Shown here: positions 1 to 64,000 of the stretch, piece by piece
How the letters are laid out: each line of letters begins with the position of its first letter
Numbering within the stretch: position 1 is the first letter of the stretch
Assembly: GCA_005879315.1 (NCBI GenBank)
Contig: VBLC01000046.1
Location: forward strand, 65,424 to 129,423
Reading direction: 5' to 3'
Length of the DNA stretch: 64,000 nucleotides
Source: Deltaproteobacteria bacterium
Lineage (GTDB): Bacteria > Myxococcota > Myxococcia > Myxococcales > 40CM-4-68-19
Notes under the pieces: model-generated
Told to the model about the DNA's origin: nothing
Databases searched by the model: none
The model's input: only the letters and a program-made list of their open reading frames with translations
Translations under genes and position numbers: made by a program

Positions 1-1
1 G

Positions 2-205
2 TCCTGGGCGGACGAGAAGGGCGCGACCATCGATCAGGCCGCCGCCCGGCACCAGCGCGTGCTGCGCGATCTGCCGCGCGAGGTGCAGGAGCGGCTCGAG
101 GCGCTGGCTTGCTTCGAGGCGCTCGATCTCTTCGGCAAGGCGCGCGTGGCGCAGAGCGGCGCCAAGCTGGTGGCCGCCGTCGCCGCGCTCCATCCCGGCG
201 AATGA
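2..205 (+). CDS. 3' end of an upstream CDS of unknown function (partial, runs off window start)
   Basis: The frame is open from the window edge to TGA 203-205 and is GC3-rich. Its stop overlaps the rsmD ATG (ATGA at 202-205). No diagnostic motif in the 67 aa visible. Confidence 0.45.
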   Translation, partial: SWADEKGATIDQAAARHQRVLRDLPREVQERLEALACFEALDLFGKARVAQSGAKLVAAVAALHPGE

Positions 206-747
206 GGATCGTCGGCGGAGAGGCGCGCGGCCGCGCTCTGCGGGCCGTGCCGGGAAAGAGTACGCGGCCGACGGCCGATCGGGTGCGGCAAAGCCTCTTC
301 GACGTGCTCGGCCAGCGAATGGACGGACTGGCGGTGCTCGATCTCTACGCCGGCACCGGCGCGCTCGCGCTGGAGGCGCTCTCGCGCGGCGCCGGGCGCG
401 CCTTTCTCGTCGAGAAGGACGAGCGCGCCTTCGAGGTGATGTTCCAGAACGTGGAGGAGCTGGGCTTTTCGGGGCGCTGCACGCTGCTCCGCGAGGAGGT
501 GTCGAAGGAGCTGCCGCGGCTGCGCGGGCAGCAGTTCGACCTCATTTTCTCCGACCCTCCTTACCGGCTGCACGCCGCCCAATCGACCATCGCCGACTTG
601 TCGGCGAACAACCTGGTGGCAAGAAGGGGGCGGGTCGTGCTGGAGATGGGGAAGCGGGAAGAGATGCCGGCGTGCCCCGCCGGGTTGGCGATCATCGACG
701 AGCGCCGTTACGGCGACACGCGCATCGTGGTCCTGCGGGCCGAATGA
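202..747 (+). CDS. rsmD: 16S rRNA (guanine966-N2)-methyltransferase RsmD
   Basis: ORF 109..747 trimmed to ATG 202 ([11 protein letters not shown]). It has the SAM motif [20 protein letters not shown] and the DPPY motif typical of RsmD-type methylases. Confidence 0.85.
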
Positions 748-793
748 TTCCGCATTGACCGCGGCTGTTCTCTCCCGCAGGATGCCGCGGGAC

Positions 794-1276
794 ATGCCGC
801 GCATCGCCCTCTATCCCGGCTCGTTCGATCCCCCCACCAACGGCCATCTCAGCATCATCCAGCGCGGCCTGAAGATGTTCGACGGGCTGCTCGTCGCAGT
901 CCTGAAAAACCCCGCCAAGGACTCGCTCTTCTCCGTCGAGGAGCGGGTGGTCTTGCTCAAGGGCGCGGTCGGCGGCGACCCGCGCGTCACGCTCAAGACC
1001 TTCGAAGGGCTCCTGGTGAAGTTCGCCCAGCAGGAGAAGGTCAACACCGTCCTGCGCGGCCTGCGCGCGGTGAGCGACTTCGAGTACGAATTCCAGATGG
1101 CCAACATGAACCGCAAGCTCGACAAGGAGATCGAGACCCTTTTCCTCATGACCGGCGAAGACTACTTCTACATCTCGAGCCGCTTCGTTCGCGACGTGGC
1201 GCGACTGGGAGGCGACGTGACCGGCCTGGTCCCCGGCAACGTGCTGGCAGCGCTGCAGAAGAAGTTCAAGCGATGA
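794..1276 (+). CDS. coaD: phosphopantetheine adenylyltransferase
   Basis: [16 protein letters not shown] is the nucleotidyltransferase (T/H)xGH motif. The length (~160 aa) is like E. coli CoaD. Alternative starts are ATG 782 and TTG 755. Confidence 0.9.
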
Positions 1277-2472
1277 ACGCCATTGGCAGGCGGCTCTCGG
1301 AGGTGCGCGCCTCGGCCACGATGGCGATGACCGCGCGGGCCATCCAGCTGCGGCGCGAGGGTCGCGACATCGTCTCGCTCTCGGTGGGCGAGCCCGACTT
1401 CCCCGTCTTCCCCCACGTCGAGCAGGCGGTGGTCGAGGCGCTCCGTTCGGGCAAGACGAAGTACACGGCGCCGAACGGCATCGCGGAGCTGCGCGAGGCC
1501 ATCGCCGACTGGATGGCGCGCGAAGTGGGCATCCGCTGGCCCATCTCGCAGATCGTCGCGACCAGCGGAGCGAAGCAGGCCCTCTACAACGCCTGCATGG
1601 CACTGCTCGACGAAGGCGACGAGGCCATCATTCCCAACCCCTACTGGGTGAGCTACCCGGAGATGGTGCGGCTCGCCGGAGCCAAGCCGGTGGATCTGCA
1701 GTTGCGGCAGAGCGACGGCTGGGCGCCGCACGCGGCCGACCTCGAGCGCGTGCTCACGCCGCGCACGCGGCTCTTCATCTTCTCCAGCCCCTCCAATCCG
1801 ACCGGCGCGGTGTGGAGCGAAGACACCCTGCGCCGGCTCGCCCGCGTGCTCGAGCGCCACCCGCGCGTGGTCATTCTCTCCGACGACATCTACGACAAGC
1901 TCGTCTATGGCGGCGTGAAGGCGACCAACATCCTGCAGGTCGCCCCCGAGCTGCAGGCGCGCACCGTTCTGGTCAACGGTTGCTCGAAGGCCTACGCGAT
2001 GACCGGCCTGCGCCTCGGCTGGGCCTGCGGGCCGGCCGAGATCATCTCGGGCATGAACAAGGTGCAGGACGCCAGCACTTCGAACCCGAGCTCGCTCTCG
2101 CAGCACGCGGCGATCGCCGCTCTGCGCGGGCCGCAGGAGCCGCTCGAGGCGATGCGCGTGCAGTTCGAGAAGCGCCGCCATCTGATGGTCGACCTGCTCC
2201 GCAAGGTGCCGGGCGTCGAGGCGCACGAGCCCGACGGCGCGTACTACATCTTCGCCGACTTCTCCACGCTGCTCGGCAAGAAATACCGCGGCGAGAAGAT
2301 CGGCACGAGCTCGCGGCTGGCCGAGATCCTCCTCGAAGACTTCGGCGTGGCGACGGTGCAGGGGAGCGCTTTCGGCCGCGAGGGATTCCTGCGGCTCTCC
2401 TTCGCTACCTCCGAGCCCGACATCCGCAAGGCGATGGAGCGCGTAGCGCGCTGCGCGACCGCGGTGGAATGA
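1273..2472 (+). CDS. aspC: class-I PLP aminotransferase (aspartate aminotransferase-like)
   Basis: 399 aa with SNPTG and [16 protein letters not shown] (PLP-lysine motif). ATGA overlap with the coaD stop. Confidence 0.85.
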
Positions 2473-2486
2473 GCTTCGCGCTCTGA

Positions 2487-3896
2487 TCAGAGCCGATGGA
2501 TCTGCATCATCGACGCGCCGAAGGTCGGCCGGTTGGGCGGCACCGCCGAAGCGATGACGATCGCCTCGCCGCGCATCGCCTCTCCCGCTCCGACCAGCGT
2601 CTGGGCGATGGTGGAGATGAGGTCGTCGGTGGTCTCGAACGGCTTCGCCACTTTGCGCGCCGTCACTCCCCAGTAGAGCGCCATCCGCCGGTACGCGACC
2701 TCGGAGGCAGTGAAGGCGACGATGCGCGCCTGCGGCCGGTACTCGGCGATCTGCCGCGCCGTCTCGCCCGTGCGGGTATAGACGCAGATGGTGCCGATGC
2801 CCAGCTGCTGCGCCGCCGCCGCGCAGGCGCGCGCCACTGCCGTGGCGAAGGTGCTCTCGCCGCGGTCGAGCGTGGCCTCGGGCAGCGCCTGATAGCGCGC
2901 GCTTCGCTCCACCTCCTCGATGATGGCGGCCATGGTCCGCACCGCCTCGACCGGATGCGCTCCGGTCGCCGTCTCCGCGGAGAGCATCACCGAGTCCGCT
3001 CCGTCGAGGACGGCGTTGGCCACATCGCTCACCTCGGCGCGGGTCGGCTGGGGCGAGACGATCATGCTCTCCAGCATCTGCGTGGCGACGATAGCGATCT
3101 TTCCGTAGTAGTTGGTCCGCTCGATGGCGGTCTTCTGGATGAGCGGCACGCGCTCGAGCGGCATCTCCACGCCGAGATCGCCTCGCGCGATCATCACCCC
3201 TTCGGCCAGCTGGGCGATCTCGTCGATCCGGTCCACCGCCTGCGGCTTCTCCAGCTTGGCGATCACCGGCGTGGTCGGCGCATAGCGCTTGATCAGCCGC
3301 AGGTCGTCGGCGGAGCGGACGAAGCTCATCGCCAGATAATCGACCACGTGCTCGAGGCCGAACTTGAGGTCGTCGATGTCCTTGGGGGTGAGGGCGGGGA
3401 TGGAGACGGGCGTGCCGGGCAGGTTGATGCCCTTGTGATCGGAGACGATGCCGCCGACCAGCACGCGGCATTTCACCTCGCGCTCGGCGATGCCGATCAC
3501 CTCGAGGCGGATGGCGCCGTCGTTGACGAGCACCGGATCGCCCAGCGAGACGTCGTCGGGCAGGCCCTGGTAGGAGCAGGAGAAGCGCTGTGCGTTTCCC
3601 AGCAGATTCGGGTCGCTGGAGATGACCACCTCGCTGCCCGCTTCCAGGTGCGCCTTGCCGCCTTCGATCTTGCCGACGCGGATCTTCGGTCCTTGCAGGT
3701 CGAGCAAGAGCGCCACCGGCCGCCCCGCCAGGTCGGCCGCGCGGCGCACGGCGGTCATCGCGCGCAGGTGGTCCTCGTGCGTGCCGTGCGAAAAATTGAG
3801 GCGCGCCACGTCCATGCCGGCCTCGACCAGCTTGCTCAGCGTGGGCTCCTCGCGCGAGGCGGGCCCCATGGTGCAGATGATCTTCGCCTTGCGCAT
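2487..3896 (-). CDS. pyk: pyruvate kinase
   Basis: 469 aa with MRKAKIICTMGPAS, ARLNFSHG and MIARGDLGVEMP signatures. Confidence 0.95.
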   Translation of the reverse strand: MRKAKIICTMGPASREEPTLSKLVEAGMDVARLNFSHGTHEDHLRAMTAVRRAADLAGRPVALLLDLQGPKIRVGKIEGGKAHLEAGSEVVISSDPNLLGNAQRFSCSYQGLPDDVSLGDPVLVNDGAIRLEVIGIAEREVKCRVLVGGIVSDHKGINLPGTPVSIPALTPKDIDDLKFGLEHVVDYLAMSFVRSADDLRLIKRYAPTTPVIAKLEKPQAVDRIDEIAQLAEGVMIARGDLGVEMPLERVPLIQKTAIERTNYYGKIAIVATQMLESMIVSPQPTRAEVSDVANAVLDGADSVMLSAETATGAHPVEAVRTMAAIIEEVERSARYQALPEATLDRGESTFATAVARACAAAAQQLGIGTICVYTRTGETARQIAEYRPQARIVAFTASEVAYRRMALYWGVTARKVAKPFETTDDLISTIAQTLVGAGEAMRGEAIVIASAVPPNRPTFGASMMQIHRL

Positions 3897-3941
3897 GAAT
3901 CGCCGAGCCTAGGGGCAAGAACCCCAAGCCGCAAGCTACTG

Positions 3942-4487
3942 TCAGATGCCCTGCACGGGCGTGGGCGCGGCGGCGCTGCGCAGGCTGCGGGCCCCTCTCG
4001 GCTCTTCCAGTTCGGCGGGCGAGATCGCGACCGCCTCGAACATCGCCGCATCGGCGACGATGGGCGCGCCCGCCTCGAGCGCGAGCGAGAGCGCGTCGGC
4101 CAGCGGCGCCTCGATGCTCAGCTGTTGCGAGCCGCTCGACAAGATCAGGTGCGCGCGCAGCGCCGGGCCGGAGAGATCGTCGATCGAGGCGCGCAAAATC
4201 CGGCCACCCAGCGCTTCGATCGATTGCGAGAGCAGCGAGGGCGCGATCCTCGTCTTCAAACTGCGCTCGATCTGCGCCGCCTCGGCGCGGCCGAGCGGCA
4301 GGGGCAGTCGCCGCGCGCCGTCGTTTTCTCGGAGGATCAAGACCGGCATGCCGCCCTGGAGCCGCACCACCTGCTCCGCCTTCAGCTCGACGGCCGCCGT
4401 GACAGCCGCGGGTTGCAAGAGCTTGCAGAGCCCGCCGAGAGCGCAGCCGAGAAGAACGAGCAGGACGAAGCTGCCTCGCGGGACCAT
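3942..4487 (-). CDS. bifunctional-nuclease (DUF151/BFN)-like domain protein with lipoprotein-type signal
   Basis: The N-terminus FVLLVLLGC is lipobox-like. The core MPVLILRENDGARRLPLPLGRAEAAQI resembles the BFN-family pattern, and the downstream RPxTHD-like motif looks degenerate. Confidence 0.6.
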   Translation of the reverse strand: MVPRGSFVLLVLLGCALGGLCKLLQPAAVTAAVELKAEQVVRLQGGMPVLILRENDGARRLPLPLGRAEAAQIERSLKTRIAPSLLSQSIEALGGRILRASIDDLSGPALRAHLILSSGSQQLSIEAPLADALSLALEAGAPIVADAAMFEAVAISPAELEEPRGARSLRSAAAPTPVQGI

Positions 4488-4532
4488 CCTTGAAGGAAGG
4501 TAGCGTGCGCGCCGGCGGAAGGAAGCCCCGGC

Positions 4533-4862
4533 CTACTCCATCTCGGCAACCTCTTCGTCCTCTTCGTCCTCGTCCTCGCTGTCCTCTTCGTCGAGCAGCG
4601 CGGCCTTGCGCGAGACGGCAGGCGTCTCGTCGTAGGGCGGAGGCATGTCCTCGCTGTTCACCTCGACCGAGGCGGTGAACTTGCGGCGGAGGGGTGCCAG
4701 GGCTGCGAAGACCTCCTCGAGCGCACCGACGACCGCCTCCACCTGCTCCTCGGGCGCGCGAGTACCGCAGCCGGGACAGCGCAGGGTGGGGTCGGTCTGG
4801 ACGTCGGAGACGTCGAGCGAGAAGGACTCCTCGCACTTCTGGCACTGGAATTCGAGCTGCAT
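4533..4862 (-). CDS. small zinc-ribbon protein with acidic C-terminal tail
   Basis: The CxxC...CxxC pair (CQKC ... CPGC), GGAGG 7 nt upstream of the ATG, high GC3, and a D/E-rich tail (EEDSEDEDEEDEE). Confidence 0.7.
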   Translation of the reverse strand: MQLEFQCQKCEESFSLDVSDVQTDPTLRCPGCGTRAPEEQVEAVVGALEEVFAALAPLRRKFTASVEVNSEDMPPPYDETPAVSRKAALLDEEDSEDEDEEDEEVAEME

Positions 4863-5052
4863 GGCACTCCCTCCGCGCGATGTAGGTGCTCGAACGGATG
4901 CCAGAGCATAGTCATGGCGGCGCTGGCGGGAAGGGGGGCCCGCAACAATTCTTCAGCAGTCGGGCCGTGGACATTGACGCGACGCGCTCGCGGCGTTGGC
5001 GGGGACAGTCCGACGCGCTATCTTGCGCGCCCCTCCACGAGAGGACCCCGCC

Positions 5053-6381
5053 ATGCCCAGCGCCGCGCCGCAGATTCCCAAGGACGGACAGCGAATCGAG
5101 CAGAAGAACGGCAGGCTCTCGGTGCCCGAGCGGCCCATCATCCCTTTCATCGAGGGCGACGGCACCGGCTCCGACATCTGGCGCGCCTCGCGGCGCGTGC
5201 TCGACGCGGCGGTGCAGAAGGCGTACGGGGGCAAGCGCAAGATCGCCTGGGTCGAGGTCTACGCGGGCGAGAAGGCGAAGAATCTCTTCGACAACTGGCT
5301 GCCCGACGAGACCGTCGAGACCTTCCGCCAGTATCTGGTCGGCATCAAGGGGCCCTTGACGACTCCGGTGGGCGGCGGCATCCGCTCGCTCAACGTGGCG
5401 CTGCGGCAGATGCTCGATCTCTTCGTCTGCCTGCGCCCGGTGCGCTGGTTCAAGGGCGTGCCCAGCCCGGTGAAGCGCCCCGAGAAGGTCGACATGGTCA
5501 TCTTCCGGGAGAACACCGAGGACATCTACGCCGGCATCGAGTACGCCGCCGGCACTCCCGAGGCGGAAAAGGTTTTGCAATTCTTTGCAAAAGAGTTTCC
5601 AAGAGAATTCAAAAAAATCCGATTCGGAACGCGCGAGGCCGGCGAAGGCTGGCAGAAACAGCTCGAGGCGATCGGCGCGCGCAAGCGCGAGGCGACGGTG
5701 CAGGTGGGTCTCGGACTCAAGCCGATCAGCTATCTCGGCACCGAGCGGCTGGTGCACAGCGCCATCAGTTACGCCGTCCAGTTCAAGCGCAAGAGCGTCA
5801 CGCTGGTGCACAAAGGCAACATCATGAAGTTCACCGAGGGCGCCTTCCGCGACTGGGGATACAAGGTCGCCAAGGAGATGTTCGGCGCGCAGGAGATCGA
5901 CGGCGGCCCCTGGTGCAAGCTGCCGCAGGGGATCGTCGTCAAGGACGCCATCGCCGACATCACGCTCCAGCAAGTCCTGACGCGGCCGGAGGAGTTCGAC
6001 GTCATCGCCACGCCCAACTTGAACGGCGATTATCTCTCCGACGCCCTCGCCGCGCAGGTCGGTGGCATCGGCATCGCGCCGGGCGGGAACATCAACTACG
6101 TCACCGGCCACGCCATCTTCGAGGCGACGCACGGCACCGCGCCCAAGTACGCCAACCAGGACAAGGTCAATCCCGGCAGCGTCATCCTCTCCGGCGAGAT
6201 GATGCTGCGCCACCTGGGCTGGAACGAGGCCGCCGACCTGATCGTCAAGGGCATGGACGGCGCCATCGCCGCCAAGACGGTCACCTACGACTTCGCCCGG
6301 ATGATGACGGCCGAGGGAGAGAAGGGCGTCCGCGAAGTGAAGTGCTCCCAGTTCGGCGAGGCGATCGTCGAGCACTTCTGA
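5053..6381 (+). CDS. icd: NADP-dependent isocitrate dehydrogenase (homodimeric type)
   Basis: [51 protein letters not shown] and [15 protein letters not shown] 4996 trimmed to ATG 5053 ([15 protein letters not shown]). Confidence 0.95.
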
Positions 6382-6392
6382 GGCGATCGGCT

Positions 6393-6420
6393 GCGTGTTG
6401 CCGTCGGTACCGCAACACGC
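6393..6420 (+). terminator. hairpin after icd (candidate intrinsic terminator)
   Basis: Perfect 9-bp stem, GCGTGTTGC (6393-6401) pairing with GCAACACGC (6412-6420), with a 10-nt loop. It lies 12 nt after the icd stop and is followed by TAAAGAG (weak U-tract). Confidence 0.55.
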
Positions 6421-6423
6421 TAA

Positions 6424-7517
<1,094 letters not shown>

Positions 7518-7540
7518 GTTCGTAACCTCCTAAAGCAATC

Positions 7541-7569
7541 TTGACAGTTACACTACGCTGAGGTACATA
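7541..7569 (+). promoter_or_regulatory. sigma-70-like promoter for the CGNR gene
   Basis: TTGACA (7541-7546), 17-nt spacer, TACATA (7564-7569). Confidence 0.55.
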
Positions 7570-7578
7570 ACCTGTCAA
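7550..7578 (-). promoter_or_regulatory. sigma-70-like promoter for the small membrane ORF
   Basis: On the minus strand: TTGACA (7578-7573), 17-nt spacer, TAGTGT (7555-7550). It fully interdigitates with the plus-strand promoter. Confidence 0.5.
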
Positions 7579-7602
7579 GTGCATTTTGAAGGTTACGAAC
7601 CG

Positions 7603-8220
7603 ATGAGCAAAGACCTCTACGAATATGAGTACGTCGGCGGCCGGCCCAGCCTGGACTTCGTCAACACCGTCGGCGGCCTGCGCCCGGCGAGCGCCAGCGA
7701 ACACCTCGTCGCCTACGGCGACCTGATCCGCTGGGCGCGCCAGGCGCGGTTGATCGACTCCCGGCGCGGGCAGGCGCTCCTCGCCGAGGCGGCCCGGCAT
7801 CCGCAGCGCGCCGAACAGGCGGTGGAGAGCGCGCGGCGGGTCCGCGAGGCGCTCCACGACCTGATCCTCTCGGCGCTGCGCTCGCGCCGGCCGCCGGCGC
7901 AGGCGCTGGAGCTGGTGAACCGCTGGATCGCGGATGCGATGTCCCGCCGCCGCCTGATCCCGCGCGGATCCGGCTATGAGCTCGACTGGCAGGAAGAGCC
8001 GGGCGACCTTCTCGCCTTCCTCATTCCCCTGGCGCTCGATGCGGCAGAAATCCTCTCCGGCGAGCTCGAGCGCGTGCACATCTGCGATGAGGCCGAAGTG
8101 GGCCGCTGCGGCTGGCTCTTCCTCGACGAGACCAAGAACCACAGCCGGCGCTACTGCACGATGAAGGAGTGCGGCAACCGCGCCAAGCAGCGCCGCTTCC
8201 GCCGGCGGCTCAGCTCCTGA
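7603..8220 (+). CDS. CGNR zinc-finger (ABATE-domain) putative regulator
   Basis: The C-terminal RRYCTMKECGNRAKQRRFR is the CGNR zinc-finger motif, and the N-terminal LDFVNT is ABATE-like. ATG 7603 has GAAGG upstream; an alternative GTG is at 7579. Confidence 0.85.
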   Translation: MSKDLYEYEYVGGRPSLDFVNTVGGLRPASASEHLVAYGDLIRWARQARLIDSRRGQALLAEAARHPQRAEQAVESARRVREALHDLILSALRSRRPPAQALELVNRWIADAMSRRRLIPRGSGYELDWQEEPGDLLAFLIPLALDAAEILSGELERVHICDEAEVGRCGWLFLDETKNHSRRYCTMKECGNRAKQRRFRRRLSS

Positions 8221-8266
8221 GCCGTTCGTTGCGGGCGTAGTCCTCATGCGCTATGACGCGCGCGCA

Positions 8267-10144
8267 ATGCCCGAACGATACATCGTGGTGGGAGGCGGGC
8301 TCGCCGGGCTGATGACGGTGATCAAGCTCGCCGAGGCGGGAAAGCACGTCGACGTCTTCTCCATCGTGCCGGTGAAGAGAAGCCATTCGGTCTGCGCACA
8401 GGGCGGAATCAACGGGGCGGTCAACACCAAAGGCGAGGGCGACCACCCGGACATCCACGTCAAAGACACCTTGAAGGGCGGCGATTTTCTCGCCGAGCAG
8501 CCGCCCGTCAGGGGCATGTGCCACGCCGCGCCGCAGATCATCTACCTGCTCGACCGCATGGGCGTGCCCTTCAACCGCACCAGCGAAGGGCTGCTCGACT
8601 TCCGCCGCTTCGGCGGCACGCTCCACCACCGCACCGCCTTTGCCGGCGCTTCCACCGGACAGCAACTGCTCTACGCGCTCGACGAGCAGGTGCGCCGCTA
8701 CGAGAGCGAAGGGCTGGTGCGCAAGTTCGAATACTGGGAGTACCTGAGCTTCATCAAGGACGAGCAGGGCGCCTGCCGCGGCATCGCCGCCATCGACCTG
8801 CGCACGATGCAGATCGAGGCCTTCGCCGCCGACGCCGTCTGCCTGGCGACCGGCGGACCCGGCATCGTCTACGGCCGGAGCACCAACTCCACCATCAATA
8901 CGGGCAGCGCCAACGGCCGCAGCTACATGGACGGCGCCATCTACGCCAACGCCGAATTCGTCCAGGTGCATCCGACCGCCATTCCCGGCGAAGACAAGCA
9001 CCGGCTCATGTCGGAATCGGCGCGTGGCGAGGGCGGCCGCGTCTGGGTGCCGAAGCAGAAGGGCGACAAAAGGCTTGGCAGGGAGATCCCCGAGAACGAG
9101 CGCTGGTATTTTCTCGAGGAGAAATATCCCAAGTATGGCAACCTCGTGCCGCGCGACGTCGGCTCGCGCGAGATCTTCTCGGTGGTGAAAGACCTGGGCA
9201 TGGGCGTGGGCGGCGAGGACGTGGTCTACCTCGACGTCACGCACATCCCCGCCGCGACGCTCGATCGAAAGCTCGGCGGCATCATGGAGATCTACGAGAA
9301 ATTCCAGGGCGTCGATCCGCGCAAGAATCCGATGAAGATCTTCCCCGCCGTCCACTACTCGATGGGCGGGCTGTGGGTCGACTACGAGGCCGACGGCAAG
9401 AACGACCTGGTGCCGGGCAGCCCGCGCCAGCAGTCGACCAACATCCCCGGGCTGTACGCCACCGGCGAGTGCGATTACGCCTATCACGGCGCAAATCGCC
9501 TGGGAGCAAACTCGCTCTTGAGCTGCATCTACGCAGGCATGATCGGCGGCCCGGCGATGATCAGCCATGCCAGAAACGCCGCGCCGAAGAAGGGCGACGT
9601 CCCCGCCTCGCTCTTGCAGGGTGCCAAGGGGCAGTGGGCGGAGCGATTCGACAAGATCTACAAGATGGAGGGGCCGGAGAATCCCTACCTCATCGGCCAG
9701 CAGATGGGCGAGTTGATGGTCAAGGTCTCGACGGTGGTGAAGAAGAACCCCGAGCTCGACGACGCCGTCGTCAAGATCCAGGAGATGAAGGAGCGCTGGA
9801 AGAAGTGCTCCGTGCTCGACACCGGCCGCACCTTGAACCAGAGCGCGACCTACCTGAACCAGCTCTGGAACATGCTGGAGATCGCCCACCTCAATCTGGT
9901 GGCCTCGCGCCTGCGCGACGAGAGCCGCGGCAGCCACTACAAGCCGGAGTTCGTGCTCCCCAAGCCGAAGACTTCGCGGCCGCAGGACGACAAGGAATTC
10001 ATGGCGGCCTGGAAGGCGCGCAACGACAAGTGGCTGAAGAACAGCATGGGCAAGTGGACGTCGCAGGGTCCGAGCGTACTGTTCCAGGATCTGCAGAGCC
10101 TGAAGAATCCCATCCTCGCCCCCGAGCCGCGGCACTATGACTGA
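8267..10144 (+). CDS. sdhA: succinate dehydrogenase/fumarate reductase flavoprotein subunit
   Basis: YIVVGGGLAGL FAD fold, RSHSVCAQGGI (covalent-FAD His), HYSMGGL and GANRLGANSL. The length resembles the Bacillus-type enzyme. Confidence 0.95.
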   Translation: MPERYIVVGGGLAGLMTVIKLAEAGKHVDVFSIVPVKRSHSVCAQGGINGAVNTKGEGDHPDIHVKDTLKGGDFLAEQPPVRGMCHAAPQIIYLLDRMGVPFNRTSEGLLDFRRFGGTLHHRTAFAGASTGQQLLYALDEQVRRYESEGLVRKFEYWEYLSFIKDEQGACRGIAAIDLRTMQIEAFAADAVCLATGGPGIVYGRSTNSTINTGSANGRSYMDGAIYANAEFVQVHPTAIPGEDKHRLMSESARGEGGRVWVPKQKGDKRLGREIPENERWYFLEEKYPKYGNLVPRDVGSREIFSVVKDLGMGVGGEDVVYLDVTHIPAATLDRKLGGIMEIYEKFQGVDPRKNPMKIFPAVHYSMGGLWVDYEADGKNDLVPGSPRQQSTNIPGLYATGECDYAYHGANRLGANSLLSCIYAGMIGGPAMISHARNAAPKKGDVPASLLQGAKGQWAERFDKIYKMEGPENPYLIGQQMGELMVKVSTVVKKNPELDDAVVKIQEMKERWKKCSVLDTGRTLNQSATYLNQLWNMLEIAHLNLVASRLRDESRGSHYKPEFVLPKPKTSRPQDDKEFMAAWKARNDKWLKNSMGKWTSQGPSVLFQDLQSLKNPILAPEPRHYD

Positions 10145-10904
10145 GAAGGTCGTCGTCCGCATCGAACGCAGCCATCCGCACCGCTGGGAGGAGTTCCACG
10201 TCGAGCGGCGGCCCAACGCCAACGTCATTTCGGTGCTGATGCAGATCCAGCGCAATCCGCTGACCGCGGACGGCCAGCGGACCAGCCCGCCCTCCTGGGA
10301 CGCTGCCTGCCTCGAGGAGGTGTGCGGCTCCTGCACGATGAACGTCAACGGAAGGGTGCGGCAGGCCTGCTCGGCGCTCATCGATCACCTCGAGCAGCCG
10401 ATCACCCTTTCGCCGATGAAGAAGTTCCCGCTCGTGCGCGATCTCGCCGTCGATCGGCAGAAGATGTTCGACGCCCTCAAGCGCGTGCGCGCCTGGATCC
10501 CCATCGACGGCACGTACGATCTCGGCCCCGGCCCGCGGCAAGCGCCGGAGGATCAGGAGATCAACTACGTCCTTTCCACCTGCATGACCTGCGGCTGTTG
10601 CCTCGAGGTCTGCCCGCAGGTGGGCGAGAGCGCCGCCTTCATCGGAGCGGCGGCCATCTCGCAGACGAGGCTCTTCAACAATCACCCCACCGGCCGGATG
10701 AACGCCAGCGAGCGATTGCGCGCGCTGATGCCGGAAGGCGGCGTGGCCGACTGCGGCAAGGCCGCCAACTGCGTGCAGGCGTGTCCCAAGAACATTCCGC
10801 TGACGTCGTCGATCGCGGAGATGGCGCGTCAAACTACGCGACAAGCGCTGCGCGACTGGTTTTTCCACGACGAGAGCAAAGGCAGTGTGATCACCGTCGC
10901 TTGA
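10137..10904 (+). CDS. sdhB: succinate dehydrogenase/fumarate reductase iron-sulfur subunit
   Basis: Cys clusters CLEEVCGSC, CMTCGCCLEVCP and CGKAANCVQACP. 8-nt overlap with sdhA. Confidence 0.95.
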   Translation: MTEKVVVRIERSHPHRWEEFHVERRPNANVISVLMQIQRNPLTADGQRTSPPSWDAACLEEVCGSCTMNVNGRVRQACSALIDHLEQPITLSPMKKFPLVRDLAVDRQKMFDALKRVRAWIPIDGTYDLGPGPRQAPEDQEINYVLSTCMTCGCCLEVCPQVGESAAFIGAAAISQTRLFNNHPTGRMNASERLRALMPEGGVADCGKAANCVQACPKNIPLTSSIAEMARQTTRQALRDWFFHDESKGSVITVA

Positions 10905-10928
10905 CCCCACTACGGAGTTGGGGGCAGG

Positions 10929-12632
10929 GTGTGTGAAGGTATCCTACCCTTGGACCGCAGCTCCGAAATCTTCCGCTGGCTTACCGAACAGTCGCTGGCG
11001 GGCGTGGCGGCGGTGGTCGAGGGCCGCATCGCCTGGGCCAACGCGCGGTTGGGCGAGATGCTCGGCTACCGAAACGAAGAGCTGATCGGAATGCCCGCCG
11101 GCGACCTGGTGGCCGAAGTCGATCGCGCTGAAGTGATGCGCCACATCGGCAGCCAGGTCGAGGGCAACGGCGGCGACATCCGCAGCGCCTTCCGCGCCCA
11201 GCGCAAGGACGGCTCGCGGGTGCCGCTCGAAGTCTACGGACACCACGGCACTTTCGCAGGGAAGCCGGCCGCCATCGGGCTCTTTCTCGATCTCACCGAG
11301 CGCAAGCTGGCGGAGGCGCAGGTGCGCCACGACGCGCTCCACGATGGTCTCACCGGCCTTCCCAACCGCGCGCTCTTCATCGACCGCCTGGGTCGCTCTC
11401 TGGCGCGCACTCGCGGCGGCAAGGGCAGCGGCTTCTCCGTGCTGGTGATCGATCTCGATCGCTTCAAGCTGATCAACGACAGCCTCGGCCACAGGGCGGG
11501 AGATGAGCTGCTCGTCACCACCTCCCAGCGGCTCCTCGGCTGCGTGCGGCCCGAGGACATGGTGGCGCGGCTGGGCGGCGACGAATTCACCGTGCTGCTC
11601 GAGGACGTGCCAGACGCGCTCGAGGCGGCGCGGGTCTCCCAGAAGATCCAGCGCGAGCTCTCCGCGCCGATTGCGCTGGGCGATCGCGAGATCGTCGTCA
11701 CGCCGAGCATCGGCATCGCCCACGGCTGCCCTGATTATCTCTCCGCCGAGGAGATCCTCCGCGACGCGGACCTGGCGATGTACCGCGCCAAGGCGCGCGG
11801 ACCCGCCGGACACGCCGAGTTCGATCCGGCGATGCACAGGACCGCGATGGCGGCGCTGCAGCTGGAGAGCGACCTGCGCCGCGCTCTCGATCGCGCCGAG
11901 CTCCAGCTCCATTACCAGCCGGTGGTCTCGCTCGCGACAGGGGCCATCGTCGGCTTCGAGGCGCTGGTGCATTGGAACCATCCTGCGCGCGGGCAGCTCC
12001 GGCCGATGGAGTTCGTCCCGCTGGCCGAGGAGACGGGCCTGGTGGTGCCCATCGGCGAATGGGTGCTGCGCGAAGCCTGCCGGCAGACGCGCGAGTGGCA
12101 AGCGCGCCACCGCGGCTTGGAGCTGACGGTCGGCGTCAATCTCTCGGTGCGGCAGTTCCTCATGTCCGACGTGGTCGATACGGTGGCGCGCGCCCTGGCC
12201 GAGACCCGCCTTTCGCCACGCAATCTGCGCCTGGAATTGACCGAGTCGATGCTGATGGACAACGCGCCGCAGGCGGTGCAGGTGCTGGCCGAGTTGCGCG
12301 CGCTCGGGGTCTCGCTCGACCTCGACGACTTCGGCACGGGCTACAGCTCGCTCAGCTACCTGCACAACTTCCGCCTCGACACGCTCAAGATCGACCGCTC
12401 CTTCGTCGGGAGCTGGGAGATCGTCTCGGCCATCGTCAATCTCGCGCGCGGGCTGCGGCTCACCTTGATCGCCGAAGGGGTGGAGACCGGCGAGCAGCTC
12501 GAGGTGCTGCGCGGGCTCGGTTGCGAGTATGGCCAAGGGTATCTCTTCGGCCGGCCGATCGACGCGAAAGGGATGGAAAAACTCTTGAGCGCCGAACAGG
12601 GCGCGCGCCTCGCGCCGGGTGCCGCTGCCTAG
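10929..12632 (+). CDS. PAS-GGDEF-EAL c-di-GMP turnover protein (paralogue 1)
   Basis: PAS-like N-terminus, LTGLPNR, RPED (RxxD I-site) followed by [20 protein letters not shown] and [16 protein letters not shown] start. Confidence 0.9.
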
Positions 12633-12708
12633 AGTCAAGACGTAGCACTCCCTGCGGGCATGTGCGCGGCGCGCTTCCAGCGCCGCAGTTCGGATACTGG
12701 CCGCGCCG

Positions 12709-14475
12709 GTGATTGCCGGTATTGTTGAACGAGCGATGTCCCTTCCGCTTCCGATCGAGGCCGAGCGGCTGCGCGCCGAATCGCAACGGCAGCTCGGCGA
12801 GCTCCTCGAAGTGATGCAGTTCCTCGCCGTCCTGCAGGACGTGCAGGGCCGCGTCAGCTATTGCAACGACGCGCTCCTGCGGCTGACCGGTTATGGCCGC
12901 GAGGACGTCGTCGGGAAGAACTGGTTCGACCTCTTCGTGCCGGCCGAGGAACGCGAGTCGCGCCGGGGCGCCTATCTCGCCGAGCTGCCGCGGGGCGACT
13001 TCCAACCAAACATCGAGCGCGAGCTGCAGACCGCGAACGGCGAGCAGCGCCTCATCCAGTGGAATCAGCTCCCGCTGCGCGAGGGCGCCCGCGTGATCGG
13101 CTGTGCCCGCATCGGAACCGACGTCACCGAAATCCGCCGCGCCTCGCAGAAGCTGCTCCACGACGCCTTCCACGATGCGCTCACGGGGCTGCCCAACCGC
13201 GCGCTGTTCATGGACCGCCTCTCCCACCGCCTGGCGCTGGAGAAGCGCCGGCAGGGGAGCAGCTTCTCGGTGCTCTTCCTCGACGTCGATCGCTTCAAGG
13301 TCATCAACGACAGCCTCGGCCACGTCCGCGGCGACGAGCTGTTGGCCGAGGTCGGGCGGCGGCTGCAGGCTTGCCTGCGGGCGGGCGACACCGTCGCGCG
13401 GCTGGGCGGCGACGAGTTCACCATCCTCATCGAGGACGTGAAGAACAAGGCCGAGGCGCTCAAGGTCGCCGAGCGCGTCCAGCAGGATCTGCGCGCGCCG
13501 TTCTCCATCGGCGGGCAGGAGATCTTCAGCGGCGCGAGCATCGGCATCGCCCACGGAAGCAGCGGCTACGCCCGGCCCGAAGACATCCTCCGCGACGCCG
13601 ACACCGCGCTCTACCGGGCCAAGGCGCAGGGGCGGGGCCGCTTCGTCGAGTTCGACCCGAGCATGCACGACCGCGCGATGGCGCTCTTGCGGCTCGAGAC
13701 CGATCTGCGCCGCGCCCTCGACCGGAACGAGCTGCGCATCCATTACCAGCCCGTCGTTTCCCTCGCGACGGGCCGCATCGTCGGAGCGGAGGCGCTGGTC
13801 CGCTGGCTCCATCCCGAGCGCGGGCTGGTCTCTCCGATCGAGTTCATTCCGCTCGCCGAGGAGACCGGCCTGATCATCGCCATCGGCGGCTGGGTGCTCA
13901 CCGAGGCCTGCCGGCAGATGAAGGAGTGGCAGGACAAGGTCGGCCAGGCCGAGCTGGAGCTGAGCGTGAACCTCAGCTCGCAGCAGTTCGCGCAGCCGGG
14001 CCTGGTGGCGCAGGTGGCGGACGTTCTGCGCGAGACGGGTCTGTCGCCGCGCTGCCTGCGGCTGGAAGTGACCGAGAGCCTGCTGATGGAGAGGCATCCG
14101 CACATCGCCGACACGCTCACCGAGCTGCGCGCCATGGGCGTGCGCCTCGACCTCGACGACTTCGGCACCGGCTACTCGTCGCTCAGCTACCTGCACCAGT
14201 TCCCCATCGACACGCTCAAGATCGACAAGAGCTTCATCGCCCGCATCGGCGAGAGCGAGGAAGGGCTGGAGATCGTCCACACCATCATGTCGTTGGCGCG
14301 GAGCCTGGACATGGAAGTGGTGGCGGAGGGCGTGGAGAACGCCAAGCAGCTCGATGCGCTGCGGCAGCTCGGCTGCGCGCACGCGCAGGGGTATCATTTG
14401 AGCAGGCCGGTCGACAGCGGGAAGTTCGGAGTGCTGCTCGGCGAAGGGAAGAGCCTGACCGTCGTCAACGGCTGA
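12709..14475 (+). CDS. PAS-GGDEF-EAL c-di-GMP turnover protein (paralogue 2)
   Basis: Same architecture as paralogue 1: RAGD followed by [20 protein letters not shown] and [16 protein letters not shown] 12709 or ATG 12736 start. Confidence 0.9.
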
Positions 14476-14518
14476 GCCTTGCGCAAGCGCCTTGCGTCGT
14501 GTACGCAAAGCGCCGCGC

Positions 14519-15687
<1,169 letters not shown>

Positions 15688-15691
<4 letters not shown>

Positions 15692-16128
15692 GCTTCGTCT
15701 CCTCGCTGGTGCGAAACCTCCTCGGCAAGCCCGTGGCCGCCGATTTCCGCGACTCGGCCGAGCACTTCGTCTCGGTCCTGCGCGAGCACGGCATCCAGCT
15801 GACGTTTGCAAGAGAGGATCTGCAGCTCGTCGACGACCTCGCCGAGCGATTGGCGAAACACAGCGAATACCGCGACGCGCTCGGTTGCTGGCTCGGCGAA
15901 GTCCTGGTGCGCAACTTCGCCGGCGAGTGGGTTCCCGGCCACGCCCTCGGTCCGGCGGTGCGGGTCGTGACTACGACGGGCGTCAAGCACCTCTTCCCGC
16001 TCGGCTGGATCTACCGCCGCGCCGACGGTGGCGAGAGCGAATCGATCGCCGCCAAGCTGCACCGCGAGCTGGGTTATCCCGACCCGGCGCACCTGCGGAA
16101 ATTTGCCGATTCGGGGGAGCGCGCATGA
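15688..16128 (+). CDS. uncharacterised 146-aa protein inserted between sucC and sucD
   Basis: It is the C-terminal part of six-frame ORF 14479..16128. TTG 15688 overlaps the sucC TGA (TTGA) with GGGAG 7 nt upstream, and its TGA overlaps the sucD ATG (ATGA 16125-16128). The composition is balanced (W, Y, F, H, K, D/E), unlike shadow frames. No family recognised. Confidence 0.6.
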
Positions 16129-17000
16129 GCGTCCTCGTCGACAAGGAAACCCGCGTAGTCTGCCAGGGCATCACCGGCAGCGCCGGCTCCTTCCACTCCA
16201 GGCAGATGCTCGCCTACGGCACACAGCTGGTCGCCGGCGTCACGCCCGGCAAGGGGGGCAGCAAGTTCGAAGGAAAGGTGCCGGTCTTCGACACCGTCCG
16301 CGGCGCGGTGAAAGAGACGCGCGCCAACGCCAGCGTCATCTTCGTCCCGCCAGCCTTCGCTGCAGACGCCATTCTCGAAGCCGTCGCCGCCGGGATTCCC
16401 CTCGTCGTCTGCATCACCGAGGGCATTCCCATCGACGACATGGTCAAGGTCAAGCGCGCCATGCAGGGATCGCAAACGCGCCTGATCGGCCCCAACTGCC
16501 CGGGCATCATCACGCCGGGCGAGTGCAAGATCGGCATCATGCCCGGCCACATCCACAAGAAGGGCCGCATCGGCATCGTCTCCCGCTCGGGCACCCTCAC
16601 CTACGAGGCGGTGCACCAGGTGACGCAGCTGGGGATGGGGCAGAGCACCGCCATCGGCATCGGCGGCGACCCGGTGCACGGCATGGATTTCGTCGACTGC
16701 ATGAAGCTCTTCGCCGGCGATCCGGACACCGACGCCGTCATCCTCATCGGCGAGATCGGCGGCAGCGAGGAAGAGGACGCCGCCGCCTGGATCAAGGGGA
16801 ACTACCGGAAGCCGGTGGTCGGATTCATCGCCGGCGCCACCGCTCCTCCCGGCAAGCGGATGGGCCACGCCGGAGCCATCATCTCCGGCGGCAAGGGCAC
16901 CGCGCAGGACAAGTTCCGCGCTCTCGGCGAGGCCGGCGTGCACATCGCCAAGGGCCCGCACGAGCTCGGCTCGACGCTCAAGTCGGTGCTGAGGGCGTGA
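16125..17000 (+). CDS. sucD: succinyl-CoA synthetase alpha subunit
   Basis: [20 protein letters not shown] and GHAGAII (phospho-His loop). GGGGAG Shine-Dalgarno upstream. Confidence 0.95.
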
Positions 17001-17896
17001 CCGCCGCGCTGGCGGCGCAGGCGCTGAGCAAGTCCTACCGCACTCCGGGGGGCGGCCAGCTGGTGGCGGTCGATGCCCTCTCGTTCGAAGTCCAGCCCGG
17101 GGAGATCGTCGGCGTTCTCGGACCCAACGGCGCGGGGAAGACGACCGCCCTGCAGCTGGCGTTGAAGCTCTTGCATCCCGACTCCGGCGAGTCGCGGCTC
17201 TTCGGGCTAGACCCGGAAGACCTCGCCGCGCGCCGCCGGGTCGGATACGCGCCCGACGCGCCGATCTTTCCCAAGGCGTTCACCGGCCGCCGCGTGCTCG
17301 AGCTGCACGCCGATCTGCTCGGAGTTCCGCGGCAGCGGATCATCTCTCTGATCGAGCAGACCAACCTGGCCGAGGCGGCGCAGCGGCAGGTCGCGACGTA
17401 TTCGCGCGGGCAGCTGCAGCGGCTCGGTCTTTCCCAGGCGTTGCTCAACGAGCCCGACCTGCTGCTGCTCGACGAGCCCACCGCCGGCCTCGACCCAGCC
17501 GGCGTGGCGAGCATCCGGGCGATCCTCTTGTCGGTGCGGACACGCGGCGGGGCGGTGCTGCTCAATTCGCACCTGCTCTCGGAAGTGGAGCGCATCTGCG
17601 ACCGGGTTCTCTTCATCAAGAACGGCCGGCTTCTGCGGGCTCATGACGTGCACGCCGGCGGTCGGCGCGCCGAAGTGCGGCTCCGCAACGCGCCTCAGCT
17701 GGCGGCGAGGCTCGGGGAAAGACTTCCCGGGGGTGCGCTGGAGGGCGATCGCTTTCGCATTCCAGTCGCCGGGGAAGAGGCGGTGCCCGGCCTGGTCCGA
17801 TCGCTCGTCGAGATGGGCGGCGAGATCCTCGAAGTGAAGCTCGGCGGAGCGGAGCTGGAAGAGCTCTATCTCCAGCTCGTCGAGGGCCGCGCGTGA
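16997..17896 (+). CDS. ABC transporter ATP-binding protein (ABC-2 type)
   Basis: Walker [10 protein letters not shown], signature variant [11 protein letters not shown], Walker [13 protein letters not shown] and H-loop NSHLL. GTG overlaps the sucD stop (GTGA). Confidence 0.85.
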
Positions 17897-18591
17897 TCTC
17901 CTGGGTCATCGCTCGCGCCACGGCTCGCGAGAGGGGGCTTTCCCCGCTGACCATCGCCATCGCCGTCGTCCTGGCGCTGGTCGCTTGCTTCTCCTCTTCC
18001 GCCGACGCCTGGGCTGGTCTCACCTTCGAGGTGCTCACGCTCCTCGTCGGCGCGGGCCTGCTCGCCGACGAGCTCGAGTCAGGCCATGCCCAGCTGGTCC
18101 TGCTCCGTCCGCTGACTCGCGCGCAGTGGCTGGGCGGCCGGCTCGCCGGCGCCGCGCTGGTGCTCGCCTCGGCGGCTCTTCTCGCCACGCTGGCCGGCGC
18201 GCAGGCGGCGATCTTCCGCGGCCTCGGGTCGGAAACGCTCCCGCGGCTGGCCGTCTTGCCGCTGACGCTGCTGCCCGCTTTCGCCTGGCTCGCCACGCTC
18301 GTCGCGCTCTCCGCCGTCGCGCGGGGCTGGACGAACGCCGGCATCGTCATCGCCGTCTACTTCGGCTGGAAGATCGCGAAATTCTCCCTGCCGCTGGCCC
18401 TCCACCGGCTCGATCTCCAGCCGCTGTTCGAGGGCCTCGACCGCTACTTCGGCCCGCAGGAGCTGATCTCGCTGCCGGCGGGCACTTCGCTGATCGAGCG
18501 CGCAGCGTGGGACGTCCTCTGGGTCTTCGCCTCCTGGACCTCCGCGGTTCGCCTCTTCAACCTGCGCGAGCTGGCCCGGCGGCGCCCATGA
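17893..18591 (+). CDS. ABC-2-type transporter permease-like membrane protein
   Basis: 232 aa with about 6 hydrophobic helices. GTG overlaps the ATPase stop (GTGA). Confidence 0.65.
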   Translation: MISWVIARATARERGLSPLTIAIAVVLALVACFSSSADAWAGLTFEVLTLLVGAGLLADELESGHAQLVLLRPLTRAQWLGGRLAGAALVLASAALLATLAGAQAAIFRGLGSETLPRLAVLPLTLLPAFAWLATLVALSAVARGWTNAGIVIAVYFGWKIAKFSLPLALHRLDLQPLFEGLDRYFGPQELISLPAGTSLIERAAWDVLWVFASWTSAVRLFNLRELARRRP

Positions 18592-18674
18592 CCCAGCGCC
18601 AGGTCCCGCGCATTTTGTACATTTTGACGGCCGTGGCGGCGGCCCTCTGGCTGCTCGCCCGCGTGTTCACTTGA
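18588..18674 (+). CDS. 28-aa hydrophobic micro-ORF (MTQRQVPRILYILTAVAAALWLLARVFT)
   Basis: The ATG overlaps the permease stop (ATGA 18588-18591) and there is a single TM-like helix. Short, so chance cannot be excluded. Confidence 0.35.
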   Translation: MTQRQVPRILYILTAVAAALWLLARVFT

Positions 18675-18700
18675 CGTACAGGCCTCAAACCATGTAAAGA
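18671..18700 (+). promoter_or_regulatory. candidate promoter for rpsP operon
   Basis: TTGACG (18671-18676), 18-nt spacer, TAAAGA (18695-18700). GGGAG Shine-Dalgarno 5 nt before the rpsP ATG. Confidence 0.4.
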
Positions 18701-18724
18701 AGCCCGCTTTTTCAGGGAGCCCAA

Positions 18725-18985
18725 ATGGCCGTCAAGCTGCGCCTCGCCCGCCGGGGCGCCAAGAAGTCGCCTTTCTACCACGTGGTCGCGACCGACTCGC
18801 GGAATCCCCGCGACGGCCGCTTCAACGAGGAGATCGGCACCTACGATCCCAATTTCAGCCCCGCGAAGATCACGCTGAAGCAGGACCGGCTCGACCACTG
18901 GCTGAAGATGGGCGCCAAGCCCAGCGCCACGGTCGCGCAGATCATCAGGCAGGCGAAGAAGACCGCGGCGCAGCCGGCGCGATAG
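18725..18985 (+). CDS. rpsP: 30S ribosomal protein S16
   Basis: [33 protein letters not shown]. Confidence 0.97.
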
Positions 18986-18989
18986 CGCC

Positions 18990-19472
18990 ATGGAGCCCCT
19001 CCTCGCCGTCGGGCGGGTGGCGAGGGCGCATGGCCTCCGCGGGCGCGTCTTGATCGCTCCCTACAATGCCGCCTCCGAGGGCCTGACCCGGGTGCAGCAG
19101 CTCTGGGTGGGCGAACGGCGCTTCGAGGTGGACCGCGCCGAGCGCGTCAACCTCGGATATCTGGTGGCGCTGCGCGGGATCGAGAGCCGCGAGGAGGCGG
19201 ACAAGCTGCGGGGCGAGCAAGTCCGGGCCGCTCGGTCGGACCTGCCGCCGCTGGAGGAAGGCGAGCTCTACGCGGTCGACCTGATCGGCTTCCAGGTAGT
19301 CGATGTGCAGGGCCGCCTGCGCGGCGTGGTCGAGGACGTGGAAGAGGCCGGCCCGCAAGATCTCCTTCGCCTGCGCGGCGGCACGCTGGTCCCCTTCGCG
19401 CTGGTCAAGGAAGTGAAGGACGGCAGCATCGTGGTCGAGGCGCCGGAAGGGCTGTTCGAGCTGGAGGAATGA
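18990..19472 (+). CDS. rimM: 16S rRNA processing protein RimM
   Basis: [14 protein letters not shown]-barrel-like C-terminus, and the conserved position between rpsP and trmD. Confidence 0.9.
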
Positions 19473-19473
19473 A

Positions 19474-20154
19474 GTGCTCTCGGTGGAAGTGCTCACGCTC
19501 TTTCCGCGCATGATCGCGGCGCCGATCGAGGAGAGCCTCCTCGGCAAGGCGCGAAAGACCGGTCTCGTCAGCGTGCAGGTGACGGACATCCGCGACTTCG
19601 CCGCGGGCAAGCACCGCGTGACCGACGACGTACCCTACGGCGGGGGCGCCGGCATGGTGATGAAGCCAGAGCCGCTGGTGGCCGCCATCGAAGCAGCGCG
19701 CGCGCGGCTGCCCGGAGCGCACGTCGTCCTGCTCTCGCCGCAGGGACGCAGGTTCGATCAGCCGCTCGCGCAGAAGCTGCTCGAACGGGAGAAGCTCGTC
19801 CTCGTCTGCGGCCGCTACGAAGGGGTGGACGAGCGAGTGCTGAACTTCGTCGACGAGGAGATCTCCCTCGGCGACTTCGTTCTCTCCGGCGGCGAGTTCG
19901 CCGCGCTGGCGTTGATCGACGCGGTCGCCCGCCTGGTCCCGGGCGTGATGGGCAACGACCTCTCCGCCCAGGTGGAAAGTTTCAAGGAAGGGCTCCTGGA
20001 GGGGCCGCACTACACCCGGCCGCCGGAGTTTCGCGGCCTGAAAGTGCCCGAGGTGCTGCTCTCCGGCGATCACCAGAGGATCGCCCGCTGGCGCCAGGAG
20101 CAGGCGCTCCTGCGCACCAGGGAGCGCAGGCCCGATCTTCTGAAAAAAGCTTGA
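19474..20154 (+). CDS. trmD: tRNA (guanine37-N1)-methyltransferase
   Basis: [21 protein letters not shown] and [14 protein letters not shown] start with GGAGG 5 nt upstream. Confidence 0.95.
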
Positions 20155-20198
20155 CGCAGATGTGTTATTAGGCGAGCGGTAAAAGCGAGGAACCAAAG

Positions 20199-20573
20199 AT
20201 GCGTTCGAGAGCGATCGAGCTGGTAGAGCAGCGCAACGTGAAGCCCGAAACACGGGCACAGATCCCGCAATTCCGCGTCGGCGACACCGTGCGGGTGCAC
20301 ACGAAGATCAGCGAGGGCGACAAGGAGCGCATCCAGATCTTCGAGGGCGTGGTCATCCGCCGCAAGCGCGGGCACGCCAGCACCACCTTCACCGTCCGCA
20401 AGATGAGCTACGGCGTGGGCGTCGAGCGCATCTTCCCGCTCTACTCGCCGCGCATCGACAAGATCGAAGTGATGACCAGCGGCAAGGTGAAGCGCGCCCG
20501 GCTCTTCTACCTGCGCGACCTGCAGGGCAAGGCCGCGCGGCTCAAGAGCGCGGAAGAGGGCGCGGCGCAGTAA
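20199..20573 (+). CDS. rplS: 50S ribosomal protein L19
   Basis: [13 protein letters not shown]...[11 protein letters not shown]. Confidence 0.97.
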
Positions 20574-20597
20574 CCTCGCCCTGGGGGGCCTGACCGC

Positions 20598-22355
20598 GTG
20601 CAGCTCACGGAGCTGCTGTATCAAAAGATCAAGGACCTGGGCGCCGAGGGCCAGCTCGCGTTCAAGCCCGGATACGTCGCCATCGTTTCCAAGGCGGCAT
20701 CGCTGCGCGCGGCGCTGCTCGCTCCCATCTCCCCCTCGCCGGACGATCAGCGCCGGCTGATGGACGGCGGCGGCCCGAGCCGCATCGGCGTCGGCCTGGT
20801 CGGCGGCGATGGCCTTCCCTACCGCATCCTTCGCGAGCTGGGCGGCAGCCGCACGCTGCAGAAGTTCGACGCGAGCGGGAAGAAGTTCAACACGCTGAGC
20901 GAGGATCAGCTGGAGATCGATTCCTTCCTCCGCGTCGAGTGCGGCATGCCGCCGCTCGAGGCCTACGCCTCCTTCTTCGTGCTGGAGGTGAACGAGCTCC
21001 CCTCGATGCGAGGCAAGTCGGCGGCGGCGGCGAGCGACGCCTACGTCGACCACCCCAAGGTCAAGGCGCTCAAGGACGAGCTGGAGCAGACCAAGCGGTT
21101 CGAGGGCATGCAGGACCGGCTCTTCAAGGTGCAGTCGCGCCTGCACGATCTCGGGGTGCTCTCGGACAAGATGAAGGAGGCGGAGGCCGACCTCAAAGCC
21201 ATCGACGCCGAGCTGGGGCGCGCGCCTTGGACCGCGGAGCAGATGAAGGACATCGCCCACCGCGCAGCCACTGCCAAGGACGCTCTCAAGAAGCGCGACA
21301 ACGACATTGCGGAGGTGCACAAGCGCAGGCAGCGCGCGATGCAGACGGTGCCGCCGCCGCCCGAGCCTTTCCTCTCCAGTCCCTGGTTCTACGGCGGCAT
21401 GCTCCTCGGCATCGCCATCGATGCCCTCGCTTACGTGATGAAGAAGCCGCACATCGCTTTCTTTGCGCTCTTGCCTCTTCTCGCCGCGCTCATCGCCGCG
21501 CTCCGCTTCATCGAGGCCGACGAGGCCGACAAGCAGGCCGCGCAGCTGGTCAAGGACTTGAAGGAGCGCGAGGACACCATCCGCCGCAACTACGAGGCCG
21601 AGCAGGCTCCGCTCAAGTCTGCCCTGCGATCCGCCAACGCCGACACGCCCGGCGACCTGCTCGAAGTCTTCCGGCAGCGCGAGTTGGTGCTGCAGCGCCG
21701 CGAGCTGGCCAAGGCCAAGATCGACAAGCTCAAGCTCGAGCCGGAGCTGTCGCGACTTCCCATCGAGATGCCGCTCCTCCAGTCGGAGAAGGGCAAGCTC
21801 GAGGAGCAGGTGCTGGCGATGGGTTTCTCGCGCCCGATCGGGGAGATCGAAGCCGACCTGAAGCACGCGCTGGGCATCTCGGCGCTGGCGAGCAAGGGCG
21901 CCGTGGTCATCCCCGAGCAGGAGGTGCCCAAGAACCTCATCGACCGCGCCGCCGAGCTGCTCAACATTCCCAGCGAGGAGCTGTGGTCGCAGATGGGGCC
22001 GCGGCTGACGGCATATCTGACGGCGCTGACCGACAAGCGGGTCCTCTCCGGGAAGCCCGACGAGAAGGGCCTCTTGACCTTGGCCGCGCCCGATGGCCGC
22101 AGCGGGCCGTACACCAGCCTGCCGCCGCCGCTGCGCGACCTGGTCTACGCGGCGCTGCGGCTCACCCTGGTCGAGCGGGTCGCCGGATACAAGCGGCTGC
22201 CGGTGGTGATCGACGACGCCTTCGGCACGCTCGAGCCGGCCAAGCGCGCGCTGGTCGCCAAGATGCTCAAGGGCATCTCCACGCAGACGCAGGTGATCCA
22301 TCGCGTCGGCGAGCCTCCGCCGGCGGGTACGGCCGACGTCGTGCTGCAGGCATGA
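20598..22355 (+). CDS. YhaN/Rad50-like coiled-coil membrane protein with degenerate Walker A
   Basis: The N-terminal MQLTELL...FKPGYVAIVSKAASL lies where SMC/YhaN proteins have GxxGxGKS. There are long coiled-coil stretches and a central TM hairpin (WFYGGMLLGIAIDALAYV / IAFFALLPLLAALIAAL). The C-terminal LVYAALRLTL...PVVIDDAFGTLE is Walker B/D-loop-like. Confidence 0.6.
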   Translation: MQLTELLYQKIKDLGAEGQLAFKPGYVAIVSKAASLRAALLAPISPSPDDQRRLMDGGGPSRIGVGLVGGDGLPYRILRELGGSRTLQKFDASGKKFNTLSEDQLEIDSFLRVECGMPPLEAYASFFVLEVNELPSMRGKSAAAASDAYVDHPKVKALKDELEQTKRFEGMQDRLFKVQSRLHDLGVLSDKMKEAEADLKAIDAELGRAPWTAEQMKDIAHRAATAKDALKKRDNDIAEVHKRRQRAMQTVPPPPEPFLSSPWFYGGMLLGIAIDALAYVMKKPHIAFFALLPLLAALIAALRFIEADEADKQAAQLVKDLKEREDTIRRNYEAEQAPLKSALRSANADTPGDLLEVFRQRELVLQRRELAKAKIDKLKLEPELSRLPIEMPLLQSEKGKLEEQVLAMGFSRPIGEIEADLKHALGISALASKGAVVIPEQEVPKNLIDRAAELLNIPSEELWSQMGPRLTAYLTALTDKRVLSGKPDEKGLLTLAAPDGRSGPYTSLPPPLRDLVYAALRLTLVERVAGYKRLPVVIDDAFGTLEPAKRALVAKMLKGISTQTQVIHRVGEPPPAGTADVVLQA

Positions 22356-22720
22356 CTTCGCGGCGGCTCTTCGGAGACGCCGGCGAGGGCGCGGCCGCCG
22401 AGCTCTTGCGCGCGCGCGGCTATCGGATCATCGCGCGCAACCACCGCTGCCGGCGCGGCGAAGTGGATCTGGTCGCCGAGAAGGGCGAGCTGCTCGTCTT
22501 CGTCGAGGTGCGGACCCGCGCGACCGCTGTCTTCGGCGGGCCGGAGGAGACGGTCTCGCCGCGCAAGCAGGCGCGAGTGATCGCGGCGGCGCGCGATTTC
22601 CTCATGCGCTGGCGGGGTCCGGAGCGCGGCGCGCGCTTCGATGTCGTCGCGGTCGTCGATGCGCCCGGCGGGCCGCGGCTGGAGCATTTCGAGAACGCGT
22701 TCGATTCCCCGGCCTTTTGA
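22352..22720 (+). CDS. yraN: YraN-family (UPF0102) endonuclease-like protein
   Basis: GEVDLVAEKGELLVFVEVRTR. ATGA overlap with the upstream stop. Confidence 0.85.
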   Translation: MTSRRLFGDAGEGAAAELLRARGYRIIARNHRCRRGEVDLVAEKGELLVFVEVRTRATAVFGGPEETVSPRKQARVIAAARDFLMRWRGPERGARFDVVAVVDAPGGPRLEHFENAFDSPAF

Positions 22721-23529
22721 TGCCGCTCTTCGTCGTCGCCACTCCCATCGGCAACCTGGGGGACCTGACCGGGCGAGCGCGGGAAGTGCTGGCCGCCTGC
22801 GACGGCGTGGTGGCGGAGGACACGCGCCACTCGGGGCAGCTGCTCAAGCATCTCGGCTTGAAGAAGCCCTTCTACTCGCTGCCCGCCTTCGACGAGGCCG
22901 CGCGCGCGGGGGCGATCCTGCAGCGTCTTCTCGCCGGTGAATCGCTCGCGCTGGTGACCGACGCGGGCACGCCGGCGGTGAGCGATCCCGGCTCGCTTCT
23001 GGTGCGGCGGGCGGTGGAGGCGGGCGTCCCCGTCGTTCCGGTCCCGGGCGCGAGCGCGGCCATCGCTGCCGTCAGCGTGAGCGGATTCGTGGAAGGCAGG
23101 TTTCACTTCGCCGGCTTTTTGCCGCGGAAGGTGTCGCATCGCGAAGAGATGCTCCGCGAGCTTTCGCCGCTGCGCGCGCAGCTCGTCTTCTATGAGTCGC
23201 CGCAGCGGCTGCGCGAGACTCTCCTCCAGCTGCAGGAAGCGCTCGGCGATCGGCCCGCGCTGGTCGCGCGCGAGCTGACCAAGCTGCACGAAGAGCTCGC
23301 CCGCGGCCTGCTCTCGCAGCTGGCGAAGCAGTTCGCCGGCGAGGTGCGCGGCGAAATCGTCATCGTCGTCTCGGGCGCGCAGGAGGCGCCGGAGGATCCC
23401 GCCGCGCTCGAAGCAGAAGTCCGTCGGCGGCTGGCGAGCGGCGAGCGGCCCAGGGAGATCGCCGAAGCGCTCGGCGGCGCGCACTCGAAGCGCGACGTCT
23501 ACCAGCTCGCCCTCAAGTTGAGGCGCTAG
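22720..23529 (+). CDS. rsmI: 16S rRNA (cytidine1402-2'-O)-methyltransferase
   Basis: TPIGNLGDLT, EDTRHS, TDAGTPAVSDPG and FYESPQRL. TGATG junction with yraN. Confidence 0.9.
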   Translation: MPLFVVATPIGNLGDLTGRAREVLAACDGVVAEDTRHSGQLLKHLGLKKPFYSLPAFDEAARAGAILQRLLAGESLALVTDAGTPAVSDPGSLLVRRAVEAGVPVVPVPGASAAIAAVSVSGFVEGRFHFAGFLPRKVSHREEMLRELSPLRAQLVFYESPQRLRETLLQLQEALGDRPALVARELTKLHEELARGLLSQLAKQFAGEVRGEIVIVVSGAQEAPEDPAALEAEVRRRLASGERPREIAEALGGAHSKRDVYQLALKLRR

Positions 23530-24824
23530 AAGTTGAGGCTGAGCGAGCCCGCCACGCCCCAGATGAAGGCCGGCTCGGCGCGAAGACGTCGGCCCACCTG
23601 GTCCACGCGAAAGTCGTAGTTGGGGTTCTGATCCGGCGCTGCCACGCCGCGGCCGGCGGAGATCACGATCCCCTTGCCGTCCTTGTTCTCGCCGATCTCC
23701 TCATGAGTGAGGAAGTGCGCCGTCTCGAATCCGGCCGTCCCGTACACCCGGAGGTGGAACCAGCGCGCCAGCCGCCCATAAAGGCCGATCGACCCCAGCG
23801 TAGTCAGGTACTCGTCGGCATAGGTCAGCTTGCCGAGCGCGTCGGTGACCTGCGTGTACTCGCGGCCGGGCCCGTGGTAGCGCAGGTCGCCGCGCACGTC
23901 GAACGAGAAACGCTGGTCGCTCTCCAGATCCTCGGCGGTCACCAGCTCCGCCCCGAGAAGCAGCCCAGCTTCGTAGGGCGGCTGGTATCCGGTCTGCCCC
24001 TTCCACAGCCCCGCGCAGTTCGCCGGCGCCACGTCCTGGGCGAGGAACTGCTGGTTCGAGCAATTGTCGTAGGACCGGGTGGTCGCGAAAGGCGCCGAGG
24101 CCGAGATTTTCACATAGGGCTCGACAACCTGGTAGCGCTTGGAAAACGCCGTCCACAGCGTCAGGACGTGCGCTCTCTTCGCCTCCATGCCGAAAGGCTG
24201 CGGCGAGCCCGCATTCGGTCCCCAGCGGGAGGGATCGTCCACCTGGCCGAAGGGCAGCGTGTAGTCGACGCCCATCACCCAGGTCGCCACCGCTTTCCCC
24301 TCGGGAAAGAGCTTCGGCCGCAGCTTCGTCTCCCGCTGCTCGTTGATCGGGCCCCAGGCGATCCCGATGGTCGTATCGCCCAGCCCGCGGCGACGGCTCC
24401 CGCCAGGGACGGCGGCGATGGGCTGCGTCGGCCCGCAGAGGGATCCGCCGCAGCCGGCAGCGTTGATGGTGTTGTTGGTCAACGAGCTGGTCGTCGCCGT
24501 CGTCGAGCCGGCGTAGTTCCAGTCCTGCACGTCGCGGAAGTAATAGGGGGCGAAAGCGTGCAATTCGAGATCGTGCCAGAGGCCGATGTTGACCCGCACC
24601 ATGACCCCGTCGACGGCGCGGCTGTGCTGCAGCTCGTCCTGCAGGACGGTGCCGGAGGCGCTGGCCTGCTCGCGGGTGATGCGGGTGTTCTGCTGCAGAT
24701 GGAAGTAGGTCGCGTCGAGATCGACCTCGAGCGGGTGGCGCTCGTCGGCCGCGTCCGCCACGTCGGTGACGTGCGCGGCGAACGCCGGAAACGAAAGGAG
24801 CAGTGCCGCGAGCGTCCGCCGCAT
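23526..24824 (-). CDS. putative outer-membrane beta-barrel protein
   Basis: Signal peptide MRRTLAALLLSFPAFAA, alternating beta-strand-like pattern, and a C-terminal SLSLNF aromatic terminus. Confidence 0.6.
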   Translation of the reverse strand: MRRTLAALLLSFPAFAAHVTDVADAADERHPLEVDLDATYFHLQQNTRITREQASASGTVLQDELQHSRAVDGVMVRVNIGLWHDLELHAFAPYYFRDVQDWNYAGSTTATTSSLTNNTINAAGCGGSLCGPTQPIAAVPGGSRRRGLGDTTIGIAWGPINEQRETKLRPKLFPEGKAVATWVMGVDYTLPFGQVDDPSRWGPNAGSPQPFGMEAKRAHVLTLWTAFSKRYQVVEPYVKISASAPFATTRSYDNCSNQQFLAQDVAPANCAGLWKGQTGYQPPYEAGLLLGAELVTAEDLESDQRFSFDVRGDLRYHGPGREYTQVTDALGKLTYADEYLTTLGSIGLYGRLARWFHLRVYGTAGFETAHFLTHEEIGENKDGKGIVISAGRGVAAPDQNPNYDFRVDQVGRRLRAEPAFIWGVAGSLSLNF

Positions 24825-24868
24825 CGCAGGACATCTTAGAGCAAATCTCGCCGCTGTCAGGAAAAGAG

Positions 24869-26254
<1,386 letters not shown>

Positions 26255-26313
26255 TTGACCGCGGGCTATCACGGCGGGACGGCCGGGAGCAATCGGGAAT
26301 GCAGGGAGGCGAC

Positions 26314-27957
26314 GTGAACGGACGAGCTCTCCTGGCCTGCGCCGCTGCGCTCCAACTGGTAGCCTGCCACAACGGCGCAGGAGCGATCGGCGACGCCTGC
26401 AAAGCCGACGGCGACTGCAACTCGCGCGACTGCAAGACCGAGGCGGCGGCCGGCTATCCGGGCGGCATGTGCACCGACGTCTGCAGTACCACCGCCTGCT
26501 CGACCGGGAACCTGTGCACGCAGCTCTCCGGCGAGAGCCTCTGCGCGAAGGCCTGCACGCAGGACTCCGACTGCCGCAGCGGCTACAACTGCTGCGCCGC
26601 TTTCGGCAACGTCTGCCTGCCGCCGGCGATGTGCAACACCACCACGCCCGCCTGCCTGCGGCCGGTGGTCTCGAGCTCGTTGCCCAGCACGCAGGTGTTC
26701 CCCTTCGGCACGCACACGGTCGGCGATCCGATCAATTTCAATGTCCCCGCCGGCACCGGCAGCATCACCATCGTCCACCAGGCGCGCAGCGCCGGCCTCA
26801 ACGTCACTTACCAGGGGCAGGTGATCGACAACTCGGCGGTGCCCGGCGTGCTGAACTTTCCCGACGGTGGCGAAGCGTACAACGACAACACCCAGAGCGA
26901 CCCGGCCTCCCCGGACGGCGGCGTCGAGCCGGGCACGCACTACGCCTACTACGGCGGCGGCACTCCCAGCACGGGGGCGTTCACCATCCCCAACACCACG
27001 ACGTCGGTGAACGCCGGGATACCTTCCGGGAACTGGAAGTTCACCGTCAACGACTACGCCTATGAGTGCGTCAGCAACTCGGGCTGCACCGCGGGCGCCT
27101 CGAGCGCCAACACTTACGACGTGTCGGTCGTGCTGCGGCCCTTGCCCCAGGGCAGCAATCTCGACATCAACTTCTACATCGTCGCCAATGCCACGAACCG
27201 GACCGGCCAGCCACTCACCGCCGCCAGTGCGGCCACCGACCCGGACGTGCAGCGCATGGTCTCGACGTTCCACTCGCTCTATTCGACGGTGGGCATCACG
27301 GTGCGGACCGTGAACTTCTACGACACCAGCGCCGCCGACCGCGCGCGCTTCGGCACCAACGTCAACGCCGACAAGGTCGGACCCTGCGACGAGCTGAACC
27401 AGATGCTCTTGCTCTCGGCGGCGCACGCCGGCAACACCATGAACCTCTTCTTCGTGCAGAGCATCCGGAGCAACTCCACCCAGCTGGGCGGGACCATCGT
27501 CGGCATCGACGGCACCATTCCCGGGCCCTCCTCCTACAGCGGCACGGTGCACAGCGGCGCGGCCGTCTCACTCGCCGATCTCTTCCACGGCGTCTGCGGC
27601 GCGAGCATCGACATCTCGAACTGCGGAGCGGACGTCGTGGCCTACATTTCGGCCCACGAGACTGGACACTTCCTCGGTCTCTTCCACACGACGGAATTGG
27701 CGGGAGACTACTTCGACCCGATCGCCGATACCGCCAAGTGCCCGTGCATGAGCTGCGCGACCACCGCCGACCTGCCCAAATGCCCGAAGCCCGATGCAAC
27801 CGGGCCGACGCTGACAGCCGACCGCTGCAAGGGCAGCCCCTCCAACTGCGCCGGCGCCGACAACCTCATGTTCTGGCAGCTCTACGGCGGCATCTCGCAG
27901 GGGAAGCTGAGCGCGCAGCAGGCGGCCGTGATCCGGCTGAACCCGCTGATGCAGTGA
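26314..27957 (+). CDS. secreted metzincin-type zinc metalloprotease lipoprotein with Cys-rich N-terminal region
   Basis: GGGAGG lies 5 nt before GTG 26314. Lipobox [17 protein letters not shown] matches HExxHxxGxxH, and a later NLMF is a candidate Met-turn. Confidence 0.8.
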
Positions 27958-27967
27958 GGAGGACCTG

Positions 27968-28534
27968 ATGATCTGGCTGCTCATCGCCGCGCTCTTTGCC
28001 GCTCCCACGCCGCGCCGCGGACAGCGCGCGCCGTCCGCCGCGGGGGCTCCCGAGTCGCTCTCCGACGAGGAGATCGCGCGCCGCGCCAATGGCTATCTCG
28101 GCAGCATCGACACGCCCATCTCGGCGGAGCAGTGGAGGGCGCTCGGGCCGCGGGCGGCGACCGTGCTCGAGCCGATCATCGGCGACCGGAATGCCCTGCC
28201 CACCCGGCGCGCCAAAGCGATCGATGGGCTGGTCGCGGCCGCGCCCTCTCGCGCCGCGCAGCTGGTGGGCAAGCTGGCGCGCGACGAGACGGAGCCGGTG
28301 GTGGTGCGCGTCGCGGCGTTGCATGGCGCGCGCAGGGCGCTGCCCTCCGCGAAGCTGATTGCGGAATTGAAGCCGGTGCTGGAAAGCGCGCGCGATCCCG
28401 GGCTGCGCGGCGTCGCGGCCGAGGTGATCACTCATGCCAAGGGCGGCTGCGCGGCGGTGCGCGCGCGGCTCGAGCGCGAGGGCGCCGACGAGCGCGCCGC
28501 GTACGACCGCGCGCTGCGCCGGTGCGGGGAGTGA
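27968..28534 (+). CDS. HEAT/armadillo-like repeat protein with N-terminal signal-like segment
   Basis: GGAGG Shine-Dalgarno, hydrophobic N-terminus MIWLLIAALFAA, and helical repeats (RRAKAIDGL, VVVRVAALHGA, DPGLRGVAAEVI). Confidence 0.5.
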   Translation: MIWLLIAALFAAPTPRRGQRAPSAAGAPESLSDEEIARRANGYLGSIDTPISAEQWRALGPRAATVLEPIIGDRNALPTRRAKAIDGLVAAAPSRAAQLVGKLARDETEPVVVRVAALHGARRALPSAKLIAELKPVLESARDPGLRGVAAEVITHAKGGCAAVRARLEREGADERAAYDRALRRCGE

Positions 28535-29226
28535 TTCCAGCCGGGCTCGCGGACCGGGTGCGCGCGGTGGCGCGCGAGATGCCGGGCGGGCTCGCGGTCT
28601 TCGATGCCGATGGAACGCTGTGGCGCGACGACGTGGGCGAGGCTTTCCTGCGCCACCTGATCTCGCTCGGCTGGGTGACGCTGCCGGACGGCGGCGATCC
28701 CTATCAGGAGTACGAGAGGCGCGTCGACCAGGACAAGCAGAGCGGCTACGCCTTCGCGGCGCAGCTGCAGGCCGGGCTCGAGGTGCAGAGAATCGGCGCC
28801 GAGGCAGATCGGTTCGCGCGTGATTGGGTGCCGCCGCGGCTGGTTTCCGACAGCCAGGCGCTGCGCGCGCTCTGCCTCGAGGCCGGCCTCGTTCCGGCGG
28901 CCGTGTCGGCAAGCCCCCTCCCCATCGTGGTGGCGGCGGCGCCGCTGGCGGGAATCTCTCGCGAGCGCTGCTGCGGCATCGAGGTCGAAGCGCGCCGCGG
29001 GCGGTTCACCGAGCTCTTGGTCGGCCCGCTCACGTATGCGCGGGGCAAGGTGGAGGCCGCATCGCGCTTCGGCCGCATCGCGCTCGGCTGCGGCGATTCC
29101 TTTACCGGCGATCTGGCCCTGCTCGAGTCCGCGCGTATCGCGGTCGCAGTCGCGCCGGCCGCAGGCTCACCGCTCTCGGCCGAAGCCCAGCGCCGCGGTT
29201 GGCCAGTGTTGTCGCAAGAAGGCTAA
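28531..29226 (+). CDS. HAD-superfamily (subfamily IB-like) phosphatase
   Basis: VFDADGTLW (DxDxT motif I), VSASP and [15 protein letters not shown] overlap with the upstream stop. Confidence 0.75.
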
Positions 29227-31424
29227 GAGGTCCCGAGCGGCAGGGCAGGAACCGGAACGGCTTCTTCCTGGCGCTGCGGGGCCTGGACCATGCCAAGCCT
29301 CCCCGCGGTGTCGAGCGCGGCCGCGGAGGGGAAGCGGAGAATGAACTCGCTCCCTTCGCCGATCCGGCTCTGCACTTCGATGGTGCCGCCGTGGCCCTTG
29401 ACGATGCGCTGGGTGATGGCGAGCCCGAGGCCCGTGCCCTTCGACTTCGTCGTGTAGAAGGGGATGAAGATTCGGTCGAGCGCGTCTTCGGGAATGCCCG
29501 CGCCGGTGTCGGCGAAGCGCACCTCGATCTGGTCCGCAGAGTAACGCGGCGTAGACTCAGAGAGGCCCAGCTCCACCGGCGTGTGGGGCCGCCGCGTGCG
29601 CACCATCAGGCGCCCCCCGTCGGGCATCGCCTGCACGGCATTGAGGGCGAGATTGATGAACACCTGCTTGAGCTGCTCCGCGTCGGCATTGATCGACGGC
29701 AGCCCCGGAGTCAGATCGAGCTCGAGCGCGACGTTCTTGGGCAGGTCGTTCTCGATCAACTTCATCGTCTTCCAGAGCACCTCGTTGACGTCGGTGAGCT
29801 GGAACTTGGCGTTGCCCGGCCCGGGCGGCCGCGAGTAGGCGAGGAACTGCGCCACCACCCCGTCGAGCCGGTTCACCTCCTCGACGATGATGTCGAGGAT
29901 CTCGGCGTCGCCCGGCTGCATGCCGGCTGGATCGAGATACTGCGCCGCGCCCTTGATCGCGCCGAGTGGATTGCGGATCTCGTGCGCCAGGCCGGCGGCC
30001 ATCTCGCCGAGCGCGGCGAGCCGGTCGCGCTCCTTCATCTTCTCGTAGAGCCGGCTGTTCTCGATGGTGATGGCGGCCTGCTCGCCGATCTCCAGCATGG
30101 CGGCCAGCTCGTCGGAGGCGAAAGCCTCGGGCACCCGGTCGTCGAGCACGCAGAGGAACCCCACCACCCGCTGCGAGGCCACCAGGGGGATGGTCACGCC
30201 GGCCCGCATCGCCGCCATCGCGGCGCCCATCTCGGAGAGCCGGGTGCGCTCCTCGGCCAGGGGCGCGTTCGTCTCGGAGGACTGCGGCAGAAGCTCGCGC
30301 AGCTCGATGAGGCGGCGCTCGACCAGCTCGACCAGCTGCGCCTTCTGCCCGGCCTGCGCGCTCTGCACCAGCGCGCGTACCGTCGCGGCGTCGATGTACG
30401 GCGTCGGCGCCGGGCCGCGAAATTCGAGGCGGCGGAAGCCCAGGCCGTCGTCGGCGAGGAGATAGATCGAAGCGTGCGTCACCCGGCGCGTCTCGTAGAA
30501 GCCGTCGAGCACCACCTGGCCCAGCTCGCGCACGTCGATGATGCCCGCCATCCGCTGCCGCAGCGCCTGCAGCGCCTGGACGAACTGGAAGCGCTCGGCG
30601 AAGAAGATCGCCAGCACCCGCTCCTCGACCTTGGCCTTGAGCGGCTCGAACAAGATGAGGATGACGAAGGAGGCGACCAGCGTGTTGAAGAAAAAGAGTC
30701 CCACGCTCTGCCCGCCGGTCCAGCGCACCAGAAGCCCGTAGATGCCGGCGAGCACCACGCCCACGCTAGCGAGCACGACGATCTTTCCGAGGAGCTCGTT
30801 GAGATCGAGCAGCCGGTGCCGCTGGATGGTCTGCGAGAGAAAATAGAGATAGATGGTCAGCGCCACATTGGCGAACGGCGGCGGCGGCCATCCGGCGAGG
30901 CGGATGAGGAGCTCGCCGAAGGTCAGCCCCACGCAGAGCGCGGCGCCGACCCAGAGGTAGAAAAGGCGGGCGCGCTCGGTCCGCGAGGCCGCGCGCCGCA
31001 TGCGCGCGTAGAGCAGGCTGACCGCGGCGGTGAGCTGCACGAAGACCGCGCCCGCGGCGGTGATGCGCGCCGGCGGCATCATCGCCAAGGGCGATGCCGC
31101 GAGCGCCACGGTGGCGAGGCCGGTCGCGGTTGCGATGCGGCGCAGGCCGAGCACGCGGCCTGCAGACTCGCCCTGGAACTCGACGATGAAGCTGAGCACC
31201 GCCGCCGGAATGAAGCCGGCCGCGGCCAACGTCACCCGCAGCGGCCAGGAGGCGGGGCCGAGGAGGGCATGGAGGAAATCGCCGAGCTGGTAGGCGAGCA
31301 GGGCGAAATTGAGCAGCGCGAACGCGGTCCAGAGGCGCGTCCGGCCCTGCCGGAGCAGCATCGCCAGGGCCAGGGCGAAGCAGACGATCGCGGCCAAGAG
31401 CGCGCTCTGTGTGCGTGCATCCAC
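29223..31424 (-). CDS. membrane sensor histidine kinase (multi-TM N-terminus, GAF-like, HisKA, HATPase)
   Basis: H-box [13 protein letters not shown]-box [11 protein letters not shown] and G-boxes [16 protein letters not shown]. At least 6 N-terminal hydrophobic helices. GTG start. Confidence 0.9.
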
Positions 31425-31554
31425 TGGCCGAAGGCTAACACTGTCCGCCTGCCTGTCTAATCACGGAATACGCGCCGCGTCGGGAGCGGTTGTGGCAACT
31501 GGACGCCGGCAGGTGCCGGTGTCACATTCGAGCGGGCGAGCGCCCGGGCGATCG

Positions 31555-33916
31555 ATGCTGACAAACCTCCTCCTCAGCGCGGCGCTGGCTGCGTGGACGC
31601 CAGCATGGATGGCCGCAAAGCCGGCTGAGCCGCCGGCTGTCGAGCCGGACGATCCCACACTGGGGCCGGCTTTCGGCGCGGCGCGTCTGGCGCCGTACTT
31701 CACGGCGCCCGTGCTCAAGTCCGCTCTCGGCGAGCTGGAGGCGGGAAGGCCGGAGAACGCGCTCCACTACCTGCCGACGGCGCCCAAGGACGGCCCGACT
31801 CGCTGGATCAAGGCGCTCGCGCTCCGCGCCGCCGATCAGCCGCGGCCGGCGCGCAAGCTCTTCGAGCAGCTCGCGCTCGCTGGAGGGCCGCTCGCCGATC
31901 GCGCGCTGCACATGGCCGCTCTCTGCGCCGTCGACCAGAGCGATGGCAGGAGCGCCGAGCGGCTGCTCGGGCAGGTCTCGCTCCGCTACGTCGATGCCGA
32001 CCAGGTGTTGCTCGAGTGGGCGCGGCAGTACTCGAAGAGCCATGTCGCGGGTCCGCGCACGGCCCAGCGCATCGAGGAGATCCTCCAGCCGATCTTCCTC
32101 GGGGAAGTGCGCGCCGACGCCGCGCCTGCGCATCTCATCGCCGGCGATGCGCAGGCTGCGGCGCGCGACAAGGAAAAGGCGCGGGCGCACTACCGCGCCG
32201 CCTGGGTCGATCGGCCTCTCAGTGGCGCGGCCGAGAGCGCCCGCCGGCGCGATCGCGCGCTCGGCCCGGGCGAGCCAGTGCCGCCCGAGAAGTTGATCCG
32301 GCGCGCCGAGATGCTGCTCGAGGCGCACCGCAACCGCGAAGCGCTCGACCAGCTGGCGCACAGAGCATGTGCCCACCGCCGAGGACGTGGGCAAGAATCC
32401 ACAGTCGCCGGCCGATCCGCTCGCTTGCCGCGCCAAGGTCGACCAGGGCCGCGCCTATCGCAAGGAGCACGAGTACTCCCGGGCGCGCGCGGCGCTCGGG
32501 CCGGTGGTGTTGCGCTGCGCCGATCCCGACGTGCGCGCGCGGGCGCTCTATCTGCTCGCGCAGCTCGAGAGCATGGCAGGCCGGCCGACGGCGCCGCTCT
32601 GGGAAGCGCTGGCGCGCAAGTTCCCGCAGTCGTATCTGGCCGACGACGCCCTCTTCAATCAGGCGATGGCGCTGCGCCGGACCGGAGATTTCGAGGGCGA
32701 GCGCGCGCTCTTGCGGCGGCTGGTCGACGAGCACCTCGACAGCGACCTGCGCGGCGAGGCGCTCTTCCGGCTCTTCTGGTCGCTGTACGGCGAAGGCAAG
32801 CCGCGGCCGGGGTTGGTCTATCTCGATCAGCTGGCCGCGCATCCCGATCCGGAAGGTGGCGAGGAGGAGCGTGCGCGGTACTGGCGCGCCCGCGCCTTGC
32901 TCGAAGCGCAGCCCGCCGACACCGACGCCGCCCGCGCGGCCGCGCGCGAGGCAGCTCGCGCCGACCTGGTCTGGCTCGTCGAGGAGCGGCCCCTCACCTA
33001 CTACGGCTTGCTCGCCCGCAGCCGCTTCGCCGAGGTCGCTCCCGAGCAGGCGCAAAAGATCGAAGCGAAGCAGACCCAGCTTCTCGCTCGTGCGCTCGGC
33101 GAGAGCGGCAAGGTTCCCCTCCACGGCGGAGCGCTCGCCCGGGATCCCCACCTGCTCGCGGCCATCGAGCTCTTGCGCATGGGGCTGCGGCTGGAAGCTG
33201 CGCGCGAGCTGGCCGCCGTCGATCGCTCGCCCGCGCGCAACGCCGGCGACGATGGGCAGGAGCCGCTCGCGCTTCTCGCCGAGCTCTACGCGCGCGCGGC
33301 CGACTTCCGCAGCGCGCACGCGCTGGTGCGCAGCGAGCTGCGCCCGCTCTTGCGCCGGCCCGCCTCTCCTCTGGCGCTCCGGGTCGCCTCGCTCGCCTAT
33401 CCGCTCGCTTTCCGCGAGCACATCTCCCGCGTCTCCCAGAGCGCGGCGGTCCCGCCCGACCTGCTCCAGGCGCTGATGCGCGAGGAGAGCGCTCTCGACC
33501 CGCGCGCTCTCTCCGCCACGGGCGCCTTGGGGCTGACGCAGGTGATGCCCTCGACCGCGCGGATGATCGCGCGCAAGCTGCGCATCCAGGGTTACCAGAC
33601 GGCGCGGCTCTACGATCCGGAGACGAACATCCGCATCGGCGGCGCGTATCTGGGCGAGCTGTACGCGCGCTTCCAGCACCCCGCGCTGGCGCTCGCCTCC
33701 TACAATGCCGGCCCCACTACGGTGGCGGGCTGGATCAAGGCGCGAGGATCGCTGCCGCTCGATGCCTTCGTCGAGGAGATCCCGCTCGAGGAGACGCGAG
33801 GCTACGTCAAGCGCTGCCTGCGCAGCTTCGCCGCGTACCAGTTCCTCTACGGCAACGGACTGGGAATGCCGCAGCTGGGCCAGAAGCTCGCGCATCGCGA
33901 CCTGCCTCGGCTCTAG
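31555..33916 (+). pseudogene. slt: Slt70-type soluble lytic transglycosylase, reading frame broken by a +1 shift near 32360-32369 (pseudogene or sequence error)
   Basis: The N-terminal part (signal peptide MLTNLLLSAALAAW, helical repeats) is in frame 1 up to ...EALDQLAHR. The rest (VPTAEDVG ... LMREESALDPRALSATGALGLTQVMPSTA ... YNAGP) is in frame 2. The total of 2362 nt is not a multiple of 3. Confidence 0.8.
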
Positions 33917-33972
33917 CGCTCTCCCTTGCGCCCCCCGCCTCGCGGCCCAAATTTCGCCGAGGGGGTGGAGGG

Positions 33973-35448
33973 ATGCGCGCTTGCCTGCTCGCTGGGCTGC
34001 TGCTGGCGCTCGCTTGCGGTGGTGGAAAGGGCGGCGACCCGGCGCAGCCGGATGGTGGACTGGGTTCGGGCGGCGGCTCTTCCGACGGCGGGTCAGGCTC
34101 GGGATCCGGCGAAGTCTTGACGCCCGGTGGCGGCGACTGGGCGCAGTACCGCCACGATCCGCGCGGCGCCTCGGAGAACCGGGGCATCTTTGCGGCCAGC
34201 GAGGCTTCCACGCTCACGCCCGCGTGGCAAACGCCCCTCGAGCTCGGCCCGTATTTCTACACGCAGCCGCTGATCCTCGACGACCTCGTCATCTTCACCA
34301 CCGCCTTCAGCGGCAAGGTGGTCGCGGCCGATCGGCTGAGCGGCGCCCTGCGCTGGTCGCGTGATCTGGGGATGCCGGTTTCGACCGACTGCGCAGGCAG
34401 CAAGAAAGTGGGCTTCTGGGGATCGGCCGCGGTCGTCGGCGACGTCGTCTACGTCGCCGGGCCCGACGGCAACGCGACCGCGCTGCGCCGCTCGGACGGC
34501 TCGATCCTCTGGACGGCGAAGATCGCCGACGGCACCGCGGCGGGCCACGGCGAGTTCGTGCAGTCCTCGCCCGCCGTCTCCACGGCCCTGGGAAAGCTCT
34601 ACGTCGGCGTCGCCTCGAGCGCGCACTGCGACATCATCGGCGGCCGCGTGGTCGCCGTGGACCTCGGCACGCATGCGGTGACGACCAAGTCGCTCGTCCC
34701 GGCAGGACATCGAGGGGCCGGAGTATGGAGCAGCATCACCATCGCAGAGGACGAGAACCGCCTTTACGTCACCAGCGGCAATCGCCTGGGAGACATCGGC
34801 CAGGAGCCTCTGGCGCAGAGCATTCTCGCTCTCGATCCGGGCACCCTGGACGTGCTGGACCATTGGCAGAACCCGACGACCCTGGAAAACAGCGACTTCG
34901 GCTCTTCGCCGACCATCTTCGACGCCGGCGGAAAGAAGCTGGTCGCCGCGACCAACAAGGATGGCTGGCTCTACGTCCTGCGCCGTGACTCGCTCGCCAG
35001 CGGGCCAGCGTGGAAGTACCAGCTCGCCGTCATCGATCCAGCGCTGCCGGACGTCGGCGGCGATCCCACTTTGGGTTGGGGCTCCATCTCCACGCCGGTC
35101 TCCGCCGGCGGGCGGCTCTTCGCCGCAGGCGGACGCACGCCGCAAGGCGAGACGGGCTCGGTGATCGCCTTCGATCCGTCGACCGGACAGACGCTCTGGA
35201 AGCACGTCACTCCCGGGTATGTCATCGCGCCCGCCGCTGCGGCCGGCGAGGTGCTCTTCGTCGAGAGCTCGGCGCCGGACGGAACCGCGGGAACGCTGGA
35301 GGTGCTCGAGCAGTCGTCGGGCAAAGTGCTCAAGTCAGTTCCCGGCTCGGTGGCGATCTTCGGCGCGCCCTCGGTCGGCCACGGCTTCGTCGTCTACGGC
35401 AACGCCCTGGGTCACATCACGGCCCTGGTCGCGCCCAAGTATCGTTGA
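33973..35448 (+). CDS. PQQ-like beta-propeller repeat lipoprotein
   Basis: GGTGGAGGG Shine-Dalgarno, lipobox LLLALAC, Gly/Ser linker, and repeated blades of the type G.VVA.D..SG...W (ADRLSGALRW, RRSDGSILW, DPSTGQTLW). Confidence 0.8.
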   Translation: MRACLLAGLLLALACGGGKGGDPAQPDGGLGSGGGSSDGGSGSGSGEVLTPGGGDWAQYRHDPRGASENRGIFAASEASTLTPAWQTPLELGPYFYTQPLILDDLVIFTTAFSGKVVAADRLSGALRWSRDLGMPVSTDCAGSKKVGFWGSAAVVGDVVYVAGPDGNATALRRSDGSILWTAKIADGTAAGHGEFVQSSPAVSTALGKLYVGVASSAHCDIIGGRVVAVDLGTHAVTTKSLVPAGHRGAGVWSSITIAEDENRLYVTSGNRLGDIGQEPLAQSILALDPGTLDVLDHWQNPTTLENSDFGSSPTIFDAGGKKLVAATNKDGWLYVLRRDSLASGPAWKYQLAVIDPALPDVGGDPTLGWGSISTPVSAGGRLFAAGGRTPQGETGSVIAFDPSTGQTLWKHVTPGYVIAPAAAAGEVLFVESSAPDGTAGTLEVLEQSSGKVLKSVPGSVAIFGAPSVGHGFVVYGNALGHITALVAPKYR

Positions 35449-35471
35449 CCGATGCGTTCTAGAGTGGGCCG

Positions 35472-36692
35472 ATGCCGCCCCTTTCGCGCTCGGCTCTCGC
35501 CGCTGCCGGGCTGATCCTCGTCCTCGCGCTCTGGACCGATCTCTCGCGCTTCCAGGATCCGGTGGGCGACAAGTACGTCCCCCCGATGCCGCCGGGGGCG
35601 GCGGACTTCATCCCTCCTTTCCAGGGAGCGCGCGCGCTGGCGATGGGCCTCGATCCCTACCGCAACCAGCTCGAGGAGCTGCGCGATCCGTGGCGCCGCG
35701 AGGTGATCGTCGACGGCGTGCGCACCAGCCAGTTCTATTTGCCCACGCATCTTCTCCTCTTCATGCCGCTGGTGTACCTGAGCGGCGGCGACCCGCGCCT
35801 CGCCGGGCGGATCTGGTTCGCCGTCAATCTCCTTCTCCTGCTCGCGCTCGCTGCCGTCACGGCCGGGCTCGCCGGGGATGCGCTGGGTCTCGACGCGCCG
35901 GCGCGACTGCCCCTTTTCCTTTTTTGCGTGCTGGCGCTCGCGCTGCACGGCGGCAGCCTCCTTGGGCTCGAGCGCGGCCAGAGCGATTTCCTCAGCGCGC
36001 TGCTCTGCTGGGGCGCAGTCGCCGGCGCGCTGCGCGGCCGGGCGGCGCTGCCGATGTTCCTCGCCACCTTCGCCACGCTGCTCAAGGGCTATGCCGCGCC
36101 CTTCGCGCTGGCGCTCTTTCTCGTCCTCGAGGATCGCAAGAAGCTCCGCGCGCTCGCCGGCGGCGGGGCGGCGCTCCTGCTCTTGCTCTCGCCGGTAGCC
36201 CGCTACCTGCCGGAAGCGCTCGCCAACGTGCGCGTGCGCCTCGAGCAGTCCCCCAAGACGGCCTGGTACAACGTGAGCTTCCGTAATCTCTCGCAAGCGC
36301 TCTGGCCCGGCGCGGAGATCAAGCTGGCCTGGCTGCTGGTGGCGATCGGCATCGCGGCCTCCGTGCTGGCGACGCTGCGCGCGCGCCGCGAGCCCGGCAA
36401 GGCCATGCCGCTCGCGATGATGGCGACCGCCACGCTGGGCACGGTGCTCGGCCTTTCCTCGGTGGCGCACGCCTATGCGCTGGCGTTGGTGTTGCCGGGA
36501 GCGATCCTGCTTGCGCTCGCCCATCCGCCGAGGCTCGCGGCGGCGGCGATCGCCTCCCTCTTCTGCCTCTACAAGCTGCAGCTTTTCTCGCAGAAGCTGC
36601 CGCTCGGCGCGCTCGGGCTCTTCGGGCTGATCGCGCTCGCCGGCGCCTGCGCGATCTGCCAGGGATTTGGCTCAATGAAAAAGGCCGTCTAG
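35472..36692 (+). CDS. polytopic membrane protein, GT87/DUF2029-like (GT-C fold) glycosyltransferase candidate
   Basis: About 10 hydrophobic helices. The early loop DFIPPFQGARALAMGLDPY resembles the DUF2029 acidic-loop motif. Confidence 0.5.
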   Translation: MPPLSRSALAAAGLILVLALWTDLSRFQDPVGDKYVPPMPPGAADFIPPFQGARALAMGLDPYRNQLEELRDPWRREVIVDGVRTSQFYLPTHLLLFMPLVYLSGGDPRLAGRIWFAVNLLLLLALAAVTAGLAGDALGLDAPARLPLFLFCVLALALHGGSLLGLERGQSDFLSALLCWGAVAGALRGRAALPMFLATFATLLKGYAAPFALALFLVLEDRKKLRALAGGGAALLLLLSPVARYLPEALANVRVRLEQSPKTAWYNVSFRNLSQALWPGAEIKLAWLLVAIGIAASVLATLRARREPGKAMPLAMMATATLGTVLGLSSVAHAYALALVLPGAILLALAHPPRLAAAAIASLFCLYKLQLFSQKLPLGALGLFGLIALAGACAICQGFGSMKKAV

Positions 36693-36703
36693 TCTGCTGC
36701 GCC

Positions 36704-38092
36704 GTGGACTTGCGCAGCCTGCCGTCGGTGGACGAGGTCCTGGCGCGGCCCGCGGTGCGCGCTCTGGCCGAGCGGCACGGGCGGGCCGCGGCCAAAGCGG
36801 GGGCCCGCGCGGCCATCGCCGAGGCGCGCTCGCGGCTGCAGGACGGCGGGGTGGCGGACGGCGAGGCAGTGCCCGATGCGCGCGTGCTCGCGCTGATCGA
36901 GGAGGCGGCTGCTCCGCGGCTGCGGCGGGTGATCAACGCCACCGGGGTCGTGCTGCACACCAACCTCGGCCGCGCGCCGCTGCATCCCGACGCGGTCGCG
37001 CGAGTTGCGGAAATCGCTGCGGGCTACTCAAATCTGGAGATCGATCTGCGCTCCGGCCGGCGCGGACACCGCAGCGCCCACCTCGAGCCGCTGCTCTGCG
37101 AGCTCTTCGCGGCGGAGGCCGCGCACGTCGTCAACAACTGCGCGGGCGCGACGCTCCTGGCATTGTCCGCCCTTTCAAGATCGGCCGTGGTGAGCCGCGG
37201 CGAGCTGGTCGAAATCGGCGGGGGATTTCGCGTCCCCGAAATCCTTGCCCAGTCGGGCTGCAAGCTGATCGAGGTGGGCACCACCAACCGGACCCGCATC
37301 GGCGACTACGCCGCGGCGCTCGATCTTGAAAAGGCGGACATCCTCCGGGTGCACCGCTCCAACTTCGCCATCGTCGGATTCACCGAGACCCCCACAGTTG
37401 CGGAGCTGGCCAGACTGGCGCGCGAGCGCGGCGTGCGGCTGCTGCACGACCTGGGCAGCGGCGCTCTCGACCCCGCGCTCGGCGAGCTCACCGCCGCGCA
37501 AAGCCTCCGGGACGGCGCAGACCTCGTCCTGGTCAGCGGCGACAAGCTCCTTGGCGGGCCGCAGGCGGGAATCCTCCTCGGCAAACGCGAGCTGGTGGAG
37601 AAGTGCCGCAAGCATCCGCTCTCGCGGGCGCTGCGCGCCGACCGGATGCTGCTCGCGGGGCTGGAGGCGACGCTGCAGGTCTACCGGAACGGGCGCGGCG
37701 GGGAGTTGCCCGCGCTCGCCGCCATCCACGCCTCGCCCGAACAGATGCGGCAGAAGGCGACGCGGCTCGCCCTCGCGCTGCAGGAGAAAGGGATTCCCTC
37801 GGCTGTGGTCGACTGCATCGGCCAGGTGGGGGGCGGCTCCCTGCCGCTGCGCCAGCTGCCCGGCGCTGGCGTGGCCTTGAACGGCGAGGCGGGACCGCTG
37901 CTCGCCGAGCTGCGTGCGGGCTCGCCGCCCGTCGTTGCCCTCTTGCGGGAGGAGCGCGTGGTCCTCGACGTGCGCTGCGTCGCCGATGTCGAAGAGTTGG
38001 CAGTGGCGGTCGCTTCGGCTGCCGAGAGAGCGAAGGAACGTGCAGCCGGGCTGGAATCCGGTAGACTAGAGGCAGAAGAAGCGGAGGAATGA
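36704..38092 (+). CDS. selA: L-seryl-tRNA(Sec) selenium transferase
   Basis: VINATGVVLHTNLGRAPL and SGDKLLGGPQAGI (PLP-lysine). GTG start. Confidence 0.9.
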   Translation: MDLRSLPSVDEVLARPAVRALAERHGRAAAKAGARAAIAEARSRLQDGGVADGEAVPDARVLALIEEAAAPRLRRVINATGVVLHTNLGRAPLHPDAVARVAEIAAGYSNLEIDLRSGRRGHRSAHLEPLLCELFAAEAAHVVNNCAGATLLALSALSRSAVVSRGELVEIGGGFRVPEILAQSGCKLIEVGTTNRTRIGDYAAALDLEKADILRVHRSNFAIVGFTETPTVAELARLARERGVRLLHDLGSGALDPALGELTAAQSLRDGADLVLVSGDKLLGGPQAGILLGKRELVEKCRKHPLSRALRADRMLLAGLEATLQVYRNGRGGELPALAAIHASPEQMRQKATRLALALQEKGIPSAVVDCIGQVGGGSLPLRQLPGAGVALNGEAGPLLAELRAGSPPVVALLREERVVLDVRCVADVEELAVAVASAAERAKERAAGLESGRLEAEEAEE

Positions 38093-38692
38093 GTGCTTTC
38101 GACGAGCGTCCTGGTCCTCAACCGCCTCTACCAGCCCGTGCATGTCACCAGCGTGCGCCGGGCGCTGATCCTCCTTTACCGCGGCGCCGCCAAGGCCGTC
38201 GACGAGCAGTACCAGACCTTCGACTTCGAGAGCTGGGCCGAGCTGGCCGCGGCCGTCCATGAAGAATCGATCGGCACCACCCGCAAGCGGATCAAGGTGC
38301 CGCGGGTGATTCTTCTACAAGCCTACGACCACCTGCCGCGCGCCCGGGTGCGCTTCAGCCGCCTGAACATCTACGCGCGCGACCGGAATACCTGCCAGTA
38401 CTGCGGCCGCAAGCCGCCGCGCGCGGAGCTCAACCTGGACCATGTCATTCCCCGCAGCCGCGGCGGCGTGACCAACTGGGAGAACGTCGTCTGCTCCTGC
38501 GTGCAGTGCAACCTCAAGAAGGGCGGCCGGACCCCTGAGGAGGCGCACCTGCGGCTGGTTCGGCATCCGGCGCGGCCGCGCTGGACGCCGTTCTTCCGCG
38601 GCCCGCCCCGCACCGGCGCGTTCTATCAGCAGTGGCTGCCGTTCCTCACGCTCTCGGACATGGCGTACTGGAACACCGAACTGGAGGGGTAG
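38093..38692 (+). CDS. HNH endonuclease family protein
   Basis: CQYCGRK...LNLDHVIPRSRGGVTNWENVVCSCVQCNLKK. The GTG starts on the base immediately after the selA TGA, with GGAGG 5 nt upstream. Confidence 0.88.
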   Translation: MLSTSVLVLNRLYQPVHVTSVRRALILLYRGAAKAVDEQYQTFDFESWAELAAAVHEESIGTTRKRIKVPRVILLQAYDHLPRARVRFSRLNIYARDRNTCQYCGRKPPRAELNLDHVIPRSRGGVTNWENVVCSCVQCNLKKGGRTPEEAHLRLVRHPARPRWTPFFRGPPRTGAFYQQWLPFLTLSDMAYWNTELEG

Positions 38693-38716
38693 CGCTCCGC
38701 GCGCTAGCATCCACGC

Positions 38717-38986
38717 ATGGCCGCACTGATCGAGACCCCCGAGGCCGCCAACCGGCTCGCCCGCGCCATCGCCTCCGACCTCTCCCTCTACAACGAGGCG
38801 AAGATCAAGGAAGGCATCGAGAACGACACCTTCTTCTCCGTCCTGCAGGACGAGATTGCCGAGGGGCGCGCCCACTACGAGAGCCGGGTCGACCCGAGGA
38901 TTCTCGGCAGCTCGAACTTCTTCGATCGCGCCCTGGTGGACGTGATTCTGGCGCGCAAGGGGAACATCAAGTCGAAGATCTGGTGA
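38717..38986 (+). CDS. 89-aa hypothetical protein
   Basis: Balanced composition and high GC3. Its stop overlaps the rluD GTG (GTGA). No family recognised. Confidence 0.6.
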   Translation: MAALIETPEAANRLARAIASDLSLYNEAKIKEGIENDTFFSVLQDEIAEGRAHYESRVDPRILGSSNFFDRALVDVILARKGNIKSKIW

Positions 38987-39900
38987 AGCATCGCTTCACT
39001 GCGCGGGGAGGAGAGCGGCTCGACAGGCTTCTCGCGTCGCTTCTGCCGGAGCTGTCGCGCGCGCGGGCGCAGACGCTGATCGAACAAGGACACGTGCTGG
39101 TCGCCGGAAAGCCGGCCAAGGCGTCGATGCGGCCTTCCTCCGGCGCGGAGGTGACGGTCGAGATTCCCCCGGCCGAGCCGCTGGAGCTGATCGCCGAGGA
39201 CCTGGCGCTGCCCGTCCTCTACGACGACGCGCACTTGTTGGTCATCGACAAGCCCGCCGGCATCGTCGTGCACCCGGGCGCGGGAGTGACGCGCGGAACC
39301 GTGGTGCATGGACTGCTCCACCAGGTCCGCGACCTCGCCGGCGTCGGTGGAGAGCTGCGGCCCGGCATCGTGCATCGCCTCGACAAGGACACGAGCGGCT
39401 GTCTGGTGGTGGCGAAGACGGAGCTGGCGCTGCGCGGGCTGCAGGCGCAGTTCAAATCGCGCGCGGTGGAAAAGCGCTATCGCGCGCTGGTCCACGGCGC
39501 GCCGCCCGACGAGCGCGAGCTCGACACGCTCTTCGGCCGCCATCCCGTGCATCGCAAGCGCTTTTCCTCCAAGGTCCGGCAGGGCCGACGCGCGGTGACT
39601 CGCTTTCGCGTGCTGGCCCGCGGACCTGGAGCGGCATGGCTCGAGGTGGAGCTGCTCACCGGCCGGACCCATCAGATCCGCGCGCACCTCGCGGAGGCGG
39701 GCTGGCCGATCTTCTGCGATGCGCTCTACGGCAGGCGCGAGTCCGGCCCTGTCGCGGAAGTGTTGCATCGGCAGGCGCTCCACGCCTTCCGGCTCGCCTT
39801 CGACCATCCGATGACCAGCGCGCGCATCGCTTGCGAAGCCCCGCTGCCGGCGGATCTGCGCGCGGCTCTGAGCTCGCTGGGGTTATCCTCCGCGGTGTGA
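38983..39900 (+). CDS. rluD: 23S rRNA pseudouridine synthase, RluA/RluD family
   Basis: S4-like N-terminus, HRLDKDTSG catalytic motif and GRTHQIRAH. Confidence 0.88.
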   Translation: MKHRFTARGGERLDRLLASLLPELSRARAQTLIEQGHVLVAGKPAKASMRPSSGAEVTVEIPPAEPLELIAEDLALPVLYDDAHLLVIDKPAGIVVHPGAGVTRGTVVHGLLHQVRDLAGVGGELRPGIVHRLDKDTSGCLVVAKTELALRGLQAQFKSRAVEKRYRALVHGAPPDERELDTLFGRHPVHRKRFSSKVRQGRRAVTRFRVLARGPGAAWLEVELLTGRTHQIRAHLAEAGWPIFCDALYGRRESGPVAEVLHRQALHAFRLAFDHPMTSARIACEAPLPADLRAALSSLGLSSAV

Positions 39901-40913
39901 ACCGGTATGTCCCGCTTCTGCTGGCTCGCGCGCGGGCGCTCTTGCGCCTGCCCGGCGGTCCGCCCGACCAGCTGGCGCGGAGCGAGATCAGGCCCGCTGC
40001 GCGGGCGGTGCTCGCTTTGCATGAAGGGCTCGTCGGCGAACGGAATCTGGCGCGGCCGGAGACCTATCGCGGAGAGCACCTGGGCGCGTACTTGCTGTGG
40101 TGGTGGCCGCAGAGCTACCTGAAGACGCAGGCGGCGCTGCGGCTCGCGCCGCTTCCGCTGCCGCGAGCGCCGCGCATTCTCGACGTAGGCGCAGGACCCG
40201 CACCGGCCGCCCTTGCCGCGCTCGATCTGTTGGGTGGCAGCGCCGCCGCTTTCGACGCGAGCAGCGAGGCGCTGGCGGAGGCGCGCGCTCTCGGCATCGC
40301 CGAGACCACGACTTCGCTGCCGCAGGAGCGATTCGATCTCTCGCTCGTGGCCAACGTGCTCTCGGAACTGCCGGCCCCGCTCGATCTGCTGCGGCGCCTC
40401 TCCGGCGTGGTGGTCGTGATCGAGCCTGCCTTGCGCGAGACGGGCCGCGCGCTGCTCGAGCTGCGCGACCAGCTTCTCGCGCAGGGTTTCCGCGCGCTTG
40501 CGCCCTGCCTGACGCAAAAGCCCTGTCCGGCGCTGGCCTCGGCGAAAGACTGGTGCACGGCCGAGGTGGGTTGGACCCCGCCTCGCTACTTCCAGCAGCT
40601 GGCGGAGGCCACCGGCCTGCGCGCCGACGAGATGCTCTCCTTCGCGCCGCTCGTCCTCGCGAAGGAAGCTCCGCCGCCGGAGGCCGACCTCTGGCGCGTG
40701 GTCGGTGCGCCGCAGCCCGAGAAGGGCAAGCAGCGCCTCTGGGTGTGCAGCGATCTGGGCCGCGAGCCGGTCGTGCTGCTCGACAAGCAGGCCGCTCTTG
40801 CCAATGCGGACTTCGCCTCCCTGCGCCGCGGCGATCTGGTCCGGCTGCGCGGCCTGGAACGGCGCGGCGACGGCTTGCGGGTCGTGCCGGGCGCCACCGT
40901 GGAACGATCTTGA
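39897..40913 (+). CDS. Rsm22-like small-subunit rRNA methyltransferase family protein
   Basis: SAM motif ILDVGAGPAPAAL and a C-terminal Cys cluster (CLTQKPCP...WC). GTGA overlap with the rluD stop. Confidence 0.6.
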   Translation: MNRYVPLLLARARALLRLPGGPPDQLARSEIRPAARAVLALHEGLVGERNLARPETYRGEHLGAYLLWWWPQSYLKTQAALRLAPLPLPRAPRILDVGAGPAPAALAALDLLGGSAAAFDASSEALAEARALGIAETTTSLPQERFDLSLVANVLSELPAPLDLLRRLSGVVVVIEPALRETGRALLELRDQLLAQGFRALAPCLTQKPCPALASAKDWCTAEVGWTPPRYFQQLAEATGLRADEMLSFAPLVLAKEAPPPEADLWRVVGAPQPEKGKQRLWVCSDLGREPVVLLDKQAALANADFASLRRGDLVRLRGLERRGDGLRVVPGATVERS

Positions 40914-41875
40914 GGATCATTCTCATCGTCGGTCCGACCGCGTCGGGCAAGACCTCCCTCGCCTGCGAGCTGGCTGAAGAGCTCGACGCCGAGATCGTCT
41001 CGGCCGATTCGCAGCAGTGCTATCGCGGGCTCGACGTCGGCACCGCCAAGCCGATCGCCGAGGAGCGCGCCCGGGCGCCACATCATCTGCTCGATGTCGC
41101 CGATCCGGAGGAGCAGCTCGACGCGGCTCGCTTCGTCTCGCTCGCCGATGCGGCCATCGCCGACATCCGGGAGCGCGGGAAGAAAGTCATCGTCGCGGGC
41201 GGGACTGGACTCTGGATCCGCGCGCTCCTGCAGGGACTGGTGGATGCGCCGGGAGCATCGCCGGAATTTCGCGCGTCGCTGCGGGACGAGCTCGACGCGC
41301 TGGGCGCGCCGGCGCTGCACGCGCGCCTCGCGCAGCTCGATCCGGCGGCCGCGGCGAAAATCCAGCCCAACGATCGCGTCCGCATCGAGCGCGCGCTGGA
41401 GGTGCATGCGTTGAGCGGACGGCGGCTGAGCGAGCTGCAGCGCGAGCATCGCTTCGCGCAGGCGCGCTACCAGGCGCTCTCGATCTTCCTCGACCCGCCC
41501 CGCGCGCTTCTCCACGAGCGCATCGGCCACCGCACGCAGCAGATGTTCGCGAGCGGCGCCCTGCAGGAGGAGACCCGCTGGCTTCTCCAGCGCGGCGCCC
41601 ACAAGGCGCTGAAGATCATCGGGTACGGCGAGTGCGCCGAGGCCTTGCGCACCGGCGACTTCGCCCAGGCCGAAGCGCGCACGGCTGCGCGCACCCGCCA
41701 GTACGCCAAGCGGCAGCGGTCTTGGTTCGCACGAGAGGCGGCGCAGTCGCCGGCATCGGGAGCCGGAGGCACTCCAACCGAATGGCCGATCGACGCAGCG
41801 CGCCTTTGCCAGCGCGCACTGCGATGGTACGAGGGCGCGCCGGAAGAGCAGGGCTCGCTCGCGCAGCGACGATGA
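40910..41875 (+). CDS. miaA: tRNA dimethylallyltransferase
   Basis: IVGPTASGKTSLA P-loop and SADSQQCYRGLDVGTAKP. The TTG start overlaps the upstream stop (TTGA). Confidence 0.9.
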   Translation: MRIILIVGPTASGKTSLACELAEELDAEIVSADSQQCYRGLDVGTAKPIAEERARAPHHLLDVADPEEQLDAARFVSLADAAIADIRERGKKVIVAGGTGLWIRALLQGLVDAPGASPEFRASLRDELDALGAPALHARLAQLDPAAAAKIQPNDRVRIERALEVHALSGRRLSELQREHRFAQARYQALSIFLDPPRALLHERIGHRTQQMFASGALQEETRWLLQRGAHKALKIIGYGECAEALRTGDFAQAEARTAARTRQYAKRQRSWFAREAAQSPASGAGGTPTEWPIDAARLCQRALRWYEGAPEEQGSLAQRR

Positions 41876-42879
41876 AAGGCTCGATGGCCACCTACGCGCT
41901 CGACTTCGAGAAGCCGCTCCTCGAGCTGGAACAGAAGCTGGTCGAGCTGAAGCGCCACGCCGCAACCGAGGGAGGGGCCGACGCGCTGGACAGCGAGATC
42001 CGCCGCCTGGAAAAGCGCTGCACCAGGCTGCAGCAGGAGATCTTCGCGGAGCTGTCCCGCTGGCAGGTCGTACAGCTCTCGCGACATCCCAACCGGCCCT
42101 ACACGCTCGACTACGTGCAGCGGCTCTTCACCGACTTCATCGAGCTGCACGGCGACCGCTCCTTCGCCGACGACGCGGCACTCATCGGCGGCCTGGCGCG
42201 GTTCGACGGCGAGCCGGTGCTGCTGCTCGGACAGCAGAAAGGTCGTTCCACTAAAGAGAATATTCTCAGAAGCTTCGGCATGCCTCGTCCCGAGGGCTAC
42301 CGCAAGGCGCTGCGCCTGATGAAGCTGGCCGAGCGCTTCGATCGGCCGGTGATCGCCTTCATCGACACGCCGGGCGCCTATCCCGGCATCGATGCGGAGG
42401 AGCGCGGGCAGGCCGAGGCCATCGCCGTCTGTCTCGAGGAGATGGCCGCGCTGACCGTGCCGGTGATCTCGGTCGTCATCGGCGAAGGCGGCTCGGGCGG
42501 CGCGCTGGCCATCGGCGTCTGCAACCGGCTCTTGATGTTGCAGTACTCCTGGTACTCGGTCATCTCCCCGGAGTCGTGCGCGGCGATTCTCTACCGCGAC
42601 GCCAGCAAGGGGGAACGAGCCGCCGAGGCGCTCAAGCTCACGGCCCGCGACGCCTACCAGCTCGGCATCGTCGACCAGCTGGTGGATGAAGCGCCGGGCG
42701 GAGCGCATCGCGATCCGGATCTGACGGCGAAGAACCTCGGCGCGGCGCTGCGCCAGCACTTGCGCGAGCTGCGGCCGCTCGGACCCAAGTCGATCGTCGA
42801 GGACCGCTACGCGAAATTCCGCAAGCTCGGTCCGGTCACCGAGCCGGCGCGCAACGCCGCTCCTTCGGCGCGCGACTGA
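41872..42879 (+). CDS. accA: acetyl-CoA carboxylase carboxyltransferase alpha subunit
   Basis: LDFEKPLLELEQK, FGMPRPEGYRKALRLM, DTPGAYPG and GEGGSGGALA. ATGA overlap with miaA (alternative ATG 41884). Confidence 0.93.
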   Translation: MKGSMATYALDFEKPLLELEQKLVELKRHAATEGGADALDSEIRRLEKRCTRLQQEIFAELSRWQVVQLSRHPNRPYTLDYVQRLFTDFIELHGDRSFADDAALIGGLARFDGEPVLLLGQQKGRSTKENILRSFGMPRPEGYRKALRLMKLAERFDRPVIAFIDTPGAYPGIDAEERGQAEAIAVCLEEMAALTVPVISVVIGEGGSGGALAIGVCNRLLMLQYSWYSVISPESCAAILYRDASKGERAAEALKLTARDAYQLGIVDQLVDEAPGGAHRDPDLTAKNLGAALRQHLRELRPLGPKSIVEDRYAKFRKLGPVTEPARNAAPSARD

Positions 42880-42880
42880 C

Positions 42881-42916
42881 ATTGGCCGCTGAGGGCGGCT
42901 CAGGGGGAATGCCAAT
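42881..42916. terminator. hairpin between convergent accA and MBL genes (candidate bidirectional terminator)
   Basis: ATTGGC (42881-42886) pairs with GCCAAT (42911-42916). An inner stem pairs CTGAG (42889-42893) with CTCAG (42899-42903). Confidence 0.45.
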
Positions 42917-42957
42917 CAGTCGAACGCCAGCAGGGGAAGGTTCGCTCAGGTTTGTAC

Positions 42958-43857
42958 TCACTTCTTCGCCGCCGCCAGGTCCTGATCGATGGTCGCGAGG
43001 AAGTCGTCTTCCTTGAAGAAGCCCTTGCCCCACGCCGCCCAGGGCGAAAGCAGCTTGTCGGCCTTCATCTGATCGAGGCTGCGTCCCGCTTTGCGCGCCT
43101 TGTCGACCGCCGCGACCATCTCCTCGAGCGACCGCGCGAACTTGCGCACGTCGTCGACGCTGCCCACCGCGCCGTGTCCGGGGATGATCTTCGCGTCCTT
43201 GGGGATCCGGGGCAAGAGCTCGTCGAGCGCTTCGATCATCCCGCGCACGCTGCCGCCGGCCTGCAGATCGACGAAGGGGAATCCGTACCTGACGAAGTCG
43301 TCTCCGAGGTGGACGACGTTGCTCCGGGTGAACCAGACCACGGTGTCGCCGTCGGTGTGCCCGGGCCGCGCGTGGATGGCGCGGATCTCCTCGCCGTTCC
43401 AGAAGAGCGAGAGGCCCTCCTCGAAGGTGACCACCGGCAGCGCCTTCGGATCGGCGGGCGGGATGTCGAGCTTGCCCGATTTGACGCCGGCCTGCATGCG
43501 CTTGCGCACGTTGGCGTGGGCCACGATGGCGGCGGCGTCGGCGAAGTTGGCGTTCCCGCCCACGTGATCGGGGTGGTAGTGCGTGTTGATGACGAAGCGG
43601 ACCGGCTTCGGGGAGAGCTTGGCCAGCGCCGCTTTGATCTTGGGAGAGAGCGGGGCGTACTGATCGTCGACGATGGCGACGCCGTCGTCGCCGACGGTAG
43701 CCGCGATGTTGCCGCCGGCGCCTTCGAGAACCCAGACGTTGCCGGCCACTTTGGTGGATTTGATCTCCACCTTGCTCAGGTCCGGCTCCTGGGCGGCGGC
43801 TGCCGACGCCACCATCAGCGTCAAAAGTGATCGTCGCATGGCGCGGGACCATAGCAC
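42958..43857 (-). CDS. secreted MBL-fold metallo-hydrolase
   Basis: Signal peptide, THYHPDHVGG (HxHxDH), and later GHTDGD and PGHG ligand motifs. An alternative start is 6 codons downstream. Confidence 0.85.
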   Translation of the reverse strand: MLWSRAMRRSLLTLMVASAAAAQEPDLSKVEIKSTKVAGNVWVLEGAGGNIAATVGDDGVAIVDDQYAPLSPKIKAALAKLSPKPVRFVINTHYHPDHVGGNANFADAAAIVAHANVRKRMQAGVKSGKLDIPPADPKALPVVTFEEGLSLFWNGEEIRAIHARPGHTDGDTVVWFTRSNVVHLGDDFVRYGFPFVDLQAGGSVRGMIEALDELLPRIPKDAKIIPGHGAVGSVDDVRKFARSLEEMVAAVDKARKAGRSLDQMKADKLLSPWAAWGKGFFKEDDFLATIDQDLAAAKK

Positions 43858-43924
43858 GCACGCTCGCTCGCCTGCTCTGCGGCACTAGCCGTTTCCGAGG
43901 AGCGAGCCACAGGTTCGCCAGACG

Positions 43925-44173
43925 ATGGAGCCCGTCACGCTGACGCTCGTAGCCGTTTTCGTTCTCGCTGCCTTCCTCTTGCGCCGGCCCTGGCAGTTCG
44001 CGCCGGCTCTCGCTTTCGCGGCATCCCGCAGCGAGGTGGACGTGCCCGGCGACGACGACGAGGAGCAACCCGAGACCGATCGCGCTCCCGCGCCACGCCG
44101 GCATCCGCTGGCGTGGACCGTGGCCGGCGTCGCCGTGCTGCGGGTCGCGCTTCTCGTCGCGCTGCACGCCTGA
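43925..44173 (+). CDS. 82-aa hypothetical membrane protein
   Basis: Two hydrophobic segments flank an acidic loop. High GC3, but no clear Shine-Dalgarno. Confidence 0.4.
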   Translation: MEPVTLTLVAVFVLAAFLLRRPWQFAPALAFAASRSEVDVPGDDDEEQPETDRAPAPRRHPLAWTVAGVAVLRVALLVALHA

Positions 44174-44217
44174 CCGCTCCCTTGCCGGGCTTGCCGCGGC
44201 GGGTTATCTCCCCCCGC

Positions 44218-44928
44218 GTGAGCCCCGCCATCGTCGCCATCGACGGCCCCGCGGGCGCGGGCAAGAGCACGGTCGCTCGCCAGCTCGCTCGCCGGCTCGG
44301 CTTCAGCATGATCGATACCGGGGCCATCTATCGCTCGGTCGCCCTGGCCGCGCGCAGGGCCGGCGTCGGATGGGACGACGACGAGGGACTGCGCAAGCTC
44401 CTCGACAAGGGCCTGCCCATCTCCTTCGTCGCGGAGCCGGAAGAGCGCGTCCTCTTGAACGGCGAGGACGTGACACAGGCCATCCGCACGCCCGAGATCA
44501 GCCGCGGCGCGAGCGTCGTCTCGGCGCGGCCGGTGGTGCGCGGGAAGCTGCTCGGCCTGCAGCGCTCGCTCGGCCTGCAGGCGTCCAAGGGCGCCGTGCT
44601 CGAGGGCCGCGACATCGGCACCGTCGTGTTCCCCGAGGCCACGGTAAAGTTCTTCCTCACCGCGAGCGATGACGCCCGCGCCCAGCGCCGCCACGCAGAG
44701 TTTTCGGAGAAAGGTCTCGACGTCCCGCTGCAGGAAGTGCTCGGCGATCAGCGGCGCCGCGACCAGCACGACAGGGAGCGGGCCATCGCTCCCTTGCGCG
44801 CTGCGCCCGACGCCATCGTCATCGACACCACCGGTCTCGACCTCGCAGAAGTCGTCGAACGCAGCCATCGGCTGGCGCTGGAGCGACTTTCCCAGGCCTC
44901 GAGCATCAAAGGGAAATTGCAGCGTTGA
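44218..44928 (+). CDS. cmk: cytidylate kinase
   Basis: IAIDGPAGAGKST P-loop, MIDTGAIYR and GRDIGTVVFP. GTG start. Confidence 0.92.
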   Translation: MSPAIVAIDGPAGAGKSTVARQLARRLGFSMIDTGAIYRSVALAARRAGVGWDDDEGLRKLLDKGLPISFVAEPEERVLLNGEDVTQAIRTPEISRGASVVSARPVVRGKLLGLQRSLGLQASKGAVLEGRDIGTVVFPEATVKFFLTASDDARAQRRHAEFSEKGLDVPLQEVLGDQRRRDQHDRERAIAPLRAAPDAIVIDTTGLDLAEVVERSHRLALERLSQASSIKGKLQR

Positions 44929-44943
44929 TCTGGTTTTGGCGCC

Positions 44944-44972
44944 TTGACACTACGGAGCCCGTTCTGTAGGTT
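44944..44972 (+). promoter_or_regulatory. sigma-70-like promoter upstream of rpsA
   Basis: TTGACA (44944-44949), 17-nt spacer, TAGGTT (44967-44972). Confidence 0.5.
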
Positions 44973-45006
44973 CCGCGCGCTTTTGCGGCGGAGACACCAT
45001 CTTATC

Positions 45007-45051
45007 CGCCGTTTGCCATTACTCCCCGTGGCAGGCGGCGTTTCTCATTTT
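45007..45051 (+). promoter_or_regulatory. terminator-like hairpin plus U-rich tract in the rpsA leader
   Basis: CGCCGTTTGCC (45007-45017) pairs with GGCAGGCGGCG (45030-45040) as 5+4 bp with an internal loop, followed by TTTCTCATTTT. Confidence 0.4.
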
Positions 45052-45091
45052 CAGGGGGCGAAACAAGACAGAATCGCAGGCAGACTTTTTC

Positions 45092-46840
<1,749 letters not shown>

Positions 46841-46872
46841 TCGCGGCCGCGCGCGCAGGAAATCCTGAAGAA

Positions 46873-46920
46873 CGGGCGGGGGAATCGCTCCCAGCCGATG
46901 CGGCGCGATTCCGCCGCCCG
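46873..46920 (+). terminator. GC-rich hairpin after rpsA (candidate terminator, no U-tract)
   Basis: CGGGCGGGGGAATCGC (46873-46888) pairs with GCGATTCCGCCGCCCG (46905-46920), 15 of 16 bp, with a 16-nt loop. It lies 33 nt after the stop. Confidence 0.55.
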
Positions 46921-47079
46921 CTCCGACGCGCTCCCCCCTCTGCGCGCTGAAAGAGACGAGATGTTCCGCTCTCGCACAGGCTACGGTCCATAGAGGAAAA
47001 CCATAGTACTCGGATGGCGTCAGCCTTCCTCTCTTCGAGGGAGATGCTTTTCGAAGCAAACGATCTGACGTAACCTGGG

Positions 47080-48048
47080 TTGGTGCGGGTGCGCGATCTG
47101 GCGGAAACCCTCGACAACGCGCCGGCCGGCGCGCGCCTCCTGCCACAGGCGGTAGCGCAGCTCCCGCGCCTGCTCCACGCCGAACAGGCCTGCGCCTATC
47201 TGGTGCGGGTCGAGGAGGGCCGCCGCGAGCTGGAATTCTTCCACGGCGAAGCCATGCCCGCCGGCCTCGGCCCCGCCTTTCGCAAATGGCTGGAGAAGGC
47301 GCCGCGGAATTTCGACAGCTACGATCCGGCGGATCCCGACCCGCGCCAGCGCAACGTGGCGCTCCGCTCCGAGGACCTGCTCGAGTTGACCTCGGGTCGC
47401 ACCCCGCCGGTGGTGCGCAGCTTCCTGCCGCGCTTCGCGCTCTCCGAGAGCGACGTGCTCCGCGTGCTGATCTGCGAGGGTTCCTCGCTCCTCGCCTGGG
47501 TCGGTGTCTTCCGCGCGCGCAAGTTCTCGCGCGGCGAAGCGCGTCGCTTCGATGCGCTGGTGCCGGCGCTGCAGCGGCGGCTCGCGCTGGAGCAGAAGCT
47601 GGCCGACGGGGAACGCCTCGCAGCCGAGACGGGCGCTGCGCTGGAGGGCGTGCCCGCGCCGGCCTTCCTCGTCCGCAAGGGTCCGACCATCGTGCACGCC
47701 AACGCTGCCGGCCGCGCTCTGTTGGAGGAGGATCGAGCGGCCGCGCTCGATGGCCTCCGCCGGCCGGCGCACGCGGCGCGCCTCTTCGGCGAGACGCAGC
47801 TGGTCATCCTCGAGGCGCGGCCGCGCGATCCCTCGGCCCTCGTCGCGACGGCTGCGGTCCGCTGGTTCTTGACGCCGCGGCAGGCGCAGGTGCTGCGGCT
47901 GCTCGCCCGCGGTCATTCCAACCGCGCTCTCTCGGCGGCGCTGGGATGCGCGGAGAGCACGGTGGAGCTGCATGTCAGCGCTCTTCTCGACAAGGCGGAC
48001 TGCGAGAGCCGCGCGCAGCTGGTGGCGCGGCTCTGGAGCGGAGGATAG
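47080..48048 (+). CDS. LuxR-family transcriptional regulator
   Basis: C-terminal LTPRQAQVLRLLARGHSNRALSAALGCAESTVELHVSALLDK HTH. The N-terminal sensory region is not assigned. TTG/GTG start. Confidence 0.85.
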   Translation: MVRVRDLAETLDNAPAGARLLPQAVAQLPRLLHAEQACAYLVRVEEGRRELEFFHGEAMPAGLGPAFRKWLEKAPRNFDSYDPADPDPRQRNVALRSEDLLELTSGRTPPVVRSFLPRFALSESDVLRVLICEGSSLLAWVGVFRARKFSRGEARRFDALVPALQRRLALEQKLADGERLAAETGAALEGVPAPAFLVRKGPTIVHANAAGRALLEEDRAAALDGLRRPAHAARLFGETQLVILEARPRDPSALVATAAVRWFLTPRQAQVLRLLARGHSNRALSAALGCAESTVELHVSALLDKADCESRAQLVARLWSGG

Positions 48049-48061
48049 CGCTCCGCTGGAG

Positions 48062-48343
48062 CTATGGGCTCGCCGGCGTCGCCTTGGGCGCCGCGGGCTT
48101 GCGGCGAAAGAGCAACAGGCCGATGACGATGCCGATGACCGCTCCGCCGAGCGAGCCGATGATCTGCGTCCAGACCAGCTTGGTCATCGCCCAGGTGACG
48201 GCGTCCGTGCAGTTGAAGGCGGTGGCGGCGCCGGCCGGCACAGGCGGAGCGTACCAGTAGGCGATCATTTTCGGCCCCAGCCAGCTGGCGAGAATGCCGA
48301 AGAACAGCGCGCAGGCGAGAGCGGCGATGGAGACGCGTCTCAT
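48062..48343 (-). CDS. 93-aa hypothetical membrane protein
   Basis: Two TM helices (ALACALFFGILASWLG; IIGSLGGAVIGIVIGLLLF) and high GC3. Confidence 0.5.
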   Translation of the reverse strand: MRRVSIAALACALFFGILASWLGPKMIAYWYAPPVPAGAATAFNCTDAVTWAMTKLVWTQIIGSLGGAVIGIVIGLLLFRRKPAAPKATPASP

Positions 48344-48367
48344 GCGCGCAAGCTAGCATGTCCGGCG

Positions 48368-49252
48368 ATGGATGTTTTCTCGCTGGTGGCCGTCGGGCAG
48401 CGCGCCTATCTGCGCGACTCGGTCGTGCGCGCGGCGGAGGAGCTCGAGCTCGCCGAGGTGCTGCCGGCGACGGCGGAAGCGGCCGCGCGCAAGCTCGGCT
48501 TGCGGTCGCCGCACAGGCTCCTCCGGCTGCTCGAGGCGCTCGCGGTCCTCGACGAGGCGCGCCGCGAGGGCGATGTTTTTCACTTGCGCGGGCGGCCGCA
48601 CGCACCCGCGACTGCCGGTGCATGGGGACGGATCGCCGGGATCATCCGCGCTGACCGACCGCTCGCGGAACCGGCGGACGAGGATTCGCTGCGCCGCTTG
48701 CATCGACACCTCGAGCGCGCGGGCGCGGATGCCGCACGCGAGCTCTGGGCAAATCTGCCGGATGCACACGGGCCGATGCTCGACCTGGGCGGGGGCGCCG
48801 GAACGTACACCGCGGCATTTCTCGAGGCGCACCCGGGCGAAGACGCGGCCATCGCCGACAGGCCGCAGGTGCTCGAGCTGGCCCAGGTCAGCCGCGCACG
48901 GCTCTTGCCCATCGACCTGCTCGAAAGCGAGCTGCCGAAGGGCCAGCGCACCATCCTTCTCGCCAACGTCCTGCACCTCTTCGGCGAGAGCGATTGCAGG
49001 AAGATCCTCGCCAAGGCCGCTCTTGCGCTGGCGCCGGACGGCCTCCTCATCGTCAAGGACCTGCTCGTCGAGCCCGACCGCAGCGGCCCTGCAGAAGGGG
49101 TTCTCTTCGCTCTCAACCTGGCGCTCTTCACCAGCGCGGGAGACGTCCACGACCCGCTTGCGCTCGCCTCCTGGATGCGCGCCGCGGGCCTGCGCGAGCC
49201 GCGCCGCGTGCCTCTTTCCGGCTCGCTGGCGCTGGCAGCGGCTTCGCCTTGA
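48368..49252 (+). CDS. SAM-dependent O-methyltransferase-like protein
   Basis: N-terminal winged-helix/dimerisation-like region, SAM motif MLDLGGGAGTY and LANVLHLF. Confidence 0.75.
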   Translation: MDVFSLVAVGQRAYLRDSVVRAAEELELAEVLPATAEAAARKLGLRSPHRLLRLLEALAVLDEARREGDVFHLRGRPHAPATAGAWGRIAGIIRADRPLAEPADEDSLRRLHRHLERAGADAARELWANLPDAHGPMLDLGGGAGTYTAAFLEAHPGEDAAIADRPQVLELAQVSRARLLPIDLLESELPKGQRTILLANVLHLFGESDCRKILAKAALALAPDGLLIVKDLLVEPDRSGPAEGVLFALNLALFTSAGDVHDPLALASWMRAAGLREPRRVPLSGSLALAAASP

Positions 49253-49300
49253 CTTCGCCGGGCGCCGCTCTTAACTTGCGCCGCTTTCTCCAGAGCAGCC

Positions 49301-49873
49301 GTGGACGACCTCATCCTCAGCGTCGATGCCCTCGAGGAGGCGGACCAGCCTTTCGAGGCGGACCTCTCCCGCGAATTCCTCGACGAGGTTCTGCGTGCCG
49401 AGCCGGCGACGGAGTTCCACGCCGCCGGCGCGGCCCACCTGCGCGGCCGCGCCACGAAGATGGGCCGCGAGGTCCTGGCGCGCGCCAAGTTCACCGTGCC
49501 GCTCCAGGGGCATTGCAAGCGCTGCCTGAAGGGCGTGCAGCTCGATGAGCCCGTCGAGCTGGTGCGGGCGTACGTTCCCGCCGCGGAGCTGGTTCCGCAG
49601 CGCAAGCGCGCGGGCGATGTCTCCGAGGCGAGCTTCGAGCCCGAGCTGGTGGACGAGGAGGGATACCAGGGCAAGGAGATCGATCTGAGCCCGGCATTGC
49701 GCGAGCAGATCCTTCTCTCCGTCCCGCCCTCGCCGCTCTGCGACGAGCAGTGCAAAGGGCTCTGCCCGCGCTGCGGCAAGGATTTGAACGAAGTCGAGTG
49801 CGGCTGCGACCGCACGGTTGTGGACCCGCGCTGGGCGGCCCTGAAAGGCATCCAGCTGAAGAAGGAGAAGTGA
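49301..49873 (+). CDS. yceD: YceD/DUF177 family protein
   Basis: CKRC ... CDEQCKGLCPRCGKDLN motif and the conserved position upstream of rpmF. GTG start. Confidence 0.85.
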   Translation: MDDLILSVDALEEADQPFEADLSREFLDEVLRAEPATEFHAAGAAHLRGRATKMGREVLARAKFTVPLQGHCKRCLKGVQLDEPVELVRAYVPAAELVPQRKRAGDVSEASFEPELVDEEGYQGKEIDLSPALREQILLSVPPSPLCDEQCKGLCPRCGKDLNEVECGCDRTVVDPRWAALKGIQLKKEK

Positions 49874-49876
49874 TCG

Positions 49877-50059
49877 ATGGGCGTCCCGAAGAAGCGCACC
49901 AGCCGGCAGAAGCGCGATCAGCGGCGCGCGCACTGGAAAGCCATTGCTCCGAACGTAGGCAAATGCCCGAACTGCGGGGAGCCGATCCTGCCGCACCGCG
50001 CGTGCCCCAAGTGCGGGCAGTATCGCGGCAAGAGCGTGCAGAAGGCTTCAGAGGATTGA
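49877..50059 (+). CDS. rpmF: 50S ribosomal protein L32
   Basis: MGVPKKRTSRQKRDQRRAH...CPNCGEPILPHRACPKCG. Confidence 0.97.
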   Translation: MGVPKKRTSRQKRDQRRAHWKAIAPNVGKCPNCGEPILPHRACPKCGQYRGKSVQKASED

Positions 50060-50073
50060 TACGTCTGCGTGGT

Positions 50074-50146
50074 CGTGCTCGCCCTCGTCCTCGTACTCGA
50101 GAACGAGCACGTGCTCGAATTCGAGCACGACAACGAGCAGGAGCAC
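50074..50146. repeat. cluster of overlapping GTGCTC/GAGCAC palindromes in the rpmF-plsX spacer
   Basis: Perfect palindromes are CGAGCACGTGCTCG (50104-50117) and GTGCTCGAATTCGAGCAC (50111-50128). CTCGTACTCGAGAACGAG (50090-50107) is palindromic at 16 of 18 positions. Extra hexamer copies are at 50075-50080 and 50141-50146. Confidence 0.9.
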
Positions 50147-50152
50147 GAGCGC

Positions 50153-51169
50153 GTGATTGCTTTGGATGCCATGGGGGGCGATCTCGCTCCGGCCGCTACG
50201 GTCGAGGGCGCGCTTCGCGCGCATCGCGAGCGCGGGGTCGAAGTCCTGCTCGTCGGCGACGAGACGCGGCTGTCCCTCGAGCTGCGGCGGCTGGGAGCAG
50301 GCGAGACCGAGCTGCGCATCCACCATGCTTCCGAAGTCGTCGAGATGGACGAGCCGGCCGGGCAGGCATTGCGCAAGAAGAAGGACAGCTCGATCCGCGT
50401 CTGCTTCGATCTGTGCAAGTCGGGCGAGGCCAGCGGCATGGTCTCGGCCGGCAACAGCGGCGCGGTGATGGCCGGAGCGCTCTTCGTCCTTGGCCGGCTG
50501 GAGGGCGTCGATCGGCCCTGCATCGGCGGCTCGCTCCCCACGCTCGGGGGATGCGGCCGCGCGGTGCTGGTCGACATGGGCGCGAATGTCGAATGCACGG
50601 CGGAGCAGATCGTCCAGTTCGCGCTGATGGGCGAGGTCTACGCCCGCCGCATTCTCGGCGTGGTCCGCCCGCGCGTCGGCGTCGTCGCCAACGGCGAGGA
50701 AGAAGGGAAGGGGACCGATCTCACCCGCGCCGCCGCCACCGCGCTGCGCAGGCCGGAGAGCGGCGTCGACTTCCGCGGCTACGTCGAGGGCAAGGACGTC
50801 TTCGGCGGCGCGTTCGACGTCATTGCCACCGACGGCTTCACCGGCAACGTCCTCCTCAAGACGGCCGAGGGGGCGGTCTGGGCCTTCGGCCAGCTGCTCA
50901 AGCGCCAGATCAAGGTCTCGCCGCTGGCGAGCGCCGGCGCGCTGCTCCTGAAGTCTTCCCTCGAGCAAGTGAGGAAGCGGGTCGATTACGAGGAGGTGGG
51001 CGGCGCTCCGCTGCTCGGCGTCCGCGGCGTCGGCTTGATCGCGCACGGACGCTCCACTCCCCGGGCCATTCTCAATGCACTATCCGGAGCAGAGGCTTTT
51101 GCAGTAGAGCGTCTCCAAGATGAGCTGAGCGGCGCGGCGAAGCGGGCGAGCGCCCTCTTTTCGCACTGA
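50153..51169 (+). CDS. plsX: phosphate acyltransferase PlsX
   Basis: IALDAMGGD and VSAGNSGA. GTG 50153 with AGGAG 9 nt upstream. The 28-codon extension from 50069 is judged to be an artefact of the palindromes. Confidence 0.9.
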   Translation: MIALDAMGGDLAPAATVEGALRAHRERGVEVLLVGDETRLSLELRRLGAGETELRIHHASEVVEMDEPAGQALRKKKDSSIRVCFDLCKSGEASGMVSAGNSGAVMAGALFVLGRLEGVDRPCIGGSLPTLGGCGRAVLVDMGANVECTAEQIVQFALMGEVYARRILGVVRPRVGVVANGEEEGKGTDLTRAAATALRRPESGVDFRGYVEGKDVFGGAFDVIATDGFTGNVLLKTAEGAVWAFGQLLKRQIKVSPLASAGALLLKSSLEQVRKRVDYEEVGGAPLLGVRGVGLIAHGRSTPRAILNALSGAEAFAVERLQDELSGAAKRASALFSH

Positions 51170-51210
51170 TCGTTATACTGCGCCGCGGCTTTTTTCCTGG
51201 GGAGCACAGA

Positions 51211-52200
51211 ATGCAGCGTTCGCGCATCGTCGGCACCGGGACGTACCTCCCCGAGAAGGTCGTCACCAACGACGACATGGTGAAGGTCTACGGGGTCGAG
51301 ACCAGCGACGCCTGGATCCGGGAGCGCACCGGCATCGGCGCGCGCCGCGTCGCCGCACCCGGCGAGGCCACCAGCGACATGGCGACCGCCGCCTCGAAGA
51401 GAGCGCTGAAGATGGCGGGCATCCGGCCCGAGGACGTCGACATGATCATCTGCGGGACGGTGACGCCCGACATGCCGTTCCCCGCGGCGGCGACGCTGGT
51501 GCAGGCCAAGCTGGGCGCAAACCACGCCGCCTGTTTCGACGTCAGCGCCGCCTGCGCCGGCTCGCTCTTTGCGCTGGCCATCGGCGATTCCTTCATCAAG
51601 AGCGGCGTCGCCAAGTCGGTGCTGGTGATCGGCGCCGAGATCCTCACCCGCATCATGGATTGGAAGGACCGCAACACCTGCGTGCTCTTCGGCGATGGCG
51701 CGGGCGCGATGGTGCTCGTCCCCGAGACGCGTGAGGCCCACGGCCTGCTCTCCACGCACCTGCACACCGACGGCACGCAGTGGGACATCCTCAACATCCC
51801 CGGTGGCGGCAGCAAGAAGCCCTTCAGCATCGAGGTGATGGAGAAGCGCGAGCAGTACGTGAAGATGAACGGCCGCGAGGTCTACAAGACCGCCGTGCGG
51901 GTGCTGGATCAGTGCTCGCGCGAGGCGCTGGAGCGCAATGGCTACCGGACGCAGGACGTGACCCACGTCATCGCCCACCAGGCCAACCTCCGCATCCTCG
52001 AAGGCGTGATGAAGCGGCTGGAGATCCCTCTGGGAAAGTGCCATCTCAACATCGAGGAGGTGGGCAACACCTCCTCGGCCTCGGTGCCGCTCACGCTCGA
52101 CCAGGCCAACCGCAAAGGCGCTCTCAAGGACGGCGATCTGATCCTGATGATGGCCATCGGCGGCGGCATGGCGTGGGGCAGCGCGCTCTTGCGCTGGTGA
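51211..52200 (+). CDS. fabH: 3-oxoacyl-ACP synthase III
   Basis: DVSAACAGS (active-site Cys), AHQANLRI and GGGMAWG. Confidence 0.95.
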   Translation: MQRSRIVGTGTYLPEKVVTNDDMVKVYGVETSDAWIRERTGIGARRVAAPGEATSDMATAASKRALKMAGIRPEDVDMIICGTVTPDMPFPAAATLVQAKLGANHAACFDVSAACAGSLFALAIGDSFIKSGVAKSVLVIGAEILTRIMDWKDRNTCVLFGDGAGAMVLVPETREAHGLLSTHLHTDGTQWDILNIPGGGSKKPFSIEVMEKREQYVKMNGREVYKTAVRVLDQCSREALERNGYRTQDVTHVIAHQANLRILEGVMKRLEIPLGKCHLNIEEVGNTSSASVPLTLDQANRKGALKDGDLILMMAIGGGMAWGSALLRW

Positions 52201-52207
52201 GGATGCG

Positions 52208-53161
52208 ATGAAGCTCGCGTTCGTCTTTCCCGGACAAGGCTCGCAGTACGTCGGCATGGGCCAGGCGCTCGCCCGCGAGTACCCCGAGGCCCGCGCGGCG
52301 CTCGACGAGGCCGACGCGGCGCTCAAGGGCGGCCTGTTGCGCATGATGTCCGACGGCCCCGAAGAAGAGCTGCGCAAGACCGCCAACACGCAGCCGGCCA
52401 TCCTCGCCGTCAGCGTCGCGGCCCACCGCGCGCTGGTGCGCGAGGCGGGCGGGACGTTCAAGTTCCCTGCCTTCCATGCCGGCCATTCGCTGGGCGAGTA
52501 CTCGGCGCTGGTCGCGGCGGGCGCCCTGAGCCTCTCCGATGCAGTGCGCGCCGTCCGCGCGCGCGGCACCTTCATGCAGGAGGCAGTGCCGGCCGGCGAG
52601 GGCGCGATGGCCGCCATTCTCGGCCTCGAGGCGCCGCTGGTGAAGGAGGCCTGCGCCGAGGCCGCCAGGCAGGAGAAGGGCCGCGTCGTCGCTCCCGCCA
52701 ACTACAACTCGCCGGAGCAGACGGTGATCGCCGGGCACGCCGCCGCGGTCGATCGCGCCATCGTTCTCTGCAAGGAGAAAGGCGCCAAGCGCGCCATGGC
52801 GTTGCCGGTGAGCGCGCCTTTTCATTGCTCGCTGATGTCGCCGGTGCAGCCGCGCCTCGCGGAAGTGCTCGGCACGGTGCAGTTCAAGCAGACCAGCATC
52901 CCGGTGATCGCAAACGCCACCGCCGAGGCGAACACCGACCCGGCCCTGATCGTGCCTCTCTTGCTCACCCAGGTGACCGCGCCCGTGCGATGGGTAGAGA
53001 CCATCCAGAAGATGGCGCTCAACGGCGTCGACACCTTGATCGAGCTGGGTCCCGGGAAAGTGCTGACCGGCCTCACGCGGCGCATCGACAAGGGGCTGCG
53101 CGCCTACGCGGTCGAGGACCCCGCCGGGCTCAAGGCGGTCCTGGCGGAGGTGTTCCGGTGA
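52208..53161 (+). CDS. fabD: malonyl-CoA:ACP transacylase
   Basis: FVFPGQGSQ and GHSLGEYSAL. Confidence 0.95.
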   Translation: MKLAFVFPGQGSQYVGMGQALAREYPEARAALDEADAALKGGLLRMMSDGPEEELRKTANTQPAILAVSVAAHRALVREAGGTFKFPAFHAGHSLGEYSALVAAGALSLSDAVRAVRARGTFMQEAVPAGEGAMAAILGLEAPLVKEACAEAARQEKGRVVAPANYNSPEQTVIAGHAAAVDRAIVLCKEKGAKRAMALPVSAPFHCSLMSPVQPRLAEVLGTVQFKQTSIPVIANATAEANTDPALIVPLLLTQVTAPVRWVETIQKMALNGVDTLIELGPGKVLTGLTRRIDKGLRAYAVEDPAGLKAVLAEVFR

Positions 53162-53661
53162 GGCTCTCCGTTCTTGCCGCCGCGCTGCTCGCGCTCGCCT
53201 GCTCCGACTCGCAGCGGGTGAACAAGAAGCTGCGCGACGAGGCCTGCACCAAGAACCTCGACTGCTATTACGGCCTCGAATGCGTCGACACCGCGCAGCT
53301 GGCCGACGGCGGTCCCGTCCCCGCCGCCAAGACCTGCCAGTTCAAATCCTTCGGCGATTGCGAGGGCGAGGGCCTCGGCCCGAACGGCCAGCCGCAATGC
53401 CTGTCGGGCCAGAAATGCCGCGACAGCCGCTGTACGGTGCAGTGCGCCGGCTCGAAGGACTGCAAGGAGAACGAGATCTGCAAGATCGGCATCTGCCAGA
53501 AGGGCGGCACGGCGCTCAACCAGTGCTACGACAACCGCGATTGCGCCTGGCCGCAGACCTGCTTCTATGGGCAGTGCGTGACCCGGACCGAGACCATGCG
53601 CTGCCGAAGCGATCTCGATTGCGGATACGGTTTTCGCTGCATCAATGGGCTCTGTCAGTAG
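53158..53661 (+). CDS. Cys-repeat lipoprotein of unknown function in the fabG position
   Basis: GTG 53158 overlaps the fabD TGA (GTGA), with GGAGG 7 nt upstream. Lipobox LLALAC. 20 further Cys residues fall in C-x5-C-x5-C-x4-C units ([54 protein letters not shown]). Confidence 0.7.
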
Positions 53662-53725
53662 AGGATTTTTTTGGGAACGCGTGCTACAAGCCCGCGTTTC
53701 GTACGCAACCGAAAGGATCGGTTAC

Positions 53726-53959
53726 ATGTCCGTCGAGGCGAAGGTCAAGAGCATCATCGCGGAGCAGCTCGGTGTCGGGGAGGACGAAATCAAGGCCGAG
53801 AGCGCGTTCATCGAGGATCTCGGCGCCGACTCTCTCGACATCGTCGAACTGGTGATGGCGATGGAAGAGGAATTCGAGGTGGAGATTCCCGATGAAGAGG
53901 CTGAGCACATCAAGACGGTGCAGGACGCCGTCAACTTCATCAACGAGCACAAGAAGTAG
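53726..53959 (+). CDS. acpP: acyl carrier protein
   Basis: [21 protein letters not shown] (phosphopantetheine Ser). 77 aa. Confidence 0.97.
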
Positions 53960-53992
53960 GCTCGGGCATCGCTCCTCCGGTCAGAGCAACGC

Positions 53993-55240
53993 ATGCAGCG
54001 TTTAGAACGCAGAGTCGTCGTCACCGGGCTGGGTCTCGTCACCCCTCTGGGCATCGGCACCAAGGAGTCCTGGGAGGCGGCCATCGCCGGCAAGAGCGGC
54101 ATCGGCCCCATCACCCGCTTCGACGTCAAGGACCTGCCCTGCCGCATCGCCGGCGAGGTCAAGGGATTCGAGCCCGCGCTCTACATGGACAAGAAGGAGG
54201 CGCGGCGCAACGACCTCTTCATCCAGTTCGGCCTCGCCGCCACCCACATCGCGCTGCTCGACGCGGGCCTGCCCCTGGACAAGCCGCTCGGCGAGCGCAC
54301 CGGCGTCATCGTCGGCTCGGGAATGGGCGGTCTCTCGACTCTCGAAGAGACGCACCTCACGGCCGTCAACAAGGGGCACCGGCGGGTGAACCCCTTCTTC
54401 ATCCCCTCCATCATCGTCAACCTGGTGGGCGGCCAGGTCTCCATCAAGTACGGCGCGGGGGGAGTGAACTTCGCGCCGGTGTCGGCCTGCGCCACCGGCA
54501 ACCACGCCATCGGCGAGTCGCTGCGACATCTGCAGCACGGCGACGTCGACAGGATGATCACCGGCGGAGCGGAAGCCACCATCACCTTGCTGGGCATCTC
54601 CGGCTTCACCGCGGCGCGCGCCGTCTCGGAGCGGAACGACGCGCCGGAGAAGGCTTCGCGGCCCTTCGACAGGGACCGCGACGGATTCGTCGCCGGGGAG
54701 GGCTCTGGCATCCTCATCCTCGAGGATCTGGAGCACGCAAAGAAACGCGGCGCGCGCATCTACTGCGAGCTGATCGGCTACGGCGCAACCGCCGACGCGT
54801 ACCACATCACCGCGCCCTCGGGCGAAGGCGCCGAGCGCGCCATGAGACTCTGTCTCGAGGACGCCGGCCTGCGGCCCGAGGAGGTGCAGTACGTCAACGC
54901 TCACGGCACCTCGACGCCGGTGGGCGACGTTGCCGAGATCAAGGCCATCAAGAACGTCTTCGGCCCCTGGGCGAAGAAGGGGCTGATGGTCAGCTCCACC
55001 AAGAGCATGACCGGACATCTGCTCGGCGCGGCGGGCGGCGTCGAGGGGGCCTTCACCGCACTGGCGCTGCATCACGGGATCGTTCCGCCGACCATCAACG
55101 TCGACAATCAGGATCCGGAGTGCGATCTCGACGTGGTGCCGAACAAGGCGCGCGAGGTACCGATCAAGACGGCCATCTCGAACTCGTTCGGCTTCGGCGG
55201 CACCAATGCGGTGGTCGCCTTTCAGCGCTTCGAGGAGTGA
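53993..55240 (+). CDS. fabF: 3-oxoacyl-ACP synthase II
   Basis: SACATGNHAIG, NAHGTSTP and KSMTGHLLGAAG. Confidence 0.95.
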   Translation: MQRLERRVVVTGLGLVTPLGIGTKESWEAAIAGKSGIGPITRFDVKDLPCRIAGEVKGFEPALYMDKKEARRNDLFIQFGLAATHIALLDAGLPLDKPLGERTGVIVGSGMGGLSTLEETHLTAVNKGHRRVNPFFIPSIIVNLVGGQVSIKYGAGGVNFAPVSACATGNHAIGESLRHLQHGDVDRMITGGAEATITLLGISGFTAARAVSERNDAPEKASRPFDRDRDGFVAGEGSGILILEDLEHAKKRGARIYCELIGYGATADAYHITAPSGEGAERAMRLCLEDAGLRPEEVQYVNAHGTSTPVGDVAEIKAIKNVFGPWAKKGLMVSSTKSMTGHLLGAAGGVEGAFTALALHHGIVPPTINVDNQDPECDLDVVPNKAREVPIKTAISNSFGFGGTNAVVAFQRFEE

Positions 55241-56970
55241 AGCGCGTCGCGGCGCGCCAGCTCGAGCTGCTGCCGCGCGATCTGCAGCTGAGGGTCCAGC
55301 TCCAGAGCGCGCTGGAAGCGCTCGATGGCCTCGCCGTAGCGGGCGCCGCGCGCGAGCAGGATGCCGAGATCGAGCTGCGTCGCCGCGTCTCGGGGCGCCA
55401 GCTGCTGGGCGCGGAGCAGATGAGCCAGCGCCTCGTCGGTCCGGCCGACTTCGGCGAGCGCGACGCCGAGCTCCCGCTGCAGATCGGGGAAATCCGGGTG
55501 GGCGGGCTCGAGCGGCTCGAGCAGCCGCACCGCTTCCGCCGTTCGCCCCAGCTGCGTCAGGGTCGCGGCCATCGTCGGCGCCACCAGGGTCGGGTCGGGC
55601 TCGACCGCGAGCGCTTGTTCGAACCAGCGGAGCGCCTCTCGCGGCTGGCCGCGCCGCAGCGCGATCAGCCCCCGCGCATTGAGGGCGCGGCCGGCGGTCG
55701 GCCACTGCCGCAGCACGGCGCGATAGAGCGCTTCGGCCTCCTCGAGCTTGCCCTGCGACAAGCGCTGATTGGCGAGCGCCTGCAGCGCGAGCGGATCGTC
55801 GGGCGAGACTTCCAGCGCGTGCGAGAAGAGCGCGCCGTCGTCGCGCCAGTAGCTCTCTTGCCGCAGCGTGAGGACGAAGAGGGCGCAGACGGCCGCCGCT
55901 GCCGTCGCCCAGAGCGCTGCCCGCCGCGGCAAGCTGAACGACAGCGCGAAGAAAGGGCCGATGAGCGGCAGATAGCTGTAGCGGTCGGCCACGGACTGCG
56001 AGCCTGCCTGGACGACGCCGATCACCGGCAGCAGCATCACCAGGAACCAGGCCCAGCCGACCGCGAGCTGCGGCCGCTCGCGCAGTTGCCAGAGGCACAA
56101 GCCGGTGATGGCGACGAGGAGCGCGGCCGCGGCCAGCAGCGGCCCCCAGTGGATTTCAGGATGCAGCGGATAGTGGACCGCGAGGCGCGCCGGCCAGACG
56201 GCCATCTTTAGATAAATCGCGTACCCCTCGATCGCATCGGCGATGCGCGAGGAAAGCGGCAGCGGCGAGATCGCTCTTCCCGAACTCTGGGCGCGCAGCG
56301 TGAGGAGGCTGGCCGCGGCCGAAAGCAAGAAGAGCGGAAGCTTCTCGCGCAAGAGCGGCGGCCGCCGCAAAGGCCAGACGTCGAGCAGAAGCAGCACGAA
56401 CGGGGCCGTCACCAGCATCGGCTTCGAGGCCAGCCCCGCCGCGAAGAGCGCGCAGACCAAGAGGTATCGCGCCGCGCCCGGCTTGCGCACCCAGCCGAGC
56501 CAGGCGACCAGCATGAGGAGAAAGAAAAAGGCGGAGAGCACGTCCTTGCGTTCGGAGATCCAGACCACCGACTCGACGCGCAGCGGATGCACCGCGAACA
56601 ACGCCGCCGTCAGCAGGCTGGGCCAGTAGAGCCGCGTCGCCTGCAAGAGGAAGAGGAAAAGCAGGGCGCCGTTGGCCGCGTGAAGCAGCACGCTCGACAG
56701 GTGATGTCCCGCCGGCGCCGATCCCCACAGCGTCCAGTCGAGCGTGTGCGAGAGCCAGGTGAGCGGGAACCAGTTGGCGGCGTACGTGCGGGTGAAGGCC
56801 CAGCGCATGGTCGCGGCGGTGAAGCCCTGCTGGATGTGCGGATTGCCGGTGACGTAATCGGCGTCGTCGATGCCGGCGAAGGGGAATCCGACCGCCGCGG
56901 AGAAGGCGCTCAGGGAAAGGGCGGCGACGAGGGCGGCGCCGAGCCATTGCGCACCTCGGCTCTTCTCCAC
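55222..56970 (-). CDS. polytopic membrane protein with C-terminal TPR repeats (TMTC/PMT-like O-glycosyltransferase candidate)
   Basis: About 9-11 TM helices. The early loop DDADYVTGNPH and a DUF1736-like segment (HPLRVESVVWISERKDVL) are followed by about 6 TPR units. GTG 56970 chosen, downstream of AAGGAGG. Confidence 0.65.
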   Translation of the reverse strand: MEKSRGAQWLGAALVAALSLSAFSAAVGFPFAGIDDADYVTGNPHIQQGFTAATMRWAFTRTYAANWFPLTWLSHTLDWTLWGSAPAGHHLSSVLLHAANGALLFLFLLQATRLYWPSLLTAALFAVHPLRVESVVWISERKDVLSAFFFLLMLVAWLGWVRKPGAARYLLVCALFAAGLASKPMLVTAPFVLLLLDVWPLRRPPLLREKLPLFLLSAAASLLTLRAQSSGRAISPLPLSSRIADAIEGYAIYLKMAVWPARLAVHYPLHPEIHWGPLLAAAALLVAITGLCLWQLRERPQLAVGWAWFLVMLLPVIGVVQAGSQSVADRYSYLPLIGPFFALSFSLPRRAALWATAAAAVCALFVLTLRQESYWRDDGALFSHALEVSPDDPLALQALANQRLSQGKLEEAEALYRAVLRQWPTAGRALNARGLIALRRGQPREALRWFEQALAVEPDPTLVAPTMAATLTQLGRTAEAVRLLEPLEPAHPDFPDLQRELGVALAEVGRTDEALAHLLRAQQLAPRDAATQLDLGILLARGARYGEAIERFQRALELDPQLQIARQQLELARRDALHSSKR

Positions 56971-57026
56971 GGTCGCGATGATACCTCCTTGCCCCTGGCG
57001 CAGGCGCGCGATATGAGCGCTGCTCG

Positions 57027-58283
57027 ATGGAAAAGCCGCTCCGCGAGGTGGATCCGGAGATCGCCCGTCTGATCCGCGAGGAGACCGAGCGCCAGGCAAA
57101 CGGCCTCGAGCTCATCGCCAGCGAGAACTTCGTCTCCGAGGCGGTCCTCGAGGCGCAGGGCTCGACGCTGACCAACAAGTACGCCGAGGGCCTGCCCGGC
57201 AAGCGCTACTACGGCGGCTGCGAAGTGGTCGACAAGGTCGAGCAGCTGGCCATCGACCGCGCCAAGACGCTCTTCGGCGCCGAGCACGCCAACGTCCAGC
57301 CGCACGCCGGATCGCAGGCGAACATGGCGACGTACTTCGCCCTGCTGCGGCCCGGCGACCGCATCATGTCGCTCAGCCTCGCGCAGGGCGGGCATCTCAC
57401 CCACGGCTCGCCGGTGAACTTCTCCGGCAAGCTCTTCGAGATCCACCACTACGGGCTCGATCCGAAGACGGAGCAGATCGACTTTCCCGCGGCGCTGAAG
57501 CTGGCGCGCGAGGTGAAGCCGCGCATGCTCTTGTGCGGCGCCTCCGCCTATCCGCGCACGCTCGATTTCGTCAGGCTGCGCGAGATCGCCGACGAGGTCC
57601 ACGCGATGATGGTCTGCGACATCGCCCACATCGCCGGGCTGGTGGCGGTCGGGCTCCATCCCAGCCCGGTGCCGCTCAGCGAGGCGGTCACCACCACCAC
57701 CCACAAGACGCTGCGCGGTCCGCGCAGCGGGCTGATCCTCTGCAAGCAGGAGCACGCCAAGGCCATCGACTCGAATGTCTTCCCCGGCATCCAGGGCGGG
57801 CCGCTCGAGCACATCATCGCCGCCAAGGCGGTCGCCTTCGCCGAGGCGCTGCGGCCCTCGTTCAAGGAATACCAGCAGCGCATCCTCGACAACGCGCAGG
57901 CGCTCGCTCAGGGCCTGATCGAGGGCGGGCTGCGGCTGGTCGCCGGCGGCACCGACACGCATCTGATGTTGTGCGATCTGCGCCCCAAGAAGCTCACCGG
58001 CAAGATCGCGGAGCAGGTGCTGCAGCGGGCGCACATCACCACCAACAAGAACATGATCCCGGGCGACCCCGAGAAGCCGTTCGTCACCAGCGGCCTGCGG
58101 CTGGGCACGCCGGCGCTCACCACCCGGGGCATGGGACCCAGGGAGATGAAGCAGATCGCGCGGCTGATCGTGCGCGTCCTCGACAAACCCGAGGACGCGG
58201 CCGAGATCGAGCGCGTCCGCGGCGAGGTGCACGAGCTGGCGCGCCAGTTTCCGCTCTACGCGCGCCGCCTGGCCCGTGTATGA
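57027..58283 (+). CDS. glyA: serine hydroxymethyltransferase
   Basis: [11 protein letters not shown] and [12 protein letters not shown] (PLP-lysine). Confidence 0.97.
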
Positions 58284-58750
58284 AGTGTCCGTTCTGCGCC
58301 GAGCTGGAGAACAAGGTGATCGACTCCCGCCTCTCCAACCAGGGCGTGGTCATCCGCCGCCGCCGCGAGTGCCTCGGCTGCCAGCGCCGCTTCACCACCT
58401 ACGAGCGGGTCGAGGAAATCCTCCCCATGGTGGTGAAGAAGGACGGCCGCCGCGAGGCGTACGATCGCCAAAAGATTTTGGAGGGCCTGCGCCTCGCCTG
58501 CCAGAAGCGGCCGGTCTCGGCGGAGCAGCTCGAGGAAGTCGCCGACGGCATCGAGCGCAGACTTCAGGAGATGGGCGACAAGGAAGTGCGCAGCTCGGTG
58601 ATCGGCGAGGCGGTGATGCGGGAACTGGCCAGGCTCGACGAAGTCGCCTACGTGCGCTTCGCCAGCGTCTACCGCTCCTTCAAGGACCTGGGCGAATTCA
58701 TGAGCGAGCTGAAGGAGCTCATCTCCGAGCGCAAAGCGCAGAAGAAGTGA
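58280..58750 (+). CDS. nrdR: transcriptional repressor NrdR
   Basis: MKCPFC...[12 protein letters not shown] zinc ribbon plus an ATP-cone. ATGA overlap with the glyA stop. Confidence 0.95.
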
Positions 58751-59742
58751 ATTCTCCCGAAGAGCTGATGCGGCTGGCGCTGCTCGAGGCTACGAGGGGC
58801 CGCGGCCGGACGCATCCCAACCCGGCGGTGGGTGCCCTGGTGGTGCGCAAAGGGCGCGTCCTCTCGCGCGGGCATCACCAGAGAGCCGGGCTGCCGCACG
58901 CCGAGGTCGTCGCGCTGCGGGCGGCAGGCGGGCGCGCGCGGGGCGCGGATCTCTATGTGACGCTCGAGCCCTGCGCGCATCATGGGCGCACCCCTCCCTG
59001 CACTGAAGCGATCGTCGCTGCCGGCATCCGGCGCGTCTTCTACGGGAGCGGCGATCCCAATCCGCACGTGGAAGGCCACGGCGCCCGCCGGCTGCGCCGA
59101 AGCGGCATCGAGATCACCTCTGCCGTGCTGCGCGCCGAGTGCGACGCCTTCAACGAGCCCTGGTTCAAGTTCATCACCCGCGGAGTTCCCTGGGTCGTGC
59201 TCAAGGCCGCGGTGACTCTCGACGGCAAGCTGGCCATGCCCTCGGGCGACTCGAAATGGATCAGCAGCGAGCCCTCGCGAAGGCTCGTTCATCTCTGGCG
59301 CGATCAGTTCGATGCGGTCCTGGTCGGAGCCGGGACGGTGCGCGCCGACGACCCGCAGCTGACGGTGCGCGGAATTCCCGGCGGGCGCAGTCCACTTCGC
59401 GTCGTGCTGGGGGACGTTCCGCAGGGCGCGCGCGTCCTGCGCGAGCCGGGCGAGACATTGATCGAGGAGGGCGGCCTGCCCGCAATCCTGCGCCGCCTCG
59501 CCAGACGGGGCATCACCACGGTGCTGGTCGAGGGCGGCGCGCGCGTGCACGGCAGCTTCCTCAAGGCGAAGCTCTGGGACGAGCTGCGGCTCTTCATCGC
59601 TCCCAAGCTGGCGGGCGCCTCGGCGCTCTCCTGGGCAGGCTTCGAGGGGCCGCAGAACATGCGCGACGCGCTCGAAGCGCGCATCGTCGCCTGCGCGCAA
59701 GTGGGCGATGACATTCTCGTCACCGCCCGGCCGTTGCGTTAG
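58747..59742 (+). CDS. ribD: bifunctional riboflavin biosynthesis deaminase/reductase
   Basis: HAEVVAL...[13 protein letters not shown] deaminase zinc site, then a reductase domain. GTGA overlap with the nrdR stop. Confidence 0.92.
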
Positions 59743-59751
59743 AACTGGATC

Positions 59752-60336
59752 GTGTTCACGGGACTCATCGAGGACGTCGGCACGGTCGCGGCCGTGGAGG
59801 GCTCGCGCCTCGCCGTGCAGTCGCGCTTCGACGATCTCGGTCAAGGCGACAGCGTGGCGGTCGACGGCGTCTGCCTGACGGTGGTCGACACCGCCGTAGG
59901 ACGCTTCCGGGCCGACGTCTCCGCCGAAACGCAGCAGCGCTCGACGCTCGGCTCGCTGAAGCGCGGCGACCGCGTCAATCTCGAGCGGCCCCTGGCGCTG
60001 GGGGATCGCCTGGGGGGCCATCTCGTCCTCGGCCACGTCGACGGCGTCGGAGAGATCGTTGCACGTCAAACCATCGGCGAAGGCGTGCGGGTCGAGCTGC
60101 GCATCCCGCGGCAGCTGGCGCCCCTGGTGGTGGAGAAGGGCTCGATCGCGCTCGACGGCATCTCGCTCACCGTCAATCAGCTGCTCGGCGACGAACGGAT
60201 CGCGCTCTTCCTCATCCCCGAGACGCTGCGCGCCACCACCTGGGGCGATAAACTCCCTGGCGCCAGGGTCAACGTCGAGGCCGACATCCTCGGCAAGCAC
60301 GTCGCCCGGCTGATGGAGGGTCGCCTGGGTGGATAG
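59752..60336 (+). CDS. ribE: riboflavin synthase
   Basis: [12 protein letters not shown], with the two lumazine-binding repeats [11 protein letters not shown] and [11 protein letters not shown]. Confidence 0.93.
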
Positions 60337-61561
60337 CACCGAGATCGAGCGCGTCGAAAAGGCGCTGGACGAGCTGCGCCACGGGCGCATGGTCATCCTC
60401 ATCGATGACGCCGACCGCGAGAACGAGGGCGACCTGGTGTTGGCCGCGCAGTTCGTCACTCCCGAGGCGATCAACTTCATGGCCAAGCACGCCCGCGGCC
60501 TCATCTGCCTCAGCCTCACCGAAGAGCAAGTCAAGCGGCTCGGCCTCACCATGATGGTGAGCGAGAACCAGAGCACCTACGCGACGGCGTTCACCGTCAG
60601 CATCGAGGCGGCGAGCGGCGTGACCACCGGCATCAGCGCTGCGGATCGCGCGACCACCATCCGCGCCGCCATCAGCCCCGACGCCCGGCCGGAAGATCTG
60701 GTGCGGCCCGGCCACGTCTTTCCCCTGCGGGCGCGCAAGGGCGGCGTTCTCGTCCGCGCCGGGCAGACGGAAGGGTCGGTCGATCTCGCGCGGCTCGCCG
60801 GCCTCGTCCCCGCCGGCGTGATCTGCGAGGTGATGAACGACGACGGCAGCATGGCCCGCATGCCCGATCTGCAGAAGTTTGCCGACCAGCACGGACTGCA
60901 CCTGCTCTTCGTCGCCGACGTCATTCATTACCGGTTGCAGCGCGAGTCGCTCGTCCGCCGCGGCGCCGAGGCGCGCGTGCCCACGCAGTTCGGCGGCGAG
61001 ATGCGCTGCATCGCCTACGAGAACGACGTCGACTCGGCCCAGCACGTCGCTTTCGTCAAGGGAAGCTGGGAACGCGACGAGCCGGTGCTGGTGCGAGTGC
61101 ATTCCAAGTGCCTGACCGGCGACGTCTTCGGCAGCAAGCGCTGCGACTGCGGCCCGCAGCTGCGCAGCGCGCTGCGGATGATCGACGAGGCGGGCAAGGG
61201 CGTGCTGGTCTATCTCGATCAGGAAGGGCGCGGCATCGGCCTGATCAACAAGCTCAAGGCCTACAACCTGCAGGACGAGGGCCACGACACCGTCGAGGCC
61301 AACCAGAAGCTCGGCTTCAAGGCCGACCTGCGCGACTACGGCATCGGCGCGCAGATCCTCCGCGACGTGGGCGTGCGCAAGATGCGGCTGATGACCAACA
61401 ACCCGAAGAAGATCGACGGGCTCAAGCGCCTCTACGACCTGGAGGTGGTGGAGCGGGTGCCCATCGAGGTCGGGCTGTCGGACGAGAACGAGAACTATCT
61501 CCAGGTCAAGCGCGACAAGATGGGCCACCTTTTGTCCCTCGTCGCGGACAAGCAGAAGTAA
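60329..61561 (+). CDS. ribBA: bifunctional 3,4-dihydroxy-2-butanone-4-phosphate synthase / GTP cyclohydrolase II
   Basis: [12 protein letters not shown] (DHBP synthase), [15 protein letters not shown] (GCH II zinc site) and EGRGIGL. Confidence 0.95.
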
Positions 61562-61570
61562 GATGGCTGC

Positions 61571-62053
61571 ATGAGCAGGGGCACGCCGTCCGGGGTGGAT
61601 CTCGACGCCAACGGTCTGCGCTTCGCCATCGTCGCCTCGCGCTGGAACGAAAAGATCGTCGAGCAGCTCATCGCCGGCGCGCAGAAGGTGCTGCAGGAGC
61701 GCGGCGCGGCCAACGTTCGCGTTTATCGCTGCGCCGGCGCCTTCGAGCTCGCCCCTCTGGCGGCGCGGGTCGCGCGCAAGGGCGGTGTCGACGGCATCCT
61801 CGCGCTCTCTTGCCTGATCCGCGGCGGCACCGATCACTTCCGCCTCCTCGCCGACGAGGCTACCCGAGCTCTCGGCCTGCTCGCCCTGGAGGGCGCCACC
61901 AATCCGCGCCCCCTGGCGGTGAGCTTCGGCGTCCTCGCCTGCGAGAACCTGGGCCAGGCGCAGGAGCGCGCCGACCCGCAAGGCGCCGACAAAGGCGGCG
62001 AGGCCGCGCTGGCCTGCATCGAGCAGGCGCGGGCGCTGGCGGCGGTCGACTGA
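61571..62053 (+). CDS. ribH: 6,7-dimethyl-8-ribityllumazine synthase
   Basis: FAIVASRWNEKIV ... GAFELAP ... IRGGTDHF. Confidence 0.93.
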   Translation: MSRGTPSGVDLDANGLRFAIVASRWNEKIVEQLIAGAQKVLQERGAANVRVYRCAGAFELAPLAARVARKGGVDGILALSCLIRGGTDHFRLLADEATRALGLLALEGATNPRPLAVSFGVLACENLGQAQERADPQGADKGGEAALACIEQARALAAVD

Positions 62054-62497
62054 ATGGGCTCGCGGACGAAAGCGCGCGAGTGCGCGCTTCAGGCGCTCTA
62101 CCAGCTCGACACCAGCGGCGGCGAGCCGCGCGACGTGCTCCGCGCCATCCTCGCCCACTTCGAGGACGCCGACGCCGACACCGCGCAATTCGCCGAGCAG
62201 CTGGTGCGCGGGGTGCAGTCAGAGAGAGGACGGATCGACGAGCTCATCCAGCAGAGCAGCGCGCACTGGAAGCTCGACCGCATGGCGCGCGTCGACCGCA
62301 ACATCCTGCGGCTCGCCGTCTATGAGATCATCCGCCGCGCCGACGTGCCGCTGCGGGTGACGCTCAATGAAGCCATCGAGCTGGGAAAGAAGTTCGGGTC
62401 GGAAGAATCGTCGGCCTTCGTCAATGGCGTGCTCGACAAGATCGCTCACACCGAGATCTCCTTCGCAACGCCGAAGATGAAACCGGACGCGCCGTAG
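62054..62497 (+). CDS. nusB: transcription antitermination factor NusB
   Basis: RECALQALYQLD ... DRNILRLAVYE ... INEAIELGKKFG. Confidence 0.93.
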   Translation: MGSRTKARECALQALYQLDTSGGEPRDVLRAILAHFEDADADTAQFAEQLVRGVQSERGRIDELIQQSSAHWKLDRMARVDRNILRLAVYEIIRRADVPLRVTLNEAIELGKKFGSEESSAFVNGVLDKIAHTEISFATPKMKPDAP

Positions 62498-62519
62498 CCG
62501 ACAGGCGGAGGCACTCGCA

Positions 62520-63158
62520 ATGGACCTTTCCTTCCATCCGCTCTCGCTCGATGCCCTCGACCAGGTCACGGTCGAGTCGCTCTGTCTCTTCATCGCCTCC
62601 GACCAGCGGCCGCTGACCGGACTGGCCGGGCTGGCCGACTGGCGGCTCTCGGGGAAGCTCTCGCGCCTCTTGCGCGCGGGTCTCGTCTCCGGCGACGCCG
62701 GCGAGGCGGTGCTGACGCCGCCCGGGCCGCGGATGGCGTTCGAGAAGATGTTCCTCTTCGGCCTCGGGCAGTTGGAGCAGGGCGAGGAGACGCTGGTCGC
62801 GCAGATCGGGGCGGCGCTCCAGAAGGTCAGTCAGGCCGGCGTGCGCACGGCCGCCTTGCAGCTGCCCGCGCGGCTCGCGCCGGACGCGGCGGTGAAGATG
62901 CTCGTCGCGGAACTGAAGGGGCCGACTCGCGCGCTGGTCTTTTCGCCGGAGCCGCAGAAGCTGGCCGCGGTCTTCGCGCAGATGACGGGCGGCCGTCCGC
63001 CGCCGCTGGTGAAGGAGCCCGCCGCCGTCAGGCATCGCACTCCTACGCCGCCTCCCATGCCTCGGGCGGAGGACAAGCCGGGCGCACCGGGGCCGCAGCG
63101 CTACGTTCCGCCGGCGCCGAAGCAGAACATCTTCCAGAAGAACAAGAAGAAGCCTTAA
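62520..63158 (+). CDS. hypothetical protein; N-terminal part resembles the M17 leucyl-aminopeptidase N-terminal domain, Pro/Lys-rich tail
   Basis: The pattern SLCLFIASDQRPLTGLAGLADWRLSGKLSRLL ... GEAVL ... KMFLFGLG resembles LAP N-domains, but there is no catalytic domain. The tail is PTPPPMP...[10 protein letters not shown]. Confidence 0.45.
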   Translation: MDLSFHPLSLDALDQVTVESLCLFIASDQRPLTGLAGLADWRLSGKLSRLLRAGLVSGDAGEAVLTPPGPRMAFEKMFLFGLGQLEQGEETLVAQIGAALQKVSQAGVRTAALQLPARLAPDAAVKMLVAELKGPTRALVFSPEPQKLAAVFAQMTGGRPPPLVKEPAAVRHRTPTPPPMPRAEDKPGAPGPQRYVPPAPKQNIFQKNKKKP

Positions 63159-63529
63159 CGCACGAGTACGACGCGCACGGCGATGCTGCGCCAGGAGCTC
63201 TCCTGCAAGAGCACGCGCTGCGCCGGCGACTCGACCAGGAGCTGCCGCTCCTCCGGCCAGCGCAGGGCGATGCGGGTGTAGCCGGGCGCGACGAAGACGT
63301 CGCCGTGCGGCCGGAACTTCGCGCCGATGGGCCGCAGCGCCACGTGGGTCGTGACTGCCTCGGCGCAGCGCCGCTGGTAGACGGCGGCGACGAAGCGCGC
63401 GTCGGGCGAGGCCGCTTCCGAAAGCACCTCGTCGTCGCAGGGCGAGACCGGGGGAGCCGCCCGCCAGAACCAGAGGCTGACGGCGCCGATCGCCAGCATG
63501 GCGGCGAAAAGCGCCAGGAGCAGCTTCAC
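63155..63529 (-). CDS. 124-aa hypothetical membrane-anchored protein
   Basis: N-terminal TM/signal anchor [21 protein letters not shown]. The GTG start overlaps the asnS stop (GTGA on the minus strand). Confidence 0.5.
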
Positions 63530-64000
63530 GGCGTCAGCCGCTCCATCATCCGCGGGAAGGGGATGGTCTCGCGCACGTGATGCAGTCCGCAGATCCAGGA
63601 GACGGTCCGCTCCACTCCCAGACCGAATCCGGAATGCGGCACGCTGCCGAACTTGCGCAGGTCGAGATACCAGGAGAAGGCCTCCGCCGGGAGCTTGTGC
63701 TGCTCGATGGCGGCCTTGAGGGTCGCATAGTCGTCCTCGCGCTGGCCGCCGCCGATGATCTCGCCGTATCCCTCGGGCGCGAGCACGTCCACGCCGAGCG
63801 CGACCTTGGGATCCTTCGGGTCCTTCTTGAAGTAGAAGGCCTTCATCTCCGCCGGGTAGCGGTGCACCATCACCGGCCGATCGAACTGCTTGCAGAGGAT
63901 GGTCTCCTCGTCGCCGCCGAGGTCGTCGCCCCAGCGGACGGCATGTCCGGTCTTTTGAATAGATTCGATGGCCTCCGTATAGGTGATGCGCGGGAATGGC
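63526..64000 (-). CDS. asnS: asparaginyl-tRNA synthetase, C-terminal part (partial, runs off window end)
   Basis: YPAEMKAFY ... [18 protein letters not shown] ... [16 protein letters not shown] ... IPFPR (class IIb motifs 2 and 3). Confidence 0.9.

Follow-up and report, generated by a model that had tools for sequence, protein, structure and literature searches.

Succinyl-CoA synthetase is regarded as a simple enzyme of alpha and beta subunits, the genes of which, sucC and sucD, are adjacent and coupled. In the myxobacterial DNA analysed here, a stretch of 64,000 nucleotides (“the window”), 433 nt lie between the stop codon of sucC and the start codon of sucD, and this interval holds an open reading frame of 146 codons, ORF X, that overlaps both of its neighbours (Table 1). 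The locus thus raises the question of whether X is a gene at all and, if so, when it entered the operon, what kind of protein it encodes, and whether this protein has anything to do with the enzyme between whose subunit genes it is found. The preliminary description of the locus had listed the TTGA overlap of sucC and X with the GGGAG motif 7 nt upstream of it, the ATGA overlap of X and sucD, and the length of the gap; all of these are confirmed in the sequence of the window.

Table 1. Coordinates of sucC, ORF X, sucD and the signals at their junctions; positions are those of the window.
Feature	Position	Strand	Details or basis
sucC, ADP-forming succinate--CoA ligase beta subunit, 390 aa	14519..15691	+	ATG 14519, TGA 15689-15691
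GGGAG, Shine-Dalgarno-like, within the final sucC codons, 7 nt 5' of the X TTG	15676..15680	+	sequence
TTGA, X start TTG 15688-15690 over sucC stop TGA 15689-15691	15688..15691	+	sequence
ORF X, 146 aa, divergent member of the DUF3806/DUF6278 superfamily	15688..16128	+	homologues, dN/dS, profiles, fold model
GGGGGAG, sucD Shine-Dalgarno, 5 nt 5' of the ATG, within the final X codons (S-G-E)	16113..16119	+	sequence
ATGA, sucD start ATG 16125-16127 over X stop TGA 16126-16128	16125..16128	+	sequence
sucD, succinate--CoA ligase alpha subunit, 291 aa	16125..17000	+	ATG 16125-16127, TGA 16998-17000

ORF X as a protein-coding gene

The genes on either side of X are orthodox, and both pass NCBIfam equivalog cut-offs. 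SucC scores 571.7 bits against PRK00696 (E 7e-172; cut-off 370) and carries the Pfam domains ATP-grasp_2 and Ligase_CoA, while the malate--CoA ligase beta model reaches 542.5 on it and remains under its own cut-off of 604. SucD scores 471.6 bits against PRK05678 (E 8e-142; cut-off 336), with the Pfam domains CoA_binding and Ligase_CoA.

For X itself, evidence beyond an open frame is required, because shadow ORFs are long and common in this G+C-rich DNA and the frame of X is open from position 14479 across the whole of sucC. These same circumstances speak for the view that the 433-nt interval is non-coding—a spacer, a regulatory RNA, or an internal promoter—and that X is open by chance. However, neither a promoter-like site nor a terminator-like site on the + strand nor a notable Rfam match was found between sucC and sucD, and the GC content of X by codon position (0.73/0.45/0.85; GC3 85%) follows the coding pattern of sucC and sucD. 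Among homologues, variation in length is confined to one loop and the C-terminus, with indels that preserve the reading frame. Furthermore, a hidden Markov model built exclusively from distant relatives in other taxa matches the X frame with an E-value of 9.5e-30 and nothing else in the window, and the gene has been called independently by the gene callers behind JGI, ENA, and NCBI records. Coding composition, frame-keeping indels, the distant profile match and the independent gene calls together refute the non-coding view, to which we attach next to no probability.

A search of 5.8 billion proteins yielded 237 clusters of X homologues, all of which are annotated as “hypothetical protein” in records named Myxococcales or Deltaproteobacteria bacterium. 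Members of this family diverge to about 59% mutual identity; when 65 unique full-length sequences are compared, conservation reaches 97% or more at 55 of the 146 positions. The median pairwise dN/dS of X is 0.27 (325 pairs) compared with 0.16 for sucD, and the highest value for the 293 pairs whose dS is below 1 is 0.585; the values are, hence, well under the dN/dS near 1 that the preliminary description had named as evidence against a functional gene. In terms of mean distance, X (0.286) diverges about twice as far as SucC (0.164) and SucD (0.137), but more slowly than the ATPase of an adjacent ABC transporter (0.349). The start of translation is placed at 15688 rather than at the in-frame GTG at 15709, because the aligned first position of X is a start codon in all 50 distinct junctions (ATG in 25, GTG in 19, TTG in 6). 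X is, thus, a real, selectively maintained protein gene, as had been proposed along with its coupling at both ends. By contrast, the purifying selection acting on it, with 55 near-invariant residues, leads us to reject the suggestion made at the same time of a neutral insertion that had preserved coupling.

Origin of the insert and coupling at its junctions

Among GTDB species representatives, 28 genomes with X were found, in which the order is sucC-X-sucD wherever the contig extends far enough, and the same order within the same wider neighbourhood is present on a 366-kb metagenome contig. Relatives without X were sought by scanning metagenome contigs with SucD. The best 80 loci, which were examined, form two groups, with 65 at 84–90% and 15 at 68–74% identity to the SucD of the window. 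Loci with a SucD at least 84% identical to that of the window are here considered in-clade, and those with 100 nt or more of upstream sequence were counted (n = 90); they represent one lineage and include the 28 species-level genomes, alongside about 60 loci from metagenomes. X lies directly 5' of sucD in 88 of these, and inspection by eye adds one more, in which the C-terminus of X is recognisable (L087), giving 89/90; the sole exception (L059) is a contig of 1163 nt. The preliminary description had named the absence of a conserved homologue at this position in relatives as grounds for refutation; X is, on the contrary, conserved there in 89/90 in-clade loci.

Outside the lineage, X is absent from 14/14 of the next-closest loci with enough upstream DNA (SucD identity 68–74%). 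Where the 3' end of sucC is contained in these outgroup loci (n = 12), the distance between sucC and sucD ranges from -1 to 63 nt in 11 and is 156 nt in the remaining one (L106); one further outgroup locus (L108) has no sucC upstream. Because X is found in 89/90 in-clade loci and in 0/14 of the next-closest ones, it is a lineage-specific insertion into a canonical junction; it entered the operon in a single event, in the ancestor of an uncultured lineage from soil whose records are named Myxococcales or Deltaproteobacteria bacterium.

The insert is followed 3' of sucD by the gene for the ABC transporter ATPase, which is also coupled by overlap, with a GTG at 16997 over the sucD stop codon. This neighbour is retained in 53 of 81 in-clade loci only. 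X is, accordingly, kept more strictly than the ABC transporter, which has been lost or moved in a third of the loci.

The two junctions of X are not conserved to the same extent. At the downstream junction, the stop codon of X and the start codon of sucD overlap by 4 nt in 73 of 77 loci, corresponding to 47 of 50 distinct junctions, and a Shine-Dalgarno-like GGAG or GAGG is found 4–16 nt 5' of sucD, likewise in 47/50. The overlap persists even in a subclade in which the C-terminus of X is 8–20 residues longer. In this subclade, the Shine-Dalgarno sequence of sucD is encoded by different codons (P-E-V), and the FxDxGxR motif close to the C-terminus of X is still present. The constraint on this motif thus acts on the protein, since the motif has been kept although the ribosome-binding signal sits elsewhere in the longer variants. 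The upstream junction is looser. From the sucC stop to the X start, the spacing is -4 to +6 nt in 37 of the 50 distinct junctions and 13–63 nt in most others, and one locus carries a tandem repeat insertion at this site. A Shine-Dalgarno-like motif precedes X in just 13/50 distinct junctions, so that the GGGAG of the window is not a conserved feature, and half of the junctions (25/50) use GTG or TTG as the start codon of X.

Termination-reinitiation coupling is the established basis for reading overlapping stop and start codons. Judging from the anatomy of the junctions, ribosomes that terminate on sucC probably reinitiate on X, which would be translated mainly by such ribosomes, and those terminating on X would in turn reinitiate on sucD. 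The start of sucD would in this way be tied to termination on X and be reinforced by its own Shine-Dalgarno sequence. As a consequence, X would be made only when SucC and SucD are made, and roughly in proportion to them. The linkage of X to the enzyme genes is conserved in gene order (89/90) and in the 4-nt overlap (47/50), with no promoter or terminator found inside the operon segment.

Fold and superfamily of the X protein

X is a protein of 146 amino acids and 16.2 kDa (pI 6.4) that is soluble and devoid of hydrophobic segments. Its N-terminal amphipathic helix has a moderate hydrophobic moment of 0.49 (shuffle p 0.06), and a role of this helix as a membrane anchor is, with such a value, not relied upon.

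Direct scans of X against Pfam, NCBIfam, PADLOC, and PHROGs returned nothing over the respective cut-offs. The match to the Pfam family DUF3806 (PF12713) amounts to 12.8 bits (E 0.1), which is below the gathering cut-off of 21, and no match to DUF6278 (PF19794; cut-off 26.4 bits) was obtained at E-values up to 1. Members of the X family come somewhat closer, with weak matches to DUF3806 in 6/17 (best E 0.0023) and to DUF6278 in 3/17 (best E 1.6e-4). A phmmer search of 1.84 billion representative sequences uncovered distant relatives with about 30–35% identity (E 1e-9 to 1e-3), several of which pass the Pfam cut-offs for one or the other family; in the alignment of these relatives (A3), three sequences match DUF3806, with E-values down to 2e-24, and 6/14 match DUF6278. 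Alignment of the X family (A1) with the distant relatives (A3) by hhalign covers residues 15–132 of X with 99.7% probability (E 2.7e-25). A further large search of protein sequences, based on alignment A2, brought up in-clade sequences only, and little was gained from it.

Some of the distant relatives are small, while others are large proteins with two to five copies of the domain, sometimes in combination with TPR repeats; three to five X-like stretches are repeated within each of the single large proteins P0141, P0142, and P0167. In the long homologues checked for domain fusions, TPR repeats and extra DUF3806/DUF6278 copies were the only additions, and no enzyme or toxin domain was found.

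Modelling of X with AlphaFold2 depended on the inclusion of these relatives in the alignment. A first model, based on 17 in-clade sequences (pLDDT 65.7), was discarded, as its Foldseek matches were noise, mainly Hsp70 ATPase domains. With the distant relatives, the model reaches a pLDDT of 86.7 and a pTM of 0.83 and predicts an alpha/beta fold in which three helices are followed by a three-stranded sheet and two further helices, the first 10 residues being disordered. Against the PDB, Foldseek finds 3HLZ only (probability 1.00, TM 0.51–0.53, rmsd 3.7 Å), with all other matches at noise level. A profile of X together with its distant relatives matches residues 158–266 of 3HLZ with an E-value of 8e-7, while the X-family profile alone gives no match to the 3HLZ sequence. 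According to the model, X has the fold of the C-terminal domain of 3HLZ, the only solved structure of DUF3806. X, for which the preliminary description had recognised no family, can now be placed on the basis of the hhalign and Foldseek results: it is a divergent, distinct branch of the DUF3806/DUF6278 superfamily that lies below the thresholds of both Pfam families.

Several features are specific to X, namely, a nearly invariant N-terminal stretch ([18 protein letters not shown]), a GHALGPA loop, and the C-terminal FxDxGxR. Near-invariant charged residues are numerous (R9, K14, D19, R21, D22, R32, D49, R54, E60, R62, D63, E71, R75, R110, R111, D113, E118, D141, and R145) and, as a pattern in the sequence, they may point to a conserved partner.

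Concerning function, none has been found characterised for the DUF3806/DUF6278 superfamily beyond a reported link to SitI2 of Myxococcus xanthus, which is reported to match both PF19794 and PF12713 (PMC12390754) and has been shown experimentally to be the immunity protein against SitA2, a toxin delivered by outer-membrane exchange (PMC5562445). By analogy, SitI2 suggests that tight protein binding is something of which the superfamily fold is capable. Immunity genes of such toxin systems lie directly beside a cognate toxin gene, usually 3' of it within one operon, and vary between strains as parts of islands or mobile elements; the setting of X is a different one. Its neighbours are sucC and sucD in 89/90 loci, no toxin domain, mobile element, or island feature was found in its flanks, and its distribution is not patchy or strain-variable but fixed across the lineage, always at the same site. 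The distant homologues whose contexts were examined (in a Phycisphaerae and a Myxococcota metagenome-assembled genome, in Leifsonia, and on plasmids of Mycolicibacterium and Streptomyces) have heterogeneous neighbourhoods with no recurring theme, no toxins, and no adjacent sucCD. An immunity role is, therefore, not general in the superfamily, since these relatives have no toxin neighbours.

A possible partner of succinyl-CoA synthetase

The reading that we place first takes up the accessory subunit, regulator, or assembly factor suggested in the preliminary description: X would bind to succinyl-CoA synthetase and act on it as a regulator, stabiliser, or assembly factor while being made in step with the subunits. 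We hold this reading at somewhat less than even confidence. X would bind the alpha-beta enzyme via the superfamily fold together with the N- and C-terminal extensions found in the X family only (the N-terminal stretch given above and FxDxGxR). A more specific version is put forward tentatively: in one myxobacterial lineage, a superfamily domain may have been recruited as a stoichiometric third component of the enzyme, be it an inhibitor, a stabiliser, or a tether, via a relay of translation from sucC to X to sucD. The position of X between the genes of an obligate heteromer is consistent with a link to the enzyme, as are its retention, which is stricter than that of the ABC transporter, its invariant charged residues, and its descent from a binding module.

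Signs of co-adaptation were looked for in lineage-specific changes of SucC and SucD and in a mirror-tree comparison, both of which proved uninformative. SucC and SucD of X-bearing genomes carry four and two lineage-specific fixed substitutions, respectively, and no lineage-specific insertions, indels, or new tails were found in them. Distance matrices of X correlate with those of SucC and SucD at r 0.82–0.83 and with that of the ABC ATPase at r 0.81. In partial correlations, the value for X and SucC/SucD given the ABC ATPase is 0.47, that for X and the ABC ATPase is 0.32–0.38, and that of the SucC-SucD control is 0.62. The correlation of X with the enzyme is, thus, barely above that with the ABC ATPase and below the control. 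Nor does overlap alone prove partnership, because the ABC ATPase gene, presumably unrelated to the enzyme, is overlap-coupled to sucD as well. Moreover, a gene lodged between co-selected genes could hold its position through entrapment alone, which counts against partnership, and succinyl-CoA synthetase functions without X in other bacteria.

It is quite conceivable, if clearly short of an even chance, that the function of X is useful but unrelated to the enzyme. X might be a domesticated orphan immunity-type protein directed against a toxin of the soil community, or a binder of some other target, that landed in a strong constitutive operon and stays there since breaking the sucC-X-sucD arrangement would harm the expression of an important enzyme. 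Polymorphic toxin systems are known to contain fused immunity domains, which the repeated X-like domains of P0141, P0142, and P0167 bring to mind, and the lack of a clear co-adaptation signal in SucC and SucD as well as the ABC transporter coupled to sucD without an obvious link to the enzyme fit the same picture, as does the superfamily membership of the immunity protein SitI2 (PMC5562445, PMC12390754). Against it stand the fixation of X in 89/90 loci and its 55 nearly invariant residues out of 146, together with flanks free of toxin genes, mobile elements, and island features and distant relatives that are likewise without toxin neighbours. As a rule, orphan immunity genes occur patchily and on islands, and their turnover is rapid. 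Moreover, the ABC transporter as the other neighbour in the operon has disappeared or been relocated in a third of the loci, which has essentially never happened to X. It would be very surprising, by comparison, if X were merely a translated spacer, the translation of which feeds ribosomes to sucD and sets the ratio of SucC to SucD while the peptide itself is functionless. The overlap of the X stop and the sucD start is indeed the most conserved feature of the locus (47/50 distinct junctions), and the starts of X are weak, with GTG or TTG in 25/50 and a Shine-Dalgarno-like motif in 13/50. However, a functionless peptide would drift, and X has a median dN/dS of 0.27 with no value over 0.585 where dS is below 1, 55 residues conserved to at least 97%, a confidently predicted fold (pLDDT 86.7, pTM 0.83), and homology to a widespread domain; furthermore, the outgroup and Escherichia coli couple sucC and sucD directly without any spacer.

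The searchable literature yielded no account of any gene lying between sucC and sucD, nor of a bacterial succinyl-CoA synthetase with a third component. Already known is that gene callers list X as a hypothetical protein; what is new is that it constitutes a conserved, coupled third gene of the sucCD operon, which a whole lineage has long kept as a third conserved, folded protein between the two subunits, and which may be an undescribed partner of a core metabolic enzyme. If X does bind the enzyme, it would represent a new kind of control point at a central step of the TCA cycle and of substrate-level phosphorylation, a first functional handle on the DUF3806/DUF6278 superfamily beyond the SitI2 link, and a case in which a binding fold related to immunity proteins has been reused for housekeeping regulation. 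If it does not, the locus still offers a clean example from nature of a gene kept in place within the operon of an obligate heteromer, against which the value of gene order as a predictor of interaction can be judged. Although the organisms are uncultured, the question is cheaply testable by heterologous co-expression.

With 3HLZ, an uncharacterised protein of Bacteroides thetaiotaomicron solved by the JCSG, in which DUF3806 is the C-terminal domain, X shares the alpha/beta core as well as the motifs GxxxGE...R...W before the sheet and P...(K/R)R...G after it. 3HLZ has an extra N-terminal beta-sandwich domain (PMC3792639), while X is set apart from the superfamily by its GHALGPA loop and by near-invariant extensions at both termini. 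SitI2 and DUF6278 proteins belong to the same superfamily, and the property that they likely have in common with X is tight binding of another protein; the likeness of X to SitI2 is based on the reported Pfam matches of SitI2. In contrast to a gene of the SitI2 type, X adjoins no toxin gene and lies in no prophage-like or variable island, but is fixed in a housekeeping operon.

Operon-encoded accessory subunits for which association with the enzyme has been demonstrated are CydX of cytochrome bd and KdpF of the Kdp system, both of which are short membrane peptides. X resembles them in being a small, initially unannotated ORF that is conserved among the genes of an enzyme with several subunits and coupled to them in translation. 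It differs from them as a soluble, folded domain of 146 residues that is restricted to one lineage and for which an association with the enzyme is proposed. A further point of reference for the arrangement as a whole is the canonical sucCD operon. In E. coli, the stop codon of sucC and the start codon of sucD share one base, which amounts to a 1-nt overlap. Here as there, overlapping stop and start codons tie the translation of sucD to that of the gene directly 5' of it; in the lineage described here, however, this gene is X, and the coupling runs from sucC to X and from X to sucD.

Gene neighbourhood of the sucC-X-sucD operon

X, the 146-aa ORF between sucC and sucD, is embedded in a longer series of tightly spaced genes. 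Downstream of sucD, an ABC-transporter ATPase gene and a further gene, which is an ABC-2 type permease gene in L001, a 366-kb metagenome contig with the same sucC-X-sucD order, each overlap the preceding gene; therefore, the overlap-coupled chain reads sucC-X-sucD-ABC-ABC. An ABC ATPase gene adjoins sucD in 53 of 81 in-clade loci (SucD at least 84% identical to that of the window), in contrast to none of the 12 outgroup loci (68–74% identity, X lacking). Upstream, a PAS-GGDEF-EAL gene for cyclic-di-GMP turnover precedes sucC at a distance of 43 nt in both the window and L001, and may be a conserved operon neighbour.

Features flanking or related to X
Feature	Location	Context	Remarks
PAS-GGDEF-EAL gene	window 12709-14475; L001 2030-3790	same strand as sucC	cyclic-di-GMP turnover
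ABC-transporter ATPase gene	window 16997-17896	directly after sucD	GTG start at 16997 overlaps the sucD stop (GTGA)
Second gene after sucD	window 17893-18591	after the ABC ATPase gene	ABC-2 type permease in L001; 4-nt overlap with the ABC ATPase gene
Tandem repeat	L031 869-1137	between sucC stop and X start	unit of ~66 nt, three copies
X-like gene and overlapping upstream gene	L112 4333-5405	plasmid pTY66_01	Mycolicibacterium sp. TY66

Junction variants and exceptional loci

In one metagenome locus (L031), a 259-nt gap holding a tandem repeat separates X from sucC. Further copies of its unit, 90–94% identical, occur elsewhere in two other loci (L053 5007-5143 and L021 5531-5602), which suggests a dispersed intergenic repeat. 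The L031 repeat shows that insertions are tolerated at the sucC-X junction, not at the X-sucD junction.

L059 (region 1-213) carries the sole in-clade sucD without X upstream, its SucD being 87% identical to that of the window. In place of X, a perfect 15-bp inverted repeat (GGTCGAAGGCCGAGC...GCTCGGCCTTCGACT) is present, followed by AAGGAG and the sucD ATG. Possibly, L059 holds an additional sucD copy standing by itself, the locus was rearranged, or the contig, which is 1163 nt long, is chimeric. In L090 (381-743 onward), X is frameshifted past approximately residue 121, after which it continues through 734 codons of a shadow frame. This frameshift is probably an assembly indel; possibly, X is a pseudogene there.

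X-like domains beyond the operon

On the mycolicibacterial plasmid, the X-like gene encodes 146 aa with 30% identity to X and a weak DUF6278 match. It overlaps by 4 nt an upstream gene for a 211-aa hypothetical protein, in which no toxin domain was recognisable, and together they may form a two-gene cassette. Annotations 2–5 kb upstream read “type VII secretion target”, “Abi family protein” and “nucleotidyltransferase domain-containing protein”.

Part of X is joined to unrelated sequence in the database proteins P0127 and P0123: one has a 168-residue N-terminal stretch resembling a SIS sugar-isomerase domain, the other a C-terminal stretch resembling glycerol kinase. Most likely, these are chimeric metagenome contigs rather than genuine fusions.

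For PDB 3HLZ, the top Foldseek match of the X model, the title names the 269-residue chain “BT_1490 (NP_810393.1)”. In a B12-uptake paper, BT_1490 is BtuG1, comprising an N-terminal beta-propeller domain and a C-terminal region of ~270 residues (PMC8941943), and thus necessarily exceeds 269 residues; the locus tag may be wrong in one of the two sources.

Finally, 2–5 copies of the X-like domain (DUF3806/DUF6278 superfamily) are contained in each of five proteins of 430–979 aa (P0137, P0143, P0141, P0142 and P0167), in some of them alongside many TPR repeats.

Follow-up and report, generated by a model that had tools for sequence, protein, structure and literature searches.

A Cys-repeat lipoprotein gene overlapping fabD in the fabG slot of the fatty-acid synthesis cluster of soil Myxococcota

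Few bacterial gene orders are as well conserved as plsX-fabH-fabD-fabG-acpP-fabF. Within the window, i.e. the whole 64-kb stretch of DNA analysed here, plsX, fabH, fabD, acpP and fabF follow each other in the canonical order, all five identified by Pfam or NCBIfam matches, but no fabG is present between fabD and acpP, and the place is filled by a gene for a protein of 167 aa, here called X. A first-pass annotation of the same DNA had read this interval as a fabG slot occupied by an exported Cys-repeat lipoprotein, and had left the pairing without explanation. The questions raised by the locus are what kind of protein X is, whether it took the place of fabG, and why its gene should stand next to fabD.

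The gene between fabD and acpP

The features of the cluster are collected in Table 1. The interval between the end of the fabD stop codon (53161) and the ATG of acpP is 564 nt long and, as first described, X is the only credible ORF in it. The start codon of X overlaps the fabD stop codon (GTGA) and is preceded, 7 nt upstream, by GGAGG, two details that were found again on inspection of the sequence; a start/stop overlap combined with a Shine-Dalgarno sequence that falls within the preceding gene is what is expected for translational coupling. FabD is 100% identical to a protein annotated as ACP S-malonyltransferase in a Deltaproteobacteria MAG (P0069). The true start of plsX is probably located downstream of a palindrome at 50068-50153, because the proteins of the relatives are 342 aa long.

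Table 1. Position of the fab genes, of X and of its parts within the window.
Feature	Position	Strand	Evidence
plsX	50069..51169	+	Pfam FA_synthesis, E 6e-100; gene calls of relatives
fabH	51211..52200	+	Pfam ACP_syn_III and ACP_syn_III_C
fabD (malonyl-CoA:ACP transacylase)	52208..53161	+	TIGR00128, 341 bits vs cut-off 260.9
GGAGG, Shine-Dalgarno sequence of X	53146..53150	+	read from sequence, within the last fabD codons (..AEVFR*)
GTGA, overlap (4 nt) of X start and fabD stop codons	53158..53161	+	read from sequence; GTG at 53158-53160, TGA at 53159-53161
X, 167-aa Cys-repeat lipoprotein precursor CDS (DUF7107 family)	53158..53661	+	sequence, Pfam, homologues
X signal peptide with lipobox L-A-L-A-C	53158..53202	+	sequence; predicted lipidated N-terminus at Cys15 (53200-53202)
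X tether, 14 residues, Lys-rich	53203..53244	+	length conservation; pLDDT (low confidence in the model)
X module 1, aa 30-60, C-x5-C-x5-C-x17-C	53245..53337	+	sequence; model strands 40-45 and 57-62
X module 2, aa 68-92, C-x12-C-x5-C-x4-C	53359..53433	+	sequence; hairpin 85-88 / 91-94
X module 3, aa 96-113, C-x5-C-x5-C-x4-C	53443..53496	+	DUF7107 match; hairpin 106-109 / 112-115
X module 4, aa 123-140, C-x5-C-x5-C-x4-C	53524..53577	+	most conserved module in 67 sequences
X module 5, aa 149-166, C-x5-C-x5-C-x4-C	53602..53655	+	sequence; weak TIGR04201 match
GTGCTACAAG, conserved motif of the X-acpP spacer, candidate TG-extended -10 of an acpP promoter	53681..53690	+	spacer alignment
acpP	53726..53959	+	NF002149, 122 bits
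fabF	53993..55240	+	TIGR03150, 626 bits

The coding nature of X was evaluated by composition and by comparison with its homologues. GC3 is 0.88 for X and 0.92 for fabD. Homologues of X form 68 clusters, at 47-86% identity, and the dN/dS ratio calculated in close pairs ranges between 0.06 and 0.2. Alignment of 67 sequences reveals 26 invariant columns, which comprise most cysteines and several other residues. As far as a comparison of sequences can, these data show X to be a genuine, translated gene under purifying selection; the possibility that the ORF is untranslated, which had been considered at first, is at odds with the dN/dS values. No paralogues of X are found within the 64-kb window.

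Signals for RNA elements and transcription were looked for between positions 49000 and 58500. The scan detected no Rfam family and no sigma-70 consensus promoter, and candidate terminators were found only at the level of shuffled controls. The motif GTGCTACAAG is kept in about 25 aligned X-acpP spacers; a CTTG located about 17 nt upstream in most of them is absent in the window. An acpP promoter is thus probably contained in the spacer, as judged from the aligned sequences. The claim of the first-pass annotation that the lipoprotein is co-expressed with the lipid-synthesis genes is firm for fabD and X, and less firm for X and acpP, because the latter probably has a promoter of its own.

The fabG slot and the linkage to fabD

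FabG proteins have a Rossmann fold and a length of about 245 aa, and are recognized by the adh_short or KR Pfam families. X, with its 167 aa and no adh_short match, is no such protein. A tblastn search of the window with E. coli FabG gave a best E value of 0.89, and three myxobacterial FabG proteins produced no match at 1e-3, in agreement with the earlier statement that no short-chain dehydrogenase (SDR) is encoded there. When the sequence was extended by about 9 kb beyond each end of the window, no SDR gene was found in the approximately 62 kb upstream and 19 kb downstream of the slot; similarly, no diverged SDR was detected in any of the X-bearing loci examined. The possibility that X is a relic or an overprint of fabG was analyzed by comparing positions 53101-53760 with three sister fabG genes by tblastx and blastn. 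It was discarded, as only short matches were obtained, in non-coding frames of both sequences, corresponding to GC-rich compositional noise; by tblastx, no residual fabG sequence was found at the slot. Since X is unable to perform the chemistry of FabG, we infer that fabG is encoded elsewhere in the genome.

The synteny of the cluster was then compared among relatives. By using FabD as a query, the best 120 matches were all members of the same clade (at least 79% identity), whereas the slower-evolving AcpP reached sister lineages. Sister Myxococcota (loci L040-L045) share the order yceD-rpmF-plsX-fabH-fabD-[ ]-acpP-fabF-glyA-nrdR-ribD, with the same genes on both sides of the slot; here the slot contains an SDR FabG of 248-254 aa, in place of the 167-aa exported lipoprotein of the X clade. 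The sister fabG overlaps or abuts the fabD stop codon, just as X does, so that the expression "fabG slot" proves right in a strict sense. Because sister lineages with the same flanks carry fabG at this very position, X appears to have displaced fabG in one clade.

Within that clade the arrangement is constant. About 40 independent contigs carry it, each belonging to a MAG of uncultured soil Myxococcota, and in every case X directly follows fabD; the reservation that the insertion could be missing from all relatives does not hold, as it is present in all the close relatives found. A protein identical to the AcpP of the window occurs in 1341 blocks of the collection, and all of the 10 contexts shown (24 contigs read) place acpP after X. 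A GTGA or ATGA overlap between fabD and X is observed in 26 out of 27 loci, the remaining one having a 10-nt gap, and GAGG is located at the same site upstream of X in 26 out of 27, although part of this conservation is owed to FabD, since both signals fall within its coding sequence. The 4-nt overlap is also found in L048, from which plsX is absent, in L049, and in all the further fabD-X-acpP contexts shown for the identical AcpP.

Three variant loci separate the two neighbours of X. In L050 fabD and X overlap by 1 nt. The homologues in L046 and L047, at 30-33% identity, retain the junction in different forms: an ATGA overlap in L047, and in L046 a TTG start located 22 nt inside fabD and preceded by GGAGG. 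The fabD-X junction therefore persists down to 30% identity of X and about 50% identity of FabD. Because L046, L047 and L050 keep fabD-X with no acpP downstream, the conserved partner of X is fabD, and not acpP or the slot as such. Since homologues of 30% identity also follow fabD in unrelated contexts, the linkage may predate the clade.

The genes found between fabF and glyA differ among X-bearing loci. A constant third partner, such as a glycosyltransferase or a TPR protein, was considered, a PMT_2 gene following the X-like gene in L047 and TPR/YfhO-like genes following fabF in some loci; it was rejected, as this cargo is variable and absent in many loci.

Lipobox, Cys modules and relatives of X

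X features a positive n-region, a hydrophobic h-region and a lipobox, and contains 21 cysteines, namely the lipobox Cys15 and 20 others, the number originally counted. Their spacings are 14, 5, 5, 17, 7, 12, 5, 4, 3, 5, 5, 4, 9, 5, 5, 4, 8, 5, 5 and 4. The C-x5-C-x5-C-x4-C repeats previously noticed correspond to residues 96-113, 123-140 and 149-166; two degenerate N-terminal units (modules 1 and 2) bring the total to five, and the last loop of module 1 is an Ala/Gly/Pro-rich insert of variable length. The signal peptide and the lipobox Cys occur throughout the family. The number of additional cysteines is exactly 20 in most members, and nearly all Cys positions are invariant or close to it. 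The strict lipobox pattern, [LVI][ASTVI][GAS]C after an n-/h-region signal peptide, is matched by 83 of 95 members, and a relaxed one by most others; the tether measures 13-14 residues in 80 of 94. The C-terminus, one residue past the last Cys, is also conserved. Taken together, these features support the description of X, already advanced in the first-pass annotation, as a predicted small, exported, disulfide-rich lipoprotein. In module 4, R127, D128, G138 and Q139 are invariant in the 67 sequences, in addition to the cysteines. Such strong conservation of other residues, above all in this module, goes beyond the requirements of a passive spacer and may reflect a specific interaction.

Two AF2 models of X, of moderate confidence (pLDDT 73.8 and 74.7, the latter being all that was gained from the deeper alignment of 67 sequences), display five equivalent turn-plus-hairpin modules; residues 3-16 are helical, and pLDDT falls below 50 at residues 16-19. 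Foldseek searches with both models retrieved no solved structure at E < 0.1, the best values being 0.13 and 0.24. Matches covering several modules show TM values of 0.2-0.4 (E >= 0.13), and local TM values of 0.6-0.7, from models of moderate confidence, span 20-40 residues only. Folds of the colipase/Dkk/MIT1 and knottin types top both lists, all non-significant. A profile search of PDB gave a single match (3fju_B, E 0.75).

Of the HMM and structure searches that had been suggested for the Cys repeat, the former assigned X to a Pfam family, the latter to no solved structure at a significant level. Residues 95-141 match DUF7107 (PF23416) at 37.9 bits (E 2.3e-9), the gathering score being 24.6. 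DUF7107 is an uncharacterised double 4-Cys module, and the match spans modules 3 and 4 of X. At E values up to 0.01, the 26 sequences of the ortholog alignment and the 11 distant homologues all match the family. The strong DUF7107 proteins found here are mostly long, multi-repeat, secreted and fused to enzymes, whereas X, with five modules, is a minimal lipoprotein whose gene keeps a constant place. In the longer relatives, the repeats are joined to a secreted endonuclease, a trypsin-like protease or a PPC domain. In the literature searched there was no paper on DUF7107, or on Dickkopf-like domains in myxobacteria and, by titles and abstracts, none on the myxobacterial fab cluster.

Two other Cys-rich families come close. 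X stays below the threshold of TIGR04201 (Myxo_Cys_RPT), with 16.5 bits against a cut-off of 25, limited to module 5 (149-166); at E values up to 0.01 this family is matched by 14 of 26 orthologues (best E 6.6e-6). TraA, the outer-membrane-exchange receptor of M. xanthus, shares with X the presence of Cys-rich repeats of about 20 residues in a myxobacterial extracytoplasmic protein; its TIGR04201 repeats are described as extracytoplasmic, are predicted to be disulfide-bonded, and were proposed to form a rigid stalk (PMC3325183). Unlike TraA, X has neither a PA14 domain nor a MYXO-CTERM tag, and features a predicted N-terminal lipid anchor instead. The Dickkopf N-terminal domain (PF04706, Dickkopf_N) has a similar Cys spacing; X reaches 18.0 bits against a gathering score of 25, a threshold passed by the relatives L047 (30.3 bits) and P0313 (26.4 bits). 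No functional parallel with Dickkopf or colipase, i.e. with Wnt antagonism or a lipase cofactor, is implied by this resemblance.

Possible roles of X

X does not belong to the enzymes of fatty-acid synthesis, and cannot stand in for FabG. The interpretation favoured here, and judged fairly probable, is that X is a conserved envelope-lipoprotein gene standing in the place of fabG after fabD, coupled to FabD, with a structural or ligand-binding role. Ribosomes ending on fabD would re-initiate on X, which would tie the output of X to that of FabD, and the amount of X would scale with membrane-lipid synthesis. The precursor would be exported by Sec, modified with diacylglyceryl, cleaved at Cys15 and N-acylated. 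The 20 cysteines would form 10 disulfides in the periplasm, so that five β-hairpin modules would make up a rigid row, attached through a tether that is short and flexible. The protein is probably destined for the outer membrane, because it has no Lys at position +2: in M. xanthus, which belongs to a different family of Myxococcota from the X clade, a +2 Lys directs lipoproteins to the inner membrane and a +7 Ala to the matrix (PMC3222651). In the X family, position +2 is taken by Q, A, S or E, in no case by K, and a +7 Ala is not found. By elimination and analogy, a structural or ligand-binding function in the envelope, as a spacer or an adaptor, appears most likely.

Other explanations differ mainly in how they account for the neighbourhood of fabD. 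X could be a neutral passenger, if a rearrangement in the ancestor of the clade moved fabG away and left, in an operon of strong expression, a lipoprotein gene unrelated to it, whose position was merely inherited thereafter and means nothing for lipid synthesis. The absence of an evident direct biochemical link between cytoplasmic fatty-acid synthesis and an exported protein fits this proposal, as does the variability of other neighbours (the fabF-glyA cargo; plsX, missing in L048); also, X evolves faster than the genes around it, at 42-86% identity compared to 65-91% for FabD. It is nevertheless considered unlikely, since the fabD-X junction outlasts other changes, including the lack of a downstream acpP in L050, L046 and L047, and holds at the large distances reported above, the overlap of stop and start codons is retained or formed anew in every instance, and X is under strong purifying selection. 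At the other extreme, fabD and X might constitute a functional unit, in which the lipoprotein is produced at a fixed stoichiometry with the first committed transacylase, for homeostasis of envelope lipids and lipoproteins; within it, X could serve as a major sink of acyl chains, as a factor handling the lipids of the outer membrane, or as a sensor. This is decidedly unlikely; to our knowledge, a cytoplasm-to-envelope coupling device of this sort has been described in no bacterium. A related proposal, regarded as highly doubtful, is based on supply and demand: X would be an outer-membrane lipoprotein of very high abundance, resembling Lpp in role and not in sequence, or a lipid-interacting factor with a colipase/Dickkopf-like fold, its synthesis being locked to FabD in order to match lipoprotein load and acyl-chain supply. 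The fab cluster is highly expressed in model bacteria, and X is located just before acpP; each lipoprotein molecule takes three acyl chains (Lgt, Lnt), and the apparent translational coupling is tight, deeply conserved and specific to fabD. Dkk1 CRD2, procolipase and colipase are among the top, non-significant Foldseek neighbours, but these matches have E > 0.1 and TM 0.2-0.4, X contains no lipid-binding motif, and no comparable case is described in other bacteria.

The remaining two explanations start from the cysteines. An array of protease inhibitor or toxin-like knottins, periplasmic or exposed on the surface, might shield the envelope of a predatory, protease-secreting bacterium. The sole PDB sequence match, the Ascaris carboxypeptidase A inhibitor 3fju_B, shares C-x-SD-x-DC-x-x-G-x-x-C with X, squash trypsin inhibitors and double-ICK toxins account for local TM values of 0.6-0.7 over 20-40 residues, and the conserved C-terminus past the last Cys would suit an inhibitor. 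None of these matches, however, reaches statistical significance, and any small disulfide-rich module typically yields the like; no reactive-site loop is identifiable in X, and the linkage to fabD is left unexplained, which makes this role very improbable. That X could instead remain cytoplasmic and bind metal, as a Cys-rich partner of either FabD or the fatty-acid synthesis machinery, is suggested by the strict adjacency and coupling to fabD and by the very high Cys content. It is hardly credible for a protein whose hydrophobic signal sequence and lipobox Cys are conserved family-wide, whose cysteines are spaced x5/x5/x4 with no CxxC metal-binding pairs, and whose module recurs in secreted multidomain proteins; the related repeats of TraA are also described as extracytoplasmic (PMC3325183).

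Whichever role X has, the fabD-X-acpP arrangement represents a new form of the operon, centred on a family that is uncharacterised. A whole, environmentally common soil lineage appears to have swapped the gene of an essential reductase for that of an exported lipoprotein, within a highly conserved cluster. The bond between X and fabD, kept through wide divergence, suggests that selection holds together the doses of an envelope protein and of a cytoplasmic enzyme of lipid synthesis; we know of no mechanism for such co-dosage. If functional, the link would be relevant to the way in which bacteria adjust the supply of membrane lipids to the assembly of the envelope; if not, it would represent a clean case of replacement of an operon slot with translational coupling apparently preserved. 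For the uncharacterised DUF7107 module, the locus provides a first reproducible genomic context, and X, as a compact member with five modules, is suited to structural work.

The occupant of the fabG position

The first-pass annotation had placed, in the 564 nt between the fabD stop and the acpP ATG, a 167-aa ORF (X) that codes for a Cys-repeat lipoprotein, whose GTG overlaps the fabD TGA (GTGA) with a GGAGG 7 nt upstream. All these readings were confirmed on the sequence, as were the lipobox with 20 further cysteines (Cys15 lies in the lipobox, for a total of 21) and three C-x5-C-x5-C-x4-C units; positions are collected in the table. Flanking genes were assigned by Pfam and NCBIfam to plsX, fabH, fabD (TIGR00128), acpP and fabF (TIGR03150). 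The impression that no CDS called in the 64-kb window looks like a short-chain dehydrogenase was borne out by FabG searches, in which E. coli FabG reached a best E of only 0.89 and three myxobacterial FabG proteins gave no match at 1e-3; nor was an adh_short gene found in about 9 kb past each window end. X itself cannot supply ketoacyl-ACP reductase activity.

Features of the window and of related loci (nucleotide positions within each locus; residues for the modules of X)
Feature	Position	Strand	Remarks
fabD	52208-53161	+	TIGR00128; TGA stop 53159-53161
Shine-Dalgarno GGAGG	53146-53150	+	7 nt upstream of X GTG
X	53158-53661	+	GTG start 53158-53160, TAG stop 53659-53661
X-acpP spacer	53662-53725		64 nt, among the shortest; motif at 53681-53690
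acpP	ATG at 53726	+	564 nt after fabD stop
fabF-glyA insert, window	55222-57099	-	hydrophobic N-terminal half (read from sequence), C-terminal TPR repeats
fabF-glyA insert, L008	2220-4574	-	YfhO-like protein
fabF-glyA insert, L025	8654-10981	+	PAS histidine kinase
fabD-X-like region, L047	1188-4520		ATGA overlap
fabD-X-like region, L046	4-749		X-like TTG start 22 nt inside fabD, GGAGG before start
Module 1	residues 30-60		C-x5-C-x5-C-x17-C; degenerate, added in this analysis
Module 2	residues 68-92		C-x12-C-x5-C-x4-C; degenerate, added in this analysis
Modules 3-5	residues 96-113, 123-140, 149-166		C-x5-C-x5-C-x4-C each

Since long ORFs are expected by chance in DNA of 69% GC, the coding status of X was tested. 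Its GC3 is 0.88, versus 0.92 for fabD, and its homologues form 68 clusters (132-220 aa, 47-86% identity). An alignment of 67 sequences contains 26 invariant columns, including 18 of the 21 cysteines, the other three being at least 90% conserved, and the non-Cys residues G39, G111, R127, D128, G138, Q139, D152 and D154. Nei-Gojobori dN/dS ranges from 0.06 to 0.2 for pairs with dS between 0.19 and 0.5, more distant pairs being saturated, and the Pfam model DUF7107 is passed with 37.9 bits versus a threshold of 24.6. The possibility that the ORF is untranslated is contradicted by these features, which show X to be, at the level of sequence, a true gene under conservation and selection.

FabD searches were saturated by the X-bearing clade, and AcpP was therefore used as a query for sister contexts. 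Those chosen (AcpP 87-91% identical) belong to three lineages, represented by a 2-Mb contig, an 'Anaeromyxobacteraceae' MAG and a 'Myxococcaceae' MAG, and in all three fabD and acpP enclose an SDR (fabG) of 248-254 aa. The order is complete in L040 and L042, from the first two lineages (yceD-rpmF-plsX-fabH-fabD-fabG-acpP-fabF-glyA-(nrdR)-ribD); the third (L044, L045) keeps fabH-fabD-fabG-acpP-fabF, with different genes further up- and downstream. The sister fabD-fabG junctions are a 4-nt overlap (ATGA), a 1-nt overlap (TGATG) or directly abutting codons (TGAATG). X is therefore the precise occupant of the fabG position, with the same kind of stop/start junction. That X might be a remnant of fabG was rejected, no trace of fabG sequence being found in or around it. 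FabG performs an essential FAS II step, so that in the X clade its gene can soundly be predicted to lie elsewhere in the genome.

The fabD junction and its conservation

The order plsX-fabH-fabD-X-acpP-fabF(-glyA) was found by tblastn in 29 mapped loci, as far as each contig reaches, with no SDR in their flanks. The junction is GTGA (ATGA once) in 26 of 27 loci; L027, the most distant first-tier member (42% identity), has a 10-nt fabD-X gap and its own purine-rich site. Ten contexts reached via identical AcpP, two of them duplicates of contigs already in the locus set, show the same order and 4-nt overlap, and the divergent subgroup of protein P0063 (L048, L049) keeps fabD-X and is missing plsX. 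In L048 (3004-6004) the genes read yceD-rpmF-fabH-fabD-X-acpP, the rpmF-fabH interval being without plsX. The comparison of synteny thus disposes of the objection that the arrangement might be absent from all relatives, and the overlap, with a predicted Shine-Dalgarno sequence inside fabD, is shown by these loci to be conserved.

The invariant partner of X, judging from the variant loci, is fabD. Three loci depart from the fabD-X-acpP pattern, in each case solely in what lies downstream. One is L050 (125-4302), where X is about 58% identical and shares 1 nt with the fabD stop (TAGTG); in place of acpP-fabF come an ECF sigma factor and a MacA/MacB/ABC-type exporter, the latter of the same architecture class as LolCDE. 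The other two came to light when 1.84 billion representatives were searched exhaustively by profile; this gave only 145 clusters at E <=1e-3 and 6 at <=1e-30, with a second tier of lipoproteins of about 150 aa and the same five-module plan. In both loci recovered for this tier (L046, L047), an X-like gene (product 30-33% identical) directly follows a fabD 46-52% identical, outside any fab cluster and with no acpP downstream; L047 also has no fabH upstream. The next gene codes for a PMT_2-family glycosyltransferase in L047 and a convergent TIG-domain protein in L046. The FabD of L047 shows 50-56% identity whichever FabD it is compared with, X-bearing and fabG-bearing Myxococcota alike. The distribution of fabD-X is therefore patchy, and its history may be one of old origin with losses, or of transfer.

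The FabD of the window matches, at 100% identity, an annotated protein of a 'Deltaproteobacteria bacterium' MAG, and the window AcpP and its neighbours also occur on ENA ERZ28573607 scaffold_6. Every related genome record is an uncultured 'Myxococcales' or 'Deltaproteobacteria bacterium' MAG, most of them, by our reading of isolate labels, from soil surveys; two peptide patterns found no X orthologue in cultured organisms among 185,579 species representatives. The assembly collection lists an identical AcpP in 1341 blocks, and the X-bearing lineage is therefore common.

The X-acpP spacer measures 63-165 nt across loci, and in about 25 of them contains CTTG-N~17-GTGCTACAAG-NCCGCGCCAG, after which comes the acpP SD GAAAGGA; the window copy has lost its upstream half. 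Myxococcaceae-type loci have a similar GCTATAGG element ahead of acpP. The motif looks like a -35 and a TG-extended -10, and is a candidate promoter, or operator, for acpP. A simple consensus scan of the region called no promoter, and no terminator after X. Predicted co-expression is well supported for fabD-X; in view of the candidate promoter and the lack of a terminator call, transcripts of acpP may arise by read-through as well as from a putative promoter of its own.

Lipoprotein architecture and possible role

A lipobox follows the signal peptide in strict form in 83 of 95 members, and in relaxed form in most others; exactly 20 further cysteines are present in 70 of the 83. Position +2 holds Q, A, S or E, never K. 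A Lys-rich tether, modelled at pLDDT <50, separates the lipid Cys from module 1 by 13-14 residues in 80 of 94 members. As two degenerate N-terminal units add to the three regular ones, X consists of five four-Cys modules; the first has an Ala/Gly/Pro-rich insert of variable size, which in some relatives reaches about 50 residues. The alignments show the family to keep predicted export and lipidation signals and this scaffold.

In both AlphaFold2 models obtained (pLDDT 73.8 and 74.7), each module is predicted to form a short turn at x-D-C, then a β-hairpin across Cys3-x4-Cys4. Neither model had a significant PDB neighbour (best E 0.13 and 0.24); the top non-significant ones (Dkk1 CRD2, double-ICK toxins, MIT1, Dkk4-N, procolipase, squash inhibitors) are generic small disulfide-rich folds. 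The sole PDB sequence match was an Ascaris carboxypeptidase inhibitor (E 0.75).

X belongs to a catalogued but uncharacterised family, DUF7107, of which the literature searched makes no mention. Long relatives carry the module in up to dozens of copies, joined to secreted enzymes or other domains (non-specific endonuclease, trypsin-like peptidase, PPC domain), which suggests that it serves generally as an extracellular spacer or a binding array. Long DUF7107 proteins of the representative library (P0314, P0328, P0340, P0329) carry Endonuclease_NS, Trypsin_2, PPC and ZU5 domains. Among described repeats, TIGR04201 of the M. xanthus TraA receptor comes closest; its authors predict it to be disulfide-bonded and suggest that it forms a rigid stalk (PMC3325183). 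X falls below the cut-off of that model (16.5 versus 25).

From established knowledge, re-initiation would tie translation of X to that of FabD, the precursor would be exported by Sec and processed by Lgt/LspA/Lnt at Cys15, and ten disulfides would form in the periplasm. M. xanthus lipoproteins are sorted to the inner membrane by +2 Lys and to the matrix by +7 Ala (PMC3222651); X has neither mark, and the outer membrane would be our best guess. Strong non-Cys conservation, above all in module 4 (CYDNRDCxWPxTCFYGQC), suggests a specific putative partner. Our preferred reading would make X a structural or binding lipoprotein of the envelope, its dose linked to FabD and through it to the capacity for membrane-lipid synthesis. 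We hold the identity of X and its coupling to fabD, jointly, with high confidence; the role is a tentative and rather doubtful proposal, and the explanation as a whole, role included, seems somewhat probable.

The fab cluster and the Cys-repeat type of envelope protein are known, and nothing describing a lipoprotein gene at the fabG position was found; what is new is the clade-wide, tightly coupled arrangement. Replacement of fabG with a persistent fabD link would surprise a specialist of lipid synthesis, and directly unlocks no long-standing question.

Variable features near the cluster

The fabF-glyA insert varies between loci: L001, L002 and L006 have no gene there, and L008, L037 and L038 a YfhO-like protein of 768-785 aa. 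Between the rpmF stop and plsX, the window carries an 86-nt imperfect palindrome (50068-50153), with 43-nt arms of CGTGCTCG/CGAGCACG units and a predicted RNA fold of -54.9 kcal/mol (z -4.3). The gap measures only 16 nt in relatives such as L001, which marks the palindrome as a lineage-specific insertion; owing to it, the plsX ORF reads 366 aa instead of 342.
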